Positions 1-64,000 of a stretch of DNA of 64,000 bases are shown in pieces. The stretch is from Promethearchaeota archaeon. Lineage in GTDB: Archaea > Asgardarchaeota > Lokiarchaeia > Sigyniarchaeales > SOKP01. The notes under the pieces are model-generated. The model was not told the DNA's origin. It did not search any database and worked only from the letters and a program-made list of their open reading frames with translations. Where the stretch lies: NCBI GenBank assembly GCA_048940925.1, contig JBHLOC010000026.1, positions 1 to 64,000 of the forward strand, in the 5' to 3' direction. Numbering within the stretch: the first letter of the stretch is position 1; each line of letters begins with the position of its first letter. The position numbers were made by a program, and so were the translations under genes.

Positions 1-297
1 ACTCTAATAACATTAGACGCTGATCCTAATATTTCTGCAGTAATTTTCATTAAGACATATGATTTTAACCATAAATTTCTTGAAACAATTAAACGTGCTT
101 ATAAAGAAATGAAAAAACCGCTGATCTGTATAGCATATAAAATCATGGATGATACTAGTGATTATGCTAATAAAGTTCTTTTCAAAAGAGAATTATTCAA
201 ACTAAAAATTCCTGTTTTTGAATCTGTAGATTTAGCTGCTAAAGCATTAGATAAAATGTGTACTTTCAGAGAATATCAAAACACACACAGAACTTAG
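1..297 (+). CDS. C-terminal part of an NDP-forming acyl-CoA synthetase alpha subunit (5'-truncated by window)
   Basis: Frame 1 is open from base 1: TLITLDADPNISAVIFI...KKPLIC...KIPVFESVDLAAKAL, resembling the succinyl-CoA-ligase-like C-terminal domain. Confidence 0.6.
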   Translation, partial: TLITLDADPNISAVIFIKTYDFNHKFLETIKRAYKEMKKPLICIAYKIMDDTSDYANKVLFKRELFKLKIPVFESVDLAAKALDKMCTFREYQNTHRT

Positions 298-441
298 TCC
301 TGGTATTTTTTTGTCATTAGACTCTTACTTTTCCTGATAAAAATGTAAAAACTTAAATAAAATTAAAATCATCTGATCTTGTTTCTAATCTTAGAAATCC
401 AACCCATAAAATTAAAAAAAATCTAATATGAGGTGACTTGA

Positions 442-771
442 ATGGTTCTGCTTGTATCACAAACTTGGTATCCAGCTTCTCAAGCAGGAAAAGCTGGTAA
501 TGTTTATCTCGAGGCATTGAAAAAATACCCAGATGATCGAACTCTTGCTAAACCAATATTAAGATCTGGTGTAAAGATTGAAAAAGAAGGTATTCATGGG
601 ATTGCAATCTATTCTGTAAAGGAAGGGAAGTTCAAAGAAGCGATGGATCTTGCGGTGAATAGAATGCTTATGTTGGGAAACGCAATCGAAGGTATTAAAA
701 TGTCAATAGATACATATTATGACATAACTGAAGCACTGCCTTTTGTGGGGCTTACAGCTCCAGAAGACTAA
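442..771 (+). CDS. Small hypothetical protein, paralog of 962..1285
   Basis: GAGGTGA RBS 5 nt before ATG; shares WYP...Y.E.LK.YP.DR.L.K and NRML with the next gene; poly-T after stop. Confidence 0.8.
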   Translation: MVLLVSQTWYPASQAGKAGNVYLEALKKYPDDRTLAKPILRSGVKIEKEGIHGIAIYSVKEGKFKEAMDLAVNRMLMLGNAIEGIKMSIDTYYDITEALPFVGLTAPED

Positions 772-961
772 ATATCTTTTAACCTGAATAAAATCTTTAA
801 TTTTTTTTTTTTTAACTAATATAAATAATAAGGTTTCAAGCTCCTTTTTCCTATTTTAATGGTGGAAAAAAAATTAAAAATTTAAATTAAATTGAAAAGA
901 ATAATTATTACTAAGAAATCTAACTCTAACAAAACAAATAAGTAATGGAGGAAATTAAATT

Positions 962-1285
962 ATGCCATATATAATTGTAGAAGCATGGTATCCAACTGAT
1001 ATAGTCCAAGAGGTTGCTGATAAGTATATGGAGATGTTAAAAGAATATCCATTTGATAGATCTCTAGGAAAAGAAACTATACCTGTCGCAGTATCTTCAA
1101 ATAGTAAAGGAATAAAAGTAATGAGTGTAATGGAAGCTAAACCAGAAAAACTTTATGAAGCTACAAGATGGGTTGGTAATAGAATGTTACTTTTCCAAAG
1201 TATCAAAGGATTTGAATATAAAACTAGACTCTGGTCAACAGTAGTCGAAGCCTTGGAACCTCTAGGGATGAGCCTTCCCGGATAA
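962..1285 (+). CDS. Small hypothetical protein, paralog of 442..771
   Basis: GGAGG RBS; same motif pattern; poly-T tract downstream. Confidence 0.8.
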   Translation: MPYIIVEAWYPTDIVQEVADKYMEMLKEYPFDRSLGKETIPVAVSSNSKGIKVMSVMEAKPEKLYEATRWVGNRMLLFQSIKGFEYKTRLWSTVVEALEPLGMSLPG

Positions 1286-1654
1286 ATATTTAAAATTATT
1301 TCCAATTTTTTTTCGTTCTTTATTTTTTTATATCATGTAAATTATACTATTAAATGTTTGATCTGCGTTATTCTAAAGTTCCTTGATACAAGTATTTACC
1401 AAATTAGATATAAACGATTTAAGTAGTCTTAATACCTCTTCCAATTCTTTACTTATTATTGATTTTTAACGCCTAAAATAATATTCCAAGATCCTAATTA
1501 AATTGAAAATTAAAATCTAATTTAATCGTTAAATTTTATTTTTCATACAAATTTTAAATAATAAGACAAAAGAATATAATTTTGACATAATTATTTTGTA
1601 TTAGGGATTTTTTTTCCCAATTTACAGTAAATACTAGAGAAAAGGTATCGAAAT

Positions 1655-2962
1655 TTGTCTACTTTGATAAAAATTGCTAAGAATGGACATACTAATACAG
1701 ATATGGAGATTGTTGCTCGAAATGAGCAAGTCGATCTGGAATTTATTAGACGAGGGATTGAAAAAGGGAGAATTGTCATTCCTAAATCAAATAGAAGGGA
1801 ATTGAGAACACCAATAGGTATAGGTAAAGGATTGTTAGTGAAAATTAATGCTAATATTGGTTCTTCCAAAACCATATGTGATATTAATGGAGAAGTAGAA
1901 AAAGCTAGAATAGCTGTACAATATGGAGCAGATACAGTAATGGATCTGAGTACTGGTGTTACTGAATCTGATATTCAAACAATTAGGAAACAAATTCTTA
2001 AAGAAGTTAATGTTCCATTAGGTACCGTCCCAATTTATCAGACAGCATTAAGAGCTATTGAGAAAAAAGGAGCAATTATACATATGGATGAAGATGACAT
2101 GTTTCATGTCATAGAAGAGCAAGCAAAAGAAGGTGTAGATTTTTTTACGATACATGTCGGAGTTACAAAAGAAATTATCAATTACTTAATTGATCATCCA
2201 CGAACAATGGGAATAGTCTCGAGAGGAGGCACTTTTTTGGCATCCTGGATTTTAGAACATGAAATGGAAAACCCTTTCAATAGAAGGTACGATTATTTAT
2301 TAGAAATGGCAAAAGAATATGATTTTACTCTTTCCCTTGGAGATGGTTTAAGACCAGGATGCATTTTTGACTCAACTGATTATGCACAAGTTCAAGAATT
2401 ACTTGAAGTATCTAAACTAGTAAAAAGAGCGTGGAAAGCAAACATACAGGTTATGGTAGAAGGTCCTGGTCATATTCCTGCGAATGAAGTTGAAAGGAAT
2501 ATTAAAATGGAAAAATCTTTATGTGATGAAGCACCATTTTATGTGTTAGGACCACTTGTTACTGATATTGCGCCAGGATATGATGATATAGTAAGCGCAA
2601 TTGGTGGCACCATAGCTGGTTTAGCTGGTGCTGATTACTTATGTTATGTAACACCTTCTGAACACTTAGGTTTGCCAACAAGAGAAGAGGTAAAAAGAGG
2701 AGTTATTGCTTCTAAAATTGCAGCACACGCAGTAAATATTGCAAGATATGGTAAAAGGGCTTCATTTAGGGATTACAATATGGACATTGCTCGTAAAAAC
2801 TTAGATTGGAAAGAAATGATTGATCAATCAATTGATCCAGAATTAGCAAGTCAAGTTCACTATAGAAATGGAAAATCTATTGATGAAGACGTCTGTAGTA
2901 TGTGTGGGGAATTCTGTGCGATAAAGTTATTGAAAGAAGCTTTAGAGAAGAAAAAGAAATAA
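1655..2962 (+). CDS. thiC: Phosphomethylpyrimidine synthase
   Basis: KINANIG, GADTVMDLS, SRGG, SLGDGLRPG, EGPGH, YVTPSEH, C-terminal CSMCGEFC. Confidence 0.97.
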   Translation: MSTLIKIAKNGHTNTDMEIVARNEQVDLEFIRRGIEKGRIVIPKSNRRELRTPIGIGKGLLVKINANIGSSKTICDINGEVEKARIAVQYGADTVMDLSTGVTESDIQTIRKQILKEVNVPLGTVPIYQTALRAIEKKGAIIHMDEDDMFHVIEEQAKEGVDFFTIHVGVTKEIINYLIDHPRTMGIVSRGGTFLASWILEHEMENPFNRRYDYLLEMAKEYDFTLSLGDGLRPGCIFDSTDYAQVQELLEVSKLVKRAWKANIQVMVEGPGHIPANEVERNIKMEKSLCDEAPFYVLGPLVTDIAPGYDDIVSAIGGTIAGLAGADYLCYVTPSEHLGLPTREEVKRGVIASKIAAHAVNIARYGKRASFRDYNMDIARKNLDWKEMIDQSIDPELASQVHYRNGKSIDEDVCSMCGEFCAIKLLKEALEKKKK

Positions 2963-3346
2963 ATGCTTTTGGCTATTCGAGTAATACTGCCAACGATAAT
3001 ATTGAATTATTAGGTCCTTTGTTATTAATTGGAGATATCCTTTTTTTAAGTTCTTCAGTGTTAATTATCATTACTGGCATTAAAGAAAATAGAAATTTAG
3101 CTATACTTTGTAGTTTCTTAATGATAGGAGGTTTAGTTATTTTTTGTTATGGACTTGCTACTATTGAGGATTTTGAGAATATTCTTGAAGGATTAAATTT
3201 TTTAAAAGGAGGGGAACATACTATATTTTACGGAGCTGTAGTTTTAGGATTAAGCGGAGATTGGGAATGGAGATTGGGAAATGGTTTTTTTTATTGCAAT
3301 TGGCGGAGCTTTCATTGCATTTATAGGTTCTTTTATAAATAAATAG
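2963..3346 (+). pseudogene. 5'-truncated, frameshifted membrane-protein remnant
   Basis: Hydrophobic frame without its own start, overlapping the thiC end; removing one T from the T-run near 3285-3292 restores a final TM helix (GNGFFIAIGGAFIAFIGSFINK*). Confidence 0.5.
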
Positions 3347-3489
3347 CCACTGGATCAAAAATTATTAAAATTTTTTTCTTCTTTTATTTTCATATTTATA
3401 GAAAAATTAAGAACCTACTCTTAATAATTAACATGTGTATAGCAATATGGATTTGATTTAATATTAAATAATAAGCTCGAGAGGATTAT

Positions 3490-4317
3490 ATGAAAAGAGT
3501 TTTAACCATTGCAGGTTCAGATTCTGGTGGAGGGGCGGGGATTCAAGCTGATTTAAAGACTTTTTCTGCCCGAGGAGTTTATGGGATGAGTGTAATAACT
3601 GCTCTTACAGCACAAAATACTCTTGGTGTTCAAGGAGTGCTAGAAATCAATCCTGAATTCGTAACACGTCAAATTGATTCTGTTATGACAGATATAGGTG
3701 CTGATGCTTGGAAAACAGGGATGCTCGCCAATGCAGAAATAATTCGAATCATAGCTGATAGAGCTCGTAAGTATAATATTGAGTTTTTAATAGTAGATCC
3801 TGTAATGGTAGCAAAGAGTGGAGACCCATTATTAAAATCTGAAAGTAAAGAAGTTCTAATCTCTGAACTCCTTCCTTTAGCATATGTTCTAACCCCAAAT
3901 CTTTATGAAGCTCAAGTATTGACGGGTGTTGATATTAAAGATTTAGATGATGCCCGAAAAGCAGCAAAAATTATCTATGATAGGGGTGCTCAAAATGTAA
4001 TTATAAAAGGTGGACATTTACCAGGTATTGAAGAAGCAATTGATATCCTTTATGATGGCAATTTATATACAGAATTTCATGCTCCTCGTATTGAAACTAA
4101 AAATACACATGGAACTGGCTGTACATTTGCTTCTGCTATAGCAGCAGAATTGGCTAAAGGGTGCGTGATTAGAAAAGCAGTTCATATTGCAAAAGCATAT
4201 TTAACAGCAGCTATTAAAAGTGCTGTTGATTTAAATATAGGTCATGGGCATGGTCCAACTAATCATTCTCAAGATTCTACTGTGGACGTGAATCTTAATC
4301 TAGTTAAGGTTAAATAA
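3490..4317 (+). CDS. thiD: Hydroxymethylpyrimidine/phosphomethylpyrimidine kinase
   Basis: LTIAGSDSGGGAGIQADLKT, KTGML, DPVMVAKSG, THGTGCT. Confidence 0.97.
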   Translation: MKRVLTIAGSDSGGGAGIQADLKTFSARGVYGMSVITALTAQNTLGVQGVLEINPEFVTRQIDSVMTDIGADAWKTGMLANAEIIRIIADRARKYNIEFLIVDPVMVAKSGDPLLKSESKEVLISELLPLAYVLTPNLYEAQVLTGVDIKDLDDARKAAKIIYDRGAQNVIIKGGHLPGIEEAIDILYDGNLYTEFHAPRIETKNTHGTGCTFASAIAAELAKGCVIRKAVHIAKAYLTAAIKSAVDLNIGHGHGPTNHSQDSTVDVNLNLVKVK

Positions 4318-4325
4318 AATAAAAT

Positions 4326-4904
4326 TTATTTCTTTACTCTCTTATATGCCCAATCTGCCTTATCTTTCATTCCAAGCGCCTCATAGGACATTCCCAGATA
4401 ACGAAAAGCATCATGGTAATCGAATTTTACCTTAACCAATTTAAACAAGAAATTAATTGCTAAATCATATCTCCCTCTTAAATAATTTGTTTTCCCAAGT
4501 AAAAAAAGAATTTTCAAATTTTTTTCATCAGTGGAATTTTCTGAGTATGAATCCATAAGTAAATCTACAGCGACATTGTAGTTATCCTCATTAATTAAAT
4601 TTTCAATAGATTCAAGAAATTTGAGGAAAACTATTTTATTCGTGATTTCTACTAACTTTTTCTCTGATTCTTTTTTCATTTCTTCTTCTAAAGCATCTTG
4701 TTTTTCTTTCTCCTTTCCTTCAATAAAACTTTTAAATTTTTCTAATATACTATTAGGATAGGGTTCACTACATAATGGACAATTATGTGAATGGAGTAAC
4801 CACTCAGATAAACATTTGTTATGAATTGGATGCTCATTAACGCATTCAAAAAAGGAATCACTGCTTTCATTTATTTGTAGATGGCAGATTATACAAGAAG
4901 GCAT
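4326..4904 (-). CDS. RING-H2 zinc finger + TPR protein (putative E3 ligase)
   Basis: CIIC...CVNEHPIHNKCLSEW...CPLC (C3H2C3); C-terminal TPR helices (LFLLGKTNYLRGRYDLA; AFRYLGMSYEALG). Confidence 0.85.
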   Translation of the reverse strand: MPSCIICHLQINESSDSFFECVNEHPIHNKCLSEWLLHSHNCPLCSEPYPNSILEKFKSFIEGKEKEKQDALEEEMKKESEKKLVEITNKIVFLKFLESIENLINEDNYNVAVDLLMDSYSENSTDEKNLKILFLLGKTNYLRGRYDLAINFLFKLVKVKFDYHDAFRYLGMSYEALGMKDKADWAYKRVKK

Positions 4905-5097
4905 TATTAATCTATTATTAGCTTCCTAATTGAATATTTTTTGAAATGATAGCATTATATAATAAATTAGTAAAACTATAAACTTTTAAGAATATGTTTT
5001 TAGAAACATCGATTTAATAAAAAATAAAAATACTAATTATTATATAAAACTAAAGATACTTTAATCCCTAATGAATTGAATTAAGGTAGAGAAATCT

Positions 5098-6684
5098 TTG
5101 CCAATAAATAGAACAAGACTTTTTAAAGAGTTATTTAATCAATTCTTGGAAATTAATAAGGATGTTGAAGCTCTAATCGTTTCTGATCAACAAGGTTTAA
5201 TTATAGCATCAGAAAAAAGAAGTAGTGTTGAATTGGAAATAGTGTCTGTATTAACTTCAATAATTAATCCAATACTTGAAAGAATACGGGATGAATTTGC
5301 TTTTAAGGAATTTGGGACAGCAAGTTTTGATACTGAATTCTATAGATTATTATTTATATCATTAGATGAACGTCGAACTCTAAGTGTAGTCTTAGACAAT
5401 TTAGCATCTGTAGATAAAGCATCTCCATACGCATATCTTCTTGCTGAAAAATCAGTACAAATTCTAAATGCCGAAGAAGGTGATACAATTCAATTAGACA
5501 TTCCGGCTTTTGAATATGAAACCGATGCTTCAGCGATATCAGAAAGGTTAAAAAATCAGATTTATCAGATGAGATTAGATACAGGCGGATTATATCGATT
5601 TAAATTTGTTATTATTGGGGATCATGAAGTTGGAAAAACTTCATTAGTTAGAAGGTTTGTAGAGAATAAATTCTCACATGATTATCGTGCTACTATTGGT
5701 TTGAATATACTATCCCATTCCATTGATTTTTTTGGTAATCATGTTGTGTACTCGCTGTGGGACGTGGGCGCTCAAGTTTACTTTAAAAGATTTCGCCAAA
5801 CTTATTATTTAGGTGCACAAGCTGCTTTTGTTGTTTTTGATCTAACTAATCAAAAATCTTTCGAAAATATAATAACATGGTATCAAGAATTAGAGGATTT
5901 TATTGAAGGAAGAGAGATTCCTATTATAATTATAGGTAATAAATCTGACTTGGGTGAACAGAGAGAAGTTGATTATCAAGATGGCGTTAAATTAGTATCT
6001 GAATTATCAAAAGAACCTAATATTAAGATTTCATATATTGAAACCTCAGCTTTAACAGGGGAAAATGTAGAAGATGCTTTTACTCTAATAGCATATCATT
6101 ATATAACGAAAAGTAAAGAAGAAGAAGAAGAAAGAGTTAAACAGGATTTATTAAATGAACTTAAAGCAATACTAGAAATAAAGAAAGAAAAATCAGAAGA
6201 CTTAGAATCATTACTAACATTAACAATAATTTCAGAAAATGAATTTTGGAGCCCTGGTTTACAAATATTATCAGAAATTAATAATTACAGTAAATGTGAA
6301 AAAATTAAAGACGATAAGGATGAAAGGTTATATAAATTCTCAAACGGAGTAGTATTGAAAAACTACCTTTATAATAATTTTGAAGTATCAAACTCAGATG
6401 GAGTTTTCTGTATATTTGATGCTCGATATAAAGATCATATAGATTCTGCGTGGAAAGATGTAGTTACTAAGATTTTAGATGGTATTGAAAAGAATAAAGT
6501 TGTTTTAATTGGCATCCGTGTTTCCGAAAGGAGTGATTGGTCTAAAATTATTGAAGAATTTAACGTAAATGAGCTATTAGAGAAAAAGATGGTTTCTCTG
6601 TTATTCTTTAAAATAGGAGTTGAATATCGGCTAGAAATATACGATCAACTTAAAGTTATGTTGAATACAATTAAATATCTTTAA
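5098..6684 (+). CDS. Roadblock/LC7 domain-Rab-like small GTPase fusion with C-terminal degenerate domain
   Basis: N-term VEALIVSDQQGLIIA (roadblock); GDHEVGKT, YRATIG, WDVGAQ, NKSD, ETSAL. Confidence 0.9.
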   Translation: MPINRTRLFKELFNQFLEINKDVEALIVSDQQGLIIASEKRSSVELEIVSVLTSIINPILERIRDEFAFKEFGTASFDTEFYRLLFISLDERRTLSVVLDNLASVDKASPYAYLLAEKSVQILNAEEGDTIQLDIPAFEYETDASAISERLKNQIYQMRLDTGGLYRFKFVIIGDHEVGKTSLVRRFVENKFSHDYRATIGLNILSHSIDFFGNHVVYSLWDVGAQVYFKRFRQTYYLGAQAAFVVFDLTNQKSFENIITWYQELEDFIEGREIPIIIIGNKSDLGEQREVDYQDGVKLVSELSKEPNIKISYIETSALTGENVEDAFTLIAYHYITKSKEEEEERVKQDLLNELKAILEIKKEKSEDLESLLTLTIISENEFWSPGLQILSEINNYSKCEKIKDDKDERLYKFSNGVVLKNYLYNNFEVSNSDGVFCIFDARYKDHIDSAWKDVVTKILDGIEKNKVVLIGIRVSERSDWSKIIEEFNVNELLEKKMVSLLFFKIGVEYRLEIYDQLKVMLNTIKYL

Positions 6685-6846
6685 TATCTATAAAATAATG
6701 GGCAATAAATAAGACTATAATTGATATAGAATTTATATAAATTATTAAGAAATAAATGATAAATGATTTGTTAATATACTTAAAAAATAATAATGAGAAT
6801 GATTAATTTTATAATATAAACAAAAAGAAAATGGGTAGAGGATTCA

Positions 6847-8406
6847 TTGGTATTACGTAAAAATGAAGTATTTGAAGAACTTTTTAATAAATTTTTAGAA
6901 ATTAACAAAGAAGTAGAGGCAGTAATAGTCTCTGATCAAGAAGGATTAATAATTGCGGGAGAAAAAAGAAAAGATATTGATATGGAATTAGTCTCAGTTT
7001 TAACCTCCATTATCAATCCCGTCTTAAAGCGTATGCGTAATGAATTTGCATTTAAAAAATTTGGAACTGCTAATTTTGATACAGAGGATCATCGTCTTTT
7101 GTTTATTTCTGTTGACGAAGAGAGAATCTTAAGTTTAGTACTTGAAAGCATGGCTTCCACCGAAAAATTATCCCCTTATGGTTTATTTCTAGCAGAAAAA
7201 ACATCTCAAATTATTATGGCAGAAGAAAATGCTGTAATTCAAATTTCTGTACCTAATTTCGAATATGAAGCTGAAAATGTAGAGAGATTAAAAAATCAAC
7301 TTTATCAAATGGATTTGGGGACAAGGGGAGAATATCGATTTAAGTTTGTTATTTTGGGAGAACATGAAGTCGGGAAAACTTCAATTATACGTAGATTTGT
7401 AGAAGGAACGTTTTCAGAAGTGTATCGCGCAACAATAGGACTTAATATTTTATCTCATACATTTGAATTTTTTGGAAATGAAATTGGTGTGACACTCTAC
7501 GACTTGGGGGCTCAAAAGTTCTTTAAACGCTTCCGAAAAACCTATTATTCAGGTGCTCAAGCAGCATTCATAGTTTTTGATTTATCAAATCGAATTTCAT
7601 TTGATAGCGTAGTAAATTGGTATGATGAACTAAGAGAATTTGTTCCTGATGTGGATGTTCCAATAGTTCTAGTTGGAAATAAGTCGGATTTAACAAAAGA
7701 AAGAGTTGTATCTTATCAAGAAGGGGTAAACTTAGCAAATACATTATCTGAAAAAGAAAAGATTAAGATTTCTTATATTGAAACCAGTGCTTTGACAGGT
7801 GAGAATGTAGAGGATGCCTTTAATTTGATTTCATATCATTATGTATTGAAGAGTAAAGAAATTGAAGATAGAAGACGCGGAGATGTATTATTTGAAAAAA
7901 TCAACTCTATTTTAACAAAAAAAATTGTTTTAACCCTATCTTTTGTTACAGAAACATCTATGTGGAGTCCTGGATTACAAATATTATTTGATATCAAGAA
8001 ATTAGGAGAGAATACATTGATAAGAGACTATGAAGATGAAAAAGTATTTCAATATACAAATGGATTAATCTTAAAACAACAACAATTCTCTGCTGCTGAG
8101 GATGTTTCAAGTTCAGAAGGTGTATTTTGTATTTTTGATGTAAGAGATAAAACTCAGGTTGATCCTAACTTAAAGCAAATTATAATTAAAATAATTGAAA
8201 ACATAAAGGAAAAGGGGGTAATATTAATTGGAATTAGAGTGTCTGAATCTAGTAATTGGTCAAAGATAATTAATGAGTTAAATGTCGATAATTATCTCAA
8301 TAAAAGGGAAGTAGATCTATTATTTTTTAGAATTAGTACTGATTATCGATTGGATATATTTGAACAGTTGAAAGTAATGCTTTCAAATATAGATGAGAAA
8401 TATTAA
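6847..8406 (+). CDS. Roadblock/LC7 domain-Rab-like small GTPase fusion, tandem paralog
   Basis: VEAVIVSDQEGLIIAG; GEHEVGKT, YRATIG, YDLGAQ, NKSD, ETSAL; colinear with the previous gene. Confidence 0.9.
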   Translation: MVLRKNEVFEELFNKFLEINKEVEAVIVSDQEGLIIAGEKRKDIDMELVSVLTSIINPVLKRMRNEFAFKKFGTANFDTEDHRLLFISVDEERILSLVLESMASTEKLSPYGLFLAEKTSQIIMAEENAVIQISVPNFEYEAENVERLKNQLYQMDLGTRGEYRFKFVILGEHEVGKTSIIRRFVEGTFSEVYRATIGLNILSHTFEFFGNEIGVTLYDLGAQKFFKRFRKTYYSGAQAAFIVFDLSNRISFDSVVNWYDELREFVPDVDVPIVLVGNKSDLTKERVVSYQEGVNLANTLSEKEKIKISYIETSALTGENVEDAFNLISYHYVLKSKEIEDRRRGDVLFEKINSILTKKIVLTLSFVTETSMWSPGLQILFDIKKLGENTLIRDYEDEKVFQYTNGLILKQQQFSAAEDVSSSEGVFCIFDVRDKTQVDPNLKQIIIKIIENIKEKGVILIGIRVSESSNWSKIINELNVDNYLNKREVDLLFFRISTDYRLDIFEQLKVMLSNIDEKY

Positions 8407-8416
8407 CAAAATATTT

Positions 8417-9484
8417 CTAATTTTTTAACTTAGTTTTTAATTTTTCTGAAATTGATTCTCCCATTTCTTTTGTAGAGAGAGTTCTAAATTTAGGATTTTT
8501 TATGTCGACTGTACGCCCTTCTGCAAGAGCATCCTCTACAGCTATTTCAATCTCATTTCCAATTTCTGATGATTTAAATGATTCTTGCATCATTAATTTT
8601 ACACTTAAAATAGTTCCAATAGGATTTGCTATTCCTTTTCCTGCGATATCTGGAGCAGAGCCATGGATAGGTTCATACATAGACACTTTTCCAGGATGGA
8701 TATTACCACTTGATGCCATTCCTAAACTTCCTATTAGAAAAGCACCTTCATCGCTTATTATATCACCAAACATATTGCCTGTTACCACAGTTTGAAAGGC
8801 ATCAGGTTTTCTAATAAGCCATTGGCAAAAAGCATCAATATAAATGTCTTCTTTTTCAATATCAGGATATTCCGCTCCAATTTCGTGAAAAATTTTCCTC
8901 CATAATTGACTAGGGCGTAAAAGATTTGCTTTATCTACAGATGTTACCCTTGAGTGTTTTTTTTTATTAGCATACTCAAAAGCAAATTTTATAATGCGTT
9001 CACAACCTTTTCTTGTGTAAACCATTAGATTCTCAGCAATATCATCCTTCAATACTGAACCTTTATATGCATAAAGCCCCTCAGTGTTTTCTCTTACAAA
9101 TGTAATATCTATTCCTTCTCCTATAAATTCATCTTTGAGAGGGCATCTATCCCTTAATCCATCATATAGTCGTATCGGGCGTAAATTGACATATAAATCT
9201 AATCCTTGCCGAATTCTTAATACAGGTAGTTCTGCAATTCCAGGAGGTAAATCAGGGAGTCCCACTGCTCCAAATAGTAAAGCATCTGAACTTTTTATTA
9301 GATCAAATGATTTTTTAGGAAAGCTACTCCCAAACTCTTTATATACCTCTCCTCCGGCAGGTGCTTCTTTAAGTTCAAATTCGAAATCAGTATAATCAGA
9401 AATAATCTTTAGGATTTTAATTCCTTGTTCAACAACTTCTGGTCCTATACCATCTCCTTTTGTAATAGCAATTTTTTTTTTCAA
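8417..9484 (-). CDS. leuB: 3-isopropylmalate dehydrogenase (IDH/IMDH family)
   Basis: GDGIGPEV, VRENTEG, VDKAN, NMFGDIISD, YEPIHGSAPDIAGKGIANP. Confidence 0.85.
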   Translation of the reverse strand: MKKKIAITKGDGIGPEVVEQGIKILKIISDYTDFEFELKEAPAGGEVYKEFGSSFPKKSFDLIKSSDALLFGAVGLPDLPPGIAELPVLRIRQGLDLYVNLRPIRLYDGLRDRCPLKDEFIGEGIDITFVRENTEGLYAYKGSVLKDDIAENLMVYTRKGCERIIKFAFEYANKKKHSRVTSVDKANLLRPSQLWRKIFHEIGAEYPDIEKEDIYIDAFCQWLIRKPDAFQTVVTGNMFGDIISDEGAFLIGSLGMASSGNIHPGKVSMYEPIHGSAPDIAGKGIANPIGTILSVKLMMQESFKSSEIGNEIEIAVEDALAEGRTVDIKNPKFRTLSTKEMGESISEKLKTKLKN

Positions 9485-9671
9485 ATCGATTGAACTCCAC
9501 TATAGTTATTATATTTTACTGCGAAATTATATAATAAAATAATTTTTAATAATTATTAAAAACATTTAATTTAATTTTAAATCAAATCAAATAGTTTATT
9601 GTTCTACTAATCCTAATTAACCACTTTGTAAAATAGAAAAAAATTAAAGGAGTCTCACATTTACCTATTAA

Positions 9672-10187
9672 ATGTGGATAAAAAAGAAAATACTCATATT
9701 AATTATTGCCATAATTTATACCAGTTTTATGATTTTTGGGATTTATATTACAGTAATTCATAATCATTTTTATCATATAATTCACAATTTATTTTTAGAA
9801 TTAGCCAAAATTGGTATTTTCTTTTTTATCTATATTATAATTGTTTTATTTATTCTACCCGGCCTATCTCTTAATTTAGTAGTTCATAGGAAGAATTCTG
9901 AATTAAAAGAGACCAAAAAAAGAGATCCTAGAAAAGATAAGAATCGAAGCATCTTGTTATTAGCAATTGGCTTACCACTTATGGTTTGGGCAATTATAGG
10001 AAGTTATAGATACTATATACTAACAGAATATTACGGTGGTTTAGGAGAATTAGCACTTAATGGCTTTTTAGTATTGTTACAAGGAATCATCTTTATATTT
10101 ATAATTCCTGGTTTAATAATAGGTATAAAAAGTTATTTTGAAAATAAACATATTAAAAGTAATAATTACATCGAATATTTTAATTAG
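9672..10187 (+). CDS. Hypothetical membrane protein (~4 TM)
   Basis: Four long hydrophobic segments. Confidence 0.65.
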   Translation: MWIKKKILILIIAIIYTSFMIFGIYITVIHNHFYHIIHNLFLELAKIGIFFFIYIIIVLFILPGLSLNLVVHRKNSELKETKKRDPRKDKNRSILLLAIGLPLMVWAIIGSYRYYILTEYYGGLGELALNGFLVLLQGIIFIFIIPGLIIGIKSYFENKHIKSNNYIEYFN

Positions 10188-10267
10188 ATTTAAGAGAAAG
10201 AAACCATAAAATATAAAATTATAATTATTTAAAAGCAACATTTCATAACTTAAATAAGTGGCTTAAA

Positions 10268-10837
10268 ATGGAATTGGATATTAAACCCTTAACTATTGAC
10301 CTTCTGGATGATTTTCTCTATTATTTTGATTGTGTAGGTTTTCAAGATAATCCAGATTGGTCTGTATGTTATTGTCATTATTATCATTTTTCAGGAACCA
10401 GTAAAGAATGGGTAAAGCGAACAGGAGAAGAAAATAGAAGTGCTTCAGAAGAATTGATACTCTCAGGGAAAATGCACGGTTTTTTGGCATACTTAGATAA
10501 TAAACCGATTGGATGGTGCAATGTTAATTCAAGAGAGAATTTCGCTAAATCTCTTTATAAATATGATACTTCTGAATCTCAAGTGAATAAAATTGCGAGT
10601 ATTGTTTGCTTCTTAATAGCTCATACTCATAGAAAACAAGGAGTAGCCCGGAAACTTTTAAAATACGCCTGTTCATACTATACAGATAAAGGATATGAGA
10701 TCATGGAAGCATATCCAAGAAAAAGAAAACTTTCTGACGCCAATTCATATCATGGTCCAGTCTCACTCTATAAATCTGAAGGATTTTCAATTTATAAAAA
10801 ATTTAAAAAATTCTATGTGATGCGAAAGAAATTATAA
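10268..10837 (+). CDS. GNAT-family N-acetyltransferase
   Basis: CYC motif, GWC, CFLI..THRKQGVARKLL, EAYP, SYHG...LY...GF. Confidence 0.9.
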   Translation: MELDIKPLTIDLLDDFLYYFDCVGFQDNPDWSVCYCHYYHFSGTSKEWVKRTGEENRSASEELILSGKMHGFLAYLDNKPIGWCNVNSRENFAKSLYKYDTSESQVNKIASIVCFLIAHTHRKQGVARKLLKYACSYYTDKGYEIMEAYPRKRKLSDANSYHGPVSLYKSEGFSIYKKFKKFYVMRKKL

Positions 10838-11190
10838 TAAGTTAATAATTTTTATTTTTAATCTGAATTATATTTCTTAAATAATAAATCGGTTATCTTT
10901 ATACAAGATTCCGATGAAAACATTTCTAATCTAAACATATTATCTTAATTAACCTATGAAATTTAAAATTAAAAAAAATCTCAGGTCTAATGGCTCAGAA
11001 CTAACTCTACCAACATTCTTCTTAGACATCGCAATTTTGTCGATCGGATGAAATTATTAACCCAAACATATTGTATCGAAAATCTACCGCAATCCTTATA
11101 TATTTGAAATAAATATTATAACTTAAAGAAGTATTTTGTAAAAAATAATAATTAATAAATATTTTAAAATTAAAAAGTGGAGGAATAAAT

Positions 11191-11400
11191 ATGGCAAAGA
11201 AAGTTTTTGCTTGGAGTCCAGTCCGAAAATTAATGAAAGATAATGGCGCTGAAATGGTTGCTCGAGATGCTGTTGATGCCTTAATTGACTATTTAGAGAA
11301 ATTAGCTAAAGGTATGACAAATAAGGCTCTCGAAATGACCCGACATGCGGGAAGAAAAAAGCTCACATTAGAGGATATGGACTTAGCAATGAAAGTATAA
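11191..11400 (+). CDS. Archaeal histone (HMf-type histone fold)
   Basis: SPVRKLMK..GAEMVARDA...A..MTRHAGRKKLT.ED; GGAGG RBS; poly-T downstream. Confidence 0.93.
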   Translation: MAKKVFAWSPVRKLMKDNGAEMVARDAVDALIDYLEKLAKGMTNKALEMTRHAGRKKLTLEDMDLAMKV

Positions 11401-11607
11401 AAATAAGTTGTTAAAACTTAAAAAAATTAATTATTTTTTTTTTAAAATATTAAATCCTTATACCTCACTATTCAATTCATTTTCTTCTTGTAGCAGGTCA
11501 TCATTCAATACAAAGTGATGAATTATTATGGTTTTCAAAGTCTAAGAGCACTTTATTTAATAATTTTCATTCTGAAATTTTATATCGTTTGAAAATATCT
11601 CTTTTTT

Positions 11608-12438
11608 ATGGTATTAAAAAAATCTGAGGGAGATACTGTCAATGAAACTATAATCCCTAATACTATAACTACATTAAAGCGCGATTTTGAAGTTTTGGGA
11701 ATAAAGCATGGATCAATTATTATAATGCATAGTTCTCTTAGTACACTAGGTTGGACTGTTGGAGGTCCAGTGTCTGTTATACAGGCATTAATGGAAACAT
11801 TAACGTCAAAAGGTACTTTAGTAATGCCTACTTTTTCTGGTGATAATACTGAACCTTCTAAATGGGAAAATCCACCGGTGCCTGAAGAGTGGTGGGATAT
11901 AATTCGTAATGAAATGCCCGCATATCATCCAGAAACAACGCCCACTCGAGGAGTGGGTAAAATTGTGGAAATCTTTAGAAAATGGCCCAATGTTATACGT
12001 AGTAATCATCCTACGACATCTTTTGCAGCTTGGGGTAAGTATGCTAAACTTATTACTAAAAATCATAATTTAGAAATAGATTTAGGAGAAAATTCACCTC
12101 TCGCCCGGATTTATGAATTAGATGGTAAAATTTTATTATTAGGAGTTAATCATTCGAATAATACTTCAATTCATCTTGCTGAATATCGATGTGAATTCCC
12201 AGGGAAACGATACATTTTAAACGGCTGTGCAATGATGGTAAATAATGAAAGACAATGGGTCGAATGGGAAGAATTAGATCATAATAGTGATGATTTTGAA
12301 CAACTTGGGAAGGATTATGAAGCTGAAATCGGATATAAACCTGGAAAAGTCGGTTTAGCAGAAGCAAGATTGATTTCACAACGAGATATTATTGATTTTG
12401 CCCAAGGCTGGTTTAAGAAAAACCGTAAGAGTATATAA
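11608..12438 (+). CDS. AAC(3)/YokD-family aminoglycoside N3-acetyltransferase-like protein
   Basis: MHSSLS.LGW.VGG, GTLVMPTFS, RSNHP..SFAAWG, NTSIHLAE. Confidence 0.92.
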   Translation: MVLKKSEGDTVNETIIPNTITTLKRDFEVLGIKHGSIIIMHSSLSTLGWTVGGPVSVIQALMETLTSKGTLVMPTFSGDNTEPSKWENPPVPEEWWDIIRNEMPAYHPETTPTRGVGKIVEIFRKWPNVIRSNHPTTSFAAWGKYAKLITKNHNLEIDLGENSPLARIYELDGKILLLGVNHSNNTSIHLAEYRCEFPGKRYILNGCAMMVNNERQWVEWEELDHNSDDFEQLGKDYEAEIGYKPGKVGLAEARLISQRDIIDFAQGWFKKNRKSI

Positions 12439-12507
12439 TTAATTATATAGCAATTCAGAAATTTTAATTAGAATTGATAAACAGTAACCATTCAATTTCA
12501 TATTATC

Positions 12508-13698
12508 ATGGAAACAGTTTCTACCTCGAAAAACTATAAATTAAACATATACAAATTCTATATTTTCAATATTATTTTGGGCATCCACACAGTAAGAGGT
12601 GTCTACATACCATTTATGATGGAATGGGGTGGTCTTACCTTTTTCCAAATAATGATGTTACAGAGCTATTTCACATTTATGATATTTATTTTTGAAATTC
12701 CGTCTGGTGCGATTGCAGACCGAATTGGTAGAAACTATGCCTTAATGTTATCTGGTGTATTTGTTACTCTTGCTGCCTTAACTTATAGCATCATTCCGAA
12801 TATCTTACTATTCTTCTTAGCTGAGACATTTTGGGCATTTAGTTTAGCCTTATCTTCAGGCACAGACGAAGCATTTTTATTTAATACCTTGAAAACAATG
12901 GACAAAGAAAAAGAACTTCCAAAAATAATAAGTAGAAATCAATCATTGAATCTAATTGCATTAACCTTATCTGCACCCTTAGGTTCTATAATTGCTGAAT
13001 TTATCTCTTTGCAATTTACCATGTTTTGTTTGGCTATAATATATAGTGGAGCTACTCTTGTTTCATTGACCTTTAAAGAGCCAAAGATTGGGATTACTCA
13101 CCAATCGCAAAAATATTTAGCTATTATAAAAGAAGGTTTTCATGAATTAAGAAGAAATAAAATATTGAGAGTCTTGTGCTTTGACAGGGTTTTCATAGGA
13201 GTATTAACTTACTTTTTGTTTTGGACATACCAAGTTTATCTTGGACAAGTTAACATTCCTTTAATATGGTTTGGTTTTATAACAGCATTTATGAATATTG
13301 TTAACATGGTTTTCACGCTTTTAATCCCATGGTTTTTGAAGTCATTTAAAAAAAAGCTAGTATTTTTAATTATTATTGATCTTATAATTGGATGTGCATA
13401 CATTTTATTAGGATTCACAATAAACCCAATTTTAGGTGTTTTGTTGATCTTAACGATTGTAGCTTTTGGTTATCCGAGATATTTAGTATATGTCAATGGA
13501 ATTAATAGGCAAATTAAATCCGAAAATAGAGCAACAGTACTCAGTACTATAAATATGTTTAGAAGTTTTCTTGCGGCTATAATATATCCATTTATTGGTA
13601 TTTTTGTTGAATGGAATCTTTTCGCAGTTTTTATCTTAACTGGAATCTTAATTCTAATTTTTACTGTATTGACGCGTGTAAAAAACGAGTATCTTTAA
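12508..13698 (+). CDS. MFS transporter
   Basis: FEIPSGAIADRIGR, SGTDEA, ~12 TM, ENRATVLS. Confidence 0.9.
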   Translation: METVSTSKNYKLNIYKFYIFNIILGIHTVRGVYIPFMMEWGGLTFFQIMMLQSYFTFMIFIFEIPSGAIADRIGRNYALMLSGVFVTLAALTYSIIPNILLFFLAETFWAFSLALSSGTDEAFLFNTLKTMDKEKELPKIISRNQSLNLIALTLSAPLGSIIAEFISLQFTMFCLAIIYSGATLVSLTFKEPKIGITHQSQKYLAIIKEGFHELRRNKILRVLCFDRVFIGVLTYFLFWTYQVYLGQVNIPLIWFGFITAFMNIVNMVFTLLIPWFLKSFKKKLVFLIIIDLIIGCAYILLGFTINPILGVLLILTIVAFGYPRYLVYVNGINRQIKSENRATVLSTINMFRSFLAAIIYPFIGIFVEWNLFAVFILTGILILIFTVLTRVKNEYL

Positions 13699-13839
13699 AT
13701 CTATATAAAATCTAGATTTTAAAAGAATAAAATCCATAGATTTGAGGATACTACAATTTTTAATTAGCACTCATAAACTCTTTAAGATATGGTGAATTTA
13801 ATCATGAATAGATAAATCAATATCTGGAGATATAACAAT

Positions 13840-14406
13840 ATGGCTGAAACTAAAGTTACAATAAGTTTTCCTTTTATAGAAGGAAATGAGATTATTCTCT
13901 GTCCTCCCAATATGGAAAATATTACTCTCTATACAAAATGGATGAATTCACCAGAAAATAGAAAATATGCAAGATATGAATTTCCTCAAACTTTAGAAGA
14001 AGTTAAAAAATTATTTGAACCAAAACAGGAACGCATAAAAACAGAATTATTTTTTGAAATATTTCATAAAAAAGATAAAAAATCAATCGGATTTACTGGA
14101 TTAATTCGAATTTTTTGGTTCGATCGCAGCGCCTTTCTTTTTTATATGGTCGGTGAACCCGAATATTCTAAGAGAGGTATAGCCACTGAAGCTGGAAAAT
14201 TGGTAGTTGATTATGCTTTTAAAGAACTCAACCTACATAAAATCTCTCTCTATACTTTTCCGCCAAATAAAGCCTCAATACGCGTAGCTGAGAAAATTGG
14301 TTTCAAACATGAAATCACACTGAAGAAGGAGGAATATATTGATGGAGAACACATTGATAAATTGAAGTATTCAATCCTAAAACATGAGTGGATGAATTTT
14401 GAGTAA
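13840..14406 (+). CDS. RimJ/RimL-type GNAT acetyltransferase (copy 1 of 6)
   Basis: FPFIEG...KRGIATEA...YAFKELNLHK...N.AS.RVAEKIGF. Confidence 0.9.
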   Translation: MAETKVTISFPFIEGNEIILCPPNMENITLYTKWMNSPENRKYARYEFPQTLEEVKKLFEPKQERIKTELFFEIFHKKDKKSIGFTGLIRIFWFDRSAFLFYMVGEPEYSKRGIATEAGKLVVDYAFKELNLHKISLYTFPPNKASIRVAEKIGFKHEITLKKEEYIDGEHIDKLKYSILKHEWMNFE

Positions 14407-14436
14407 ATTATATAATAAAAAGGAATAGACAAATAA

Positions 14437-15051
14437 ATGATAAAGGTAAATGAAATGGAAAAAGAAGATACATCGGATAAATTAGATAATATTGATTGTT
14501 TTCCTTTTATTGAAGGTAAAATTGTGGATCTTTGCGCGCGCAATCCAAAAAATGTGGACTTATATGCAAAATGGAAAAATGATCCAACTGTGCGACGATA
14601 CTCCAGAAATGTAATGCCAAGAACTCTAGACGAGCAAAAAAAAAGCCTTGAACGGAAACAGAGACTTCCTCCAGACCATATTAATTTTGAGATTTGGCAT
14701 AAAGAAGATAAAAAACCCCTGGGTATAATAGGACTAGGATGGATTGATTGGGTGAATGGTTGGGCGAATGCTTTTATTTGGATTGGAGAAAAAGATTATT
14801 GGAATAAGAATATTGCAACAGAAGCTACTGAACTACTGATAGAATATGCTTTTAATGAACTTAACCTCAATAAATTGCATGGTGGTGTTGCCATTAAAAA
14901 TATTGGTTCATGGTCTGTGGCTGAAAAACTAGGATTTGAATTAGAAGGTATAGGACGTGAAGAAATGTATGTTGATGGTGAATACCTTGATAATAAGATA
15001 CTTCGATTATTAAAAGAAGATTGGCAAAAAATCAAGAAAAAACCTAGCTAA
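14437..15051 (+). CDS. RimJ/RimL-type GNAT acetyltransferase (copy 2)
   Basis: YWNKNIATEA...YAFNELNLNK...AEKLGFELEG. Confidence 0.9.
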   Translation: MIKVNEMEKEDTSDKLDNIDCFPFIEGKIVDLCARNPKNVDLYAKWKNDPTVRRYSRNVMPRTLDEQKKSLERKQRLPPDHINFEIWHKEDKKPLGIIGLGWIDWVNGWANAFIWIGEKDYWNKNIATEATELLIEYAFNELNLNKLHGGVAIKNIGSWSVAEKLGFELEGIGREEMYVDGEYLDNKILRLLKEDWQKIKKKPS

Positions 15052-15103
15052 TTGCTATTTTAAAATTTATTATAATAAAGATATAGAGCTTAGATGATTT
15101 TAT

Positions 15104-15700
15104 TTGACAAAAAACGAGAAAGATGAAAAGCAAGAAGATTTAATTTTCCCATTTATTAAGGGTGAAAGGATTGATCTAGTAGCCCAAAATTCTAAATGGA
15201 TTCCTCTCTATTGTAAATGGCAAAATAATCCAAGAGTACGTCATTATGCTCGTCATGCCATGCCATCCAACCCTGAAGAAATGAAACGCTGGTTTGAACC
15301 ACCTTCAGAACGAAGTGCTAAAGGTGGCGTATTTTTTACAATTTACCACAAAAAAGATAAGCGTCCAATAGGAACTATAGGATTTTTTTGGATCAATTGG
15401 CTAAATCGTAATGGGTGGATAATGGGAATGATTGGAGAACCAGAATATTGGGGTAAAGGATTAGTTGGGGAAGCTGCCACCCTACTTATTAAATATGGAT
15501 TTACAGAGTTGAATTTTCATAAGATTTATGCGGGAATCTACAATCCAAATATTAGATCATTACGAGCTGCAGAAAAATTAGGCTTTAGAGAAGAGGTAGT
15601 TTTAAAAGATGAACTCTATGTGGACGGCAGGTATGTCGATACGCATCAGTTCTCTATATTTAAAAGAGATTGGGTTAAAATGAATAAAGAAAATGTTTAG
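15104..15700 (+). CDS. RimJ/RimL-type GNAT acetyltransferase (copy 3)
   Basis: YWGKGL..EA...YGFTELNFHK...N.RS.RAAEKLGF. Confidence 0.9.
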   Translation: MTKNEKDEKQEDLIFPFIKGERIDLVAQNSKWIPLYCKWQNNPRVRHYARHAMPSNPEEMKRWFEPPSERSAKGGVFFTIYHKKDKRPIGTIGFFWINWLNRNGWIMGMIGEPEYWGKGLVGEAATLLIKYGFTELNFHKIYAGIYNPNIRSLRAAEKLGFREEVVLKDELYVDGRYVDTHQFSIFKRDWVKMNKENV

Positions 15701-15715
15701 GAGAGAAAGAAAAAA

Positions 15716-16276
15716 ATGACAGAATCTCAAGTTCATACATTTATTAGAGGAGAAATGATTGATTTAATCCCATTGAACCCAACCCATACCCCATTGTATT
15801 CTTTATGGGACAATAATCCAAAAGTCCGAAAATATGATCGAAATGTGTTTCCATTAACAATTGAAGAATCTAAGAACATTTTTGAATCAGATGATAGTAA
15901 GATAAAAACCAGAATCATGTTTGAAATTTGGTATAAAAAAGATCAAAAACCAATTGGTTATTGTGAAATCGATGATATTTTCTGGATAGATCGCCGTGCT
16001 CATTTAGGGCTCACAATAGGTGATCCGGAATACTGGGGAAGAGGGATTGGCACTGAAACCATCAAGTTGTTAACTGAATATTGTTTTGTTGAACTGAATT
16101 TCCATAAAATTGCTGCTGAAGCTCTTGCGCCAAATAGGGGTTCACAACGCTGTTTTGAAAAAAATGGCTTTGAATATGAAGGGAAACTAAAAGAAGATAC
16201 TTATATTGACGGGGAATTTATTGATTTATTGAAATTTTGTATATTAAAAGATGATTGGATAAAAAATGTCAGATGA
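15716..16276 (+). CDS. RimJ/RimL-type GNAT acetyltransferase (copy 4)
   Basis: YWGRGIGTE...ELNFHK...N.GSQRCFEKNGF. Confidence 0.9.
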   Translation: MTESQVHTFIRGEMIDLIPLNPTHTPLYSLWDNNPKVRKYDRNVFPLTIEESKNIFESDDSKIKTRIMFEIWYKKDQKPIGYCEIDDIFWIDRRAHLGLTIGDPEYWGRGIGTETIKLLTEYCFVELNFHKIAAEALAPNRGSQRCFEKNGFEYEGKLKEDTYIDGEFIDLLKFCILKDDWIKNVR

Positions 16277-16850
16277 TGATCAGAAAGAAGATGGAATATT
16301 TCCCTTTATCGAAGGAGAAAGCATAGATTTAGTTGCACAGAGCTCTAAATGGATTGAATTGCATTCTAAATGGAATAATGATCCACAAGTACGTCACTAC
16401 GCTCGAAATATAATGCCTCATACCCTTGAGGATATAAAAAAATGGTATGAACCTTCTCCTGATCGAGGTCCAAGAGATGCTGTTTTTTTTACTATTTATC
16501 ATAAAAAAGATAAATGTCCTATCGGTACGATAGCTTTTGTTCGTATTGATTGGATAAATCGTAATGCCCTTGTTTTTGGAATAATTGGTGAAAAGGAATA
16601 CTGGGGAAGAGGTATAATAGTTGAAGCTGCAAAATTGTTGATTAATTATGGTTTTACAGAGTTAAACCTTCACAAGATTAATGCGAGAGTATTTGACCCA
16701 AACAAGAGATCTTTACGTGCTGCTGAGAAAATAGGATTTAATAGAGTAGGAATCATGAAAGAACAACTTTATGTTGATGGAAAATATGTAGATGAGCATC
16801 TATTTTCAATATTTAGAAAAGATTGGATAAAAAGAAATGAACCACTGTAA
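16266..16850 (+). CDS. RimJ/RimL-type GNAT acetyltransferase (copy 5)
   Basis: YWGRGI..EA...YGFTELNLHK...N.RS.RAAEKIGF. Confidence 0.9.
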   Translation: MSDDDQKEDGIFPFIEGESIDLVAQSSKWIELHSKWNNDPQVRHYARNIMPHTLEDIKKWYEPSPDRGPRDAVFFTIYHKKDKCPIGTIAFVRIDWINRNALVFGIIGEKEYWGRGIIVEAAKLLINYGFTELNLHKINARVFDPNKRSLRAAEKIGFNRVGIMKEQLYVDGKYVDEHLFSIFRKDWIKRNEPL

Positions 16851-16852
16851 AA

Positions 16853-17407
16853 ATGAGTAAACCATATATTTATACGTTTATTGAAGGAGAATTAATATCT
16901 CTTATGCCCATAAACTCAGATCACGTTCATTTATATGTTAAATGGATAAATGATCCAAAAGTTCGGCTATATAGCCGGAGTGTAGTACCCAGAACTATTG
17001 AAGAATGGAAAAAATTATTTTTAAACATGCCTGAGGAGAGAATTAAAACTCATATTTTTTTTGAGATTTGGCATAAGAAAGATAAAAAACCTCTAGGTGA
17101 TGTAGGTCTTTTTGATATTAATTGGTTTGATAAAAAAGCATTTATAGGGCTATTAATCGGTGAAAAAGAATACTGGAATAAGGGAATTGGAACTGAAGCA
17201 ATAAAATTAACCACCAATTATGGATTTAAAGAACTTAATTTGAATAAACTCTATGCCACTGTTTATGCTCCTAATAAAGCTTCATGCCGTTGTTTTGAAA
17301 AAAATCATTTCATTAAGGAGGCTATATTAAAAAATGATACATTCATAGAGAATAAATATTTAGATCTATATTTTTATTCCATTCTAAAGGAATTTTGGTT
17401 AAAATAA
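16853..17407 (+). CDS. RimJ/RimL-type GNAT acetyltransferase (copy 6)
   Basis: YWNKGIGTEA...YGFKELNLNK...N.AS.RCFEKN. Confidence 0.9.
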   Translation: MSKPYIYTFIEGELISLMPINSDHVHLYVKWINDPKVRLYSRSVVPRTIEEWKKLFLNMPEERIKTHIFFEIWHKKDKKPLGDVGLFDINWFDKKAFIGLLIGEKEYWNKGIGTEAIKLTTNYGFKELNLNKLYATVYAPNKASCRCFEKNHFIKEAILKNDTFIENKYLDLYFYSILKEFWLK

Positions 17408-17572
17408 TAACCACTAACTCTTGTTTGAAAATTTTTGAATATATTGTAGGATTTCAAGCTCATATATTAAAAAAAAATCTATAAATATATCCTAATCAAA
17501 TATAAAATTACTTATACTTAGATTTTAATTAAAATAGAATAGAGACGTTTTGGTGAGTTCTTTTATATTGAT

Positions 17573-18964
17573 GTGATAATTATGTCAGAATCTCTAAAGA
17601 TGAAATTTTCTGATGGCATTACTACAACAAAAATGGTATTCTTTACGTTACAAGGTATTGTTGGCGGTTTTTTATTTGGAATGTGGGGTCAAATACAGTT
17701 TTTTGCTGCCTCAGTGCTTTTAATCCCTCAAATAACAATAACACTAATTTATTTAGTGTATTCTATTGTTGATGGTATTAATGACCCAATCATAGGATAT
17801 TTAGCAGATAAATCCAAAAGGTTTACTTCAAGGTTTGGAAAGAGATTTCCGTGGATCATGATCGGTGCTACCTGCGGACCAATATTCTTGGTTATGTGTT
17901 TTCTTCAGATCTCCTCAGATATAACCGTATCAATTATTTGGCTATTGGTAATGATGGCAATATATGAAACCTTCATGACTAGCTTTGAAATTAATCACAA
18001 TTCATTATTTCCTGATTTGTTTCGCGAAGATTTTCATAGAAATAGAGTTATTGTTATTGGTGCAATATTAGGTGGAATCATCACAATTTTAGCAGGAGGG
18101 CTCATACCAATTTTGATCAATTCAATTGGATATTTAATAACAACTATAACTCTTGTAATAATCGCATATATAATTCTTATTCCTTATAGCTATGGTATAC
18201 GGGAGCCAAAAGAGATGAAAGAATTTCGTGCTAAATTAGATATAACTGAAAGGGGAAGTTCTCCTGTAAAAGAAGTCGTTAGACGAGTTTTCAAAGATAA
18301 GAATTGGATGGGAGTAATAATTGCTGGTTTTTGTTGGTCTGTTGCTGGAGCTTGTTTTTTATATGGACTTAACTTTTTTGTTGTAGATAATTTAGGATTA
18401 GAGATCGGTGCCACTGCTCTTCCATTAATGATGGTTTACTTTGTTGGATTCGCTCTAGCACCTCTCTGGGTCTGGATATCAACAAAAATTGGTAACAAGA
18501 ATGCTTTCATCATAGGTATGAGTTTAAACATAACTGGATATTTACTTCTAGTACTTGTGACTAATTTATGGAGTGTAATACTTGTTTTTGCTTTTTGCGG
18601 TATAGGATTTAGTGCAACTTCTGGTGTAATCTACGGACTCTTAAGAGCAGAAGGATTAGATAATGCTGCAGTAAATTCTGGTAAGAGAGAAGAAGGAAGT
18701 TATACTGGAATTTTGAAAATATTTACTGCATTTTCATATTTTTTCCAAACTCTCATATTTGCCATAATATCTGGAATAACTGGATATGATCCTAACCTTG
18801 GTACAGGAAATACTAATTTTGCTAAGTTTGGTTTAAAATTTCAAATGTCAATTATACCAATGATAATTCTCATAATTGGTACCATTGCCTTCATTATCTT
18901 ATATAGATTATCTAAAGAAGATGCTAAGGCAAATAAGGTAAAATTAGAAGAAATAGGGCTTTAG
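17573..18964 (+). CDS. GPH/MFS_2 family sugar:cation symporter
   Basis: DGINDPIIGYLAD...RFGKRFPW; GKREEGSYTG; ~12 TM. Confidence 0.9.
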   Translation: MIIMSESLKMKFSDGITTTKMVFFTLQGIVGGFLFGMWGQIQFFAASVLLIPQITITLIYLVYSIVDGINDPIIGYLADKSKRFTSRFGKRFPWIMIGATCGPIFLVMCFLQISSDITVSIIWLLVMMAIYETFMTSFEINHNSLFPDLFREDFHRNRVIVIGAILGGIITILAGGLIPILINSIGYLITTITLVIIAYIILIPYSYGIREPKEMKEFRAKLDITERGSSPVKEVVRRVFKDKNWMGVIIAGFCWSVAGACFLYGLNFFVVDNLGLEIGATALPLMMVYFVGFALAPLWVWISTKIGNKNAFIIGMSLNITGYLLLVLVTNLWSVILVFAFCGIGFSATSGVIYGLLRAEGLDNAAVNSGKREEGSYTGILKIFTAFSYFFQTLIFAIISGITGYDPNLGTGNTNFAKFGLKFQMSIIPMIILIIGTIAFIILYRLSKEDAKANKVKLEEIGL

Positions 18965-19055
18965 ACTATTCAAATTAATCTTTTTTTTTTTATTAAATAA
19001 GGTTTAGGTTTTAGATTCTCAGTCCAAATATATTCCAATATCAAAAAAGAACGAA

Positions 19056-21341
19056 TTAATTATGTTTTGGTAATAATAAAACAAAATTACTGCCTTTAGT
19101 ATAATCTCCCTTAATTCTATCCTCAACCCAAACTTTTCCGTTGAAAATACTAAGTATTTTACTAACCAATGAAAGTCCTAGTCCCATTCCTTTTGATCCT
19201 TTAAGTTCTCTGTTACCCGGTTTAAATATAATCTCTTTTCTGTCATTATGTATTCCTATCCCATTATCAATAAATTCAATTTTTAAATATTTTATTTCAT
19301 TGAATTTTTGATGACTTATTTTGACCAGAATATCAACTTTAGAGTGTTCATTATATTTTATTCCATTAATCAGAATATTTTCGAATACATCTTGGAGTAG
19401 TTCATTAGCTTTAACTATAATCTTTTTATCTATGGAATCAACTAAAATATTTACTTCTCTGTTAGTGTATGCTTTCTTAACATATTCTATTGATTTTTTT
19501 AATAAATCATATACAATAGTATTTTCTGTTGAGATTTCTTTTTCTTCTAGGTCAGAGAGTGTCCTAACATTGGATACTAGTTTTGATCCTCGTTCTACTT
19601 GTTTTTTTATGATGTCTGATACACTTTTTATATCTTTAGATTTATCAGATTCACCAAGATGAAACGAAATCAGTTCTGCTGAGGAATTTACTACCTGAAG
19701 AATATTATTTATATCATGAGCAAAAAGATCTTTATAGAAATTTGCTCGATCAAAAGCTTCCTTATACTTTTTTTCTGATAATTTTAATGCTTCTTCAGCG
19801 ATCTTACGATCAGTAATATCTAATACAATCCCTTGAAAATGAGTAATATTTCCTTCTGAATCTCTTCTTATCCAGGTTCTATCATCTATCCATCTGGCAT
19901 CTCCGTGTTTAGCTAAAATTCGATATTCTTGTTCAAATTCCTCAATATCTTCATTACTATAAATCTCAACTTCTTGTGCAACCCTCTTTAAATCATCAGG
20001 ATGGATAATTTCGCTATATATTACATTTCCAGAATAGAAATCTTCTGGAGTATATCCAAAATGAGATATATTTTCAGATACAAACTCAACTGGCCAACCT
20101 TCTGAATTTTTCCATAGAAATACCACGCCAGGACTATTATTTACAATATATTCTAATTCTCTTAATCTTTTATATGAATTTTCAAGTTCTTTTTGGGCTA
20201 GTTTTCTATCATTTATATCTAATACCATAGAACGAGATTCAATAACCTTTCCAGTTTCATCAAACATTGGTTTTACCGTTAAACTTACCCAGATTAAGTC
20301 CCCCTTTTTGGTTTTCATTTGGAGTTCTTCATCTTTTATATTCTCACCCTTGAGAAATCGCTGAAATAAATCTTTCGCTTTTTTTAATCCATGTTTTGTT
20401 TCAGCATATAAATCAAAGACAATCATATTTAACAATTCCTCTTTTGTATAGCCTAAGAGTCTTTCTGCTGCTTTGTTGGTTCGTATAATTAATTTATTTG
20501 TATCTATTGAGAAGTAAGCATTAGGAGCTTCTTCATATAGATCTCTGAAAATAAGTTCAGAATCTTTTAGTTGTCTTTGTGCCTGCTTTTGTTCAGTTAT
20601 ATCAAGAATTGTAACAAAATCTGCAGGTTTTCCTTTATAATCAATAGATTTTGAGAAGACCTCTAAAAAAATTATTTCAGCATCCTTTCGAATTCCTCTA
20701 AATTGGTATTGATTTGTAGCATCTAGGTTACCTGCTTGTTTTTTTTTAGCTTGCTTAGCAACCATTATTCTATCTTGAGGATGAATAACATTAAGAAAAC
20801 CTCCTTTTCCCCACTTCATAATTTCTTCGATAGTATAACCAAAAATACTTGCAAGTTTATCATTTACATACTTTATATAATCATCTTGTAAAATCGCAAT
20901 CCCAAGAAAGGATTGTTCCGTCAACAATCTAAATTTCTCTTCAGATTCTTTGACTTTCTTCCTAGCTATTTCACGTGTTGTTATATCTCTTACAATTGTA
21001 ATAATTTGATGGACTTTTCCATCCTTAATAATTGGAGTTTTTTGTATTTCAGCAATTATATTTTGATTTGATATAGAGATAGTTTCTGATTTAATCAAAG
21101 ATTTTCCTTCTTTTTGAACATATTTATACTCCTCAATGACTTTTTCTGATAAGAAAGTAAAAGCTTTGAAAAGCGATTGACCTAGTAACGTATTACTAAG
21201 ACCAAGCTCCGTTAACCATTTTTTCATAGCTTTATTTATTAAGATTAATTCAAAGTCATTATTTATTACATGCAGCGGATCATCTAAATTGTCTATTACA
21301 CTTTCATATAATTCGTGATTTATTTTCTCAAAAGCACACAT
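19056..21341 (-). CDS. Cytoplasmic multi-PAS sensor histidine kinase
   Basis: Four PAS/PAC repeats (RDIT, LDIT, LDIN, LDIT); H-box FAHDINN; N-box ENILIN; DNGIG; GMGLGL. Confidence 0.93.
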   Translation of the reverse strand: MCAFEKINHELYESVIDNLDDPLHVINNDFELILINKAMKKWLTELGLSNTLLGQSLFKAFTFLSEKVIEEYKYVQKEGKSLIKSETISISNQNIIAEIQKTPIIKDGKVHQIITIVRDITTREIARKKVKESEEKFRLLTEQSFLGIAILQDDYIKYVNDKLASIFGYTIEEIMKWGKGGFLNVIHPQDRIMVAKQAKKKQAGNLDATNQYQFRGIRKDAEIIFLEVFSKSIDYKGKPADFVTILDITEQKQAQRQLKDSELIFRDLYEEAPNAYFSIDTNKLIIRTNKAAERLLGYTKEELLNMIVFDLYAETKHGLKKAKDLFQRFLKGENIKDEELQMKTKKGDLIWVSLTVKPMFDETGKVIESRSMVLDINDRKLAQKELENSYKRLRELEYIVNNSPGVVFLWKNSEGWPVEFVSENISHFGYTPEDFYSGNVIYSEIIHPDDLKRVAQEVEIYSNEDIEEFEQEYRILAKHGDARWIDDRTWIRRDSEGNITHFQGIVLDITDRKIAEEALKLSEKKYKEAFDRANFYKDLFAHDINNILQVVNSSAELISFHLGESDKSKDIKSVSDIIKKQVERGSKLVSNVRTLSDLEEKEISTENTIVYDLLKKSIEYVKKAYTNREVNILVDSIDKKIIVKANELLQDVFENILINGIKYNEHSKVDILVKISHQKFNEIKYLKIEFIDNGIGIHNDRKEIIFKPGNRELKGSKGMGLGLSLVSKILSIFNGKVWVEDRIKGDYTKGSNFVLLLPKHN

Positions 21342-21655
21342 TATTAAAGATATTCCCCAAAATTTAATATTTTTAAAAGAATTACAAAAATATCTAATTT
21401 ATTTGATAATATCACAACCTTAATTTTATGTTTCCTTTAATATTTTATAAAATAGACTTAATTTTTTGTAATGCCAAAACGTACAAACGTTCTATCTACA
21501 TGTTTTATATTAGATTTCATATTTAAGCTTTTTTTAAAGCTTAGGTCTTTATTTAATTTTTAATTATTATCAGTATTTGGTATAAACTCAATTAACTTGA
21601 GTTATATTATATAAAAAAAGAATATAAAAAAAAGAGATTTAGTTTTTAAGGAGAT

Positions 21656-21910
21656 TCAGCCACCGCCTATAGGGGGGAAGACTGCTATAACATCACCATC
21701 ATTAAGAATAGTCTCTTGATTTTTATGTGGCTTTCCATTAACCAGAATTATTGCTCTTCGGTTATCTCTTGGAATATTATATTTTTCGAATAGCAACTTA
21801 ACTTTACTCTTTTCGGGGATTTTGATAATTTCATTGTCGGGTCCAAATTCCCTTAATGTTGCGAAAAACTTTACTGTAACCGAAATTTCATTATTAGACA
21901 TCTTCATCAC
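21656..21910 (-). CDS. MoaD/ThiS ubiquitin-like sulfur carrier
   Basis: VKFFATLRE...ILVNG...L.DGD.IAVFPPIGGG. Confidence 0.9.
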   Translation of the reverse strand: MMKMSNNEISVTVKFFATLREFGPDNEIIKIPEKSKVKLLFEKYNIPRDNRRAIILVNGKPHKNQETILNDGDVIAVFPPIGGG

Positions 21911-22178
21911 GATTAAAATACCACTTATATAATAACGCCATATTTCGTGGAAAAAGAGCTATGGTGTCTTTATTTTTTACTTTTTTCATTAATCCAGCAT
22001 ATATTCCATTCACAATTATATGGCTAACCTCATTCTCCTTAATGTTTAACCTCTTCAGAATATCAACTATATATGTTATTTCTGAATTATCAATATCAAA
22101 CTTTAATGAAGTGGTACCTATAATTTGTGGTTTAATTTTCTTCCTTAAATCTCCAAATATTTTCAAGTGTATTGGCAT
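21894..22178 (-). CDS. MoaD/ThiS-like beta-grasp protein lacking C-terminal GG
   Basis: LKIFGDLR...IIVNG...D.IALFP, then RNMALLYKWYF instead of GG. Confidence 0.75.
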   Translation of the reverse strand: MPIHLKIFGDLRKKIKPQIIGTTSLKFDIDNSEITYIVDILKRLNIKENEVSHIIVNGIYAGLMKKVKNKDTIALFPRNMALLYKWYFNRDEDV

Positions 22179-22198
22179 TTTTCTTAATAACCTATTTC

Positions 22199-23938
22199 CT
22201 AGAAAACACTATCTAAATCATCATTTGAAACGTCAAAGACCGTATTATGTGGTGGGAGTTTTTCTTCAAGAATGAATTCAGGAAGTCTATCATGCATGGA
22301 CGTAAATCCTGCTTTTTTATTAAAATCTAGTTCTGTATCAATAATTGATTTTCCAAATGGTCCTACATCATCAACAGTTAGATTTGTTCCTAAAACACCA
22401 TTTAAAGATTCAACGACACCTTCTAATCCTTCAGGAATATCGAGTACTGCAAAAGCAATAAAAAGACAATACCCCGTGGAATCAACAGCAGCTGTGGCTA
22501 ATTGTAAATTACGAGACACTTCTGCTTTTTTTGGATCCAGTGGATCTAGTTGACCGCCTACGCCTAAAACTTCTGGAGCAATAGCATAACCAGCAGTATG
22601 GTCAGCACCCATTGGTGTTGTTGCATATGTTACACCTATTCCTTTAATTGCCCTTGGGTCATAAGCAGGAAATCCTTGACCTTTAACTGTCGGTATCCTT
22701 GTAACACCTAACACCTTGCCGGTAATTTCTGTCCCATTAGCTAAAATCTTTCCAGTTGGTGTTTTCTTGCGTATTTCTTCCATGAGTTTTAAAGCTGTTT
22801 TTCCATCTCCAAAATCGGCTAACCCTCCTTCCATTGCTACTGCTAATGTATCTCCCGCTTCTATTGTGTCACATCCTAGATCATTACAAGCACGGTTTAA
22901 CTCACCAATTTCATCTAAATTATAGATTCCACAATTTGGACCAAGCGACCAAACACTTTCATATTCAAGGACACCAACTGGATCTTTACCACCTGGCTTT
23001 ACCCAAACTTCTGAACATTGTATAATACAACCAGGATTACAAAAGTGTGGTCTTTGACCACCTCTCTTTTTAATTATGTCTGCCTTTGCTTCACCAGACA
23101 TTTGTTCCACTCGATCATCTTGACCAGCAGAAAAATTTCTCTGAGGGAGACCGCCTATCTCATTTATTATATTGACTAATACACTTGTACCATAAGAGTT
23201 AAGTGCACCTCCTGGTTTTGTAACATCATGAGTTGTTAGAGCATCTCTTAATTTTTTAATACCTGCCTTAAATACTTCTTGATTCGCAATTTCTACTCCT
23301 GGAGCACCTGTTTCGTCAACTACTATAAATTTTAAGCCTTTCGATGCCATTACAGCACCTAGACCACCTCTTCCAGCATATCTACTGGGTAATCCTTCAG
23401 GATCATTAAAACAAACTCCTGACATAGATCCAAGGACTTCAGCAGCTATTCCAACTCCGCATATTCCTATTTTCTCACCAAATTGTTTGAAAAGATCTTT
23501 ATAAGTATCATATAATCCTTTTCCCACCCATTTTTTAGCATCAATAAATTCTGCACCATCATTTGTTACTTTTAATAGATAATAATCATCCCCTTTATGT
23601 TTACCCTCTACGATTATTACACCGATTCGCATTCTTGCTAGCATTTGTGAAAAAGGAGTTCCTGCATTAGCCTCCTTTATACCACCAGTTAAGGGTGATT
23701 TTCCACCAACAGAAATTCTTCCGCTGGAGGGTGCTGCAGTTCCCGTAACAATCCCTGGGGCTAATACGAGTTTATTATGAATCCCCAATGGATCACAAGT
23801 CGGAGGTACTTCTTTAGCAACAATGGTAGAAGTCATGCCGCGTCCGCCTAGTGTTTTATATTCATCCGGTAAATCTTCGAATTTGGCTTCCAGATTAGTC
23901 ATATTTACTCTTAATATTCTTTTCGGTATATTTATCAC
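22199..23938 (-). CDS. aor: Tungsten-dependent aldehyde:ferredoxin oxidoreductase family protein
   Basis: KSPLTGGIKE.NAG, GRGGLGAVM.SK.LK, CNPGCIIQC, EYES, G.DTIE.G, YDPR. Confidence 0.9.
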   Translation of the reverse strand: MINIPKRILRVNMTNLEAKFEDLPDEYKTLGGRGMTSTIVAKEVPPTCDPLGIHNKLVLAPGIVTGTAAPSSGRISVGGKSPLTGGIKEANAGTPFSQMLARMRIGVIIVEGKHKGDDYYLLKVTNDGAEFIDAKKWVGKGLYDTYKDLFKQFGEKIGICGVGIAAEVLGSMSGVCFNDPEGLPSRYAGRGGLGAVMASKGLKFIVVDETGAPGVEIANQEVFKAGIKKLRDALTTHDVTKPGGALNSYGTSVLVNIINEIGGLPQRNFSAGQDDRVEQMSGEAKADIIKKRGGQRPHFCNPGCIIQCSEVWVKPGGKDPVGVLEYESVWSLGPNCGIYNLDEIGELNRACNDLGCDTIEAGDTLAVAMEGGLADFGDGKTALKLMEEIRKKTPTGKILANGTEITGKVLGVTRIPTVKGQGFPAYDPRAIKGIGVTYATTPMGADHTAGYAIAPEVLGVGGQLDPLDPKKAEVSRNLQLATAAVDSTGYCLFIAFAVLDIPEGLEGVVESLNGVLGTNLTVDDVGPFGKSIIDTELDFNKKAGFTSMHDRLPEFILEEKLPPHNTVFDVSNDDLDSVF

Positions 23939-24054
23939 CTCTATATGTATAGCATTATATAATTGTGATTCTATTTTATTTATAGCTTATTATTATTATT
24001 CAAAACAACGATATGTTCTTGTAAACCAAACGTAAAAAATCATAAGTGAAAATT

Positions 24055-26019
24055 CTACAAGATCTTTAAATTTTCCTTAAAAATTGGTATATTAAGATAA
24101 CTTGCATAATTTTGAGTATGGTAAATTTTTTGATTTGCAACTTTATATTCCCCCGATTTACCTTCTCCTCCCAAATTAGAATTAATATCAAATCTTGGAA
24201 AGTTGCTTGAAGTTATTTCTATTCTAATTCGATGTCCTATTCTAAAATAATTTGATGTATTTCCTAAATTAATTTCAAATTTATAAGTCTTATTTGGATC
24301 TAAAAGCTTTGGAGTTTCTTCACCATGTCTATAGCGTGCTCTAATTCCTGCATCTAGAATATTAATAGCTTTTCCTCGAGGATATACATCAACTAGTTTC
24401 ACCATAAAATCAGTATCTATTGCTGATGAGGAAGCATATAGTATCATACTTACAGGACCAGTTACTTCAACCCCTTTTTCTAAGGGATCTGTTGAATATA
24501 TAAGAACATCATTTCTTTTTTCTGCATCTCTTTGATTTCGAGCTCCCATCAATATTCCTAAATTACGACCTCCTCTCGTGATCACAGGATTTAAAGGATC
24601 AAAAGCGTAATTATCTTCAGGTTCTTCATCTGGTTGCTTAAAGTTTAATATCCCATCTCCTTTTATACTATTTGCGGTCCATTGGGAATGAATAAATAAT
24701 TTTTTATACTCAATATTTTTTGGTGGCCAACTCTCTGTATACCTCCATATATTTTTTCCCATTACCCAATATTTAATAGATGGATTATTTATATCGGGAA
24801 AAGCTTTCTTATTATCCATTAGCCAATAGCGGTTCCAATTTAGGTTTACAATTTCTCTATAAAATCTTTGCATTCCAGCATTACGAAACATGCTTTCAGG
24901 ACGACCAGGTGCTCCATGAGCCCAACTTCCTATTATCATTTTTGAAAACTTTCCAGATTTTCCAATGGCCTTAGCTTTGATTTCTAAAAAGTCTTTTAAT
25001 TGCTTTTCAAAGAACATATCATACCATCCAGCGAGCATAAAAGCAGGTTGAGAAAACCTCTGCGTATCCATTTCTAAGAATCCAGGCATCTTTTTAGTAT
25101 CTTTTTCTAAGCCACGTGTTATTAAAAAATCATTTAGAAATTTAAAGTAGGTATTAAAGTTTCGTTTAGTAGGTTTAAAATTTTCAACTTTATAATAAGC
25201 GACTAATAGATCTTGTACTTCTTTTATAGTTTTTCCTTTTAATTGAGATAATTTAATTCGAGCTTTTTTATTTATAGGATCATTATATAGTGCATACTTG
25301 GGATTTAAGTATCTCTCCTTCATTAAATCTGTTAATGTATCTACCTCAGGAGCATCGTAATGAGACACTATGTTTACCATTATTCTATAAATAGAAGTAG
25401 TTAAGGCATGTATCTGTAGGCCTCCATTATCTTTCCATAAATTTCTAGTCGAAGTAACAGCAGGAATAATACATGTTAATAAATCATTATCCCAAGATAA
25501 CGCAAGTTGTGTAATTCCAAAATAACTACCCCCAGTCATTCCAATTTTGCCATTATACCAGTACTGTTTGGATATCCATTCAAGCGTCTCTAATCCATCT
25601 TCTCTTTCAGTGAATAAGTAATAATTAAATCCATCAGAATGCCCTGTACCCCTTATATCCTGTATACAACATATAAAACCATAGGAAGCATATGCATATC
25701 CTAAAATACTCAAACTTTCTTTCCAATATGGTAAACGTACTAGCATTGTAGGGCACTTTCTTTTTTTCTTAAATACTTCCTTGGGGACATACACATCAGT
25801 CGCTAATCGTGTTCCATCCTTTAATTTTAACATATATTCAGGATATCTTTTTATCCCATGCTTAGGGATTCCAGATCGTAATAATATTGCTATAATCTTT
25901 ACAAATGGCACTTTACCATGTTTCATAAAAAAAGATGAAATTTTTTTGATAAATTTAGGAAATTTTGGCTTAACTGCGACCTTTAAATAAGAAAAGTCAG
26001 TCACATAATTTTCTTTCAT
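24055..26019 (-). CDS. CocE/NonD family serine hydrolase
   Basis: DGTRLATDVY.P, QDIRGTG.SDG, GGSYFG nucleophile, GWYD, WAHG, SSNFPRFD.N. Confidence 0.92.
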   Translation of the reverse strand: MKENYVTDFSYLKVAVKPKFPKFIKKISSFFMKHGKVPFVKIIAILLRSGIPKHGIKRYPEYMLKLKDGTRLATDVYVPKEVFKKKRKCPTMLVRLPYWKESLSILGYAYASYGFICCIQDIRGTGHSDGFNYYLFTEREDGLETLEWISKQYWYNGKIGMTGGSYFGITQLALSWDNDLLTCIIPAVTSTRNLWKDNGGLQIHALTTSIYRIMVNIVSHYDAPEVDTLTDLMKERYLNPKYALYNDPINKKARIKLSQLKGKTIKEVQDLLVAYYKVENFKPTKRNFNTYFKFLNDFLITRGLEKDTKKMPGFLEMDTQRFSQPAFMLAGWYDMFFEKQLKDFLEIKAKAIGKSGKFSKMIIGSWAHGAPGRPESMFRNAGMQRFYREIVNLNWNRYWLMDNKKAFPDINNPSIKYWVMGKNIWRYTESWPPKNIEYKKLFIHSQWTANSIKGDGILNFKQPDEEPEDNYAFDPLNPVITRGGRNLGILMGARNQRDAEKRNDVLIYSTDPLEKGVEVTGPVSMILYASSSAIDTDFMVKLVDVYPRGKAINILDAGIRARYRHGEETPKLLDPNKTYKFEINLGNTSNYFRIGHRIRIEITSSNFPRFDINSNLGGEGKSGEYKVANQKIYHTQNYASYLNIPIFKENLKIL

Positions 26020-26065
26020 TAAATTGATAAAATAAGAATGACTTAAAAAGTTTTAAAATAATGAG

Positions 26066-26173
26066 TGGCAGGCTCGGGGGGATATATTCAAAAAACGCGA
26101 TTTGCATATCTTTTTGAACCCCCGGTCTTCAGCTTAGGAGGCTGCCGCCTTATCCAAACTAGGCCACGAGCCT
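26066..26173 (-). tRNA. tRNA-Arg(CCT) with a 30-nt intron in the T-loop (about 26084..26113) and encoded CCA
   Basis: Acceptor AGGCTCG/CGAGCCT-G-CCA; D-arm; anticodon loop CT-CCT-AA; T-stem GGGGG/CCCCC around a 37-nt insert that gives TTCAAAT after removing 30 nt. Confidence 0.9.
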
Positions 26174-26256
26174 AAGTTCACTTCTTTTTTCAATAATCCA
26201 ATGAAAGTATATTATAATAAAAGGTTGAATTAAATATATATATAAAATGTTTGGAA

Positions 26257-26421
26257 TTATAGATTGAGTTTACTTCTAATGTAGGCTACACCACAAATTC
26301 GGCAAAAATATTTATCGTTAATTAACATAGCTTTTTCTATCGGAATCTCCTCTTGACAGTTCATGACACAGCAAATTACTATTTTTTGCGTTCCCTCTTC
26401 CTCTTTAGACATTCTATTCAT
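26257..26421 (-). CDS. Small (54 aa) Cys-rich zinc-finger protein missed by the ORF track
   Basis: MNRMSKEEEGTQKIVICCVMNCQEEIPIEKAMLINDKYFCRICGVAYIRSKLNL*. Confidence 0.65.
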   Translation of the reverse strand: MNRMSKEEEGTQKIVICCVMNCQEEIPIEKAMLINDKYFCRICGVAYIRSKLNL

Positions 26422-26554
26422 CGAATTTACTGTAAGTTTTTATGTATAGAACTATAAAAATAACAAACCAAATCAAAAGGTTTTAATTTATTTTTAGTTA
26501 ATCACAATTATAATAGTTTTTTTTATAATAATTGTTTTTTCGAGTTTTTGTATA

Positions 26555-26824
26555 ATGTCGCGTGATAGTTATTCCAGATCAAATCGCCCTATAGATTATT
26601 TAAAGGATTCTATTGACAAAATAATTCTCATAAAAGTTAAGCGCAATAGACTCTTCCGGGCAATGCTACTTGGCTTTGATGAGCATCTGAACGTCTATGT
26701 CAAAGATGCTCAGCAAATATTTGAATATCAAGATGAAGATGGTAATATTCGAGAGGAACATGAAGATCTTGGAGAAATTGTAATACGTGGTGATAATATT
26801 ATATTTATAAATCTTGCAGATTAA
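26555..26824 (+). CDS. Sm/Lsm RNA-binding protein
   Basis: Sm1 P.DYL...LLGFDEHLN and Sm2 LGEIVIRGDNI. Confidence 0.93.
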   Translation: MSRDSYSRSNRPIDYLKDSIDKIILIKVKRNRLFRAMLLGFDEHLNVYVKDAQQIFEYQDEDGNIREEHEDLGEIVIRGDNIIFINLAD

Positions 26825-27133
26825 CCAATCCATCAAATTAATTGAATGTGAGCTTGTTTAACATATTTCCATCTACTATAGTCTATAATTAGAATTATTG
26901 AAAATTATAGTGATATGAGGAAGATTACTTAATAAATTATAAAATAAAATTTGAAATGATGAATTTCATTAACTGAATTTAATTCTTACGCAAGATAATC
27001 TTAGTTAAAAATATCAAAAAATTTATTTTTTTAATTTCAATCATCTTTCTTGTTATTTTTAAAATAGAATTCCCCAAAAATATAATTTTAAGTCAAGATA
27101 ATCTAAAATAATTGAACGAGAGTTTTTAAAAAA

Positions 27134-29200
27134 TTGAACAATAAAGAGATTAAAGAAAGGCAGGAAGCTGTAATTATTAATCCTAATTTAGGGCGTCCAA
27201 TATTTATAAATATTGATCCTAAATTAAAGACTAAAAAGTTTCAAACTGAGATATTATTTATTAGTAATATAAAGGATCCAAAAGAATTTGAAAAAAATGT
27301 TAAGGGAAAAATAAAATTAGTTCCGATCCTCGATTATCGATGGAAATTTAGAAAACTTTTCCAAATAAAGGGTAAAAAAGAAGAAGTTAAGAAAAAAGGG
27401 TTTTGGGGCAGACGAAAAAAAAGAAAATTAATAACAAAAGCGGCAAGTAAAGGTGAAAAAGACTATGATTTTAAAGTAGAGGATATTGATTATAAATTGA
27501 AAAAGTTGAAAGTCCATTCCTATAGAGGAGACGCATTGTCTTCTTCGGTTTTAAATATTGCGGAAATGTCTACAGTTTCAATGACAAATCTACAATTCAT
27601 AGAAACTATGACTCCTCAGGATTACTTACTAAAATATGGAAATTTTGGCAATCTTAATAAATTCTATAAAACCTCTATTGAAGTTGCTCTAAGTAAAGAG
27701 ATAAGGAAATTTCTGAAGACGAGAAATTTCGTAATGTTTGATATTGTTTATTCAAAAATTAATATTAATTATCACTCTATAGTTGTATCTAAACAAGAAT
27801 GGAATAATTTTTCATTTGTGCATGCTACTGATTTACATTTAGCAGAAAGAAATGATAGAATTTATGGAATTGTAAAAAATTGGACTGCATCTTCAATAAA
27901 AAAGAATGTTGATGAATTCATAAACATCTTCCGTAAGAAATTAAAAATTAAGAAAATGAAGGAAGATCAAAAAGAATCATTAACAGAACTTGAAATTCCT
28001 CTGAGAAAACGTCTAATAAATCCGAATAACCAATTTCGAAAGTTCATCAAAATAATGAATAGAAGAGTGCTTAAAAACGACATTGATTTTATTGTAATAA
28101 CTGGAGATCTTGTAGATTTTACAGTTTTGAGTCGATTATCTAAAAAAGTCCGAAAAATTGGTCAATTTGAATATAATGAAAGTAATTGGAAAATCTTTAA
28201 ACAAATAGTTCTCAATTCTAAGGATGAAAAACACTATAAGGGAGTAATTAAAGGTGAAGAGTTGCTCTGTCCTATACTTACAATAGTAGGAAATCATGAT
28301 TTTCGACCTTATCATTATGATATTACATGGGCCGAAATGTATAAGAAAATAGGATTAAATGCTGCTGAAGCTGTAGCATTAAATGAGCTCTTTTCAGCAT
28401 CACCCATCACCGCACTTGTAAAAACATCAATGGCACTTAAAGGGTATTTATCGGAAATTAATCCTTCTTTGGATTTTTCCTTATTCCTCGGAAATAATAA
28501 CTTTATTTTTTTAAATACTGGTTCAGATTCTTTTAAAAATTTTAAAGATTTAATCATGGGTCATCCCTCTGTAACTGGATTATTAAATAAACAAATTTTA
28601 TTCTTAGAAAATCTCATAAATCATAAAATTAAAGAGGGTACCAATACATTTCTCTTTTTACATGGTCCTCCAATAAATACTGGTGAAAAAAAAATAAAAA
28701 TAAAATTATTTGAAAAAAAAGGAAGTAGAATAATTAAGAATAAAGTAGAAGATTTTAAAGAGTCAATATTAAAAAAACTAGGTAAAATAGCTTCAAAAGC
28801 TCGAATAGATGGCTCATTCAATGTCAAATATGGAACAGTGTCATCAAATTGGGAAAAACTTATTGAATTTTGTAAAGATCATTGCTTGCTTACACTCGCA
28901 GGACATACTCACACTCTAAGAGAATATAGATTGGAAGATCCAGAGACTAAAACTAAAGTATATGCAGCTCTTCCTTTCAGTTTAAAAAAAATTGAAAATC
29001 CAGCAGCAGTATTCTTTGATGATTATTCAGAAATTTTAACCGACGCTGAAACAATCCAAACTAAAAGCCCATTTGTGGTTCAAACCCCTGCATTAGGACT
29101 TGGAGGATATAGAAATCCTGAAACTGCTGGTGCATATAGAGAAGTATTTCTTAAAGATGGGAAATTAACTTCTTTTAAAGTTAGATATATACATCGTTAA
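27134..29200 (+). CDS. Large calcineurin-like metallophosphoesterase
   Basis: HATDLH, TGDLVD, VGNHD, FLHGPP, AGHTH. Confidence 0.85.
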   Translation: MNNKEIKERQEAVIINPNLGRPIFINIDPKLKTKKFQTEILFISNIKDPKEFEKNVKGKIKLVPILDYRWKFRKLFQIKGKKEEVKKKGFWGRRKKRKLITKAASKGEKDYDFKVEDIDYKLKKLKVHSYRGDALSSSVLNIAEMSTVSMTNLQFIETMTPQDYLLKYGNFGNLNKFYKTSIEVALSKEIRKFLKTRNFVMFDIVYSKININYHSIVVSKQEWNNFSFVHATDLHLAERNDRIYGIVKNWTASSIKKNVDEFINIFRKKLKIKKMKEDQKESLTELEIPLRKRLINPNNQFRKFIKIMNRRVLKNDIDFIVITGDLVDFTVLSRLSKKVRKIGQFEYNESNWKIFKQIVLNSKDEKHYKGVIKGEELLCPILTIVGNHDFRPYHYDITWAEMYKKIGLNAAEAVALNELFSASPITALVKTSMALKGYLSEINPSLDFSLFLGNNNFIFLNTGSDSFKNFKDLIMGHPSVTGLLNKQILFLENLINHKIKEGTNTFLFLHGPPINTGEKKIKIKLFEKKGSRIIKNKVEDFKESILKKLGKIASKARIDGSFNVKYGTVSSNWEKLIEFCKDHCLLTLAGHTHTLREYRLEDPETKTKVYAALPFSLKKIENPAAVFFDDYSEILTDAETIQTKSPFVVQTPALGLGGYRNPETAGAYREVFLKDGKLTSFKVRYIHR

Positions 29201-29393
29201 TTGGTGAATGTAGTCATTGCTTTTTTCACTTGAACCCTAATTTCCAAAGATACTATTCATATTAGTTGATATTAGCATTGATAAAAGGACTAAGCATTAA
29301 ATAAAAATCTTAGAAAAAAAAAAGTAGAAAAGAAAATAACAAATTATAACTAAATAAGCATAAAATATAACCAAACTTAAATTTATTATTTCA

Positions 29394-30632
29394 ATGTTTT
29401 TAGATTTTTTTTTTTCCTTGAAAGCAATATTGAAGGTTAGTATTACAGAATTCATGACCTTATTGGAAGCACTCGATAAGGGATTAATAAAGAACACAGT
29501 TGATTTTTATTATATTTCTCGCTCGATTCTTTGTAAGAATGAACATTATTTTGATTTTTTTGACATAGCATTCGCTAATTATTTCAAAGATGCAGATTTA
29601 GATTTTCCTGAAGATATTAAACAAGAGTTATGGGAGTGGCTTCAAACAAATACATCAATTTTACGCTTACCTGGTTCTTTGAAAGAATTTTTTGGGAATT
29701 TAAGTTTAAAAGAAATGGAAGAACAATTTAGGAAATTACTTAAAGAACAGGAGCAAGAACATAATTTTGGAAATAAGTGGATTGGTACTCAAGGAGAGTC
29801 AAAATTTGGACACTCGGGTTTAAATATAGATGGTTTAAGAATTGGTGGTAACTATGGTATTCATAGTGCTTTGAAAATTGCTCAGAAAAGGATTTTTAAG
29901 GATTATAGAAAAGATTTAGTAGTTGATACGCGACAAATAAAAATTGCTTTAAAACGACTAAAAAGATTAGATGAAATCGGTAAAAAAGATGAATTAGATC
30001 TCCCAAAAACCATCCATGAGACTGGACGTAATGGTGGTGACATTGAATTAATTTTTAATAAAAGGAAAAAAAATAATATTAAACTTTTACTTTTAATGGA
30101 TGTTGGCGGAACAATGGACATCTATATACATCAGGTAAACCTCTTATTCTCCGCTGCTAATAACATATCACATTGGAAGGTTTTTAAGTATTTTTACTTT
30201 CATAATTGTATATATAATTATTTGTATGATAATGCCAAGCGAAATATAGATCAAGCTATAGAATTCGAAGATTTATTAAAAAAATACGATGATTCTTATC
30301 GGGTAATAATAGTGGGGGATCAAACCATGCATCGGAGCGAATTAGTTAATCCTCATGGCGCTCTTTATGATGATGTGAGTAGTAAAAAACCGGGAATATA
30401 TTATCTCAACGAAATTGCAAAACATTATAAAAAAAATGTGATTTGGCTAAACCCTGAACCACTTAGATTTGAATGGATGTCGTGGACCAAAATGAAAATC
30501 TCTAAAATCATTCCATCTTTCCCACTTACTATTCAAGGTATTGAAAAAGCTATGGATTACTTAAGAACTGGTGGTAAAAATCAATACACTACAGTAGACC
30601 TACTTAAGGATGTACCTCTAGCGTTATTTTAA
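29394..30632 (+). CDS. VWA domain CoxE-like protein
   Basis: KWIGT.G.S.FGHSG, LLMDVGGTM, FYFHNC, IVGD, WLNP. Confidence 0.85.
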   Translation: MFLDFFFSLKAILKVSITEFMTLLEALDKGLIKNTVDFYYISRSILCKNEHYFDFFDIAFANYFKDADLDFPEDIKQELWEWLQTNTSILRLPGSLKEFFGNLSLKEMEEQFRKLLKEQEQEHNFGNKWIGTQGESKFGHSGLNIDGLRIGGNYGIHSALKIAQKRIFKDYRKDLVVDTRQIKIALKRLKRLDEIGKKDELDLPKTIHETGRNGGDIELIFNKRKKNNIKLLLLMDVGGTMDIYIHQVNLLFSAANNISHWKVFKYFYFHNCIYNYLYDNAKRNIDQAIEFEDLLKKYDDSYRVIIVGDQTMHRSELVNPHGALYDDVSSKKPGIYYLNEIAKHYKKNVIWLNPEPLRFEWMSWTKMKISKIIPSFPLTIQGIEKAMDYLRTGGKNQYTTVDLLKDVPLALF

Positions 30633-30642
30633 AAATTATGTA

Positions 30643-32601
30643 TTAATTGATAATTCTTATTACTCTTCTCTTTAAATAGACAATTACTCCAATAATAATA
30701 ATGAGCGTTAAAAATAAGCAGATAGGATATCCTGCAATTTTTTTAGCATCTCCATCTTTTTTTATATCAGTAGAAGAGATTCCAAGTTGATCATCCTCAG
30801 AGAATTGCACAATAACATCATCAGTATAAAGTAATTCAATTTTTGTAGGAGTCTTTGAAAGACTATATTTTAGGGTAGTTGTACCATTTATCCAAACTTG
30901 TTCTTTAAATAATTCATTTTGACGATGATATATAATTAAGGGAATTTTTTGAGAATAATAATAATCATTCGCGTTTTCGTTTAAATCAGTAATCGTAATA
31001 TTAATTTCTCGCATGTTTGAGTCAAAGTTGATCTCCTCGAAACTATATTTTGGTAAATATTCATTATTAAACCAAGGTAAAAAGTACCAATCCAGAGAAT
31101 ATCCTACAATAGATTCAAAGCATCTCTGTAAATCACTCAAAGTAGCAATTTCAAAATAGAATTCTTTCACAAAATTATTTAATCCTATAAGAAAAGTATC
31201 CATGCCTATAAATCGTCTCAAATAATCGAATATTACTGGTGTCTTCTGATATGTTACATATACATAATTACCAGAACCTGCTACAAAATCCCCAATTGAT
31301 TGGTTGATTTTATTTGGTAAACCATTATTTAAATAATACTCCCTAACCGTTTCTAAATAATAGTGTGGGTTTAAAAGTTGCCACTCTGGGTGTTTCAAAT
31401 CTCTATAATAATCGGTAATCCATATAGTTAACCCTTCGTCTAAGAAAGCCCAATCTACCTCATCATTTCCGACGAGCTGATAAAACCATTGATGACCTAT
31501 TTCATGTACAATTACCATTTCAAGGTAGAAATCTGGTGCATAATTTGGCCAATATTTTATATTGTTGGCGATATAAACTTGGCAAGGATATTCCATTCCC
31601 CCAGCCCAACTGTATTCTTCAACAATATTAAGTGTATTATAAGGATAAATACCAAATGTGTTATTAAAAAGTTCTACTGTATCTTTCGCTAAATTCAAAG
31701 CTTCTAAACTCCACAACCAATCATCTTCTGGAAGAAAAAATGTCGAAATATTAACATTTTTAAACATTTCTGATTCTACTTCAAAATATTTAGATGCGGA
31801 AAATGTGACTTCACGAACTGGATAATGTGGATCATAATGAAGTATCTTTCTTGCTCCTATATATGAAACGCTTAAAAGTTCACCAGTAGCAGCAACAATC
31901 ATGTCATTAGGGACTTCAATATAAAAATCATAATAAGCCATATCAAAATAAAAAGGATCTCCATCGTGGTAATAAGGATCGACATTCCATCCATCATATT
32001 TGTCATAGACACAGGGCATTGGATAACTATTAGCAAATTTATAAATTCGGTTATTATCCGTATCTGTACCATTTACATTAGAACGATCATAACCTCCATC
32101 GGGAAGGATAATATTAAATTCTATACTAAATTGTGCTCTTTCTCCTGGGATCAATGCACTTGACAGAGTTACCCACATTAGATGTTCCTCAGGAAGGACT
32201 TCATATTCTAGTTCTGTTTTGGGATTAGTTAAATTAGTAATATTGAAGATTTCAATATTTCCCGGTCGATTATCATATCTCATCCCAAAAACATAAAGAT
32301 GAAATGGTAATCTATCAAAGGTTGCTGGATCATTGTTGTAATAATCCACTGTTAGACTTCCTAAAATACTGTCAGTTGTTTCATTTAAAATCACTGATAA
32401 AGTGTAATTTGAACATTTAAAATTGGTGAAATTCCCTTTCGAATATTGATCATAGTCGGAAAATTTGAGAGTTTGTGAGGTTATCATATGCTTATTCACA
32501 TTTTTAATGCATGTAGGCTCATTATGAAATTGAACAAACATAGGTATTATAAAAAGACCTAATAAAGCAATAAAAATTGCTACAGGATTTTTATTTGCCA
32601 T
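30643..32601 (-). CDS. Membrane-anchored M1-family zinc aminopeptidase
   Basis: GGMEYP, HEIGHQWF...DEG; N-terminal signal/TM and C-terminal TM. Confidence 0.9.
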   Translation of the reverse strand: MANKNPVAIFIALLGLFIIPMFVQFHNEPTCIKNVNKHMITSQTLKFSDYDQYSKGNFTNFKCSNYTLSVILNETTDSILGSLTVDYYNNDPATFDRLPFHLYVFGMRYDNRPGNIEIFNITNLTNPKTELEYEVLPEEHLMWVTLSSALIPGERAQFSIEFNIILPDGGYDRSNVNGTDTDNNRIYKFANSYPMPCVYDKYDGWNVDPYYHDGDPFYFDMAYYDFYIEVPNDMIVAATGELLSVSYIGARKILHYDPHYPVREVTFSASKYFEVESEMFKNVNISTFFLPEDDWLWSLEALNLAKDTVELFNNTFGIYPYNTLNIVEEYSWAGGMEYPCQVYIANNIKYWPNYAPDFYLEMVIVHEIGHQWFYQLVGNDEVDWAFLDEGLTIWITDYYRDLKHPEWQLLNPHYYLETVREYYLNNGLPNKINQSIGDFVAGSGNYVYVTYQKTPVIFDYLRRFIGMDTFLIGLNNFVKEFYFEIATLSDLQRCFESIVGYSLDWYFLPWFNNEYLPKYSFEEINFDSNMREINITITDLNENANDYYYSQKIPLIIYHRQNELFKEQVWINGTTTLKYSLSKTPTKIELLYTDDVIVQFSEDDQLGISSTDIKKDGDAKKIAGYPICLFLTLIIIIGVIVYLKRRVIRIIN

Positions 32602-32836
32602 AATAAAAAAAAAAGATATTTTGACAATATTTATAGTTTGGCACTTGTCTAAGAACTATTATAGATTAGATGATACTTTTTTCTAAGTAAACCAAATAAT
32701 ATTCCTTAAAATCAAATGTATTCGTCTCAATATTGTTGAGACAATAATCTTCAAAATACAAACGTTTAAATAATGAAATATAATTATATATAATTATAAT
32801 CAATTACAAATAATTAAAACATATCATTGATTTTAA

Positions 32837-32992
32837 ATGCCACATAATTGGGAAATTGGTAAAGAAGCAAAAGAATTAGATCAAAAATCTATATCAGAAA
32901 GAATTAAGATTGGAAAGCATTCTATCAAAAAGATCATTGGGGCATTATTAATTTATGGTTTTACCATGACTTTATTCTATTTTTTTCTATAA
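32837..32992 (+). CDS. Small (51 aa) single-TM protein directly upstream of TauE
   Basis: MPHNWEIGKEAKELDQKSISERIKIGKHSIKKIIGALLIYGFTMTLFYFFL*; ends 12 nt before the next ATG. Confidence 0.55.
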   Translation: MPHNWEIGKEAKELDQKSISERIKIGKHSIKKIIGALLIYGFTMTLFYFFL

Positions 32993-33004
32993 GGTCTGAA
33001 AAAT

Positions 33005-33793
33005 ATGGAATTGATCTTATCTATAATTATTTTAGCCTTTTTATTTGAATCTATGGATTCTATGGCAGGTATGGGGTTCGGTACTGCGTTATCCCCCTTA
33101 TTATTTTTATTTGGATATAGTCCACTTCAAGTAGTTCCAACTATCTTAATTTCAGAGGCAATCACAGGGATAATCGATACTTTCTTTGATCATGAATTTA
33201 AGAATGTTCATTATTCTTTCCATCCTTTAAATGATGCCACTAAGATCACCTTAATAATGTCATTTTTTGGTGCTTTAGCTATATTCAACTCGGTTATAAT
33301 GGTTTATATGGCAATAAGACTACCTGATTTCTTAATTAAAATCTATGTTGCTGTCCTCGTCATTTTTATGGGAATTTCAGGATTAATCAGAATAAAATTA
33401 ACTAAAATTAAGCAATCTAAGAGACATCTCAAATTGTTAATAGGATTTTCGGCTTTGGCAGGTTTTAATAAGGGTATTGGGGGTGGTGGTTATGGTCCAG
33501 TAATAACTATGGGTCAAATATTTTCAGGTGTTTATGAAAAAAGTGCTACTGCTATAGTTTCATTTGCAGAATCACTAGTTTCTATTGTGGGTATTTTAAC
33601 TTTCTTCCTTATCAGTTTTGCTGGTGTTAAAGTTGATTTGGTTCTTTTGCCCTCCCTATTTACAGGTGGATTTATTGCTGCTATTTTTGCCCCATATTTA
33701 GTAAGGGTATTCCCTAATAAAATCTGGAAATATTTTATACCTATTTATGCGTTTGGAATAGGTTTGTTTTCTTTATTAAATATATTACTATAA
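33005..33793 (+). CDS. TauE/SafE sulfite exporter family protein
   Basis: D.MAGMGFGT.LSP.L, AGFNKGIGGGGYGP, multiple TM. Confidence 0.9.
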   Translation: MELILSIIILAFLFESMDSMAGMGFGTALSPLLFLFGYSPLQVVPTILISEAITGIIDTFFDHEFKNVHYSFHPLNDATKITLIMSFFGALAIFNSVIMVYMAIRLPDFLIKIYVAVLVIFMGISGLIRIKLTKIKQSKRHLKLLIGFSALAGFNKGIGGGGYGPVITMGQIFSGVYEKSATAIVSFAESLVSIVGILTFFLISFAGVKVDLVLLPSLFTGGFIAAIFAPYLVRVFPNKIWKYFIPIYAFGIGLFSLLNILL

Positions 33794-34140
33794 TAATAAT
33801 CTTTGAATTTCAAATAATGGTAAAAAATGGTTTTAAATTAACTTAATGATCCTTTTTAGAACTCAATCTATTCAATCGTGATTTTAATATTTTTCTCGAT
33901 ATTATGACCTATATTTTTTTCAATAATTTTATTTTGTAAGCCTTCTAAAAATTTATCTATCTTTTTCTTGTATCGCCACTGAATAGCAGCTATTTTGAAA
34001 TCCTCTTTTAAACTTAAATTTTCAATATAAAACCTATTTTCTTTTCCTAATTTCATTTTATATTCCTATCACTTCTTTATCTAAATACTTTCATCTTAAA
34101 TATTCTTTTAAAACTCTACAAATTCTTTATGTCTAATAAC

Positions 34141-34590
34141 TTATCTTATGATTAAAACATCGCAAGGGGTATTTTTTAATATTTTTAACGATCGAGTCCC
34201 AAGAAATGATTTTTTCAATTTAGAATGATGCCCATTACACCCTAAGATAACAAGATCAAATTCTTCTTCTTCTACTGTCTTTTTAATATAATCCTCAGGG
34301 GTATAATCTTCAATTAGTCGAGATTCTACGGAGATATGTGATCTGTCAAAGATTTTCTTAGTTTCTTTTAATATTTCTTTCCCTAATTCTTTACGAGAAT
34401 CCTCGGTAATTGTATAATTATTGGATAGAAGATTGTTTTCAGGATAAAATATTGAGGGATATTTATTATGTTTCAATGAATGGAACATCACTATCTTGGA
34501 ATCCCAATCTTTTTGAAAATCAACAATTTGCTTAGCTGCATTGTCTGAATAGGCTGAACCGTCAGTAGCAAATAAGATTTTCTTATATAT
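34141..34590 (-). CDS. Universal stress protein (probable ATA start at 34590)
   Basis: Frame extends upstream of the track ORF to (I)YKKILFATDGS, preceded by GAGGTGG; C-term DLVILG..GH...LG.....L...PCDVLIIR. Confidence 0.85.
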   Translation of the reverse strand: MYKKILFATDGSAYSDNAAKQIVDFQKDWDSKIVMFHSLKHNKYPSIFYPENNLLSNNYTITEDSRKELGKEILKETKKIFDRSHISVESRLIEDYTPEDYIKKTVEEEEFDLVILGCNGHHSKLKKSFLGTRSLKILKNTPCDVLIIR

Positions 34591-34600
34591 TTAAACCACC

Positions 34601-35185
34601 TCATACTTTTTGTTTAAATAAAAAATTTAATTCATTTTTTTCATAAGGGTATTTTAATGAATTAAAATAGTTTTCACAAATTTTTATTAAGTTATTTCTT
34701 ATGTTTTCTTTAACAATATCTGCCCTTTTGATGATTTCTTTTATCTTGGGAGATATAATCAAATTTTCTTTTAAAATTTCTGACTCTATAATTTGATTTA
34801 AGGAAGGACTAAAATTTTTTTTAACCGTTTTCATTAAAATATTGAGTAAATCAGATCCATAAATGTCAAATTCTCTTGGCAAGACAATAATAATAACTAT
34901 TTTATCAAAATTCTCTTCCTTGATTCTTGGCTTTCTTTTTTTTCGTTCTAAAAAAATTTTAAATTTTTTTGCGAAATAAACTTTTTCATTATAAACTAAA
35001 TTAACTTGCTCAAAACCTCTTAGATTTTCTGAATTAAGAAACCAGATTGGATGAAATTTTATTGGACGTATTTGATTTTCATTCTTTTCAATAAATTCGT
35101 TTGAAAAAATTAAAATTGGAATTAATCCTTTAATTTCATTAAAGTGTAATATATAAATCTGGCAAAATTCTGAGAGTAAAGCCAA
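34601..35185 (-). CDS. Hypothetical protein, possible longin/uDENN-like N-terminal fold
   Basis: IYILHFNEIKG..P pattern followed by beta-strands (YFAKKF, IVIIIVLP). Confidence 0.5.
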   Translation of the reverse strand: MALLSEFCQIYILHFNEIKGLIPILIFSNEFIEKNENQIRPIKFHPIWFLNSENLRGFEQVNLVYNEKVYFAKKFKIFLERKKRKPRIKEENFDKIVIIIVLPREFDIYGSDLLNILMKTVKKNFSPSLNQIIESEILKENLIISPKIKEIIKRADIVKENIRNNLIKICENYFNSLKYPYEKNELNFLFKQKV

Positions 35186-35595
35186 ATTACAACCTTCACT
35201 TATTTATTTTTTTATAAGATTTTTATTAATTTTGATAATATATTTTAATAAAATGTATTTATTTTGTTTGTATTCACAAATATTATATACAACTTTGAAT
35301 ATATAAGATTTATGAAACCAGTCGCTTTATTATTGATAAACGATAAATCATGCAAAAATAATCATCTAATCACACAATATAACCAAAAAAATTATAGAAA
35401 TTGTAAGAAATAATCTAATATGATCATAGAAATATTGCATTTTTCCTATTTTTCTTTTTTAAATTAGATTTAATATAATATGCTGGATAAAAAAAAGCTA
35501 TAATTTATTATATCAAACAATTTACGAGTAACTAGATTAATAAACGGAAAATATCTATTCTTATCTCCAATTTTATACAATATCTTATGAAAAGG

Positions 35596-35925
35596 TCATA
35601 TTTGCTTAATTACTTCTTTCAAAATAAATTCATTGAAGGCTCCAATCATTACACCTTTATTCACAAAAATCTCCCCATTTAATTCAATGTTTTTATGTAA
35701 AAGTTTACCATTTTTAAAGAAAATTAATGCAGGTATTGCCTTTATATTTAAAACTTTAGTTAATTTACTATTGTCACCTATATCTATTTCTCTTAAGTTT
35801 ATAATACCTTTATCCCTAAACTTTTCTAATATTGTAGAAAGTAATGTACAGGATTTACACCACTTAGAACATAACACAATTAAATATAAACCTTCATTAG
35901 GAATATAGATTCCATACTTTTTCAA
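35596..35925 (-). CDS. Thioredoxin-family protein
   Basis: WCKSC, IKAIPALIFFKNGK. Confidence 0.85.
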   Translation of the reverse strand: MKKYGIYIPNEGLYLIVLCSKWCKSCTLLSTILEKFRDKGIINLREIDIGDNSKLTKVLNIKAIPALIFFKNGKLLHKNIELNGEIFVNKGVMIGAFNEFILKEVIKQI

Positions 35926-36136
35926 AAATTTTTCTTTAATATAATAACCTCTATTTCTTATTATTGAGTAATTTTGATATTGAGATTGATTTTAGGACTA
36001 ATATCTTACAATATGAAACTAAACTACTCTTATTCTATGATTTGAAAAATTACATTTAGATAAAGTTTTAATTTTTCATTGATTCCCCTTTAATACATTT
36101 AGATTTCAATTTTTTTCAATTGTCTAATGATTAAGC

Positions 36137-36328
36137 TCAATGCTTTAACTTCGCGAAGCAGTCTTCACAAAAAAAAATCCTTCGCATTTTTGTTGCATCC
36201 CACACCATATGACCTGACTTATGTTTCGTCTCACAACCCCAACACACTTTATTCACTTTGGTATCGACAAAGTATTCATTATTCGCATGATATGTGTCAT
36301 CTTTTATTATTTCTTTATAACTCCTCAA
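36137..36328 (-). CDS. Small zinc-ribbon-like protein
   Basis: CWGC...FCEDC; palindromic operator about 30 nt upstream. Confidence 0.6.
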   Translation of the reverse strand: MRSYKEIIKDDTYHANNEYFVDTKVNKVCWGCETKHKSGHMVWDATKMRRIFFCEDCFAKLKH

Positions 36329-36356
36329 TTTTCAATACGTCACTGTTATATTAATT

Positions 36357-36372
36357 TTGAATTATTATTCAT
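36357..36372. promoter_or_regulatory. Operator type 1, degenerate (TTGAATTATTATTCAT)
   Basis: Near-match to the palindrome repeated at 36765, 47751, 50843, 54075. Confidence 0.55.
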
Positions 36373-36764
36373 AATACATATTAAAATATAGCCATTTTTA
36401 TTTAAGCTTTTTGAATAAATTTCAGTTTTGGATTTTTATACTACAATAAATTTAATTTATTTTTGTGCTTAAAAGTAATTAATTTTGAATAAATTATTAT
36501 ATCGAATATTGTATGAAAAATTTAAAAATTATAATATTTATTCAACATGAAAAAGATTTTATGTTGAAAATACAATTAATCACAATACTACATAAAATGT
36601 AGTGATATATGATCAATCATGGAATTTGACTAGCAGTTTTTTTAAACATCACCTATATGAATAATTAATTTGAAAATATTGTCAAATTTTTGTTTTAAAT
36701 TGTTTTGAAACCATTAATACTCGGAATCTAAATCTTCTCTTATATAATCACTTAACAATAGGTT

Positions 36765-36780
36765 ATGAATGATTATTCAT
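36765..36780. promoter_or_regulatory. Operator type 1 (ATGAATGATTATTCAT), 5 nt upstream of TATA-like TTAAATAT
   Basis: Near-perfect palindrome upstream of the NifB/NifX-OsmC-ferredoxin genes. Confidence 0.75.
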
Positions 36781-36837
36781 AAGAGTTAAATATAATTAAT
36801 AATTTTAAACCATAATATAAAATTTTAATAAAAAAGA

Positions 36838-37233
36838 ATGAGTGTAGGACATATGAATCGAATAATTGGAATTCCATCTGATGGACCTGAAATATCTGAC
36901 AATATATCACCTCATTTCGGACATTGTAACTATTTCATTGGAATCGAAATATCAGATGGCAATCAGTTTAAAAAAGCTTTTAGCCTACCTAACAATGGCC
37001 ATTCTGGGTGCATGGAACCTGTTATTAACATGAAACAAAGAAATGTGACTGATATGATATTAACGGGTATTGGAATGCGTCCATTCATGGGTTTTCAACA
37101 AGTTAATATAAATTTATATCAAGGAGTTAATGGAAGTATTGAACAAAATATTAAAATGCTATTAGAAGGAAAGCTTAGATCACTAAACGACGCTAGCTGT
37201 GGAAATAACTCGGATCATGCCCATACTCATTAA
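36838..37233 (+). CDS. NifB/NifX (dinitrogenase FeMo-cofactor-binding-like) family protein
   Basis: ISPHFGHC..F, N.GH.GC, GIG.RP, C-terminal C..HAHTH. Confidence 0.88.
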   Translation: MSVGHMNRIIGIPSDGPEISDNISPHFGHCNYFIGIEISDGNQFKKAFSLPNNGHSGCMEPVINMKQRNVTDMILTGIGMRPFMGFQQVNINLYQGVNGSIEQNIKMLLEGKLRSLNDASCGNNSDHAHTH

Positions 37234-37275
37234 ATTATAATATAAATTAATTTTGATAGAGAAAGATGAATAAGG

Positions 37276-37785
37276 ATGCCAAGTTTTAAAGAAACCTATG
37301 ATGCCATAAAGGCAGATTGGAACGCTGGTGAAAAGAATTTTAATATTGAATGTGAAATGTTACAAGAGGGCATGCAAGTTAAATGTATAATGGGTAATCC
37401 TGGGGGAGACCCTTTTGAATTACTTATTGATGCCCCTGGAGGATTAGATGGTTCTAATCAGGGACCATCACCATTATTAGTTATTTTGTCCTCTATTGGT
37501 GCTTGTATTATTGCTGTCACTAAATTCTGGGCTAAAATAATGGATATAAACATCGAAGAATTGAAAGTTTTTTCACGCGGCCATATAAATTTAGGTGCAA
37601 TCTTTGGAATCGATGATTCAAAAATAGCAGGCTATGATAAACTTGAACCTGTTATTAGGATCAAAGCAGATGCTTCAGAAGAAAAGATTAACGAATTAAT
37701 GGAAAAGGTATTTACTCATTGCCCTGTTATTACCAATTTTGGTGGAGCTTCTAAAATTCAGCCAAAAGTCCAAATTAGAAAATAA
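37276..37785 (+). CDS. OsmC/Ohr-family protein
   Basis: D.P..L.G.NQGPSP...L..IGAC and HCPV. Confidence 0.85.
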   Translation: MPSFKETYDAIKADWNAGEKNFNIECEMLQEGMQVKCIMGNPGGDPFELLIDAPGGLDGSNQGPSPLLVILSSIGACIIAVTKFWAKIMDINIEELKVFSRGHINLGAIFGIDDSKIAGYDKLEPVIRIKADASEEKINELMEKVFTHCPVITNFGGASKIQPKVQIRK

Positions 37786-37864
37786 ACAATATTCCCTTTT
37801 TTTTTTGTATTATTTAAAAGTGCAAACTAATTCTTTAAATTAATATTTCTTCTAAGAATTTATC

Positions 37865-38287
37865 ATGGAAAATGAAAAATTATTTCCAATATACATAAAT
37901 CCAAATTTATGCGTACGATGTCAACGATGTATGTATAGTTGTTCGAATAAAGCTATTTTTTTTAAAAATTCACTTCGATATGTGAATTACAATAAATGTC
38001 AAGGATGTTTAAAATGTGTGGATGTTTGTGAGCATGGTGCTATTGAAGTTATATCCGTTAAGGCAGGGAAATTGGTGGGGTTTCATATTGACCATGAAAA
38101 ATGCAGGTTATGTAAACTCTGTATAAATGAGGATTTTTGTTTTCAAAATTTATTTTTGCTTAAAAAAAACAAAGAAACAGGAGAAGAAAGGATAAAATTT
38201 CAAGATGGAGATTTCCAAAAATGTTCACAGTGTTTAAAATGTTTTAAAGAGTGCCCCTACAATGCTATTCTACCAGAATTTATTTAA
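37865..38287 (+). CDS. Polyferredoxin (four CxxCxxC motifs)
   Basis: CVRCQRC, CQGCLKC, CRLCKLC, CSQCLKC...CP. Confidence 0.9.
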   Translation: MENEKLFPIYINPNLCVRCQRCMYSCSNKAIFFKNSLRYVNYNKCQGCLKCVDVCEHGAIEVISVKAGKLVGFHIDHEKCRLCKLCINEDFCFQNLFLLKKNKETGEERIKFQDGDFQKCSQCLKCFKECPYNAILPEFI

Positions 38288-38462
38288 TATCACAAAAATA
38301 AACATCTTTAGTTTCTTACATGAAGATTGTTAATATATTTAAAAAAAATGATATTAAGATTAAATTCAAGAAAAAAATAAAAAAAGTATTTATTAGACTG
38401 AATTTATGATATGTAATTGATATAAAATTAATTGAGCAAATAATAGAAAAAAGGTGAGTGTA

Positions 38463-38660
38463 TTGAGCCAAAGAGGCCAGAGAGGTGGTGGTAGAAGAGG
38501 ACAGAGTGGCGGGAGAGGTAGAATGGGTGGCTCTAAAGCTGCTGGTCCAGATGGTCAATGTATATGTCCTAATTGTAATACAATTATTTCTCATCAAGCA
38601 GGTATTCCTTGTTATAATCAAACATGCCCGAAATGTGGAGCTAAAATGACTAGAAAATAA
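38463..38660 (+). CDS. Small Gly/Arg-rich, Cys-rich metal-binding protein
   Basis: GGTGA RBS then TTG; GQRGGGRRG...GPDGQCICPNC...H..G.PC....CPKCG..M.R. Confidence 0.8.
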   Translation: MSQRGQRGGGRRGQSGGRGRMGGSKAAGPDGQCICPNCNTIISHQAGIPCYNQTCPKCGAKMTRK

Positions 38661-38870
38661 ATAAAAATATGAAACCTTCTATACCTCAAAAATATTTCAC
38701 CAATCAAATAAGAATATTTTGATTCTTCTATATTTAATTCTATAAATTTTGCTCATTTTTCTTTTGCGATAAAAGGGATATTAGATATAGGTTTTTATTG
38801 TTGTGGTACTGCATAAACCTTTTTTAAAAAAAGGAAAGTAAAATTATTATTCTCTATATTCCATTTATTA

Positions 38871-39059
38871 TTTAAATTAACTGAGGAATATAATTAAAAT
38901 TGAAGAGCAAAGACAGAATATGTAAATGGTATCCTGTTTGCCCAATTAAATATTTTGTTGATCATGGGAAACTTGACCGAAAATGGGTTGAAATTTATTG
39001 TTTAATTGGAAATAAAGAGTGTATCAGATATAAATTAGAAGAAAGTGGAAAATATCATC
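38871..39059 (+). repeat. Left copy of ~190-bp imperfect direct repeat
   Basis: Aligns without indels to 46996..47184 (offset 8125). Confidence 0.9.
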
Positions 39060-39109
39060 CTGATAATATGTTACCTAATGGTGAAATTAAGAATGATCTT
39101 TATTACTAG
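38900..39109 (+). CDS. Small Cys-rich protein (intact copy of duplicated gene)
   Basis: GAGGA RBS; CKWYPVCP.K...YC......C.RY..E..G.YHPDNMLP.G. Confidence 0.8.
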   Translation: MKSKDRICKWYPVCPIKYFVDHGKLDRKWVEIYCLIGNKECIRYKLEESGKYHPDNMLPNGEIKNDLYY

Positions 39110-39182
39110 TTTATCTATTAATATGATTCTGATCATTTAATATAAATAGAATATAATCTTGAAAAGAAAACTCAAGATTAAA

Positions 39183-39545
39183 TTCAGCACGATTTATGTC
39201 TGCCTACATAAATCTTTTTGCAATTTCAATAGCTCTTATTTTAGTCTTTACACTAACAAATGAATAATGCTCACGCAAAATAATCATATGGAAGAATTAT
39301 GGATTTAATCCAGCTCCAACTATAAGAACTCTGTATGTTAATTCATGGATTTTTTTTGTGTATACTGTAAGCATAAATCGATTTAAGTTTTGCTCTGCGA
39401 TGTCATCTTTAATAATCTTTTGCCTGGGATCGCTGCATGTAAAATCATTACATTTTGCTATCATCAAATTCGATAACGTTTCTGCAAAATCTCTAATAAC
39501 ATTGCAATCAACAATCCTCAGACAGTATTTTATGTATATTGTAAT
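39183..39545 (-). pseudogene. Decayed N-terminal fragment of HdrA
   Basis: ...FTCSDPRQKIIKDDIAEQNLNRF...KIHELTYR...AGLNP*FFHMIILREHYSFV...M*ADINRA; in-frame stops and lost Cys. Confidence 0.75.
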
Positions 39546-39681
39546 TTCGAGTAAAATATATTCGCAATCTTCAAACACATTCACTTCTGAGAAATTTAAT
39601 TTTATATCTTGAGTATTATAAATTAAAATAAGAATGATTAAAATGTCTAATTGAATAAGCTTCACTAAAATCTCATCTCAT

Positions 39682-39694
39682 CGAACCTACTTCG
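39682..39694. promoter_or_regulatory. Operator type 2 (CGAA-N5-TTCG)
   Basis: CGAACCTACTTCG upstream of gdhA; recurs in the island. Confidence 0.55.
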
Positions 39695-39802
39695 CTTTTA
39701 TATGTTAATAGTGAAAATTTATTCGACATATTTATAAATATTAAGTTACATATATAAAATGAAGAGATAGTATATATTGGAAAATTACAAATAAAATTAA
39801 AT

Positions 39803-39815
39803 CGAATTTTATTCG
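39803..39815. promoter_or_regulatory. Operator type 2 (CGAA-N5-TTCG) abutting the gdhA start
   Basis: CGAATTTTATTCG, 2 nt before ATG. Confidence 0.6.
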
Positions 39816-39817
39816 AA

Positions 39818-41173
39818 ATGTTAGATAATAATAAAAAAGAACAAATAAAATTATCTTATCCAGATAATTTAGCTGCTACTGATGAAATTGAAGTCTATGA
39901 AAGATTAAAGAAAGAGGATTTTCCAAAAGTAAATCCTTTTGAAATGGCAAAAAAACAAATCGATATTGTTGCAGAAAAGATGGGATTAAATGAAAATATT
40001 AGGAAATATCTCAAAAGAGTAGAGCGCTCTTTAATTGTATCTGTCCCAATAAAGATGGATGATGGAAGTATTGAAATCTTCGAAGGATATAGAGTGCAAC
40101 ACTCGACTGTTCGAGGACCTGGTAAAGGAGGGATCAGATTTGCTCCAACTGTTAATCTTGATGAAGTTAAAGCATTAGCGACTTGGATGACGTGGAAGTG
40201 TAGCTTATTAAATCTTCCTTTAGGAGGCGCTAAAGGGGGCGTATGTGTAGAGCCTAAAAAATTATCTAAAAACGAATTAGAAAGGTTAACGCGGAGATAT
40301 ACAGCAGAAATTATAAACTTTATAGGGCCTGATATGGATATACCTGCTCCAGATATTAATACAAATGCACAAATAATGGCTTGGATTATGGATACATATT
40401 CTATGAATAAAGGGAGAGCCATTCCTGGAGTAGTAACAGGGAAACCAATAGAAATAGGAGGTTCAATTGGGAGAGAAACAGCAACAGGAATGGGTTTATT
40501 TTATATACTTGAAGCATTGTGTAATAAAATGAATAAAGATCTAAAAAGTCAAACAATTGTTGTGCAGGGCTTTGGCAATGTCGGAGGAAATATTGCAAAA
40601 ATTTTATACGATAATGGATGTAATATTATTGCTGTATCAGATATTTCTGGAGGATTATATGCAAAAAAGGGATTAAATATTAATGAATTATTAGAATGGA
40701 GCAATAAAAATAAATTCTTGAAGGATTTTAAAAATGGACTCTATAAATTTATCAGTAATGAAAATATCCTCACACTAAAATGTGATGTTTTAATTCCTGC
40801 AGCAGTAGAGAATCAAATAAATCAATTAAACGCTTATGATGTAAATTGTAAAATTATATTAGAGGGTGCTAATGGACCAACTACTCCAGAAGCAGATGAT
40901 ATCTTAAATAAAAAAGGGATAGTAATAGTGCCTGATATCCTTGCCAATGCAGGAGGTGTATGTGTCTCTTATTTTGAGTATATCCAAGATATACATAGCT
41001 ATTTTTGGAGTTTAGAAAGAATTAATCACGAATTAAAGCATATTCTTACTAATGCATTTAAAGAAGTTTATAGAATTTCAAAAGAAAAGAACGTGAGTCT
41101 AAGAATAGCATCATATATTATTGCCATTTCAAGATTAGCTAAAGCAATTGATTTGAGAGGATTTTTTCCTTGA
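39818..41173 (+). CDS. gdhA: Glutamate dehydrogenase (Glu/Leu/Phe/Val DH)
   Basis: GPGKGGIRF, MTWKC, GGAKGG, DIPAPD, VQGFGNVG, EGANGP, ANAGGV..SYFE. Confidence 0.95.
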   Translation: MLDNNKKEQIKLSYPDNLAATDEIEVYERLKKEDFPKVNPFEMAKKQIDIVAEKMGLNENIRKYLKRVERSLIVSVPIKMDDGSIEIFEGYRVQHSTVRGPGKGGIRFAPTVNLDEVKALATWMTWKCSLLNLPLGGAKGGVCVEPKKLSKNELERLTRRYTAEIINFIGPDMDIPAPDINTNAQIMAWIMDTYSMNKGRAIPGVVTGKPIEIGGSIGRETATGMGLFYILEALCNKMNKDLKSQTIVVQGFGNVGGNIAKILYDNGCNIIAVSDISGGLYAKKGLNINELLEWSNKNKFLKDFKNGLYKFISNENILTLKCDVLIPAAVENQINQLNAYDVNCKIILEGANGPTTPEADDILNKKGIVIVPDILANAGGVCVSYFEYIQDIHSYFWSLERINHELKHILTNAFKEVYRISKEKNVSLRIASYIIAISRLAKAIDLRGFFP

Positions 41174-41224
41174 ATTAACTATTCTGATAACAAATAAAAT
41201 ATTAAAGAGCTTTTTTACTAGAAT

Positions 41225-42118
41225 TCAGTTTTCTTTTTTAACACTAAAATTTATTTTATCAGTCATTTTAAAAATGTCTATAAAGCTTGATACATGAATT
41301 GGTAATTGGATTCCATCAAGGGTTTTTATTTCTTCATTAATAAATCTCCAGAGATTTTTTTCATCTTTAGCTATAACTTTTACTAATAAATTATAATCAC
41401 CAGTAGAAGATGCAACTAATTGTATCTCATCATATTTGGAGAGTTTTCTCGCAATATAATCTAATTTTAATGGATCTATAGAGAGACCAAGAATAGCTAT
41501 AGAATCATATCCCACTTTAAAAGGATCCACAAGTGTATCAAATTTTTTTATGATACCTTCTTTTATCATATTCTGTACTCTGTTATGTATGGTACTAGCA
41601 GCCAAATTCACTTTTTTACTTAAATCCTTATAAGAGATTCTATAATTTTCTTGTAATAATTCAAGAATTTCTTTATCTTTATCATCAAATATTTGTTTTA
41701 TATCTTTATCTATTTTCTTTTCAGATTCAATTTTGTGTCGTTCAATAGCATATAAAATTGCTCGTATTAAACTTGAACCATTAAGTTCATCTTTTATTAT
41801 ATAGTCCTGAGCGCCTTTTTGAAGAGATTTTAAAGCAAAATCCTTATCATCTAAACCAGTTAAAATAATTATAGGAATCGTGTTCGTAATATTCAAGACT
41901 TTATCTAATGTAGATTCTCTATCACTATCCGGTAGAGTCAAATCTAATAGAACAATATCTAAAATTTTGCTTTTGAGATGATTTATACTTTCAGAAAGCC
42001 TTTGTTTTGATTCTAAATTAAATTTAAAATCTTCAGAAGATTTTAATAATTCTTCAATGAGACGCACGTCAGCTTTATTATCTTCAATTAATAGTATATT
42101 AATTTTTTTTTTTTCGAT
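41225..42118 (-). CDS. Response regulator receiver domain fused to an Lrp/AsnC transcription factor (probable ATC start at 42118)
   Basis: Upstream frame adds KINILLIEDN; LLDLTLPD, ILTG, GAQDYIIK; then D.KDKEIL..LQ...L.L..STIHNRV..M...GII and an Lrp RAM domain. Confidence 0.88.
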   Translation of the reverse strand: MEKKKINILLIEDNKADVRLIEELLKSSEDFKFNLESKQRLSESINHLKSKILDIVLLDLTLPDSDRESTLDKVLNITNTIPIIILTGLDDKDFALKSLQKGAQDYIIKDELNGSSLIRAILYAIERHKIESEKKIDKDIKQIFDDKDKEILELLQENYRISYKDLSKKVNLAASTIHNRVQNMIKEGIIKKFDTLVDPFKVGYDSIAILGLSIDPLKLDYIARKLSKYDEIQLVASSTGDYNLLVKVIAKDEKNLWRFINEEIKTLDGIQLPIHVSSFIDIFKMTDKINFSVKKEN

Positions 42119-42518
42119 TGTTTTTCACCAATAAATAATTTTTAGGTTTCGAATCGACCTTAAGACATTTTACATTCTTTGTTCCTTATTCTGAATAATA
42201 TTCATTTTAATATTTATAATTTTTTTAAAGGACTTCGAATAAGTTAAACTTTTTTTTTTCTGAACTTTTAATGGAATAGAGTAAGTTAAAATATTTTTAA
42301 AATGATATATTATAAATTGAAATCTCATTTTTTCAATTAATAATATTCATTTCTTTATTCGATAAAATTTATTTTCTATTGGACAATATTCTTAATAATG
42401 AAGAATTTATCCTCAGATAATTAAATGAGAGATCTCAATTTTTATTTTGAATATAAATTTTTAGTTTTTAAGATTTTCTCCTATTCTGCTTCAAAAATTT
42501 AAATAAAAAATTTTTATT

Positions 42519-43598
42519 ATGATTAAGAAAATGCATGAAATGCACTTAAAACTTAAGCAAGAAGGAACGAAAATATTTATTATTTTTATTTTAATAATAA
42601 TTTCATGTTTATTAATTTATTTTTTCGAGATAATATTAAGAACATCACTATTAATAGCACATTTCTTTTATTTTCCTTCGATTTTAGCATGTTTATGGTG
42701 GAAAAGAAAAGGTTTAATTATTCCTATTTTTTTAGCAGTAGTTTTAATTATTTTTAATCTCATCCCTGAAGATGAAATTTTTAATCTAGAAATTCTAAAT
42801 ACTTTTTTGAGAGCAGTCTCATTAATTATAGTTGGAATAGTAGTATCTTTATTATCTGAGCATATTTCAAAAAGAGGATTTGAATTTAATGAAATAATGG
42901 AAGATTTAAAGCGTTCAAATGAGGATTTACAACAGTTTGCCTATGTAGCTTCACATGATCTACAGGAACCTTTAAGAGCAATTGTAAGCTTTTCTCAACT
43001 TTTAGAAGATAGATATAAAGATCAAATAGATAAGGATGGTAAAGAATTCATTCACTTTATTACAGACGGAGCAAAAAAAATGAATACGCTTATTAAGGAT
43101 TTATTAACTTATTCGAGAATCACAACACAACCTAAATCTCCTAAATTAACTAATCTTAAGGATGTTATTCAAGATGCATTATTTAATTTACAAGAATCAA
43201 TTAAACAAAGTGAGGCGATTATAACTTATGATGATATGCCAGTTCTAAAAGTAGATAGAACTCAGTTTATTCAACTATTTCAGAATTTGCTTAGTAATGC
43301 AATAAAATTTCGAAGACAAGAACCACCGAAGATACATATTGGAGTAAAAAGAACTAATAATGAGTGGTTATTTGCAATAAAAGATAATGGAATAGGCATT
43401 GAGTCAAAATATTTTGATAAGCTTTTTAATATTTTTTACCGGTTACATACTAAGGAAGAATATCCAGGTACAGGGATTGGTTTACCTATATGTAAAAAGA
43501 TAGTTCAACGATATGGTGGAAAAATATGGGTAGAATCTGAATTTGGAAAAGGATCAACATTTTACTTTACAATTTTTCAATCAAAAAATAAAGATTAA
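42519..43598 (+). CDS. Membrane sensor histidine kinase (Cph1-like HK core)
   Basis: ~4 TM; FAYVASHDLQEPLR, QLFQNLLSNAIKF, DNGIG, GTGIGL. Confidence 0.93.
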   Translation: MIKKMHEMHLKLKQEGTKIFIIFILIIISCLLIYFFEIILRTSLLIAHFFYFPSILACLWWKRKGLIIPIFLAVVLIIFNLIPEDEIFNLEILNTFLRAVSLIIVGIVVSLLSEHISKRGFEFNEIMEDLKRSNEDLQQFAYVASHDLQEPLRAIVSFSQLLEDRYKDQIDKDGKEFIHFITDGAKKMNTLIKDLLTYSRITTQPKSPKLTNLKDVIQDALFNLQESIKQSEAIITYDDMPVLKVDRTQFIQLFQNLLSNAIKFRRQEPPKIHIGVKRTNNEWLFAIKDNGIGIESKYFDKLFNIFYRLHTKEEYPGTGIGLPICKKIVQRYGGKIWVESEFGKGSTFYFTIFQSKNKD

Positions 43599-43610
43599 AG
43601 GTATAAAATT

Positions 43611-44057
43611 GTGATTCAATACAATAGAGTAAAAGCTAAAATCTTACTTGTAGAAGATAATGCAGCAGATATCCGTCTGACTACAGAAGTTCTACAAAAG
43701 AATAGTATTGTAAGTAAATTAGATGTAGTAAGGGATGGTGTTGAAGCAATAGAATTTTTAAAAAAGCGGGGAAAATATTCTAATGCAAAAAGACCGAATT
43801 TAATTTTATTAGACTTAAACTTGCCAAAAAGAGATGGATTTTACGTATTGGAAGAAATTAAGAATGATGAAGAATTAAAAAAGATTCCAGTTGTAATTTT
43901 AACAGTGTCTGACGCTAGAGAGGATTTGATAAAAGCCTATAATCTCCATGCTAATTGTTATATAATCAAGCCTTTAGAAATGAGGGAATTTTATAAGATT
44001 GTTAATTCAATTGTGAATTTTTGGTTTACTATAGTAAAAAATTTTGAGATTGAATAA
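43611..44057 (+). CDS. Stand-alone response regulator (Rcp1-like)
   Basis: LLVEDN..D, ILLDLNLP, ILT.S, ANCYI.KP. Confidence 0.93.
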   Translation: MIQYNRVKAKILLVEDNAADIRLTTEVLQKNSIVSKLDVVRDGVEAIEFLKKRGKYSNAKRPNLILLDLNLPKRDGFYVLEEIKNDEELKKIPVVILTVSDAREDLIKAYNLHANCYIIKPLEMREFYKIVNSIVNFWFTIVKNFEIE

Positions 44058-44139
44058 TTCGATTATAACATACAAACTCTTTTGAAATTTACCTGTTTTT
44101 CTAAAGAGGAACAAAAATTTTCTTCTATTTTTATGGTTA

Positions 44140-44589
44140 TTAAGCAATTTTTATTGAACTTGTGGATTTATAAACATCTAATAAGTTAGATACATGAATT
44201 TGAGGCTTGATTCCATTTATTGTTTTGATTTTTACATTTATGAAATTCCAGAGCGATTTTTCATCCCTAGCAATTATCTGAGCGATAATATCATGATCTC
44301 CAGTTGAAATCGCAACAAGTTGAGTTTCTTCATAGGAGGCAATCTTATTTGCGATATCATTCATTCTTATTGGATCTACTGAAAGACCTACTATTGCTAT
44401 CGTATTATACCCAATTTTCGCGGGATCTATAGTTGTTGCAAACTGCTTAATTATTTCTTCTTCAATCATCTTTTTTACTCTATTATGAATTGTACTCGCT
44501 GCTAATTTTAGCTTTTCTGCTAATTCTCGATATGAGATCTTATTATTATTTTGTAAAATATTTAAAATTTCCTTATCTTTTTCATCCAT
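44140..44589 (-). CDS. Lrp/AsnC transcriptional regulator (frame extends 45 codons upstream to 44724 with a CPKC motif)
   Basis: MDEKDKEIL..LQ...LA.STIHNRV; paralogous to the C-terminal half of 41225..42118. Confidence 0.9.
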   Translation of the reverse strand: MDEKDKEILNILQNNNKISYRELAEKLKLAASTIHNRVKKMIEEEIIKQFATTIDPAKIGYNTIAIVGLSVDPIRMNDIANKIASYEETQLVAISTGDHDIIAQIIARDEKSLWNFINVKIKTINGIKPQIHVSNLLDVYKSTSSIKIA

Positions 44590-44876
44590 AGAGTGGCAAT
44601 TCCAGGGATAATTTTTACGATCATCATTAAAAATAATTCCATGCTCTATTGAAAATCCATCACATCTGTGATAAATCTTTCTACCTAGCGAATATTCTTC
44701 TCCACACTTAGGACAGGTTACTATAATAATCAGCTCGTTTCTATTGCTTGAAATTTGGAATTTAAAATTAATTTTTATTATTAATCTGAAAAAAATTCAT
44801 TTCAGTCTTTTTATTAATTTGACATTAATTTAGTTTTTCTAATAAAATATATGTGATCTATATTATTTAAATCTAT

Positions 44877-44889
44877 CGAAGATAGTTCG
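44877..44889. promoter_or_regulatory. Operator type 2 upstream of Lrp gene
   Basis: CGAAGATAGTTCG, just upstream of TTTAAATA on the minus strand. Confidence 0.55.
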
Positions 44890-45142
44890 GATATCAAATA
44901 TTATTACCGTATATTATTTACTTTCACTTAGATCCCTCTGTATAATGTTCGATAGATTAAGATAAGAAGTACCTATGATGGTAAAAATGCTTATTTCGCT
45001 AAACTTTAGAAATTATATTCAAATTAATATCTCAGATAATTGATTGATCAACTTAAGATGTTTATTGTATAGATTAACTCTTAATAAAGAACATTTGATA
45101 ATAGAAAATATTAATTTTAAAGAAGTAAGAGTAAAAGTTATT

Positions 45143-46510
45143 TTAGTTAAATTTAGTTTTTAAGAATTTATCTATCACCTTTGCTGTTTTATATCCAGCA
45201 ACTATAGCAGAAATTACTGTAGCAGTCCCTGTGGTTATGTCTCCACCTGCGAAAACATCTTCGATATTTGTCCTCCCAAACTCATCAGTCTCTATATATC
45301 CATCTTTATTTAATTTTAATTCAGGAATAGTTTTTAATAAAATTGAATTAGCATGAGTTCCAATTGCTAGAATAATTGTATCTGCTTTGATTAAGTATTC
45401 AGAATTTTTAATTGGTATTGGTCTACGACGCCCAGATTGATCAGGTTCACATAATCTCATTTTAATAACCTCCATTTCTTTTACTGATTCACTTTCATCT
45501 CCAATAATTCTTATCGGATTTGTTAAGAATTGAAATTTAATTCCTTCTTCTATTGCATGTTGATATTCTTCCTTTCTTGCTGGCATCTCAACCTTACTTC
45601 GTCTATATACTATTATAACTTTTTGAGCACCTAATCTTAAAGCGACTCGGGCAGAATCTAATGCTGAATTTCCACCACCTATAACAACTACAATCTTTCC
45701 AATCTTGATGGGAGTATCATATTCTGGAAATTTATAGGCTTTCATTAAATTAACTCTCGTAAGGAATTCATTAGCAGTAAGAACACCATTTAAATTAGTT
45801 CCGGGAATATTTAAAATGATCGGTAAGCCTGCCCCAATTACTATAAAAAATGCTTTAAATCCCATATCTCTCAAGTCATCAATAGTTAAAGTCTTTCCGA
45901 TAACACAATTATATTTTATTTCAATATTTAGATTTTTTAATGTATTAATCTCATCTTCCACAATTTTTTTTGGTAATCGAAATTCGGGGATTCCATACAT
46001 AAGAACACCACCCCCAGCGTGAAGAGCTTCAAAAATTGTAGTATTATACCCTTTTTTAGCAAGTTTAGTAGCGCAAGCTAAACCAGCTGGACCTGATCCT
46101 ATAATTGCAACTTTTAAATAATTTGATGGTACCAAAGTTGGATTGGCTATTACTAAATTTTCTTTTTCCCAATCCCCAACAAATCTTTCAAGAGCTCCAA
46201 TTGCAATCGACTTTCCATTCTTTCCTAAAATACAAAGTTTTTCACAATGGATTTCTTGAGGGCAAACTCTGCCACATATAGATGGAAAAAAATTATATTC
46301 TTTAAGATGTATTAACGCATTTCTAAAATCATTATCTTTGATATATTTTATAAAACCAGGAATGTCAATATTAATAGGACACCCCAACATACATTTGGGA
46401 TCTTTACACCCAAGACAGCGTTGAGCTTCAAGATTAGCCATTACAGGGGTGTATCCTAAGGAAATTTCATTGAAATTTAAAATCCTTTCACGAATTTCTT
46501 GTGTAACCAT
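45143..46510 (-). CDS. GltD/SudA/NfnB-like NADPH-dependent flavin-Fe-S oxidoreductase
   Basis: EAQRCLGC...C...CP, CGRVCPQE..CE, IIGSGPAGL, YGIPEFRLP, VIGGGNSALD, FAGGDI. Confidence 0.92.
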   Translation of the reverse strand: MVTQEIRERILNFNEISLGYTPVMANLEAQRCLGCKDPKCMLGCPINIDIPGFIKYIKDNDFRNALIHLKEYNFFPSICGRVCPQEIHCEKLCILGKNGKSIAIGALERFVGDWEKENLVIANPTLVPSNYLKVAIIGSGPAGLACATKLAKKGYNTTIFEALHAGGGVLMYGIPEFRLPKKIVEDEINTLKNLNIEIKYNCVIGKTLTIDDLRDMGFKAFFIVIGAGLPIILNIPGTNLNGVLTANEFLTRVNLMKAYKFPEYDTPIKIGKIVVVIGGGNSALDSARVALRLGAQKVIIVYRRSKVEMPARKEEYQHAIEEGIKFQFLTNPIRIIGDESESVKEMEVIKMRLCEPDQSGRRRPIPIKNSEYLIKADTIILAIGTHANSILLKTIPELKLNKDGYIETDEFGRTNIEDVFAGGDITTGTATVISAIVAGYKTAKVIDKFLKTKFN

Positions 46511-46658
46511 TTTTTGTCTTGAAATTTTTTTAAATCCTTGGAACTTAATTGTTCTCTCTTCTCAACTTTAGTCATCGTCTAACTTCTATTATTTTTGCTA
46601 ATGATTTACAATTTAAGTAGAAATTTAATAATCAATATATTCTATATATCTTTTTTAT

Positions 46659-46671
46659 CGAATAAAATTCG
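46659..46671. promoter_or_regulatory. Operator type 2 upstream of the GltD-like gene
   Basis: CGAATAAAATTCG next to BRE/TATA-like AAAAAAGATATATA; second site TGAACAAAGTTCG at 46749..46761. Confidence 0.6.
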
Positions 46672-46995
46672 AATTAATGTTTGTAAAGATTTATTAAATC
46701 GGTTTATATTTACGCTTAATTTAAATTAATCATATTATTTAAACATACTGAACAAAGTTCGGTTAAACATCAATTAAGCTGAATCCAATACTGAGAAATT
46801 AAGAATTGATGAATAAATATGAATTAAAGAAAAATATGTTTAAATTCAGGTTCAATGACGTGCCACGATCCTTGTATATCGTGTGGTACATATTAATTTT
46901 GGTGATAAAATACACTATATAATGATAATAAAACAATACCCCAATTTCAAATTAAATATTTAGTAAGAATATTATTCTCTGTTCCAAAATTATAA

Positions 46996-47184
46996 TTTAA
47001 TTTAACTGAGGAATATTTCTAAAATTGAAGCGCAAAAACAGAATATCTAAATGGTAATTTTTGTGCCCAATTTTGTATTTTATTGATCATGGGAAACTTG
47101 ACTGAAAATGGGTTGAAAATTATTGTCTAATTGGAAATAAAGAGTGTATTAGATATAAGCTTAAAGAAAGTGGAAAGTATCATC
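46996..47184 (+). pseudogene. Right repeat copy: pseudogene of the 38900..39109 Cys-rich gene
   Basis: Same RBS and TTG start (47025) but TAA at codon 11 and a later TGA; truncated after YH. Confidence 0.88.
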
Positions 47185-47289
47185 TATATAATTTTAGCCA
47201 AATTACTAATCTGATTTATTTTTTTACTATAAAAAGAATATAATCTTAAAAAGAAAATTTCAAGATAAATCTATAATCTACAGGAATCA

Positions 47290-47697
47290 TTAATGATGAA
47301 AATGATGGTGTTCGTAGTCATCATCAGCTTCAGTATGAATTTTATCAACCCCATAACCTTTACCTCCTCCTGGAGAACAAAGACTTTCTCCGCCCTCTAA
47401 AGTTCCGTCTAATATTTTTTTGATAACATCATCAATTCTCCCAGTTACACCTACAATTACTTCAATTCCATATTGGTTAAAAAAAGCTTCGGCTCTACGA
47501 CCCATACCTCCCGCAATCAAGCAATTTGCGCCTTGTTGATTTACAAATTGGGGTATACTTCCTACAGAATGTCCAGGATTTGGAAGCACTTTTTTTTCAA
47601 TTACCTTATTATCTTCAATCGTGATAAAAGTAAACTCTGGCGCTCGACCAAAATGAGCACAAACATTTCCTGAATCTGAACTAATAGCTATTTTCAT
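47290..47697 (-). CDS. NifB/NifX family protein with His-rich tail
   Basis: MKIAI...V.AHFGRAP.F, NPGH, IAGGMG.RA, ends EHHHFHH. Confidence 0.9.
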   Translation of the reverse strand: MKIAISSDSGNVCAHFGRAPEFTFITIEDNKVIEKKVLPNPGHSVGSIPQFVNQQGANCLIAGGMGRRAEAFFNQYGIEVIVGVTGRIDDVIKKILDGTLEGGESLCSPGGGKGYGVDKIHTEADDDYEHHHFHH

Positions 47698-47750
47698 TTT
47701 TTTTCAATTTTTTTTTTAATATATATAGGGATTTATAAAATTTAAGTTTA

Positions 47751-47766
47751 ATGAATAATTATTCAT
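47751..47766. promoter_or_regulatory. Operator type 1, perfect palindrome ATGAATAATTATTCAT
   Basis: Between the divergent NifB/NifX and DUF134 genes; 5 nt from TTAAATTT on the minus strand. Confidence 0.8.
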
Positions 47767-47961
47767 AAAACAATTCTATTAATTCTTTCTTCTTTTATTA
47801 TATTTAGAACATTATTAAACAAAAATGAAAAATTAAAATACCTTTAATAAATGATTTTTAATAATTATGAATAACAATTAATAATAAAAATTTAAATGAA
47901 TTCTTATACAAAAGGGTATTAATTGGAGAAATAGTCATTATCATAATTTTGGTGATTTGGT

Positions 47962-48384
47962 ATCGGAAGAAGGAGACATCGAAGATGGGTTACCTATACA
48001 CCTAATAATATTTATTTTTCAAGTGATCCTCCTAAATCAGAAGATTCAGTAATATTAACCGTAGCTGAATTTGAGGCTATGCGACTTAAGCATTTTATAG
48101 GTTTAAATCAGAAAGTAGCTGCTGATAGAATGGGAATTAGTCAACCTACATTTTCTAGAATTCTCGAAAGTGCACATCAAAAAAATACTTTAGCACTACT
48201 TGAGGGAAAACAAATTAAAGTGTATGGGGGTAATGTGGACTACTATAAACCAAGCTTTTTAGGATATGGATGTCAAGATTGTAATTATGAATGGGAAGAT
48301 GAAAATGCATCTAAAGATAGGAAGGTTAATTGTGTTAAATGTAATTCTAATAATGTATATTTTCTAGTAAAAGAGTTTATATAG
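47962..48384 (+). CDS. DUF134-type HTH regulator with C-terminal zinc ribbon (probable ATC start at 47962)
   Basis: (I)GRRRHRRWV...LTVAEFEAMRL....L.Q..AA.RMGISQPTFSRILESA; CQDC...CVKC. Confidence 0.85.
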   Translation: MGRRRHRRWVTYTPNNIYFSSDPPKSEDSVILTVAEFEAMRLKHFIGLNQKVAADRMGISQPTFSRILESAHQKNTLALLEGKQIKVYGGNVDYYKPSFLGYGCQDCNYEWEDENASKDRKVNCVKCNSNNVYFLVKEFI

Positions 48385-48423
48385 TTTTTGAAGCCTTGAA
48401 CCTTAAAAAAGAGAGTAATTAAA

Positions 48424-49389
48424 TTACGATAAAGAGTTATCCCATACTATTTCTTTTAGATTCTTATAAATTTCTTTGATAGCTAAACTTGCTTTAGAAT
48501 CTGGAGCATAATCTATTACTGCTTCAGCAAAAGACATTGCTTTTGGGATTGTTAAATCAAATGGTATTTTTCCTATTATTTTATACTCCGTTTCAATTAT
48601 AAATTTATTAAAATCTTTTTGAAAAGGGCTTTCTAAATCCGCTTTATTAACGAGTACCCCAAAGGGAATATTAAATTGTTCAATGACTTCTATAACTCGA
48701 ACTAGATCATGTAATCCAGAGGGAGTGGGTTCACATATGGTAACCACATAATCTAAATTTGCTACCATCGCAATTACCGGACAACCTATTCCTGGAGGTC
48801 CATCGATTAAAATCAGATTACTCCTGTCAAATTCATCTATGTCTTTTACATATTCTTTAGCATCTGAGACTAATTTTCCCGAAGTGGTGCTCCCTAATCG
48901 AGTTTTCCCATATACCAAGGGGATTCCCAATTTACTTTTATATAAGATTATCTCTCCGCTTTTAACCGGATTTATTTCGAAAGCATGCTGAGGACACAAT
49001 ACTTTACACGCTCCACAACCTTCACATTTCAAATAGTCAATTATGGGAACAGAATTTTGATCGTTCCAATTTAATGCATTAAACTCACAAAAATGATTAT
49101 CAATGCATTCTTTACAATTAATACATTCATCTTCTAAAAATTCTGCTTTCAGAGTAGTAAAAGTATCTTCTTTTTTTATTTTAGATTCATCTTCAGGAGG
49201 GAGAATAATCGCTAAATTTGGTGCATCAACATCACAATCCAACACGATGACTTCCGTCATTGAATCCTTTTTTGCTAGGCTTGCTAATGATGCGGTAATT
49301 GAAGTTTTACCCACTCCTCCTTTGCCTGAAACTATACCCACTATTTTTCTTTCCATATTATTATTCTCCTTCTGCGGATTTTCCATCAA
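48424..49389 (-). CDS. MinD/CobQ-superfamily P-loop ATPase with inserted ferredoxin
   Basis: SGKGGVGKT, DCDVDAPN, CINCKEC, CEGCGAC..CP, DGPPGIGCP. Confidence 0.92.
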   Translation of the reverse strand: MMENPQKENNNMERKIVGIVSGKGGVGKTSITASLASLAKKDSMTEVIVLDCDVDAPNLAIILPPEDESKIKKEDTFTTLKAEFLEDECINCKECIDNHFCEFNALNWNDQNSVPIIDYLKCEGCGACKVLCPQHAFEINPVKSGEIILYKSKLGIPLVYGKTRLGSTTSGKLVSDAKEYVKDIDEFDRSNLILIDGPPGIGCPVIAMVANLDYVVTICEPTPSGLHDLVRVIEVIEQFNIPFGVLVNKADLESPFQKDFNKFIIETEYKIIGKIPFDLTIPKAMSFAEAVIDYAPDSKASLAIKEIYKNLKEIVWDNSLS

Positions 49390-50302
49390 TTTTTAACCAC
49401 ATTTTTAAGTTAATATATATCTCGGTAAATGCAATGAACCCAGGGCCATTCCTGTCAAAATTATTACTTTTATCCATAAGGGGTGTTCCAAGACAGTAAG
49501 AATTCACAATATCCGCATCTAAAGGAATATCACCCAAAATCTCAATGCTTTCATCTTGTAATTCTTTTAAAAATTGATCTCTAAAACCTAATAATGATGA
49601 TCTATTCACTATTACCTTGGAATCCTTTCCCAATAAATTTATCAATTCCATTATCCTTAATAAATCTAGTTTACCAAATTTGGTGGGTTCTGTAATAGGA
49701 ATTGCCACATCTGATGTATCAATCAAAAGTTCGACATCACAATGAGCTCCTGGTGCAGTATCTAAAATGACGATATCGTATTTGTTTGGGGTTTCAGTTA
49801 TAATTTCTTCAAGGTTTTCTACAAGTTCTTCCACTATTCCTGCTGAACGAGCTTCTGAAGGTTTCAATTCACCAAGTATTAGCGACATTCCATTAATTTC
49901 AGTAGAGTATGTCCATCCTATCGTTTTAAAATCAGGTTCAATTGCGTTTTCTGGACATATCTTATAGCATAATCTACAGCCGTTGCAAAGATTTAACATG
50001 GGGATTGGAATTGCATTCTCTATATGTAATAGAGCATGACTTGTACAATTCTGAGCGCATAATCCACATCGAGAACACTTGTCCTCTACAATTTTGGGCA
50101 TGAAAAAAGGAACACTTGTTTTATTCTCAAGTTCTCCCTTTAATAAGAGATATGTATTAGGATTCTCCACATCTCCATCAATAAGAAGTACTTTATATCC
50201 CTCATTTTTGAACATAACAGCGATATTTACAGCGCATAAGGTCTTTCCGGTTCCTCCCTTACCCCCCGTAATACAAATTATTATAGGCTTATTACTACTC
50301 AT
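49361..50302 (-). CDS. MinD/CobQ-superfamily P-loop ATPase with inserted ferredoxin
   Basis: GGKGGTGKT, DGDVENPN, CSRCGLC, CNGCRLC..CP, DTAPG.HC. Confidence 0.92.
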   Translation of the reverse strand: MSSNKPIIICITGGKGGTGKTLCAVNIAVMFKNEGYKVLLIDGDVENPNTYLLLKGELENKTSVPFFMPKIVEDKCSRCGLCAQNCTSHALLHIENAIPIPMLNLCNGCRLCYKICPENAIEPDFKTIGWTYSTEINGMSLILGELKPSEARSAGIVEELVENLEEIITETPNKYDIVILDTAPGAHCDVELLIDTSDVAIPITEPTKFGKLDLLRIMELINLLGKDSKVIVNRSSLLGFRDQFLKELQDESIEILGDIPLDADIVNSYCLGTPLMDKSNNFDRNGPGFIAFTEIYINLKMWLKIDGKSAEGE

Positions 50303-50338
50303 AAGAAAATATTTATTTTTTATTAATTCCTAGCTTTT

Positions 50339-50803
50339 CTAAGGGCGATTTCCGCCACCCATACCACGACCACCGCCCATGCCACGACCACCGCCCATGC
50401 CACGACCACCGCCCATACCATAATGAGATGCTACATTTGAGGTAGTAATTTTTTGTAGTTTTCCTTCTATAAAGAGATTTATAACTTCTTTTATGGACGT
50501 TTGTCTATTGGGGGCTTGAAAAATATCTATATTCAAAGAATTAAGTCCATTTGATGCATTTGGACCTAAAAAGCCTACTATTACCACATTAGCATTATTA
50601 TTCCCAATTATCTGGGTTGCTTGCACACCTGCACCGCCCATCGCATTAGCTGCATGGTTTGGAACAGTCCTTACTGCTGTGATTTCATTATTTTCCAATT
50701 CAACAAATGTAAAACTTGGACATCTTCCAAATCGAGGACTCATATCATCGTTTAAACCGCCTTTTCCCATCGAGGGAATTCCAACAACAACCATTTTTTT
50801 CAA
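50339..50803 (-). CDS. NifB/NifX family (Orange-protein-like) with GMGGGR repeat tail
   Basis: SPRFGRCP.F, N.A....GGAG..A, G..GPNA, NV.SH.GMGGGR. Confidence 0.9.
   Translation of the reverse strand: MKKMVVVGIPSMGKGGLNDDMSPRFGRCPSFTFVELENNEITAVRTVPNHAANAMGGAGVQATQIIGNNNANVVIVGFLGPNASNGLNSLNIDIFQAPNRQTSIKEVINLFIEGKLQKITTSNVASHYGMGGGRGMGGGRGMGGGRGMGGGNRP
50364..50417. repeat. 3 x 18-bp coding tandem repeat (GMGGGR)
   Basis: CCACGACCACCGCCCAT[G/A] x3. Confidence 0.9.
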
Positions 50804-50842
50804 CCTTCTTTTTTAATTGTCAAAACAAAAGTTTTTTAATTT

Positions 50843-50858
50843 ATGAATAATTATTCAT
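50843..50858. promoter_or_regulatory. Operator type 1, perfect palindrome ATGAATAATTATTCAT
   Basis: In the divergent intergenic region between the NifB/NifX-ATPase operon and the mrp operon. Confidence 0.8.
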
Positions 50859-50989
50859 TATCAATAATTAAAGAAATTAAAAACTTATAAATTTAACCTA
50901 TTTAAAACTAAACGATTAGAGAATTTAAACTTAAGAGGTGGATAAATATTCAAGATAGAGATATTCCAGATATTGATCTAAAGGAAACG

Positions 50990-51820
50990 ATGAAACAAGG
51001 GAAAAAAGAACAAATGGACAAATTGACGGTAAGCATCGAAAAAAATATGCAAAAAATTAAACACAAACTTGTTATCATATCTGGTAAAGGTGGCGTAGGA
51101 AAAACTACTGTAGCAGTAAACTTAGCTACTAATTTAGCTAGTTATGGATTTCGCGTTGGAATCTTAGATGTTGATATTACAGGTCCGAATGTATCTAAAA
51201 TGTTAGGAATCAGTCCAGATATGCGACCACGTGTCGATCCTGATGAGAGGAAGTTTTATCCGCTTAATGGCCCATTAAATATTAAAGTAATGAGTATGGC
51301 ATTTCTGACCGACAATCCAGATTCACCCGTTATTTGGAGGGGACCCATGAAAATGGGTGCTGTCAGGCAATTTTTAGGGGATGCCATTTGGGGTGAACTT
51401 GATTATTTAGTATGTGATTTACCACCAGGAACTTCAGATGAGACATTAGATATTCTACAGTTGATTCCGGATGAGAATGTAATAGTGGTATCGACACCTC
51501 AAGAAGTTGCGCTTATGGATGCTCGAAAGACGATAAGAATGGCTCAGATCATGAAAAGAAATGTACTTGGGATTATTGAGAATATGTCGGGCTTTAATTG
51601 CCCGCATTGTGGAAAATATATCGATCTGTACCCTCCAGGAGGCGCACAAAAAGCAGCAAAAGATTTTGGAGTTAGACTTTTAGGGCAAATCCCTTTTGAA
51701 ATTGAAGTAGGCCAACAGGGTGATAAAGGTCTACCATTTGTAGTAAAATATCCTGATAGTAGCTCCGCTAAAGCTTTTAAGGAAAGTGTTAAAAAAATTA
51801 GAGAATTATTAGAAAAGTAG
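50990..51820 (+). CDS. mrp: Mrp/NBP35 Fe-S carrier ATPase
   Basis: SGKGGVGKTT, WRGPMK, DLPPGTSD, ENMS.F.CPHC. Confidence 0.95.
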   Translation: MKQGKKEQMDKLTVSIEKNMQKIKHKLVIISGKGGVGKTTVAVNLATNLASYGFRVGILDVDITGPNVSKMLGISPDMRPRVDPDERKFYPLNGPLNIKVMSMAFLTDNPDSPVIWRGPMKMGAVRQFLGDAIWGELDYLVCDLPPGTSDETLDILQLIPDENVIVVSTPQEVALMDARKTIRMAQIMKRNVLGIIENMSGFNCPHCGKYIDLYPPGGAQKAAKDFGVRLLGQIPFEIEVGQQGDKGLPFVVKYPDSSSAKAFKESVKKIRELLEK

Positions 51821-51821
51821 T

Positions 51822-52277
51822 ATGCCAAAGGATAATATAGATAGATGGGTAGAGGAACTCCAAAAGGAAATAAATAAAGAAACAATTGAACAATATAATG
51901 AATATATTTTTGAATTAATACAAAATCCAAAGAACTGGGGTAAACCAAAAAGTTCTGAAATAAGTGTGTGGCATGCATATGAAGGTTCATGCGGTGATAC
52001 AATGCAGTTTTTTTTAAAAATTGAGAATGATATAATTAAAAAGGCTAACTTCATAACTGATGGTTGTGGGGCTACAGTTGCAGCGGGAAGTCAAACAACA
52101 ATGATGATAGAAGGAAAATCGCTGCAATTTGCTGAAAATATACAACCGAATGAAATTGATGAAGCGATTGGCGGTTTACCTGAGGATCATAAACATTGTG
52201 TTGAATTAGCAGCAACAACTTTAAGAAAAGCAATTGAGAAATACAAGTACCAAAGTCAAGAAAAAGAATTTCCATAG
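51822..52277 (+). CDS. IscU/NifU-like Fe-S scaffold
   Basis: NPKNWG, SCGDTM, TDGC, LPEDH.HC. Confidence 0.9.
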   Translation: MPKDNIDRWVEELQKEINKETIEQYNEYIFELIQNPKNWGKPKSSEISVWHAYEGSCGDTMQFFLKIENDIIKKANFITDGCGATVAAGSQTTMMIEGKSLQFAENIQPNEIDEAIGGLPEDHKHCVELAATTLRKAIEKYKYQSQEKEFP

Positions 52278-52282
52278 AAAAT

Positions 52283-53218
52283 ATGAAATATGTATATGGG
52301 CCAGTACCGAGTAGGAGATTAGGAAAATCATTAGGTATTGATCCAATTCCTTCTAAAACATGCAATTATCAATGTATATATTGTCAGCTAGGAAAAACAA
52401 CTAATTTCACTAATACAAGGAAAAATTATTATCCCAAAGAAGAAATTTCCCGTGAAATTGAAGATGCAATTGAATTAAATAAAAATAAATTTGATTATAT
52501 CACCTTTGTAGGTAGTGGCGAACCTACATTATATAAAGATTTGAAAGATTTAATTTTAAAGGCTAAGCAATGCACGAAAAAACCAATTTGTGTAATTACA
52601 AACGGAAGTTTATTGTATAATACCGATGTCAGCAATACTTTAATGTTAGCAGATGTTGTATTACCCAGCTTAGATGCTGGAGATGAAAAATCATTCATAA
52701 AAATAAATCGACCTCATCCTGCTCTAAAATATGATGAAATAATCCAGGGATTTTTAGACTTTAAGAAAAATTTTAGTGGTAAATTCTGGGTAGAAGTAAT
52801 GTTAATGAAAGGGATTAATGATACAAGTGAGGAATTACTAAAAATTAAAGAAATATTAGACTTAATAAAACCTGATAGAATTGATATTAATGTTCCTATA
52901 AGACCTCCTACAGTAGAGTGGGTTAAAATTCCGAGTAAGAATATAATTCCGATTTTAAATGAGATTTTTGATGATTATAAAAATATTAATTTTCCGGAGC
53001 AAGGTAAATTCATTACCTATTCCTTTGATTTTGAACACGAAATACTCTCAATACTAGAGAGACATCCTATGAGACAAAGTCAAATTATCGAAACTTTTTC
53101 CTCTTTTAATTTTAATAAGGATAAGATTAAAGAACAGTTAAAAAAGCTTAAAGCTCAAAACAAAATTAAAGTGACACTCTATAATAATCAAATATTTTGG
53201 AAATTGAATACAGATTAG
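52283..53218 (+). CDS. Radical SAM protein (TYW1-like superfamily member)
   Basis: YGPVPSRRLG.SLGID, CNYQCIYC, GSGEPTLY. Confidence 0.9.
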   Translation: MKYVYGPVPSRRLGKSLGIDPIPSKTCNYQCIYCQLGKTTNFTNTRKNYYPKEEISREIEDAIELNKNKFDYITFVGSGEPTLYKDLKDLILKAKQCTKKPICVITNGSLLYNTDVSNTLMLADVVLPSLDAGDEKSFIKINRPHPALKYDEIIQGFLDFKKNFSGKFWVEVMLMKGINDTSEELLKIKEILDLIKPDRIDINVPIRPPTVEWVKIPSKNIIPILNEIFDDYKNINFPEQGKFITYSFDFEHEILSILERHPMRQSQIIETFSSFNFNKDKIKEQLKKLKAQNKIKVTLYNNQIFWKLNTD

Positions 53219-53250
53219 GTATTCCATTCAAAATTTAAAGTATAATTTTA

Positions 53251-53631
53251 CTAATTTTCGAGAAGTAGATTTTCTAATGCAGTTGATACTTCAGGAGTTA
53301 GGTGATGCTCAATTTCACATGATAATTTTTTTATCAATTCGTTATTCTCTAATTTTAGCACATTACTAAAAAAATCACATAAATTCTGAAAGGTTCGAAA
53401 TATATCCTGAGCAATTTTTTTTCCTTTTTTAGTTAATCTCAAAGATTTTCTTGGTTTCCAAACTATTAGTTCTTTTGCTTTCAATTTATATAACATGTTA
53501 GTTACCGAGGGGGGTTTAACCTTTAACAATTCTGAAATTTCTGAGTTTGAGACCCAACCTCCTTTATTATGTTTTGAAATTAAGTATATTGCCTTTAAAT
53601 AATCTTCATAACTCTCATTTACTTTTGTCAT
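53251..53631 (-). CDS. DtxR/MntR metal-dependent transcriptional regulator
   Basis: EDYLKAIY, V.PPSVT.ML.KL, LT.KG, CEIEHHL. Confidence 0.92.
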   Translation of the reverse strand: MTKVNESYEDYLKAIYLISKHNKGGWVSNSEISELLKVKPPSVTNMLYKLKAKELIVWKPRKSLRLTKKGKKIAQDIFRTFQNLCDFFSNVLKLENNELIKKLSCEIEHHLTPEVSTALENLLLEN

Positions 53632-53672
53632 CTTAATCTTGTCCTTTAAAGAATGATAAAATTAAAAAAAAA

Positions 53673-54041
53673 TTATTCTTCTTTTTCCAATTCAGTTATC
53701 CTTTTAGCGATGTCGTCCAATGCGCTTTTAATACCATTCATTTCGGATTCTAGATAGGTTTTCTCTTGCTTTAACATGGACAATTGATTTTCTTGACTAA
53801 TTTGTGGTACGACTCCTGGTGTATATGGCGCATAAAAAGGGGTTCTATAACCCCAACCCCAACCTCTTCCATATCCTAAACCTCTACCACGACCCCAGCC
53901 TCTACCACGACCCCAACCTCCACCAAATCCCATCCCAGGACCTTTTGTAAACCCGGGTGTATCATAACCAGCACAGTATCCTAATGCTCTCCCAGTCATT
54001 GGACCTAATCCTCGAGGTCCAGTTCTATCTCCACCTGGCAT
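53673..54041 (-). CDS. DUF5320-type Gly/Arg-rich protein with C-terminal coiled coil
   Basis: MPGGDRTGP.G.GPMTGR..G.C; GRGRGWG repeats; coiled-coil tail. Confidence 0.85.
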   Translation of the reverse strand: MPGGDRTGPRGLGPMTGRALGYCAGYDTPGFTKGPGMGFGGGWGRGRGWGRGRGLGYGRGWGWGYRTPFYAPYTPGVVPQISQENQLSMLKQEKTYLESEMNGIKSALDDIAKRITELEKEE

Positions 54042-54074
54042 CTTAATTTTTTCACCTCTTATGCATTAATTTTT

Positions 54075-54090
54075 ATGAATGATTATTCAT
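54075..54090. promoter_or_regulatory. Operator type 1 (ATGAATGATTATTCAT); second site ATGAATATATATTCAA at 54137..54152
   Basis: Upstream of the DUF5320-dtxR genes; the distal site is 5 nt from TTAAATAT on the minus strand. Confidence 0.75.
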
Positions 54091-54330
54091 TTATATTTTC
54101 CTATTATAATAATAATTAACTACATATTTAAATATTATGAATATATATTCAAAATAGATTTTATTAAATATTTCATTAAAAATAAATCAAGTCTTATAAA
54201 TAACTATATTTGCAAAATCAGCTGTTTTATAATTAATATAGAAATAAATAATATATCTACATCATTTCAATTTGAAATTTTTATTTAACATATAAAATCA
54301 TTTGATAGAAATGTAGGAATATTTTTTATA

Positions 54331-54344
54331 TTAGGTGTAACTAA
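54331..54344. promoter_or_regulatory. Putative DtxR-type box upstream of feoA
   Basis: TTAGGTGTAACTAA; related TTAGGCATAACAAA (minus strand, 55132..55145) precedes the second feoA. Confidence 0.4.
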
Positions 54345-54423
54345 TATTATTTAGCAAAAAAATCACAAATGATCTTTATATATTTTAAACTTCAAAAATT
54401 GCTAAATAAGGAAAGAAAGTCTC

Positions 54424-54705
54424 ATGGACTCGGAATTTGGGGAATACATCCCAAAATATGATAAAAAAAAATCAATTTTAAAAACTTTGATTGAATGCCC
54501 TATAGGGATAAAATTCAAAGTACAAAGAGTTAATGCAGGTTATCATGCTAAGGGAAGACTTGCTTGTTTAGGTGTTATTCCCGGAGTTGAAATAATGAAA
54601 AAAAAGACTGCTCCCTTTCGAGGACCTATTGAAGTTCTCGTTAAAGGAACCTTATTAGTGATTGGAAGAGGATTAGCATCTAAAATAGTTGTAAATGATT
54701 TATAA
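54424..54705 (+). CDS. feoA: Ferrous iron transport protein A
   Basis: RLA.LG..PG.......APF.GP....V.G....IGRGLA.KI. Confidence 0.9.
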   Translation: MDSEFGEYIPKYDKKKSILKTLIECPIGIKFKVQRVNAGYHAKGRLACLGVIPGVEIMKKKTAPFRGPIEVLVKGTLLVIGRGLASKIVVNDL

Positions 54706-54897
54706 GTCAGAATAATTAAACTTATTCTAATTTTTTTTTAATATATCTCAAATGGTTGATACTCCATGAATTTAATCTAAGAAAAACTAATTTTTATTTA
54801 ATTGAGATTAGCTTTCATTTCTAAAATATAAAACCAAGATTTATTAGAAAATAGATTATGTTAAGTATCTAAAAGAATATTAAGGTGGGAATAAGTA

Positions 54898-54981
54898 GAC
54901 TTCATAAATGGAGCAAAAACCGTTGGAGTTGCGATTTTGAAGGATTTTATTTTAGAAGCAGATGCGATTCAATGGTTTTGA
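54898..54981 (+). pseudogene. C-terminal remnant of a DsrE/DsrF-like protein
   Basis: DFINGAKTVGVAILKDFILEADAIQWF* with no intact upstream frame. Confidence 0.4.
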
Positions 54982-55258
54982 AATCTTTATCTTAATATTT
55001 TTAGGAAAAGTATCTAATATGTGAGATATATTAGTTATCTCCAATCTAAATATCAAATATTTAAATTTTAGTTTCATTCTTCTATAAAATCTTAAAATAT
55101 ATTAATGATATTTATAATAATATTTTTATAATTTGTTATGCCTAAATTTATATTTAATTGTTACTTTTTATTATTAAAAGACTCTTTTTATCTGGTGAAT
55201 AAGAATAATAAACTCGATAACTGTTGACCGAAAGGATGAAAAATATCAACAAACATCT

Positions 55259-55504
55259 TTGATTAGATGTTTAACGGAATGTAAAAAAGGAGAAATGGTT
55301 CATGTCGTAAGTGTTAATGCTGGTTTTAAAGCTAAAAAGCGTCTTGCTAACTTAGGAATTTTACCTGGAGTGAAAATTATTAAAAAAGAATCCGCTCCAT
55401 TAAAAGGACCATTAGAAATAAAAGTAAAAGGAACATCCATAGTGATTGGGAGAGGTCTAGCCTCTAAAATCTTAGTTAAATGTAATGAAAGATGTGAATT
55501 TTAA
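55259..55504 (+). CDS. feoA: Ferrous iron transport protein A (second copy)
   Basis: KRLANLGILPG...APLKGP...KG....IGRGLA.KI. Confidence 0.9.
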   Translation: MIRCLTECKKGEMVHVVSVNAGFKAKKRLANLGILPGVKIIKKESAPLKGPLEIKVKGTSIVIGRGLASKILVKCNERCEF

Positions 55505-55575
55505 TCCATTAGAAGATTTAATATTGGTTATTTTAAAAGATAATTAATATAATAGAAGTTTATGGATACTAAATC

Positions 55576-57729
55576 ATGAGTTGTCATTTACCCAAGACAC
55601 CAAAGCAGAAAAATAAACATGAATATAAGGATACAATTAATATAGCATTAGCTGGTAATCCAAATGTAGGTAAATCAGTGATATTCAATCAGTTGACAGG
55701 GCTGTCACAAACTATTGGAAATTGGCCAGGAAAAACAGTTGAAAAAATGGAAGGGTATATGGATTTTCTTGATTATCATTTTAATATTGTTGATCTTCCG
55801 GGTATATATTCACTATCAACTTATAGTATTGAAGAAATAGTAAGTAGAGAGTATATAGTTTCTGAAGAAGTTGATTTAATAATAAATGTTATTGATGCTA
55901 CAAACTTAGAACGAAATTTATTTTTCACATTTCAACTTTTAGAGTTAAATGTTCCAATGATTCTTGCTATAAATCAAATGGATATTTTACGTAAGAGAAA
56001 TATGGATATAGATATCAAGAAACTAGAAAAAATATTCAAACTCCCAGTTCTCCCCCTAGTTGCCATCCATGGAGTTGGTGTTCATCAACTTCTTGAAGAA
56101 GCAATAGAAATGGTAGCCTATCGTCATCCTCATTTACATCACGATGAAAGTATAAATGAGAAATATAAGCATCATTCACACAGCTATTCTCGGAAACATC
56201 ATGTGCATAAAAAGGTGAAATCATGGCCACTTTTAAAAAATGAATTCGAATTTCCTGATTTATCTGCTATTCTCACTTTTGGTAAAGAAGTGGAAATAAG
56301 AATCAATGAAATTATAGCAAATATTCAAGATAGTCAATTCATTATAGCTAATTCTTACTATCCTTTAAGATTTATAGCAATTAAACTTCTAGAAAATGAT
56401 GAAGAAATTAAAAAGTTGATTATAAACCATGAACAAACCTCAAAAATAATTTCGGTGGCTGATAACTTACGAAATGAGCTTGAAGAGATACATGGGGAAG
56501 ATGTAAGTACGATAATCTCTTCAGAAATATATAATAATATTAATAAAATAATACAACAGGTTTTAGTTGTAAAACCTAAAGAGCAATCTAAGAAAGTGTC
56601 TATAGCTGACAAACTTGATCATCTTACCACTCACTCTATTTGGGGTTATGTAATCTTAATCTTGATTATTATCGGTATTTATATGTTCACATTTTCAATT
56701 GGTGGTTTCTTTGGTGGGCTTATAGAAGACTTTTATGGATTTCTAAGTGATAAAATATATCACATTTTTGGTCAAGATGATTTAGGGGTTAAGATTTTTT
56801 GGGATGGAGGTATGGGAGGATTTGTTGGAGCAGTTGGAGGTGTTTTAGTTTATGTTATTCCTTTTTTCTTAGTAATTGAAATATTACAAGATTCCGGCTA
56901 TTTACCAAGAGCAGCATTTTTAATGGATAGGGTCATGCATTCCCTAGGCGTTCACGGTAAAACAATTATTCCAATGATATTAGGTTTCGGTTGCAACGTA
57001 CCAGCTTGTGCAGGTTGTAGGATAATGGAAACCCAAAGAGAAAAAAAGATATCTATTGCCTTAACTTCCCTTATACCTTGTGCTGCAGTAATGACAGTAG
57101 TAATGGGATTAGTGGGGCGATATTTGGGCTTAGGATGGGTGTTTATTCTCTTTATTATAAATTTTTCAGTTATTTTAATCGTAGGTAAGATTTTAAATAG
57201 ATTAATGCCAGGGCAATGTACAGAATTAATTATGGAAATGCACGATTATCGTATTCCGAATTATTCTGTAATTTTGAAGCAAACATGGATAAGGAGTAAA
57301 GAATTCATTTATAAAGCAATGCCAATTATAATTGTTACTGGAATTCTGCTGGAGATTTTATTTTTATTTCGAATATTAGATCCAATAAATATCCTTATTT
57401 CACCAATAACAGTTTATTGGTTAGGATTACCACTTATTACTGGAATCTTTTTAATTTATGGAATTCTAAGGAAAGAATTAACATTAGTTCTTTTAGCTTT
57501 ATTAGCGAATTCTATGAACTTACCTCTATTGGAATTGTTAAGTCCAATTCAAATGATTATTTTTAGTCTGGTGACCATGCTTTATATCCCATGTTTTGCT
57601 ACAGTCGTTTTAATAGCTAAGGAAACTAATTGGAAGTATGCTTTACAAATCGCTCTTCTTGAAATAGGGTTGGCACTTATGATTGGGGGAATAATTAATT
57701 GGGGATTTATTCTTTTTTCTAGTTTATAA
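55576..57729 (+). CDS. feoB: Ferrous iron transport protein B with His-rich insert
   Basis: GNPNVGKS, GNWPGKTVE, DLPGIYSL, EDSGY-like QDSGYLPRAAF, GFGCNVPA, LYIPC. Confidence 0.95.
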   Translation: MSCHLPKTPKQKNKHEYKDTINIALAGNPNVGKSVIFNQLTGLSQTIGNWPGKTVEKMEGYMDFLDYHFNIVDLPGIYSLSTYSIEEIVSREYIVSEEVDLIINVIDATNLERNLFFTFQLLELNVPMILAINQMDILRKRNMDIDIKKLEKIFKLPVLPLVAIHGVGVHQLLEEAIEMVAYRHPHLHHDESINEKYKHHSHSYSRKHHVHKKVKSWPLLKNEFEFPDLSAILTFGKEVEIRINEIIANIQDSQFIIANSYYPLRFIAIKLLENDEEIKKLIINHEQTSKIISVADNLRNELEEIHGEDVSTIISSEIYNNINKIIQQVLVVKPKEQSKKVSIADKLDHLTTHSIWGYVILILIIIGIYMFTFSIGGFFGGLIEDFYGFLSDKIYHIFGQDDLGVKIFWDGGMGGFVGAVGGVLVYVIPFFLVIEILQDSGYLPRAAFLMDRVMHSLGVHGKTIIPMILGFGCNVPACAGCRIMETQREKKISIALTSLIPCAAVMTVVMGLVGRYLGLGWVFILFIINFSVILIVGKILNRLMPGQCTELIMEMHDYRIPNYSVILKQTWIRSKEFIYKAMPIIIVTGILLEILFLFRILDPINILISPITVYWLGLPLITGIFLIYGILRKELTLVLLALLANSMNLPLLELLSPIQMIIFSLVTMLYIPCFATVVLIAKETNWKYALQIALLEIGLALMIGGIINWGFILFSSL

Positions 57730-57831
57730 ATATAAACAAGTGATAAAAAAAAGAATTTAATTGGTTAATTTTTATAATAATTTAATTATACTGACTCTCT
57801 CCTATAATTTATTTGAATTATTTTTCCTTGT

Positions 57832-58440
57832 TTAAAATAAAACATCAAAAAATTCCATATTCTTTACGTTCTTGAGATTATTTTGAAAATAAATCGTTTT
57901 TAATTCTTCTAAAGTCTCTGATTTAAGCTTATCTAAGTGATTATAAAATTTTTCCTTTAATTGGTGGATTTCTTCTTTGAATAATTTGATTGAGTTATAC
58001 ACTTTATAAGATCTATTGATTGAAAAAATCTATTCTCTTTTTTCTAACGTCTCAATAGCATTTTTATTCTTATATTGGCTTTTTTTCATAATAGAACTTA
58101 AAATAGGTAAATCAGCATTTTCTAAAGAAAGGAGGGTGGCATACACTTGTATCTCAAGTTCGAAAACGTTGAATAACTGCATTGCAGAAATAATTTTCTC
58201 ATTTAAATGTATTACTTTTGATTTCTTTCTTAAAGAAGCATTTGTGATTTTTTCAAAATTTATTTGATTATTAATTATAATTTCCCTAGAAGCTAAAACA
58301 TCATTAAATACGTTTCTACCAATATTAGAACGAATTATTACACTATTCCAGCCGCTTTCAGAAGCGCTAACGCTTCTTATAGGGATATCTGAAAATTCAG
58401 CAATAAATTAAGGCATATAAATGATCTTTTTGCACATATC
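57832..58440 (-). pseudogene. Remnant of a FrhB C-terminal domain fused to a TrmB-like HTH
   Basis: AEFSDI...GWNSVIIRSNIG (FrhB C-term), then FELEIQVYATLLSL...LSS....AIETLEKRE* (TrmB-like); in-frame TAG at 58030-58032 and a frameshift near 58408. Confidence 0.6.
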
Positions 58441-58509
58441 AGTATTTGAATAATGTCATTATCTCTATTAAATTTGAATTAAGACTAATGATGCTTTATA
58501 TTGCTAAAA

Positions 58510-59814
58510 TTAATGTGTAGCACATGATATGCAAGGATCAAATGCCCTAATAATAGTTTGAATTTGTTTTTTTACTAATGTTATGTCCCCTGTTTTTTCA
58601 TATAATTTTTGAGCATATTTAGTAATCATTTCATTAATAAGTGGAATATTTATTTCAGTCGCAATAAAAAGTTTCAATTTAATTATTAAGCCGTTATTAT
58701 CAACATAATAATGATGCATAAGAATTCCTCTTGGAGCTTCAACAAATCCGATACCCTCTGGATTTTTTATAGAACTTAAGATAGGAAATTTCTGCTTTAT
58801 AGATAATGAAGGATTATCTAAAATTTTTAATGCTTGTTCTGTTTCAACTAACATTTCTAATAACTTAAGAAACTCAGAGAATAGAATATTATTTATCCAA
58901 GATTTATCAAAATTCTCAAGATACGAGGAAACTTTATCATTTCCATATGTTTCAATGATTTTAAACCTTGCAAGTGGACCCGTTAATACATTTTTTTTTT
59001 TATTAAAATGAAAATCTATCCCCCGTAAATCAGTATCCTTATCAAAATAAAGAGAATAAGATTTTTCTTGGAATTCAATTGCTTTTCTTTCCGATTCCGT
59101 GATTTTAAAAATACCAGAATATCTATCATAAATTCCAAGATTATTTATTCCAATATAAATTGGATTTGGAAGTGAATATTCATCTGGTGGAATTGAATTA
59201 GAAAAATACTCAATAAAGGATTCAATAATCATTTCTAAATTAATTGAAGCTTTTTGCATATATTTTTGGGCTATAGTAATATTCTTTCGGGAAGGTGAAT
59301 AAATCACCCCACCTGGAACCGGAGAAATCAAATGTGCAGATCTCCCACCAAATAAGAATTCAATCTCATTTCCAAATTTAATTAATTCAAACAGGCTAGT
59401 TGTTAATTGTGGATTGAAATTAATTAAATCATATTGCGAAATAGGTTTTTGGTTAATATTAAAAATGGTTAGAAGATCTGGTAATGATTGAAAGAAAAAA
59501 TGCATACAATGCGATTTAATTAACTCTCCACATAACAATAGACGTCTTAAAAGAATTGATTGATCACTAATTTCTACATCGTATAAATTTTCAATTGCTT
59601 TACAACTGGTGATCGCTTGTGACGCATAACATAAACCACATATTCGAGATATTAATTTTGGCATATCAAGTAATCTTTTACCTATTAAAAATTTTTCAAA
59701 TCCGCGATATGCTGAAATCTCGAAATCAACATTTGAAACATTGTCATCTTGAAATAATATATTTATATTTCCATGCCCCTCAACACGGGTACAAACTTCC
59801 ACTGTTTTCAGCAT
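58510..59814 (-). CDS. Group 3 [NiFe]-hydrogenase large subunit (MvhA-like), no C-terminal extension
   Basis: TRVEGHG, RICGLC, GPLAR, EAPRG.L.H, DPCISCATH*. Confidence 0.9.
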   Translation of the reverse strand: MLKTVEVCTRVEGHGNINILFQDDNVSNVDFEISAYRGFEKFLIGKRLLDMPKLISRICGLCYASQAITSCKAIENLYDVEISDQSILLRRLLLCGELIKSHCMHFFFQSLPDLLTIFNINQKPISQYDLINFNPQLTTSLFELIKFGNEIEFLFGGRSAHLISPVPGGVIYSPSRKNITIAQKYMQKASINLEMIIESFIEYFSNSIPPDEYSLPNPIYIGINNLGIYDRYSGIFKITESERKAIEFQEKSYSLYFDKDTDLRGIDFHFNKKKNVLTGPLARFKIIETYGNDKVSSYLENFDKSWINNILFSEFLKLLEMLVETEQALKILDNPSLSIKQKFPILSSIKNPEGIGFVEAPRGILMHHYYVDNNGLIIKLKLFIATEINIPLINEMITKYAQKLYEKTGDITLVKKQIQTIIRAFDPCISCATH

Positions 59815-59821
59815 AATAATA

Positions 59822-60580
59822 TCACCATTTTATTTTTGGTCTTGAAAAACGATAAAATAAATCGTTGTAATTTTTCAAATCTTCAGAAAAATGAATTAAA
59901 CTTAAAAGATTGATAATATTTGACGTAAAATCTTTTGAAACAGGTCCCATACAACCTTCACACGGAATTCCATATTCTATACATTTATATTCACATCCTT
60001 CACGAGTTATGGGGCCTAAACATAAAATTCCTCTTTTTAAAAAGCATTCTGTTTCTTTATCATCAAGATTAATTTCGTTCAAATTAGGGTTAATTTTATT
60101 TATTTCATTAAAAAAATTAATCTTAACTTCCTCTCTTAATGGACAACCAGCACACATATTTTTTTCAGACAACTTAGCATCCTTGTTTTCTATTAATCTA
60201 ATTAAAAAATTTCCAAATAGCTTTATTGGTGGAGGACAGCCAGGTATTATTCCCTCAATCTCAATATAACTAGAGATTGGTTCCGCGATAATTGACCTTG
60301 AAAGACTTAGGATCCCTCCGAATGCTGCACAAGAACCTAATGCATAGACCTTTTTAGCACTTTTTCGGATTTTTTTTAGAAGTGGAATTTCTTTTTCATT
60401 AGAAAGACAACCTTCTATCAGTGCAATATCACAATCTTCGATTTTCTCAGCATCGGAAATAAATGGGAAATAAATAATCCTTGTTCTTTCAAGGAATTGA
60501 GGAAAAATGTCTAATGAAATTAAAGTTGAGATGCAGCCACTGCATGATGTGAGAGAGGCGATAATAATTTTAGGCTTCAA
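59822..60580 (-). CDS. [NiFe]-hydrogenase small subunit (MvhG-like); probable TTG start at 60580
   Basis: SCSGC, GSCA.FGGI, PGCPP, CFL..G..CLGP.T..GC...C......CEGC.GP; GAGGAG RBS. Confidence 0.9.
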   Translation of the reverse strand: MKPKIIIASLTSCSGCISTLISLDIFPQFLERTRIIYFPFISDAEKIEDCDIALIEGCLSNEKEIPLLKKIRKSAKKVYALGSCAAFGGILSLSRSIIAEPISSYIEIEGIIPGCPPPIKLFGNFLIRLIENKDAKLSEKNMCAGCPLREEVKINFFNEINKINPNLNEINLDDKETECFLKRGILCLGPITREGCEYKCIEYGIPCEGCMGPVSKDFTSNIINLLSLIHFSEDLKNYNDLFYRFSRPKIKW

Positions 60581-63119
60581 ATTTAGTCTCCTCTGATAAT
60601 TGTAAATAAAAATTGTTAACGACTTCAGCAAACTTATTACCCTCAACAGCATTCATATGTTCAAGGATAATACGTTTGCTTAAATTCTCTCCTGATATAC
60701 TTTTTAATATTTTAATTTTATTTTCAATTTTTTCTATTCCATCAATATATCTACAAGCGTCTTTTCTGCAACCAATTATCATTACTCCATCAAATCCCAT
60801 TTCGAATGATTTAATAATGAAATTAGTATCAATCCTTCCTGTACAAGGAACTCGAATGATAAATATATTAGGATAATATGAAATTTTTTTTAAGCCAGCA
60901 TTATCAGCAGCAGCATAACCACAAGAGCGACAAGAAAAAGCAATTATTTTTGGACTTCTAGTAAATTGTGAAAAAACTTCAATTGTTTTAAGTATTTTTT
61001 CTGATGTATCTAAATTGAGATCTAATGCATTTGTTGGACAGATACTTACACATGTTCCACATCCTTTGCATTTAAATTTATCAATACTTACTTTATCAGA
61101 TTCTAGTGTAATAGCATTATAAGGGCAGATTTGTGAGCATAATCCACATAAACCACATTTACTTTCATCAAGTTCTATTCCAGAGAATTCTGCAATTAAA
61201 TGATCTTTGAAGAGTAATGAGATTACTTTTAATGCAACATTATTAACAGTGGAAATAGTAGAATTGTAATTTAATGGACCAAATATTGTTCCTACACCAT
61301 AAATTCCAGATGCTAATGTTTCTTCACTCATAAATCCATTATCATCTAAAGTAAAATCCATAACTTTTCTAAATCTTTTTAAATCTTTATTTGGGATAAA
61401 CTTTAGATTTAAAACGATTAGATCGCTAGGGAATTCGATATTATCAGCTATAACGTAATTTATATCTTTATTAGATTCAATAATAATTTTATCTGCATAT
61501 ATAAATGCAGGGTTAGTTGTTCTCAATAAAACTTTCTCTCTCTCTTTTAATTTACTTAAATCGTAAAAAATATTAACTTCACAATTAGGGTTTTTTATTT
61601 TAATATCCTCAATATACTTTTCTGCTAAATTTTCAGAATATTCAGCAAGATATTTTGAAGGTCCAATCTCTTGGATAATAGAAATCGAATTTATGGGTTT
61701 TTTATCAGATAATCTAAGAAGTTTCCCTTCAGTAATGCCATCAGAAGCTAATATCCGCTCAAATTCAGGAGAAGTTATAATATTTTTGTGTGGATCATAA
61801 TGATAAACCTCTAAATTGCTATAAAAGTCAGAACCAATAGCAATAACTTTCACACCAACTTTTATTTTGAGTTTTTCGTTTTTTTGAGTTAAATCTATTG
61901 CCTTATTAACACATGCTCGTTCACAAATTCTACAATTAAGACAATTTTTTATATCTTCTTCATCAATTATTGGGACATATGGATAAGAATGAATAAAGGG
62001 GATGTATATGACTTTCCGATTAGTTAAACCAAATTCATATTGATCTGGCTTTTCTATGCTACATACTTCAATACATTGTTTACATCCAGTACATTTTTTC
62101 ACATCTATATAACGGGGTTTTTTAATTAAATCAAGCGTGAAATCCCCCACTTCTCCTGATACATTTTCGATCTCAGTATTTGTAAAAACTTCTATATTTT
62201 TTTCATTTACTAATTCACTTATTAATTCAGAAATGAAACATATCGAACAATCGCCCATATTATGAATTCGGTGCCACCTGGCAACTTTTCCTCCTAATGT
62301 TGCCGATTTTTCGATAAGATATACTTTAATTCCAGCTTTAGCTAAATTTAAAGCAAGTGAAATCCCTGCAATCCCACCTCCTAAGATGGCACAGCTCTTT
62401 TCTATTTCGACTCTCTTAATTTTTACTTTTTTTTGTAGGTTAACTCGCTCAACAGCAGCTTCAATTAATAGTTTAGCTTTTTCTAAAGAAATTGAGGGCT
62501 CTATATCTTTTTCCTTAAATTCATGTACCCAACAACATTGTTCTCTAATATTTGCTATTTCTATATTTGGTCTATCAATAACTTCATCAAATATTCGTTC
62601 AAACAGAAGTTGATGTGTTCTCGGAGAACACGCTGCTATCACAATTTTATTTAAAAAATTATCTTTGACCCAATTGGTAATTTTAGGAAAATTTTTTTGT
62701 TGACATAAATTATCGAAAACTCTAACTGAAACAACATTTTTTAATTTATTTACATAATTTTCGAGAGATATAATATTAATCACTCTTGAAATTTCTGTAT
62801 TACAATTGCAGATTATAACTCCAATTCTGCTTATTTCGCTCCCTTTTGAATCTAAATACTCATCAATATATTCTCCAGAAAGGATTCTCTTATTAAGATT
62901 AAGAATTTTTAGTATACGTTTTCCATCCTCCGTAAGAAAATATGATTTTTTGTCTTTATCAATAAGTGAACTAAGTTTTTTAAGATGAAAATTCAATTGA
63001 CCCGTTGTTTCCAAACCTAATTTTTCCATTAGCTCTGTATACGGGATATAGCCTGCTTTTTCTAATAGTAGTAAAATTTTCCTTCTAAAAGGATGTGATA
63101 ATACAGAATATATATCCAT
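60570..63119 (-). CDS. Winged-helix (ArsR-like) domain-HdrA-like-MvhD fusion
   Basis: LSHPFRRKIL...TELMEKL....GQLNFHLKKL..L.......LTEDG; AACSPRTH, NIREQCCWVH, GGGIAG, four CxxCxxC motifs; MvhD FSCRSCGYAAAD, RVPCTGR, GC....CRY. Confidence 0.9.
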   Translation of the reverse strand: MDIYSVLSHPFRRKILLLLEKAGYIPYTELMEKLGLETTGQLNFHLKKLSSLIDKDKKSYFLTEDGKRILKILNLNKRILSGEYIDEYLDSKGSEISRIGVIICNCNTEISRVINIISLENYVNKLKNVVSVRVFDNLCQQKNFPKITNWVKDNFLNKIVIAACSPRTHQLLFERIFDEVIDRPNIEIANIREQCCWVHEFKEKDIEPSISLEKAKLLIEAAVERVNLQKKVKIKRVEIEKSCAILGGGIAGISLALNLAKAGIKVYLIEKSATLGGKVARWHRIHNMGDCSICFISELISELVNEKNIEVFTNTEIENVSGEVGDFTLDLIKKPRYIDVKKCTGCKQCIEVCSIEKPDQYEFGLTNRKVIYIPFIHSYPYVPIIDEEDIKNCLNCRICERACVNKAIDLTQKNEKLKIKVGVKVIAIGSDFYSNLEVYHYDPHKNIITSPEFERILASDGITEGKLLRLSDKKPINSISIIQEIGPSKYLAEYSENLAEKYIEDIKIKNPNCEVNIFYDLSKLKEREKVLLRTTNPAFIYADKIIIESNKDINYVIADNIEFPSDLIVLNLKFIPNKDLKRFRKVMDFTLDDNGFMSEETLASGIYGVGTIFGPLNYNSTISTVNNVALKVISLLFKDHLIAEFSGIELDESKCGLCGLCSQICPYNAITLESDKVSIDKFKCKGCGTCVSICPTNALDLNLDTSEKILKTIEVFSQFTRSPKIIAFSCRSCGYAAADNAGLKKISYYPNIFIIRVPCTGRIDTNFIIKSFEMGFDGVMIIGCRKDACRYIDGIEKIENKIKILKSISGENLSKRIILEHMNAVEGNKFAEVVNNFYLQLSEETKFEA

Positions 63120-63227
63120 TACTGAAATCCCTTCTTTTTTATTTTATTTCGAGTAAATAATTCTAAATTTATTAAAATTAAAATAGTAAGTTAAGCATTC
63201 AATATTGGAATTTCTATGTTACTTCTC

Positions 63228-64000
63228 TTAAATTGCTGAAACTTTTGATGAAGATTTCCATTGTATTATTTTATTTTTCATGATTTTATCTGTTCGCTCA
63301 ATTTTAGATCGTGAGAACTGGGTGATTTTTTCTTTTATTTCGTTTATATTGTTATCATCCAAATTTAGACATTCAATTACCCCTGAATTTATCATCTTTC
63401 TGATTAGATTTATTCCTTTTCTAGTACGAGTAATCACAGTTGTATATTTATCTAATGATCCTAATCCTCCAAAAGATATATCAGCATAAATATTAGAGAA
63501 ATCTCTGCAAGCTCCGCAAGCTGATCGCATGTAATTAGTTAACCTCTCAAAGGGAATATGCACCATTTTTTGAGTAGTTCCAGTATTTTTTAACTTAATA
63601 ATTAGATTTTCCTTAATGTTTATTTTTTCAATGTCTTTGAATTTAATATTAAACTGGTTCTCGAATTGTGTAACTTTAGGTCTATCAAAAAAGAAGTTCT
63701 CATAGCAAAATAACCCCAAACTAATATCAATATTTTCTGATGGAATTATTCTTAGATTCTGCATGCACCTGATGGTGTAAATCTGGCATGGTGTTCCAAC
63801 TAATGCTAGTTTCTTAAACCTATAACTCCTTAACTTAGGTAATGAGCTTGTATATGTGTGAAATTTTTGTAAAGTATCTAAATTTGAAGATAAATCTAAT
63901 TTAATGCCTGAAGAATTTATTAAGTCCTCTCTACTTTTAGCAATTATAGCTTCTCTCGAAAAGGGAGCCTGTGTTTTTGACACAATTGCCCCATCAATTA
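63228..64000 (-). CDS. FrhB/FdhB-family (F420-hydrogenase beta-like) subunit, 5'-truncated by window
   Basis: IDGAIVS, VGTPCQI, GLFCYENF, CGACRDF....ADISFGG, T.VITRT.KG. Confidence 0.88.
   Translation of the reverse strand, partial: IDGAIVSKTQAPFSREAIIAKSREDLINSSGIKLDLSSNLDTLQKFHTYTSSLPKLRSYRFKKLALVGTPCQIYTIRCMQNLRIIPSENIDISLGLFCYENFFFDRPKVTQFENQFNIKFKDIEKINIKENLIIKLKNTGTTQKMVHIPFERLTNYMRSACGACRDFSNIYADISFGGLGSLDKYTTVITRTRKGINLIRKMINSGVIECLNLDDNNINEIKEKITQFSRSKIERTDKIMKNKIIQWKSSSKVSAI

Follow-up and report, generated by a model that had tools for sequence, protein, structure and literature searches.

A winged helix fused to an HdrA-like subunit of a [NiFe] hydrogenase, and a candidate operator in its promoter, in Lokiarchaeia and other Asgard archaea

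Gene content of the locus

The window, that is, the whole 64,000-nt stretch of DNA that was analysed, ends in a group of minus-strand genes for a [NiFe] hydrogenase and an HdrA-like flavoprotein. The promoter elements of this operon lie on the same contig (C85), beyond the window. The features are as follows.

57834..58410, minus strand: decayed FrhB-TrmB-like HTH fusion gene; the C-terminal ~190 codons, with an in-frame TAG at 58032 and the N-terminal part deleted
58510..59814, minus strand: MvhA-like [NiFe] large subunit, 434 aa, ending exactly at DPCISCATH, with no maturation tail
59822..60580, minus strand: MvhG-like [NiFe] small subunit, 252 aa from the TTG at 60580; cysteines aligned with 5odc_E
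60570..63119, minus strand: wHTH-HdrA*-MvhD fusion gene P0001, 849 aa, from the open reading frame, Pfam/NCBIfam domains, alignment to solved HdrA and MvhD, and 366 homologs of like architecture
60573..60953, minus strand: C-terminal MvhD/FlpD domain, P0001 residues 723-849 (PF02662 match at 725-841, E 1.8e-33; 5odc_D, E 4.6e-22)
61620..61688, minus strand: former HA4 [4Fe-4S] site, P0001 residues 478-500, from alignment to 8rvu HdrA; all four Cys ligands gone
62895..63119, minus strand: ArsR-type winged helix, P0001 residues 1-75, from DUF7347, the AF2 model, Foldseek and invariant columns
63228..64000, continuing to 64376 beyond the window, minus strand: FrhB-like gene, 382 aa, heading the operon in this genome
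C85:64451-64468, beyond the window: candidate operator O2, by palindrome
C85:64472-64479, beyond the window: TATA box of the operon
C85:64617-64634, beyond the window: second candidate operator

The start of the MvhG gene was corrected to the TTG at 60580, which gives an 11-nt overlap with the stop of P0001 (translational coupling); relatives L010 and L011 have the same overlap. All Fe-S cysteines of MvhG align with those of 5odc_E, which hold the three Fe-S clusters of the small subunit, and MvhA carries the Ni-Fe ligand motifs RICGLC and DPCISCATH (pattern RxCGxC, DPCxxCxxH). The coupling of the fusion gene to small and large subunits with all their ligands, claimed in an earlier sequence-only reading of this DNA, is thus confirmed. 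The best solved relatives of MvhA are 7t2r_D (2.5e-57) and MvhA 5odc_F (1.1e-55), both with tails of ~25 aa; the C-terminal tail is missing at 17 of 20 Lokiarchaeial loci. By its solved relatives MvhA has its nearest affinity to group 3 enzymes, and its NCBIfam scores are 185 vs 700 for ShyA and 173 vs 800 for VhuA. It evolves faster than HdrA*. No kinase was found in the conserved unit. The host genome also encodes a second, separate Vhu-type hydrogenase with HdrCB.

Genus g1 is the only one in which the FrhB-like gene adjoins the fusion gene, and relatives differ in the orientation of the former. FrhB was therefore rejected as a core subunit; the sequence-only reading had counted it as a member of the complex, and it is better described as a genus-level addition. 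In this genome feoB adjoins the cluster. The contig ends C57 and C85 were compared for joining and showed no overlap.

The fusion gene and its distribution

The domains of P0001 follow in the order ArsR-type winged helix, HdrA-like flavoprotein and MvhD, and the open reading frame, Pfam domains and alignment to solved chains agree with the 849-aa fusion first proposed. Residues 95-715 form the HdrA core and align with the solved HdrA chains 8rvu/5odc (E 2e-102). The MvhD/FlpD domain scores 115.6 bits against a PF02662 gathering score of 22.3. Its [2Fe-2S] cysteines (C730, C733, C759, C784 and C789) are invariant; residue 729 is Ser in P0001 but Cys in 108 of 113 relatives. The GGGIAG of the FAD site (GxGxxG, thioredoxin-reductase-like core) is kept. 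Across 27 Lokiarchaeial relatives this motif, the four N-terminal cysteines, the CxxC pair, both ferredoxin domains and the MvhD cysteines are all invariant, as expected from the earlier claim that the HdrA part keeps its flavin, N-terminal and ferredoxin motifs. The Cys motifs of HA1/HA2, HA3 and HA5/HA6, and the CxxC pair adjoining the FAD, are present in 27/27 family members and in 5/5 canonical paralogs.

The wHTH-HdrA*-MvhD architecture occurs in 366 homologs; the fusion was found in 94 of 151 sampled Lokiarchaeia genomes and in 16 genomes from four other Asgard families, counts that overstate independence because the genomes compared are related. The triad of HdrA*, MvhG and MvhA is complete at every locus long enough to show it. 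The system is absent from the sampled genomes of family f2, two closed ones included. A chimera confined to one assembly, which the sequence-only reading had suggested an Asgard-wide search for architecture and synteny could reveal, is ruled out by the recurrence of the 849-aa architecture in these 366 proteins and by its presence on many long contigs.

The MvhAGD-HdrABC complex of methanogens (H2:heterodisulfide/ferredoxin bifurcation; PDB 5ODC, 9SW2-9SW6) has homologous MvhA, MvhG, MvhD and HdrA, and shares the FAD site, HA1/2, HA3, HA5/6, the CxxC pair and the [2Fe-2S] ligands. In contrast to that complex, here HdrA and MvhD are fused, a winged helix precedes them, HA4 is lost (in Lokiarchaeia), the unit is without hdrBC, MvhA is tailless, and the scores fall under the NCBIfam equivalog cut-offs (360-403 vs 1300-1400 for HdrA). 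The best NCBIfam match of P0001 is HdrA2 of Methanosarcina (NF040770; 564 bits vs a cut-off of 1100), with which it shares the order of the HdrA-MvhD fusion; however, HdrA2 has no winged helix, retains HA4 and partners HdrB2C2. In the literature searched, we found no account of a wHTH-HdrA*-MvhD hydrogenase system.

The N-terminal winged helix

Residues 2-71 of P0001 match the Pfam winged helix DUF7347 (E 5.5e-12 for the domain alone; 46.2 bits vs a cut-off of 27.6). The AF2 model of the domain has a pLDDT of 85.6 and the topology H-H-H-H-E-E-H. In Foldseek every one of its top matches is a DNA-binding regulator (YodB, NolR, CadC, HlyU, ArsR), with TM values of 0.6-0.7 for the first four, and one regulator among the closest folds was solved on DNA. 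The N-terminus is therefore a genuine ArsR/MarR-type winged helix, as had been read from the sequence. The recognition helix T39-K48 (TGQLNFHLKK) is invariant, as are the polar and basic residues of helix and wing (Q41, N43, H45, K47/K48, K55, R68); the domain has a net basic charge. Its mean pairwise identity of 0.74 is among the highest of all P0001 domains and on par with the FAD domain. No other protein of the host genome has the recognition-helix sequence, and within the conserved unit the fused winged helix is the sole recognisable DNA-binding domain. A two-copy complex prediction (score 0.33, mark 0.42) speaks neither for nor against dimerisation. In the literature search no paper mentioned DUF7347 or linked Asgard group 3c hydrogenases to a winged helix.

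Loss of the HA4 cluster

In the alignment to solved HdrA, the canonical segment C...YCSxxCC is replaced in P0001 by IQEIGPSKYLAEYSENL; all four HA4 cysteines are missing, and the replacement of this segment noted from the sequence is real. Among the 27 members of the Lokiarchaeial family, Cys is found at the four HA4 positions in 6, 0, 1 and 0 sequences, vs 5/5 in the canonical paralogs. The HA4 region is also the least conserved segment of P0001 (0.50). The orthologs from families f12, f17 and f21 retain all four HA4 cysteines and have the winged helix. The fusion is therefore older than the loss of HA4, and that loss is not what made HdrA* a regulator, if a regulator it is. Homologs that keep CxxxCC and pair with HdrBC as ordinary enzymes had been named as evidence against the sequence-only reading; the Lokiarchaeial homologs, all without the motif, side with it, whereas these distant orthologs retain the cysteines.

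A search of the conserved unit for HdrB or HdrC homologs (HdrD465 query), genes that the sequence-only reading had proposed to look for, found none; an HdrD-like gene 8.7 kb away is part of another operon. HA4 is the route by which the high-potential electron leaves FAD for HdrC/B, and electrons from H2 come in via the C-terminal ferredoxin domain and MvhD (PMC13580544, PMC12350162, bioRxiv 10.64898/2026.04.10.717634). The loss thus removes an exit to HdrBC and leaves the entry from H2 in place, and the other clusters are invariant, so that the proposed electron wire from H2 ending in a DNA-binding domain is not supported. HdrA* probably still transfers electrons, because all clusters but HA4, those of the ferredoxin exit included, are invariant.

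A palindrome in the promoters of HdrA* and its partner genes

Between the operon's TATA box and its presumed start site there is a palindrome, GAYAA-N6-TTRTC; the single candidate operator sequences of this promoter are TGATAATTATTATTGTCA and TGACAAAATAATTTGTCA. From one half-site centre to the other is a distance of 11 bp, roughly a single turn of the helix. The same palindrome is found upstream of p205 and p241, an uncharacterised gene pair whose presence tracks that of HdrA* almost perfectly. The promoter windows, 10,350 nt in all, contain 23 matches to the 18-nt core, against 3 in the 368,692 nt outside them; the density in the windows is ~270-fold that of the surrounding DNA, and a reversed control gave 0. 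The 16-nt core is present at 18 of 23 loci. In other Asgard classes this shorter core has 15 matches in 80 kb vs 0 for the control, each upstream of HdrA* or p241, and the palindrome persists in relatives with as little as 36% protein identity.

The host genome (4.8 Mb) contains five exact cores. Two are inside the 435-bp promoter region, one of them 4 nt from the TATA box; the three outside the locus sit within coding sequence. Five genomes with HdrA* have 27 palindrome sites vs 12 for the control, and five without it have 12 vs 17. A large regulon was rejected, since the genome has 29 copies of the 20-mer at ≤1 mismatch, vs 20-29 in Markov-3 simulations. The exact operator was not found in the f21 orthologs or at some of the f5/f6 loci, and a search for a variant operator in f21 gave nothing convincing. 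The FrhB-TrmB fusion, of which L024 and L030 have intact orthologs of ~497 aa, was rejected as the operator binder: it was found at only 3 of 23 examined Lokiarchaeial loci, and in this genome it has decayed to a pseudogene with the operators still in place.

Co-location and co-occurrence suggest the palindrome as a candidate operator of the fused winged helix, and its place would be that of a repressor. The candidate regulon would also take in p205/p241 and the MtdB-like gene. The AF2 model of p205 (pLDDT 83) has an alpha/beta topology unlike an HTH and no PDB match (TM below 0.36); the fold is unlike a DNA binder, and p205 is not supported as a DNA-binding protein. Atlas gave a weak TraB/GumN lead only (0.82).

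Discussion

Bacteria sense H2 by means of a regulatory hydrogenase, a kinase and a response regulator; we know of no established mechanism in archaea. In Lokiarchaeia the partial pressure of H2 sets the balance between H2-releasing fermentation and H2-consuming acetogenesis, and it is central to syntrophy models of eukaryogenesis. In many genomes the promoter of the enzyme described here contains a matching palindrome, so that the enzyme may itself turn genes on or off as hydrogen or the redox state changes.

The best reading, on which we are evenly divided, is a bifunctional hydrogenase and autoregulator, a "trigger enzyme" like PutA. In the PutA of proteobacteria a flavoenzyme carries a fused DNA-binding domain, and reduction of the flavin frees the protein from the put operator. 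HdrA* would share the N-terminal DNA-binding domain on a flavoprotein, the operator in its own promoter and the redox-driven switch; however, the folds are unrelated (ribbon-helix-helix and proline dehydrogenase in PutA), PutA has no hydrogenase or Fe-S chain, and its switch is proven, whereas that of HdrA* is inferred. The unit would be an HdrBC-independent Mvh-type [NiFe] hydrogenase whose HdrA-like FAD/Fe-S-MvhD subunit doubles as transcription factor of its own operon, with a pair of the N-terminal winged helices sitting on the palindrome. In solved Hdr complexes the N-terminal HdrA domain is part of an arm that moves with the catalytic and redox cycle. With the winged helix attached to this domain, the extent to which the flavin and Fe-S clusters are reduced would govern DNA binding; H2, acting via MvhAG and MvhD, and ferredoxin, acting via HA5/HA6, would in turn poise that state. 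The Lokiarchaeia have lost the HA4 branch to HdrBC, which would leave a linear H2-to-ferredoxin module; the Vhu-type hydrogenase with HdrCB is separate from it. The N-terminal domains of solved HdrA dimers are on separate arms, so the two winged helices of one dimer may not be able to reach one 16-bp site.

We suggest only tentatively that the complex is a direct one-component archaeal H2 sensor, which would bind GAYAA-N6-TTRTC through the winged helix and be released when H2 reduces the flavin/Fe-S chain. If so, ambient H2 would be tied to expression of the hydrogenase, the Hdr/Frh modules and the p205/p241/MtdB-like/CDC48 operon, with its proposed tie to the Wood-Ljungdahl pathway.

It is unlikely, in our estimate, that the complex is an ordinary enzyme in which the winged helix is structural, docking another subunit or stabilising the complex, with the palindromes bound by a separate transcription factor dedicated to the locus. 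BamF, which belongs to class II benzoyl-CoA reductase and is the MvhD-type adaptor of an HdrA-type complex, offers a precedent, as its winged helix is a protein-protein interface to BamI (bioRxiv 10.64898/2026.04.10.717634); however, that motif is internal and has no reported DNA role or operator, whereas the one in HdrA* is N-terminal. A further precedent is HdrR of Methanosarcina barkeri, a stand-alone winged-helix activator of hdrBCA that acts on a palindrome upstream of the Hdr operon (PMC11218639); it is a separate protein without a redox domain, whereas here the winged helix belongs to the HdrA-like enzyme. Conservation of every catalytic cofactor site but HA4 also fits an ordinary enzyme. 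Against it are the basic charge of the domain and the invariant polar and basic residues of its recognition helix and wing, its nearest folds, which are DNA-binding regulators (one solved on DNA), and the distribution of the palindrome, with no genome-wide regulon pointing to a general factor and no enrichment where HdrA* is lacking.

Less probable still is the pure H2 sensor of the sequence-only reading, a one-component analogue of HupUV/HoxBC without net catalysis, in which the hydrogenase only reports H2 to the fused domain. The group 2b enzymes HupUV/HoxBC have a large subunit without a cleavable tail and signal via the histidine kinase HoxJ/HupT. Like them, the present hydrogenase is a paralog beside a catalytic one (here of Vhu type, with HdrCB), has a tailless large subunit and might report H2; the loss of HA4 and of the HdrBC partner in Lokiarchaeia, and the faster evolution of MvhA, point the same way. 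However, its affinity is to group 3, the taillessness being the sole trait shared with group 2b; there is no kinase or response regulator, and it is the electron-transfer subunit that carries the fused DNA-binding domain. The FAD motifs, the HA3 shuttle cluster and the HA5/HA6 clusters of the ferredoxin exit are all invariant, yet a dead-end sensor could do without them, and the orthologs with intact HA4 likewise have the winged helix. Least likely is a sensor of assembly or cofactor supply (Fe-S, Ni or subunits, as in aconitase/IRP1 or IscR), in which unassembled or cluster-free HdrA* represses its own operator and the holo-complex does not: the repressor position, the HA3 cluster domain next to the winged helix and the neighbouring feoB would suit it, but the candidate regulon has p205/p241 and the MtdB-like gene, not cofactor-supply genes.

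A hydrogenase with its own DNA-binding domain, a 16-18 bp operator and a small conserved regulon would make the question of H2 sensing accessible to simple experiments. Even if the enzyme is only autoregulated, the locus defines an Asgard-wide Mvh-HdrA module without HdrBC, together with its partner proteins p205 and p241.

Gene content of the operon

The operon consists of four tightly spaced genes, all read from the minus strand:

63228 to past the window end (contig position 64376), minus: FrhB-like gene, 382 aa
60570-63119, minus: P0001 (HdrA*), 849 aa, winged helix (wHTH), HdrA core and MvhD/FlpD
start TTG at 60580, minus: MvhG-like small subunit, AGGAG motif ahead of the start
58510-59814, minus: MvhA-like large subunit, both Ni-binding motifs

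In P0001, residues 2-71, scanned alone, matched the DUF7347 winged helix (46.2 bits, cut-off 27.6), residues 95-715 aligned to solved HdrA chains (E 2e-102), and residues 725-841 form an MvhD/FlpD domain. The MvhG start overlaps the P0001 stop by 11 nt, identically in relatives, and all MvhG Fe-S cysteines align with solved MvhG. The MvhA C-terminus is the His of DPCISCATH; the maturation tail of this large subunit is missing in 17 of 20 Lokiarchaeial loci. The open reading frames, domain matches, Ni motifs and MvhG cysteines thus confirm the fusion and hydrogenase subunits described in the sequence-only reading.

Codon 729 of P0001 (window 60933-60935) encodes Ser, where 108 of 113 relatives have Cys. 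The Cys replaced is the first of the FCCxSCGY motif in the MvhD domain and is kept even in a 96%-identical relative. Separately, window 57834-58410 (minus) holds the remnant of a second redox-domain/HTH fusion, in which an FrhB with ferredoxin-like, FrhB_N and FrhB_C domains is joined to a TrmB-like HTH. This fusion is intact (~497 aa) in two relatives (loci L024, ~11810-13300, plus, and L030); the window retains only the last ~190 codons, with TAG at 58032 where the relatives have Trp.

The winged helix

An AlphaFold2 model of the wHTH, based on 22 relatives, had a pLDDT of 85.6 and the topology H-H-H-H-E-E-H. Among the Foldseek matches listed, nearly all were DNA-binding wHTH proteins (TM 0.6-0.7), among them YodB, NolR (one entry solved on DNA), CadC, HlyU, and ArsR and MarR proteins; the E-values were weak (best 0.0025), as expected for so short a domain. 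Together with the DUF7347 match, fold and structural neighbors bear out the proposed N-terminal winged helix. The alignment shows no variation in the recognition helix TGQLNFHLKK; the wing is basic. Mean pairwise identity in the Lokiarchaeial family is 0.74 for the wHTH versus 0.77 for the FAD domain.

Distribution and neighboring genes

The wHTH-HdrA*-MvhD architecture is common to 366 database proteins. Counting a genome as positive when residues 1-260 were fully covered, we found HdrA* in 94 of the 151 genomes sampled from the class, but in none of the 13 sampled genomes of family f2, two of which are closed. Elsewhere in the phylum it occurs in families f12, f17, f21 and f24 (identity 36-57%). 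This spread rules out an assembly artefact as the source of the fusion. MvhG and MvhA follow HdrA* at every sufficiently long locus. FrhB, which had been counted as part of the complex, is not a core member: it adjoins HdrA* solely in the window's own genus, and lies on the opposite strand in one close relative.

In most genomes a divergent second operon lies beside the HdrA* operon. It encodes the paralogs p205 and p241, both of unknown family, together with an MtdB-like dehydrogenase, to which p241 is fused in several genomes, and CDC48:

contig C57:95976-99308 (L044), this genome: p205-p241-MtdB-like-CDC48 operon
loci L011, L031-L034 and L040-L043: p205/p241 operon upstream of HdrA*

Of the 94 HdrA*-positive genomes, 91 had a p205 homolog (E below 1e-25), as did two of 55 genomes that lack HdrA* or have a partial or divergent match only; in both exceptions the contig ends where HdrA* is expected.

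A palindrome ahead of the operon

We read the upstream regions of 23 loci for recurring sites. Promoter windows, 10,350 nt in all, held the 18-nt core TGAYAA-N6-TTRTCA 23 times, versus three times in the remaining 368,692 nt; its backwards-read control had 0 occurrences. The 16-nt core GAYAA-N6-TTRTC was found in 18 of the 23 loci. Sites fall into a proximal class, 55-130 nt ahead of the first start codon and immediately behind a TTTATATA box, and a distal class 215-310 nt upstream. Across its 4.8 Mb, this genome has only five exact cores. A pair of them falls in the 435 bp that separate the FrhB-like gene from a divergently oriented selenoprotein HdrA:

contig 64451-64468 (451 nt past the window end), operon strand: candidate operator, 4 nt from the TATA box
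contig 64617-64634 (past the window end): second candidate operator, exact core

The remaining three are inside coding sequence, and no wider regulon was found in these 4.8 Mb.

The half-sites are stable and the spacers variable. A relative with 53% G+C shows this too, as do other Asgard classes, where 15 sites (0 in the control) were found in 80 kb, all ahead of an HdrA* or p241 homolog. Five genomes with HdrA* held 27 sites versus 12 in the control, the excess being located at the HdrA* locus; five complete genomes without HdrA* showed no excess (12 versus 17). p205 has its own operator copy ~115 nt upstream, also where it is apart from HdrA*. In f12 and one of three f17 loci, where p241 is downstream of MvhA, an operator precedes p241.

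We infer that the fused wHTH binds the palindrome, because it is the sole recognizable DNA-binding domain in the conserved unit, its recognition helix was found in no other protein of this genome, palindrome and HdrA* co-occur, and the 11-bp spacing of half-site centers suits a wHTH dimer. The p205 model matched no known fold and lacks the look of a DNA-binding protein. Two points count against the fused wHTH as binder. In BamF, a related adaptor, the wHTH serves as a protein interface (bioRxiv 10.64898/2026.04.10.717634), and in an HdrA dimer the two wHTH, each on its own arm, would have to reach one site. That the wHTH is structural and another protein is the regulator seems unlikely to us.

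Loss of the HA4 cluster

We compared cysteine columns in 27 family members and five canonical paralogs. The four Cys of HA3 in the N-terminal domain, the CxxC pair beside FAD, and the Cys of the HA5/6 and HA1/2 ferredoxin domains and of MvhD were invariant. In the thioredoxin-reductase domain, the four cluster Cys were present in 6, 0, 1 and 0 of 27 members versus 5/5 canonical paralogs. By elimination, the lost cluster is HA4, and its former segment is the least conserved part of HdrA* (0.50 mean pairwise identity in the Lokiarchaeial family). Cys195, Cys243 and Cys513 of P0001 are conserved in that family (27/27, 25/27 and 23/27) and missing from most canonical HdrA paralogs; by sequence position, Cys513 is just past the former HA4 segment.

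In recent structures HA4 is the cluster through which FAD passes its high-potential electron on to HdrC/B (PMC13580544, PMC12350162), and cluster E4 of BamE is its equivalent (bioRxiv 10.64898/2026.04.10.717634). H2-derived electrons enter via the C-terminal ferredoxin domain and the MvhD [2Fe-2S] cluster, and the low-potential electron exits through HA3, HA5 and HA6 to ferredoxin (PMC13580544, PMC12350162; bioRxiv 10.64898/2026.04.10.717634). Since HA4 is the FAD-to-HdrC/B route, its loss severs the branch to HdrBC, in keeping with the lack of hdrBC genes in the conserved HdrA*-MvhG-MvhA unit. The replaced HdrA segment noted earlier stands as a loss of cluster Cys; the electron wire ending at a DNA-binding domain does not, the lost cluster being the HdrBC exit.

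Orthologs in f12, f17 and f21 retain all four HA4 Cys, in a loop seven residues shorter, and have the wHTH as well, so the fusion is older than the HA4 loss and independent of it. Homologs keeping the CxxxCC motif, which together with HdrBC pairing had been named as evidence for ordinary enzymes, thus exist in these families; the Lokiarchaeial family lacks the Cys and its unit lacks hdrBC.

Enzyme or sensor

A second hydrogenase in this genome is of the split [NiFeSe] Vhu type:

contig C48, L066:2654-6991, minus: small subunit 440 aa, large subunit 435 aa

The large subunit stops short of its C-terminal Ni motif. Next comes a small ORF for a VhuU-like Sec peptide, RCFDCU(TGA)LSCAAH, and then genes resembling HdrC and HdrB. 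This second hydrogenase with its HdrC/HdrB, and the missing maturation tail in most Lokiarchaeial loci, argue for a specialized role of the HdrA* hydrogenase. The conserved flavin site and the strictly invariant ligands of the shuttle and ferredoxin-exit clusters argue for continued electron throughput. We therefore favor a bifunctional trigger enzyme, giving it about an even chance. We regard a pure H2 sensor as rather improbable; a sensor of apo/holo assembly is more doubtful still.

Comparison with known systems

In the literature searched we found no description of the fusion or of DUF7347; a survey of archaeal fusions reports HdrA-HdrA-MvhD fusions in Asgard archaea without mention of a DNA-binding domain (PMC11237513). 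The closest working analogue of HdrA* is PutA, and its closest relatives are Mvh-Hdr and HdrA2. It differs from HdrA proper in HA4, HdrBC and score.

Two further Hdr loci lie past the window end:

contig C85:64812-66848 (L009:7813-9849), plus, 812 nt past the window end: 678-aa HdrA with three in-frame TGA
contig C85:68070-73252 (L009:10071-16253), minus: Hdr-type operon of HdrD-like (Fer4 + CCG, one TGA), 1037-aa tandem HdrA, MvhD and a second FrhB-like gene

The TGA codons of the 678-aa HdrA presumably encode selenocysteine; this gene is divergent from the operon, and the operator-bearing intergenic region is common to both. In the closest relative, the HdrD-like and tandem-HdrA operon is divergent from p205.
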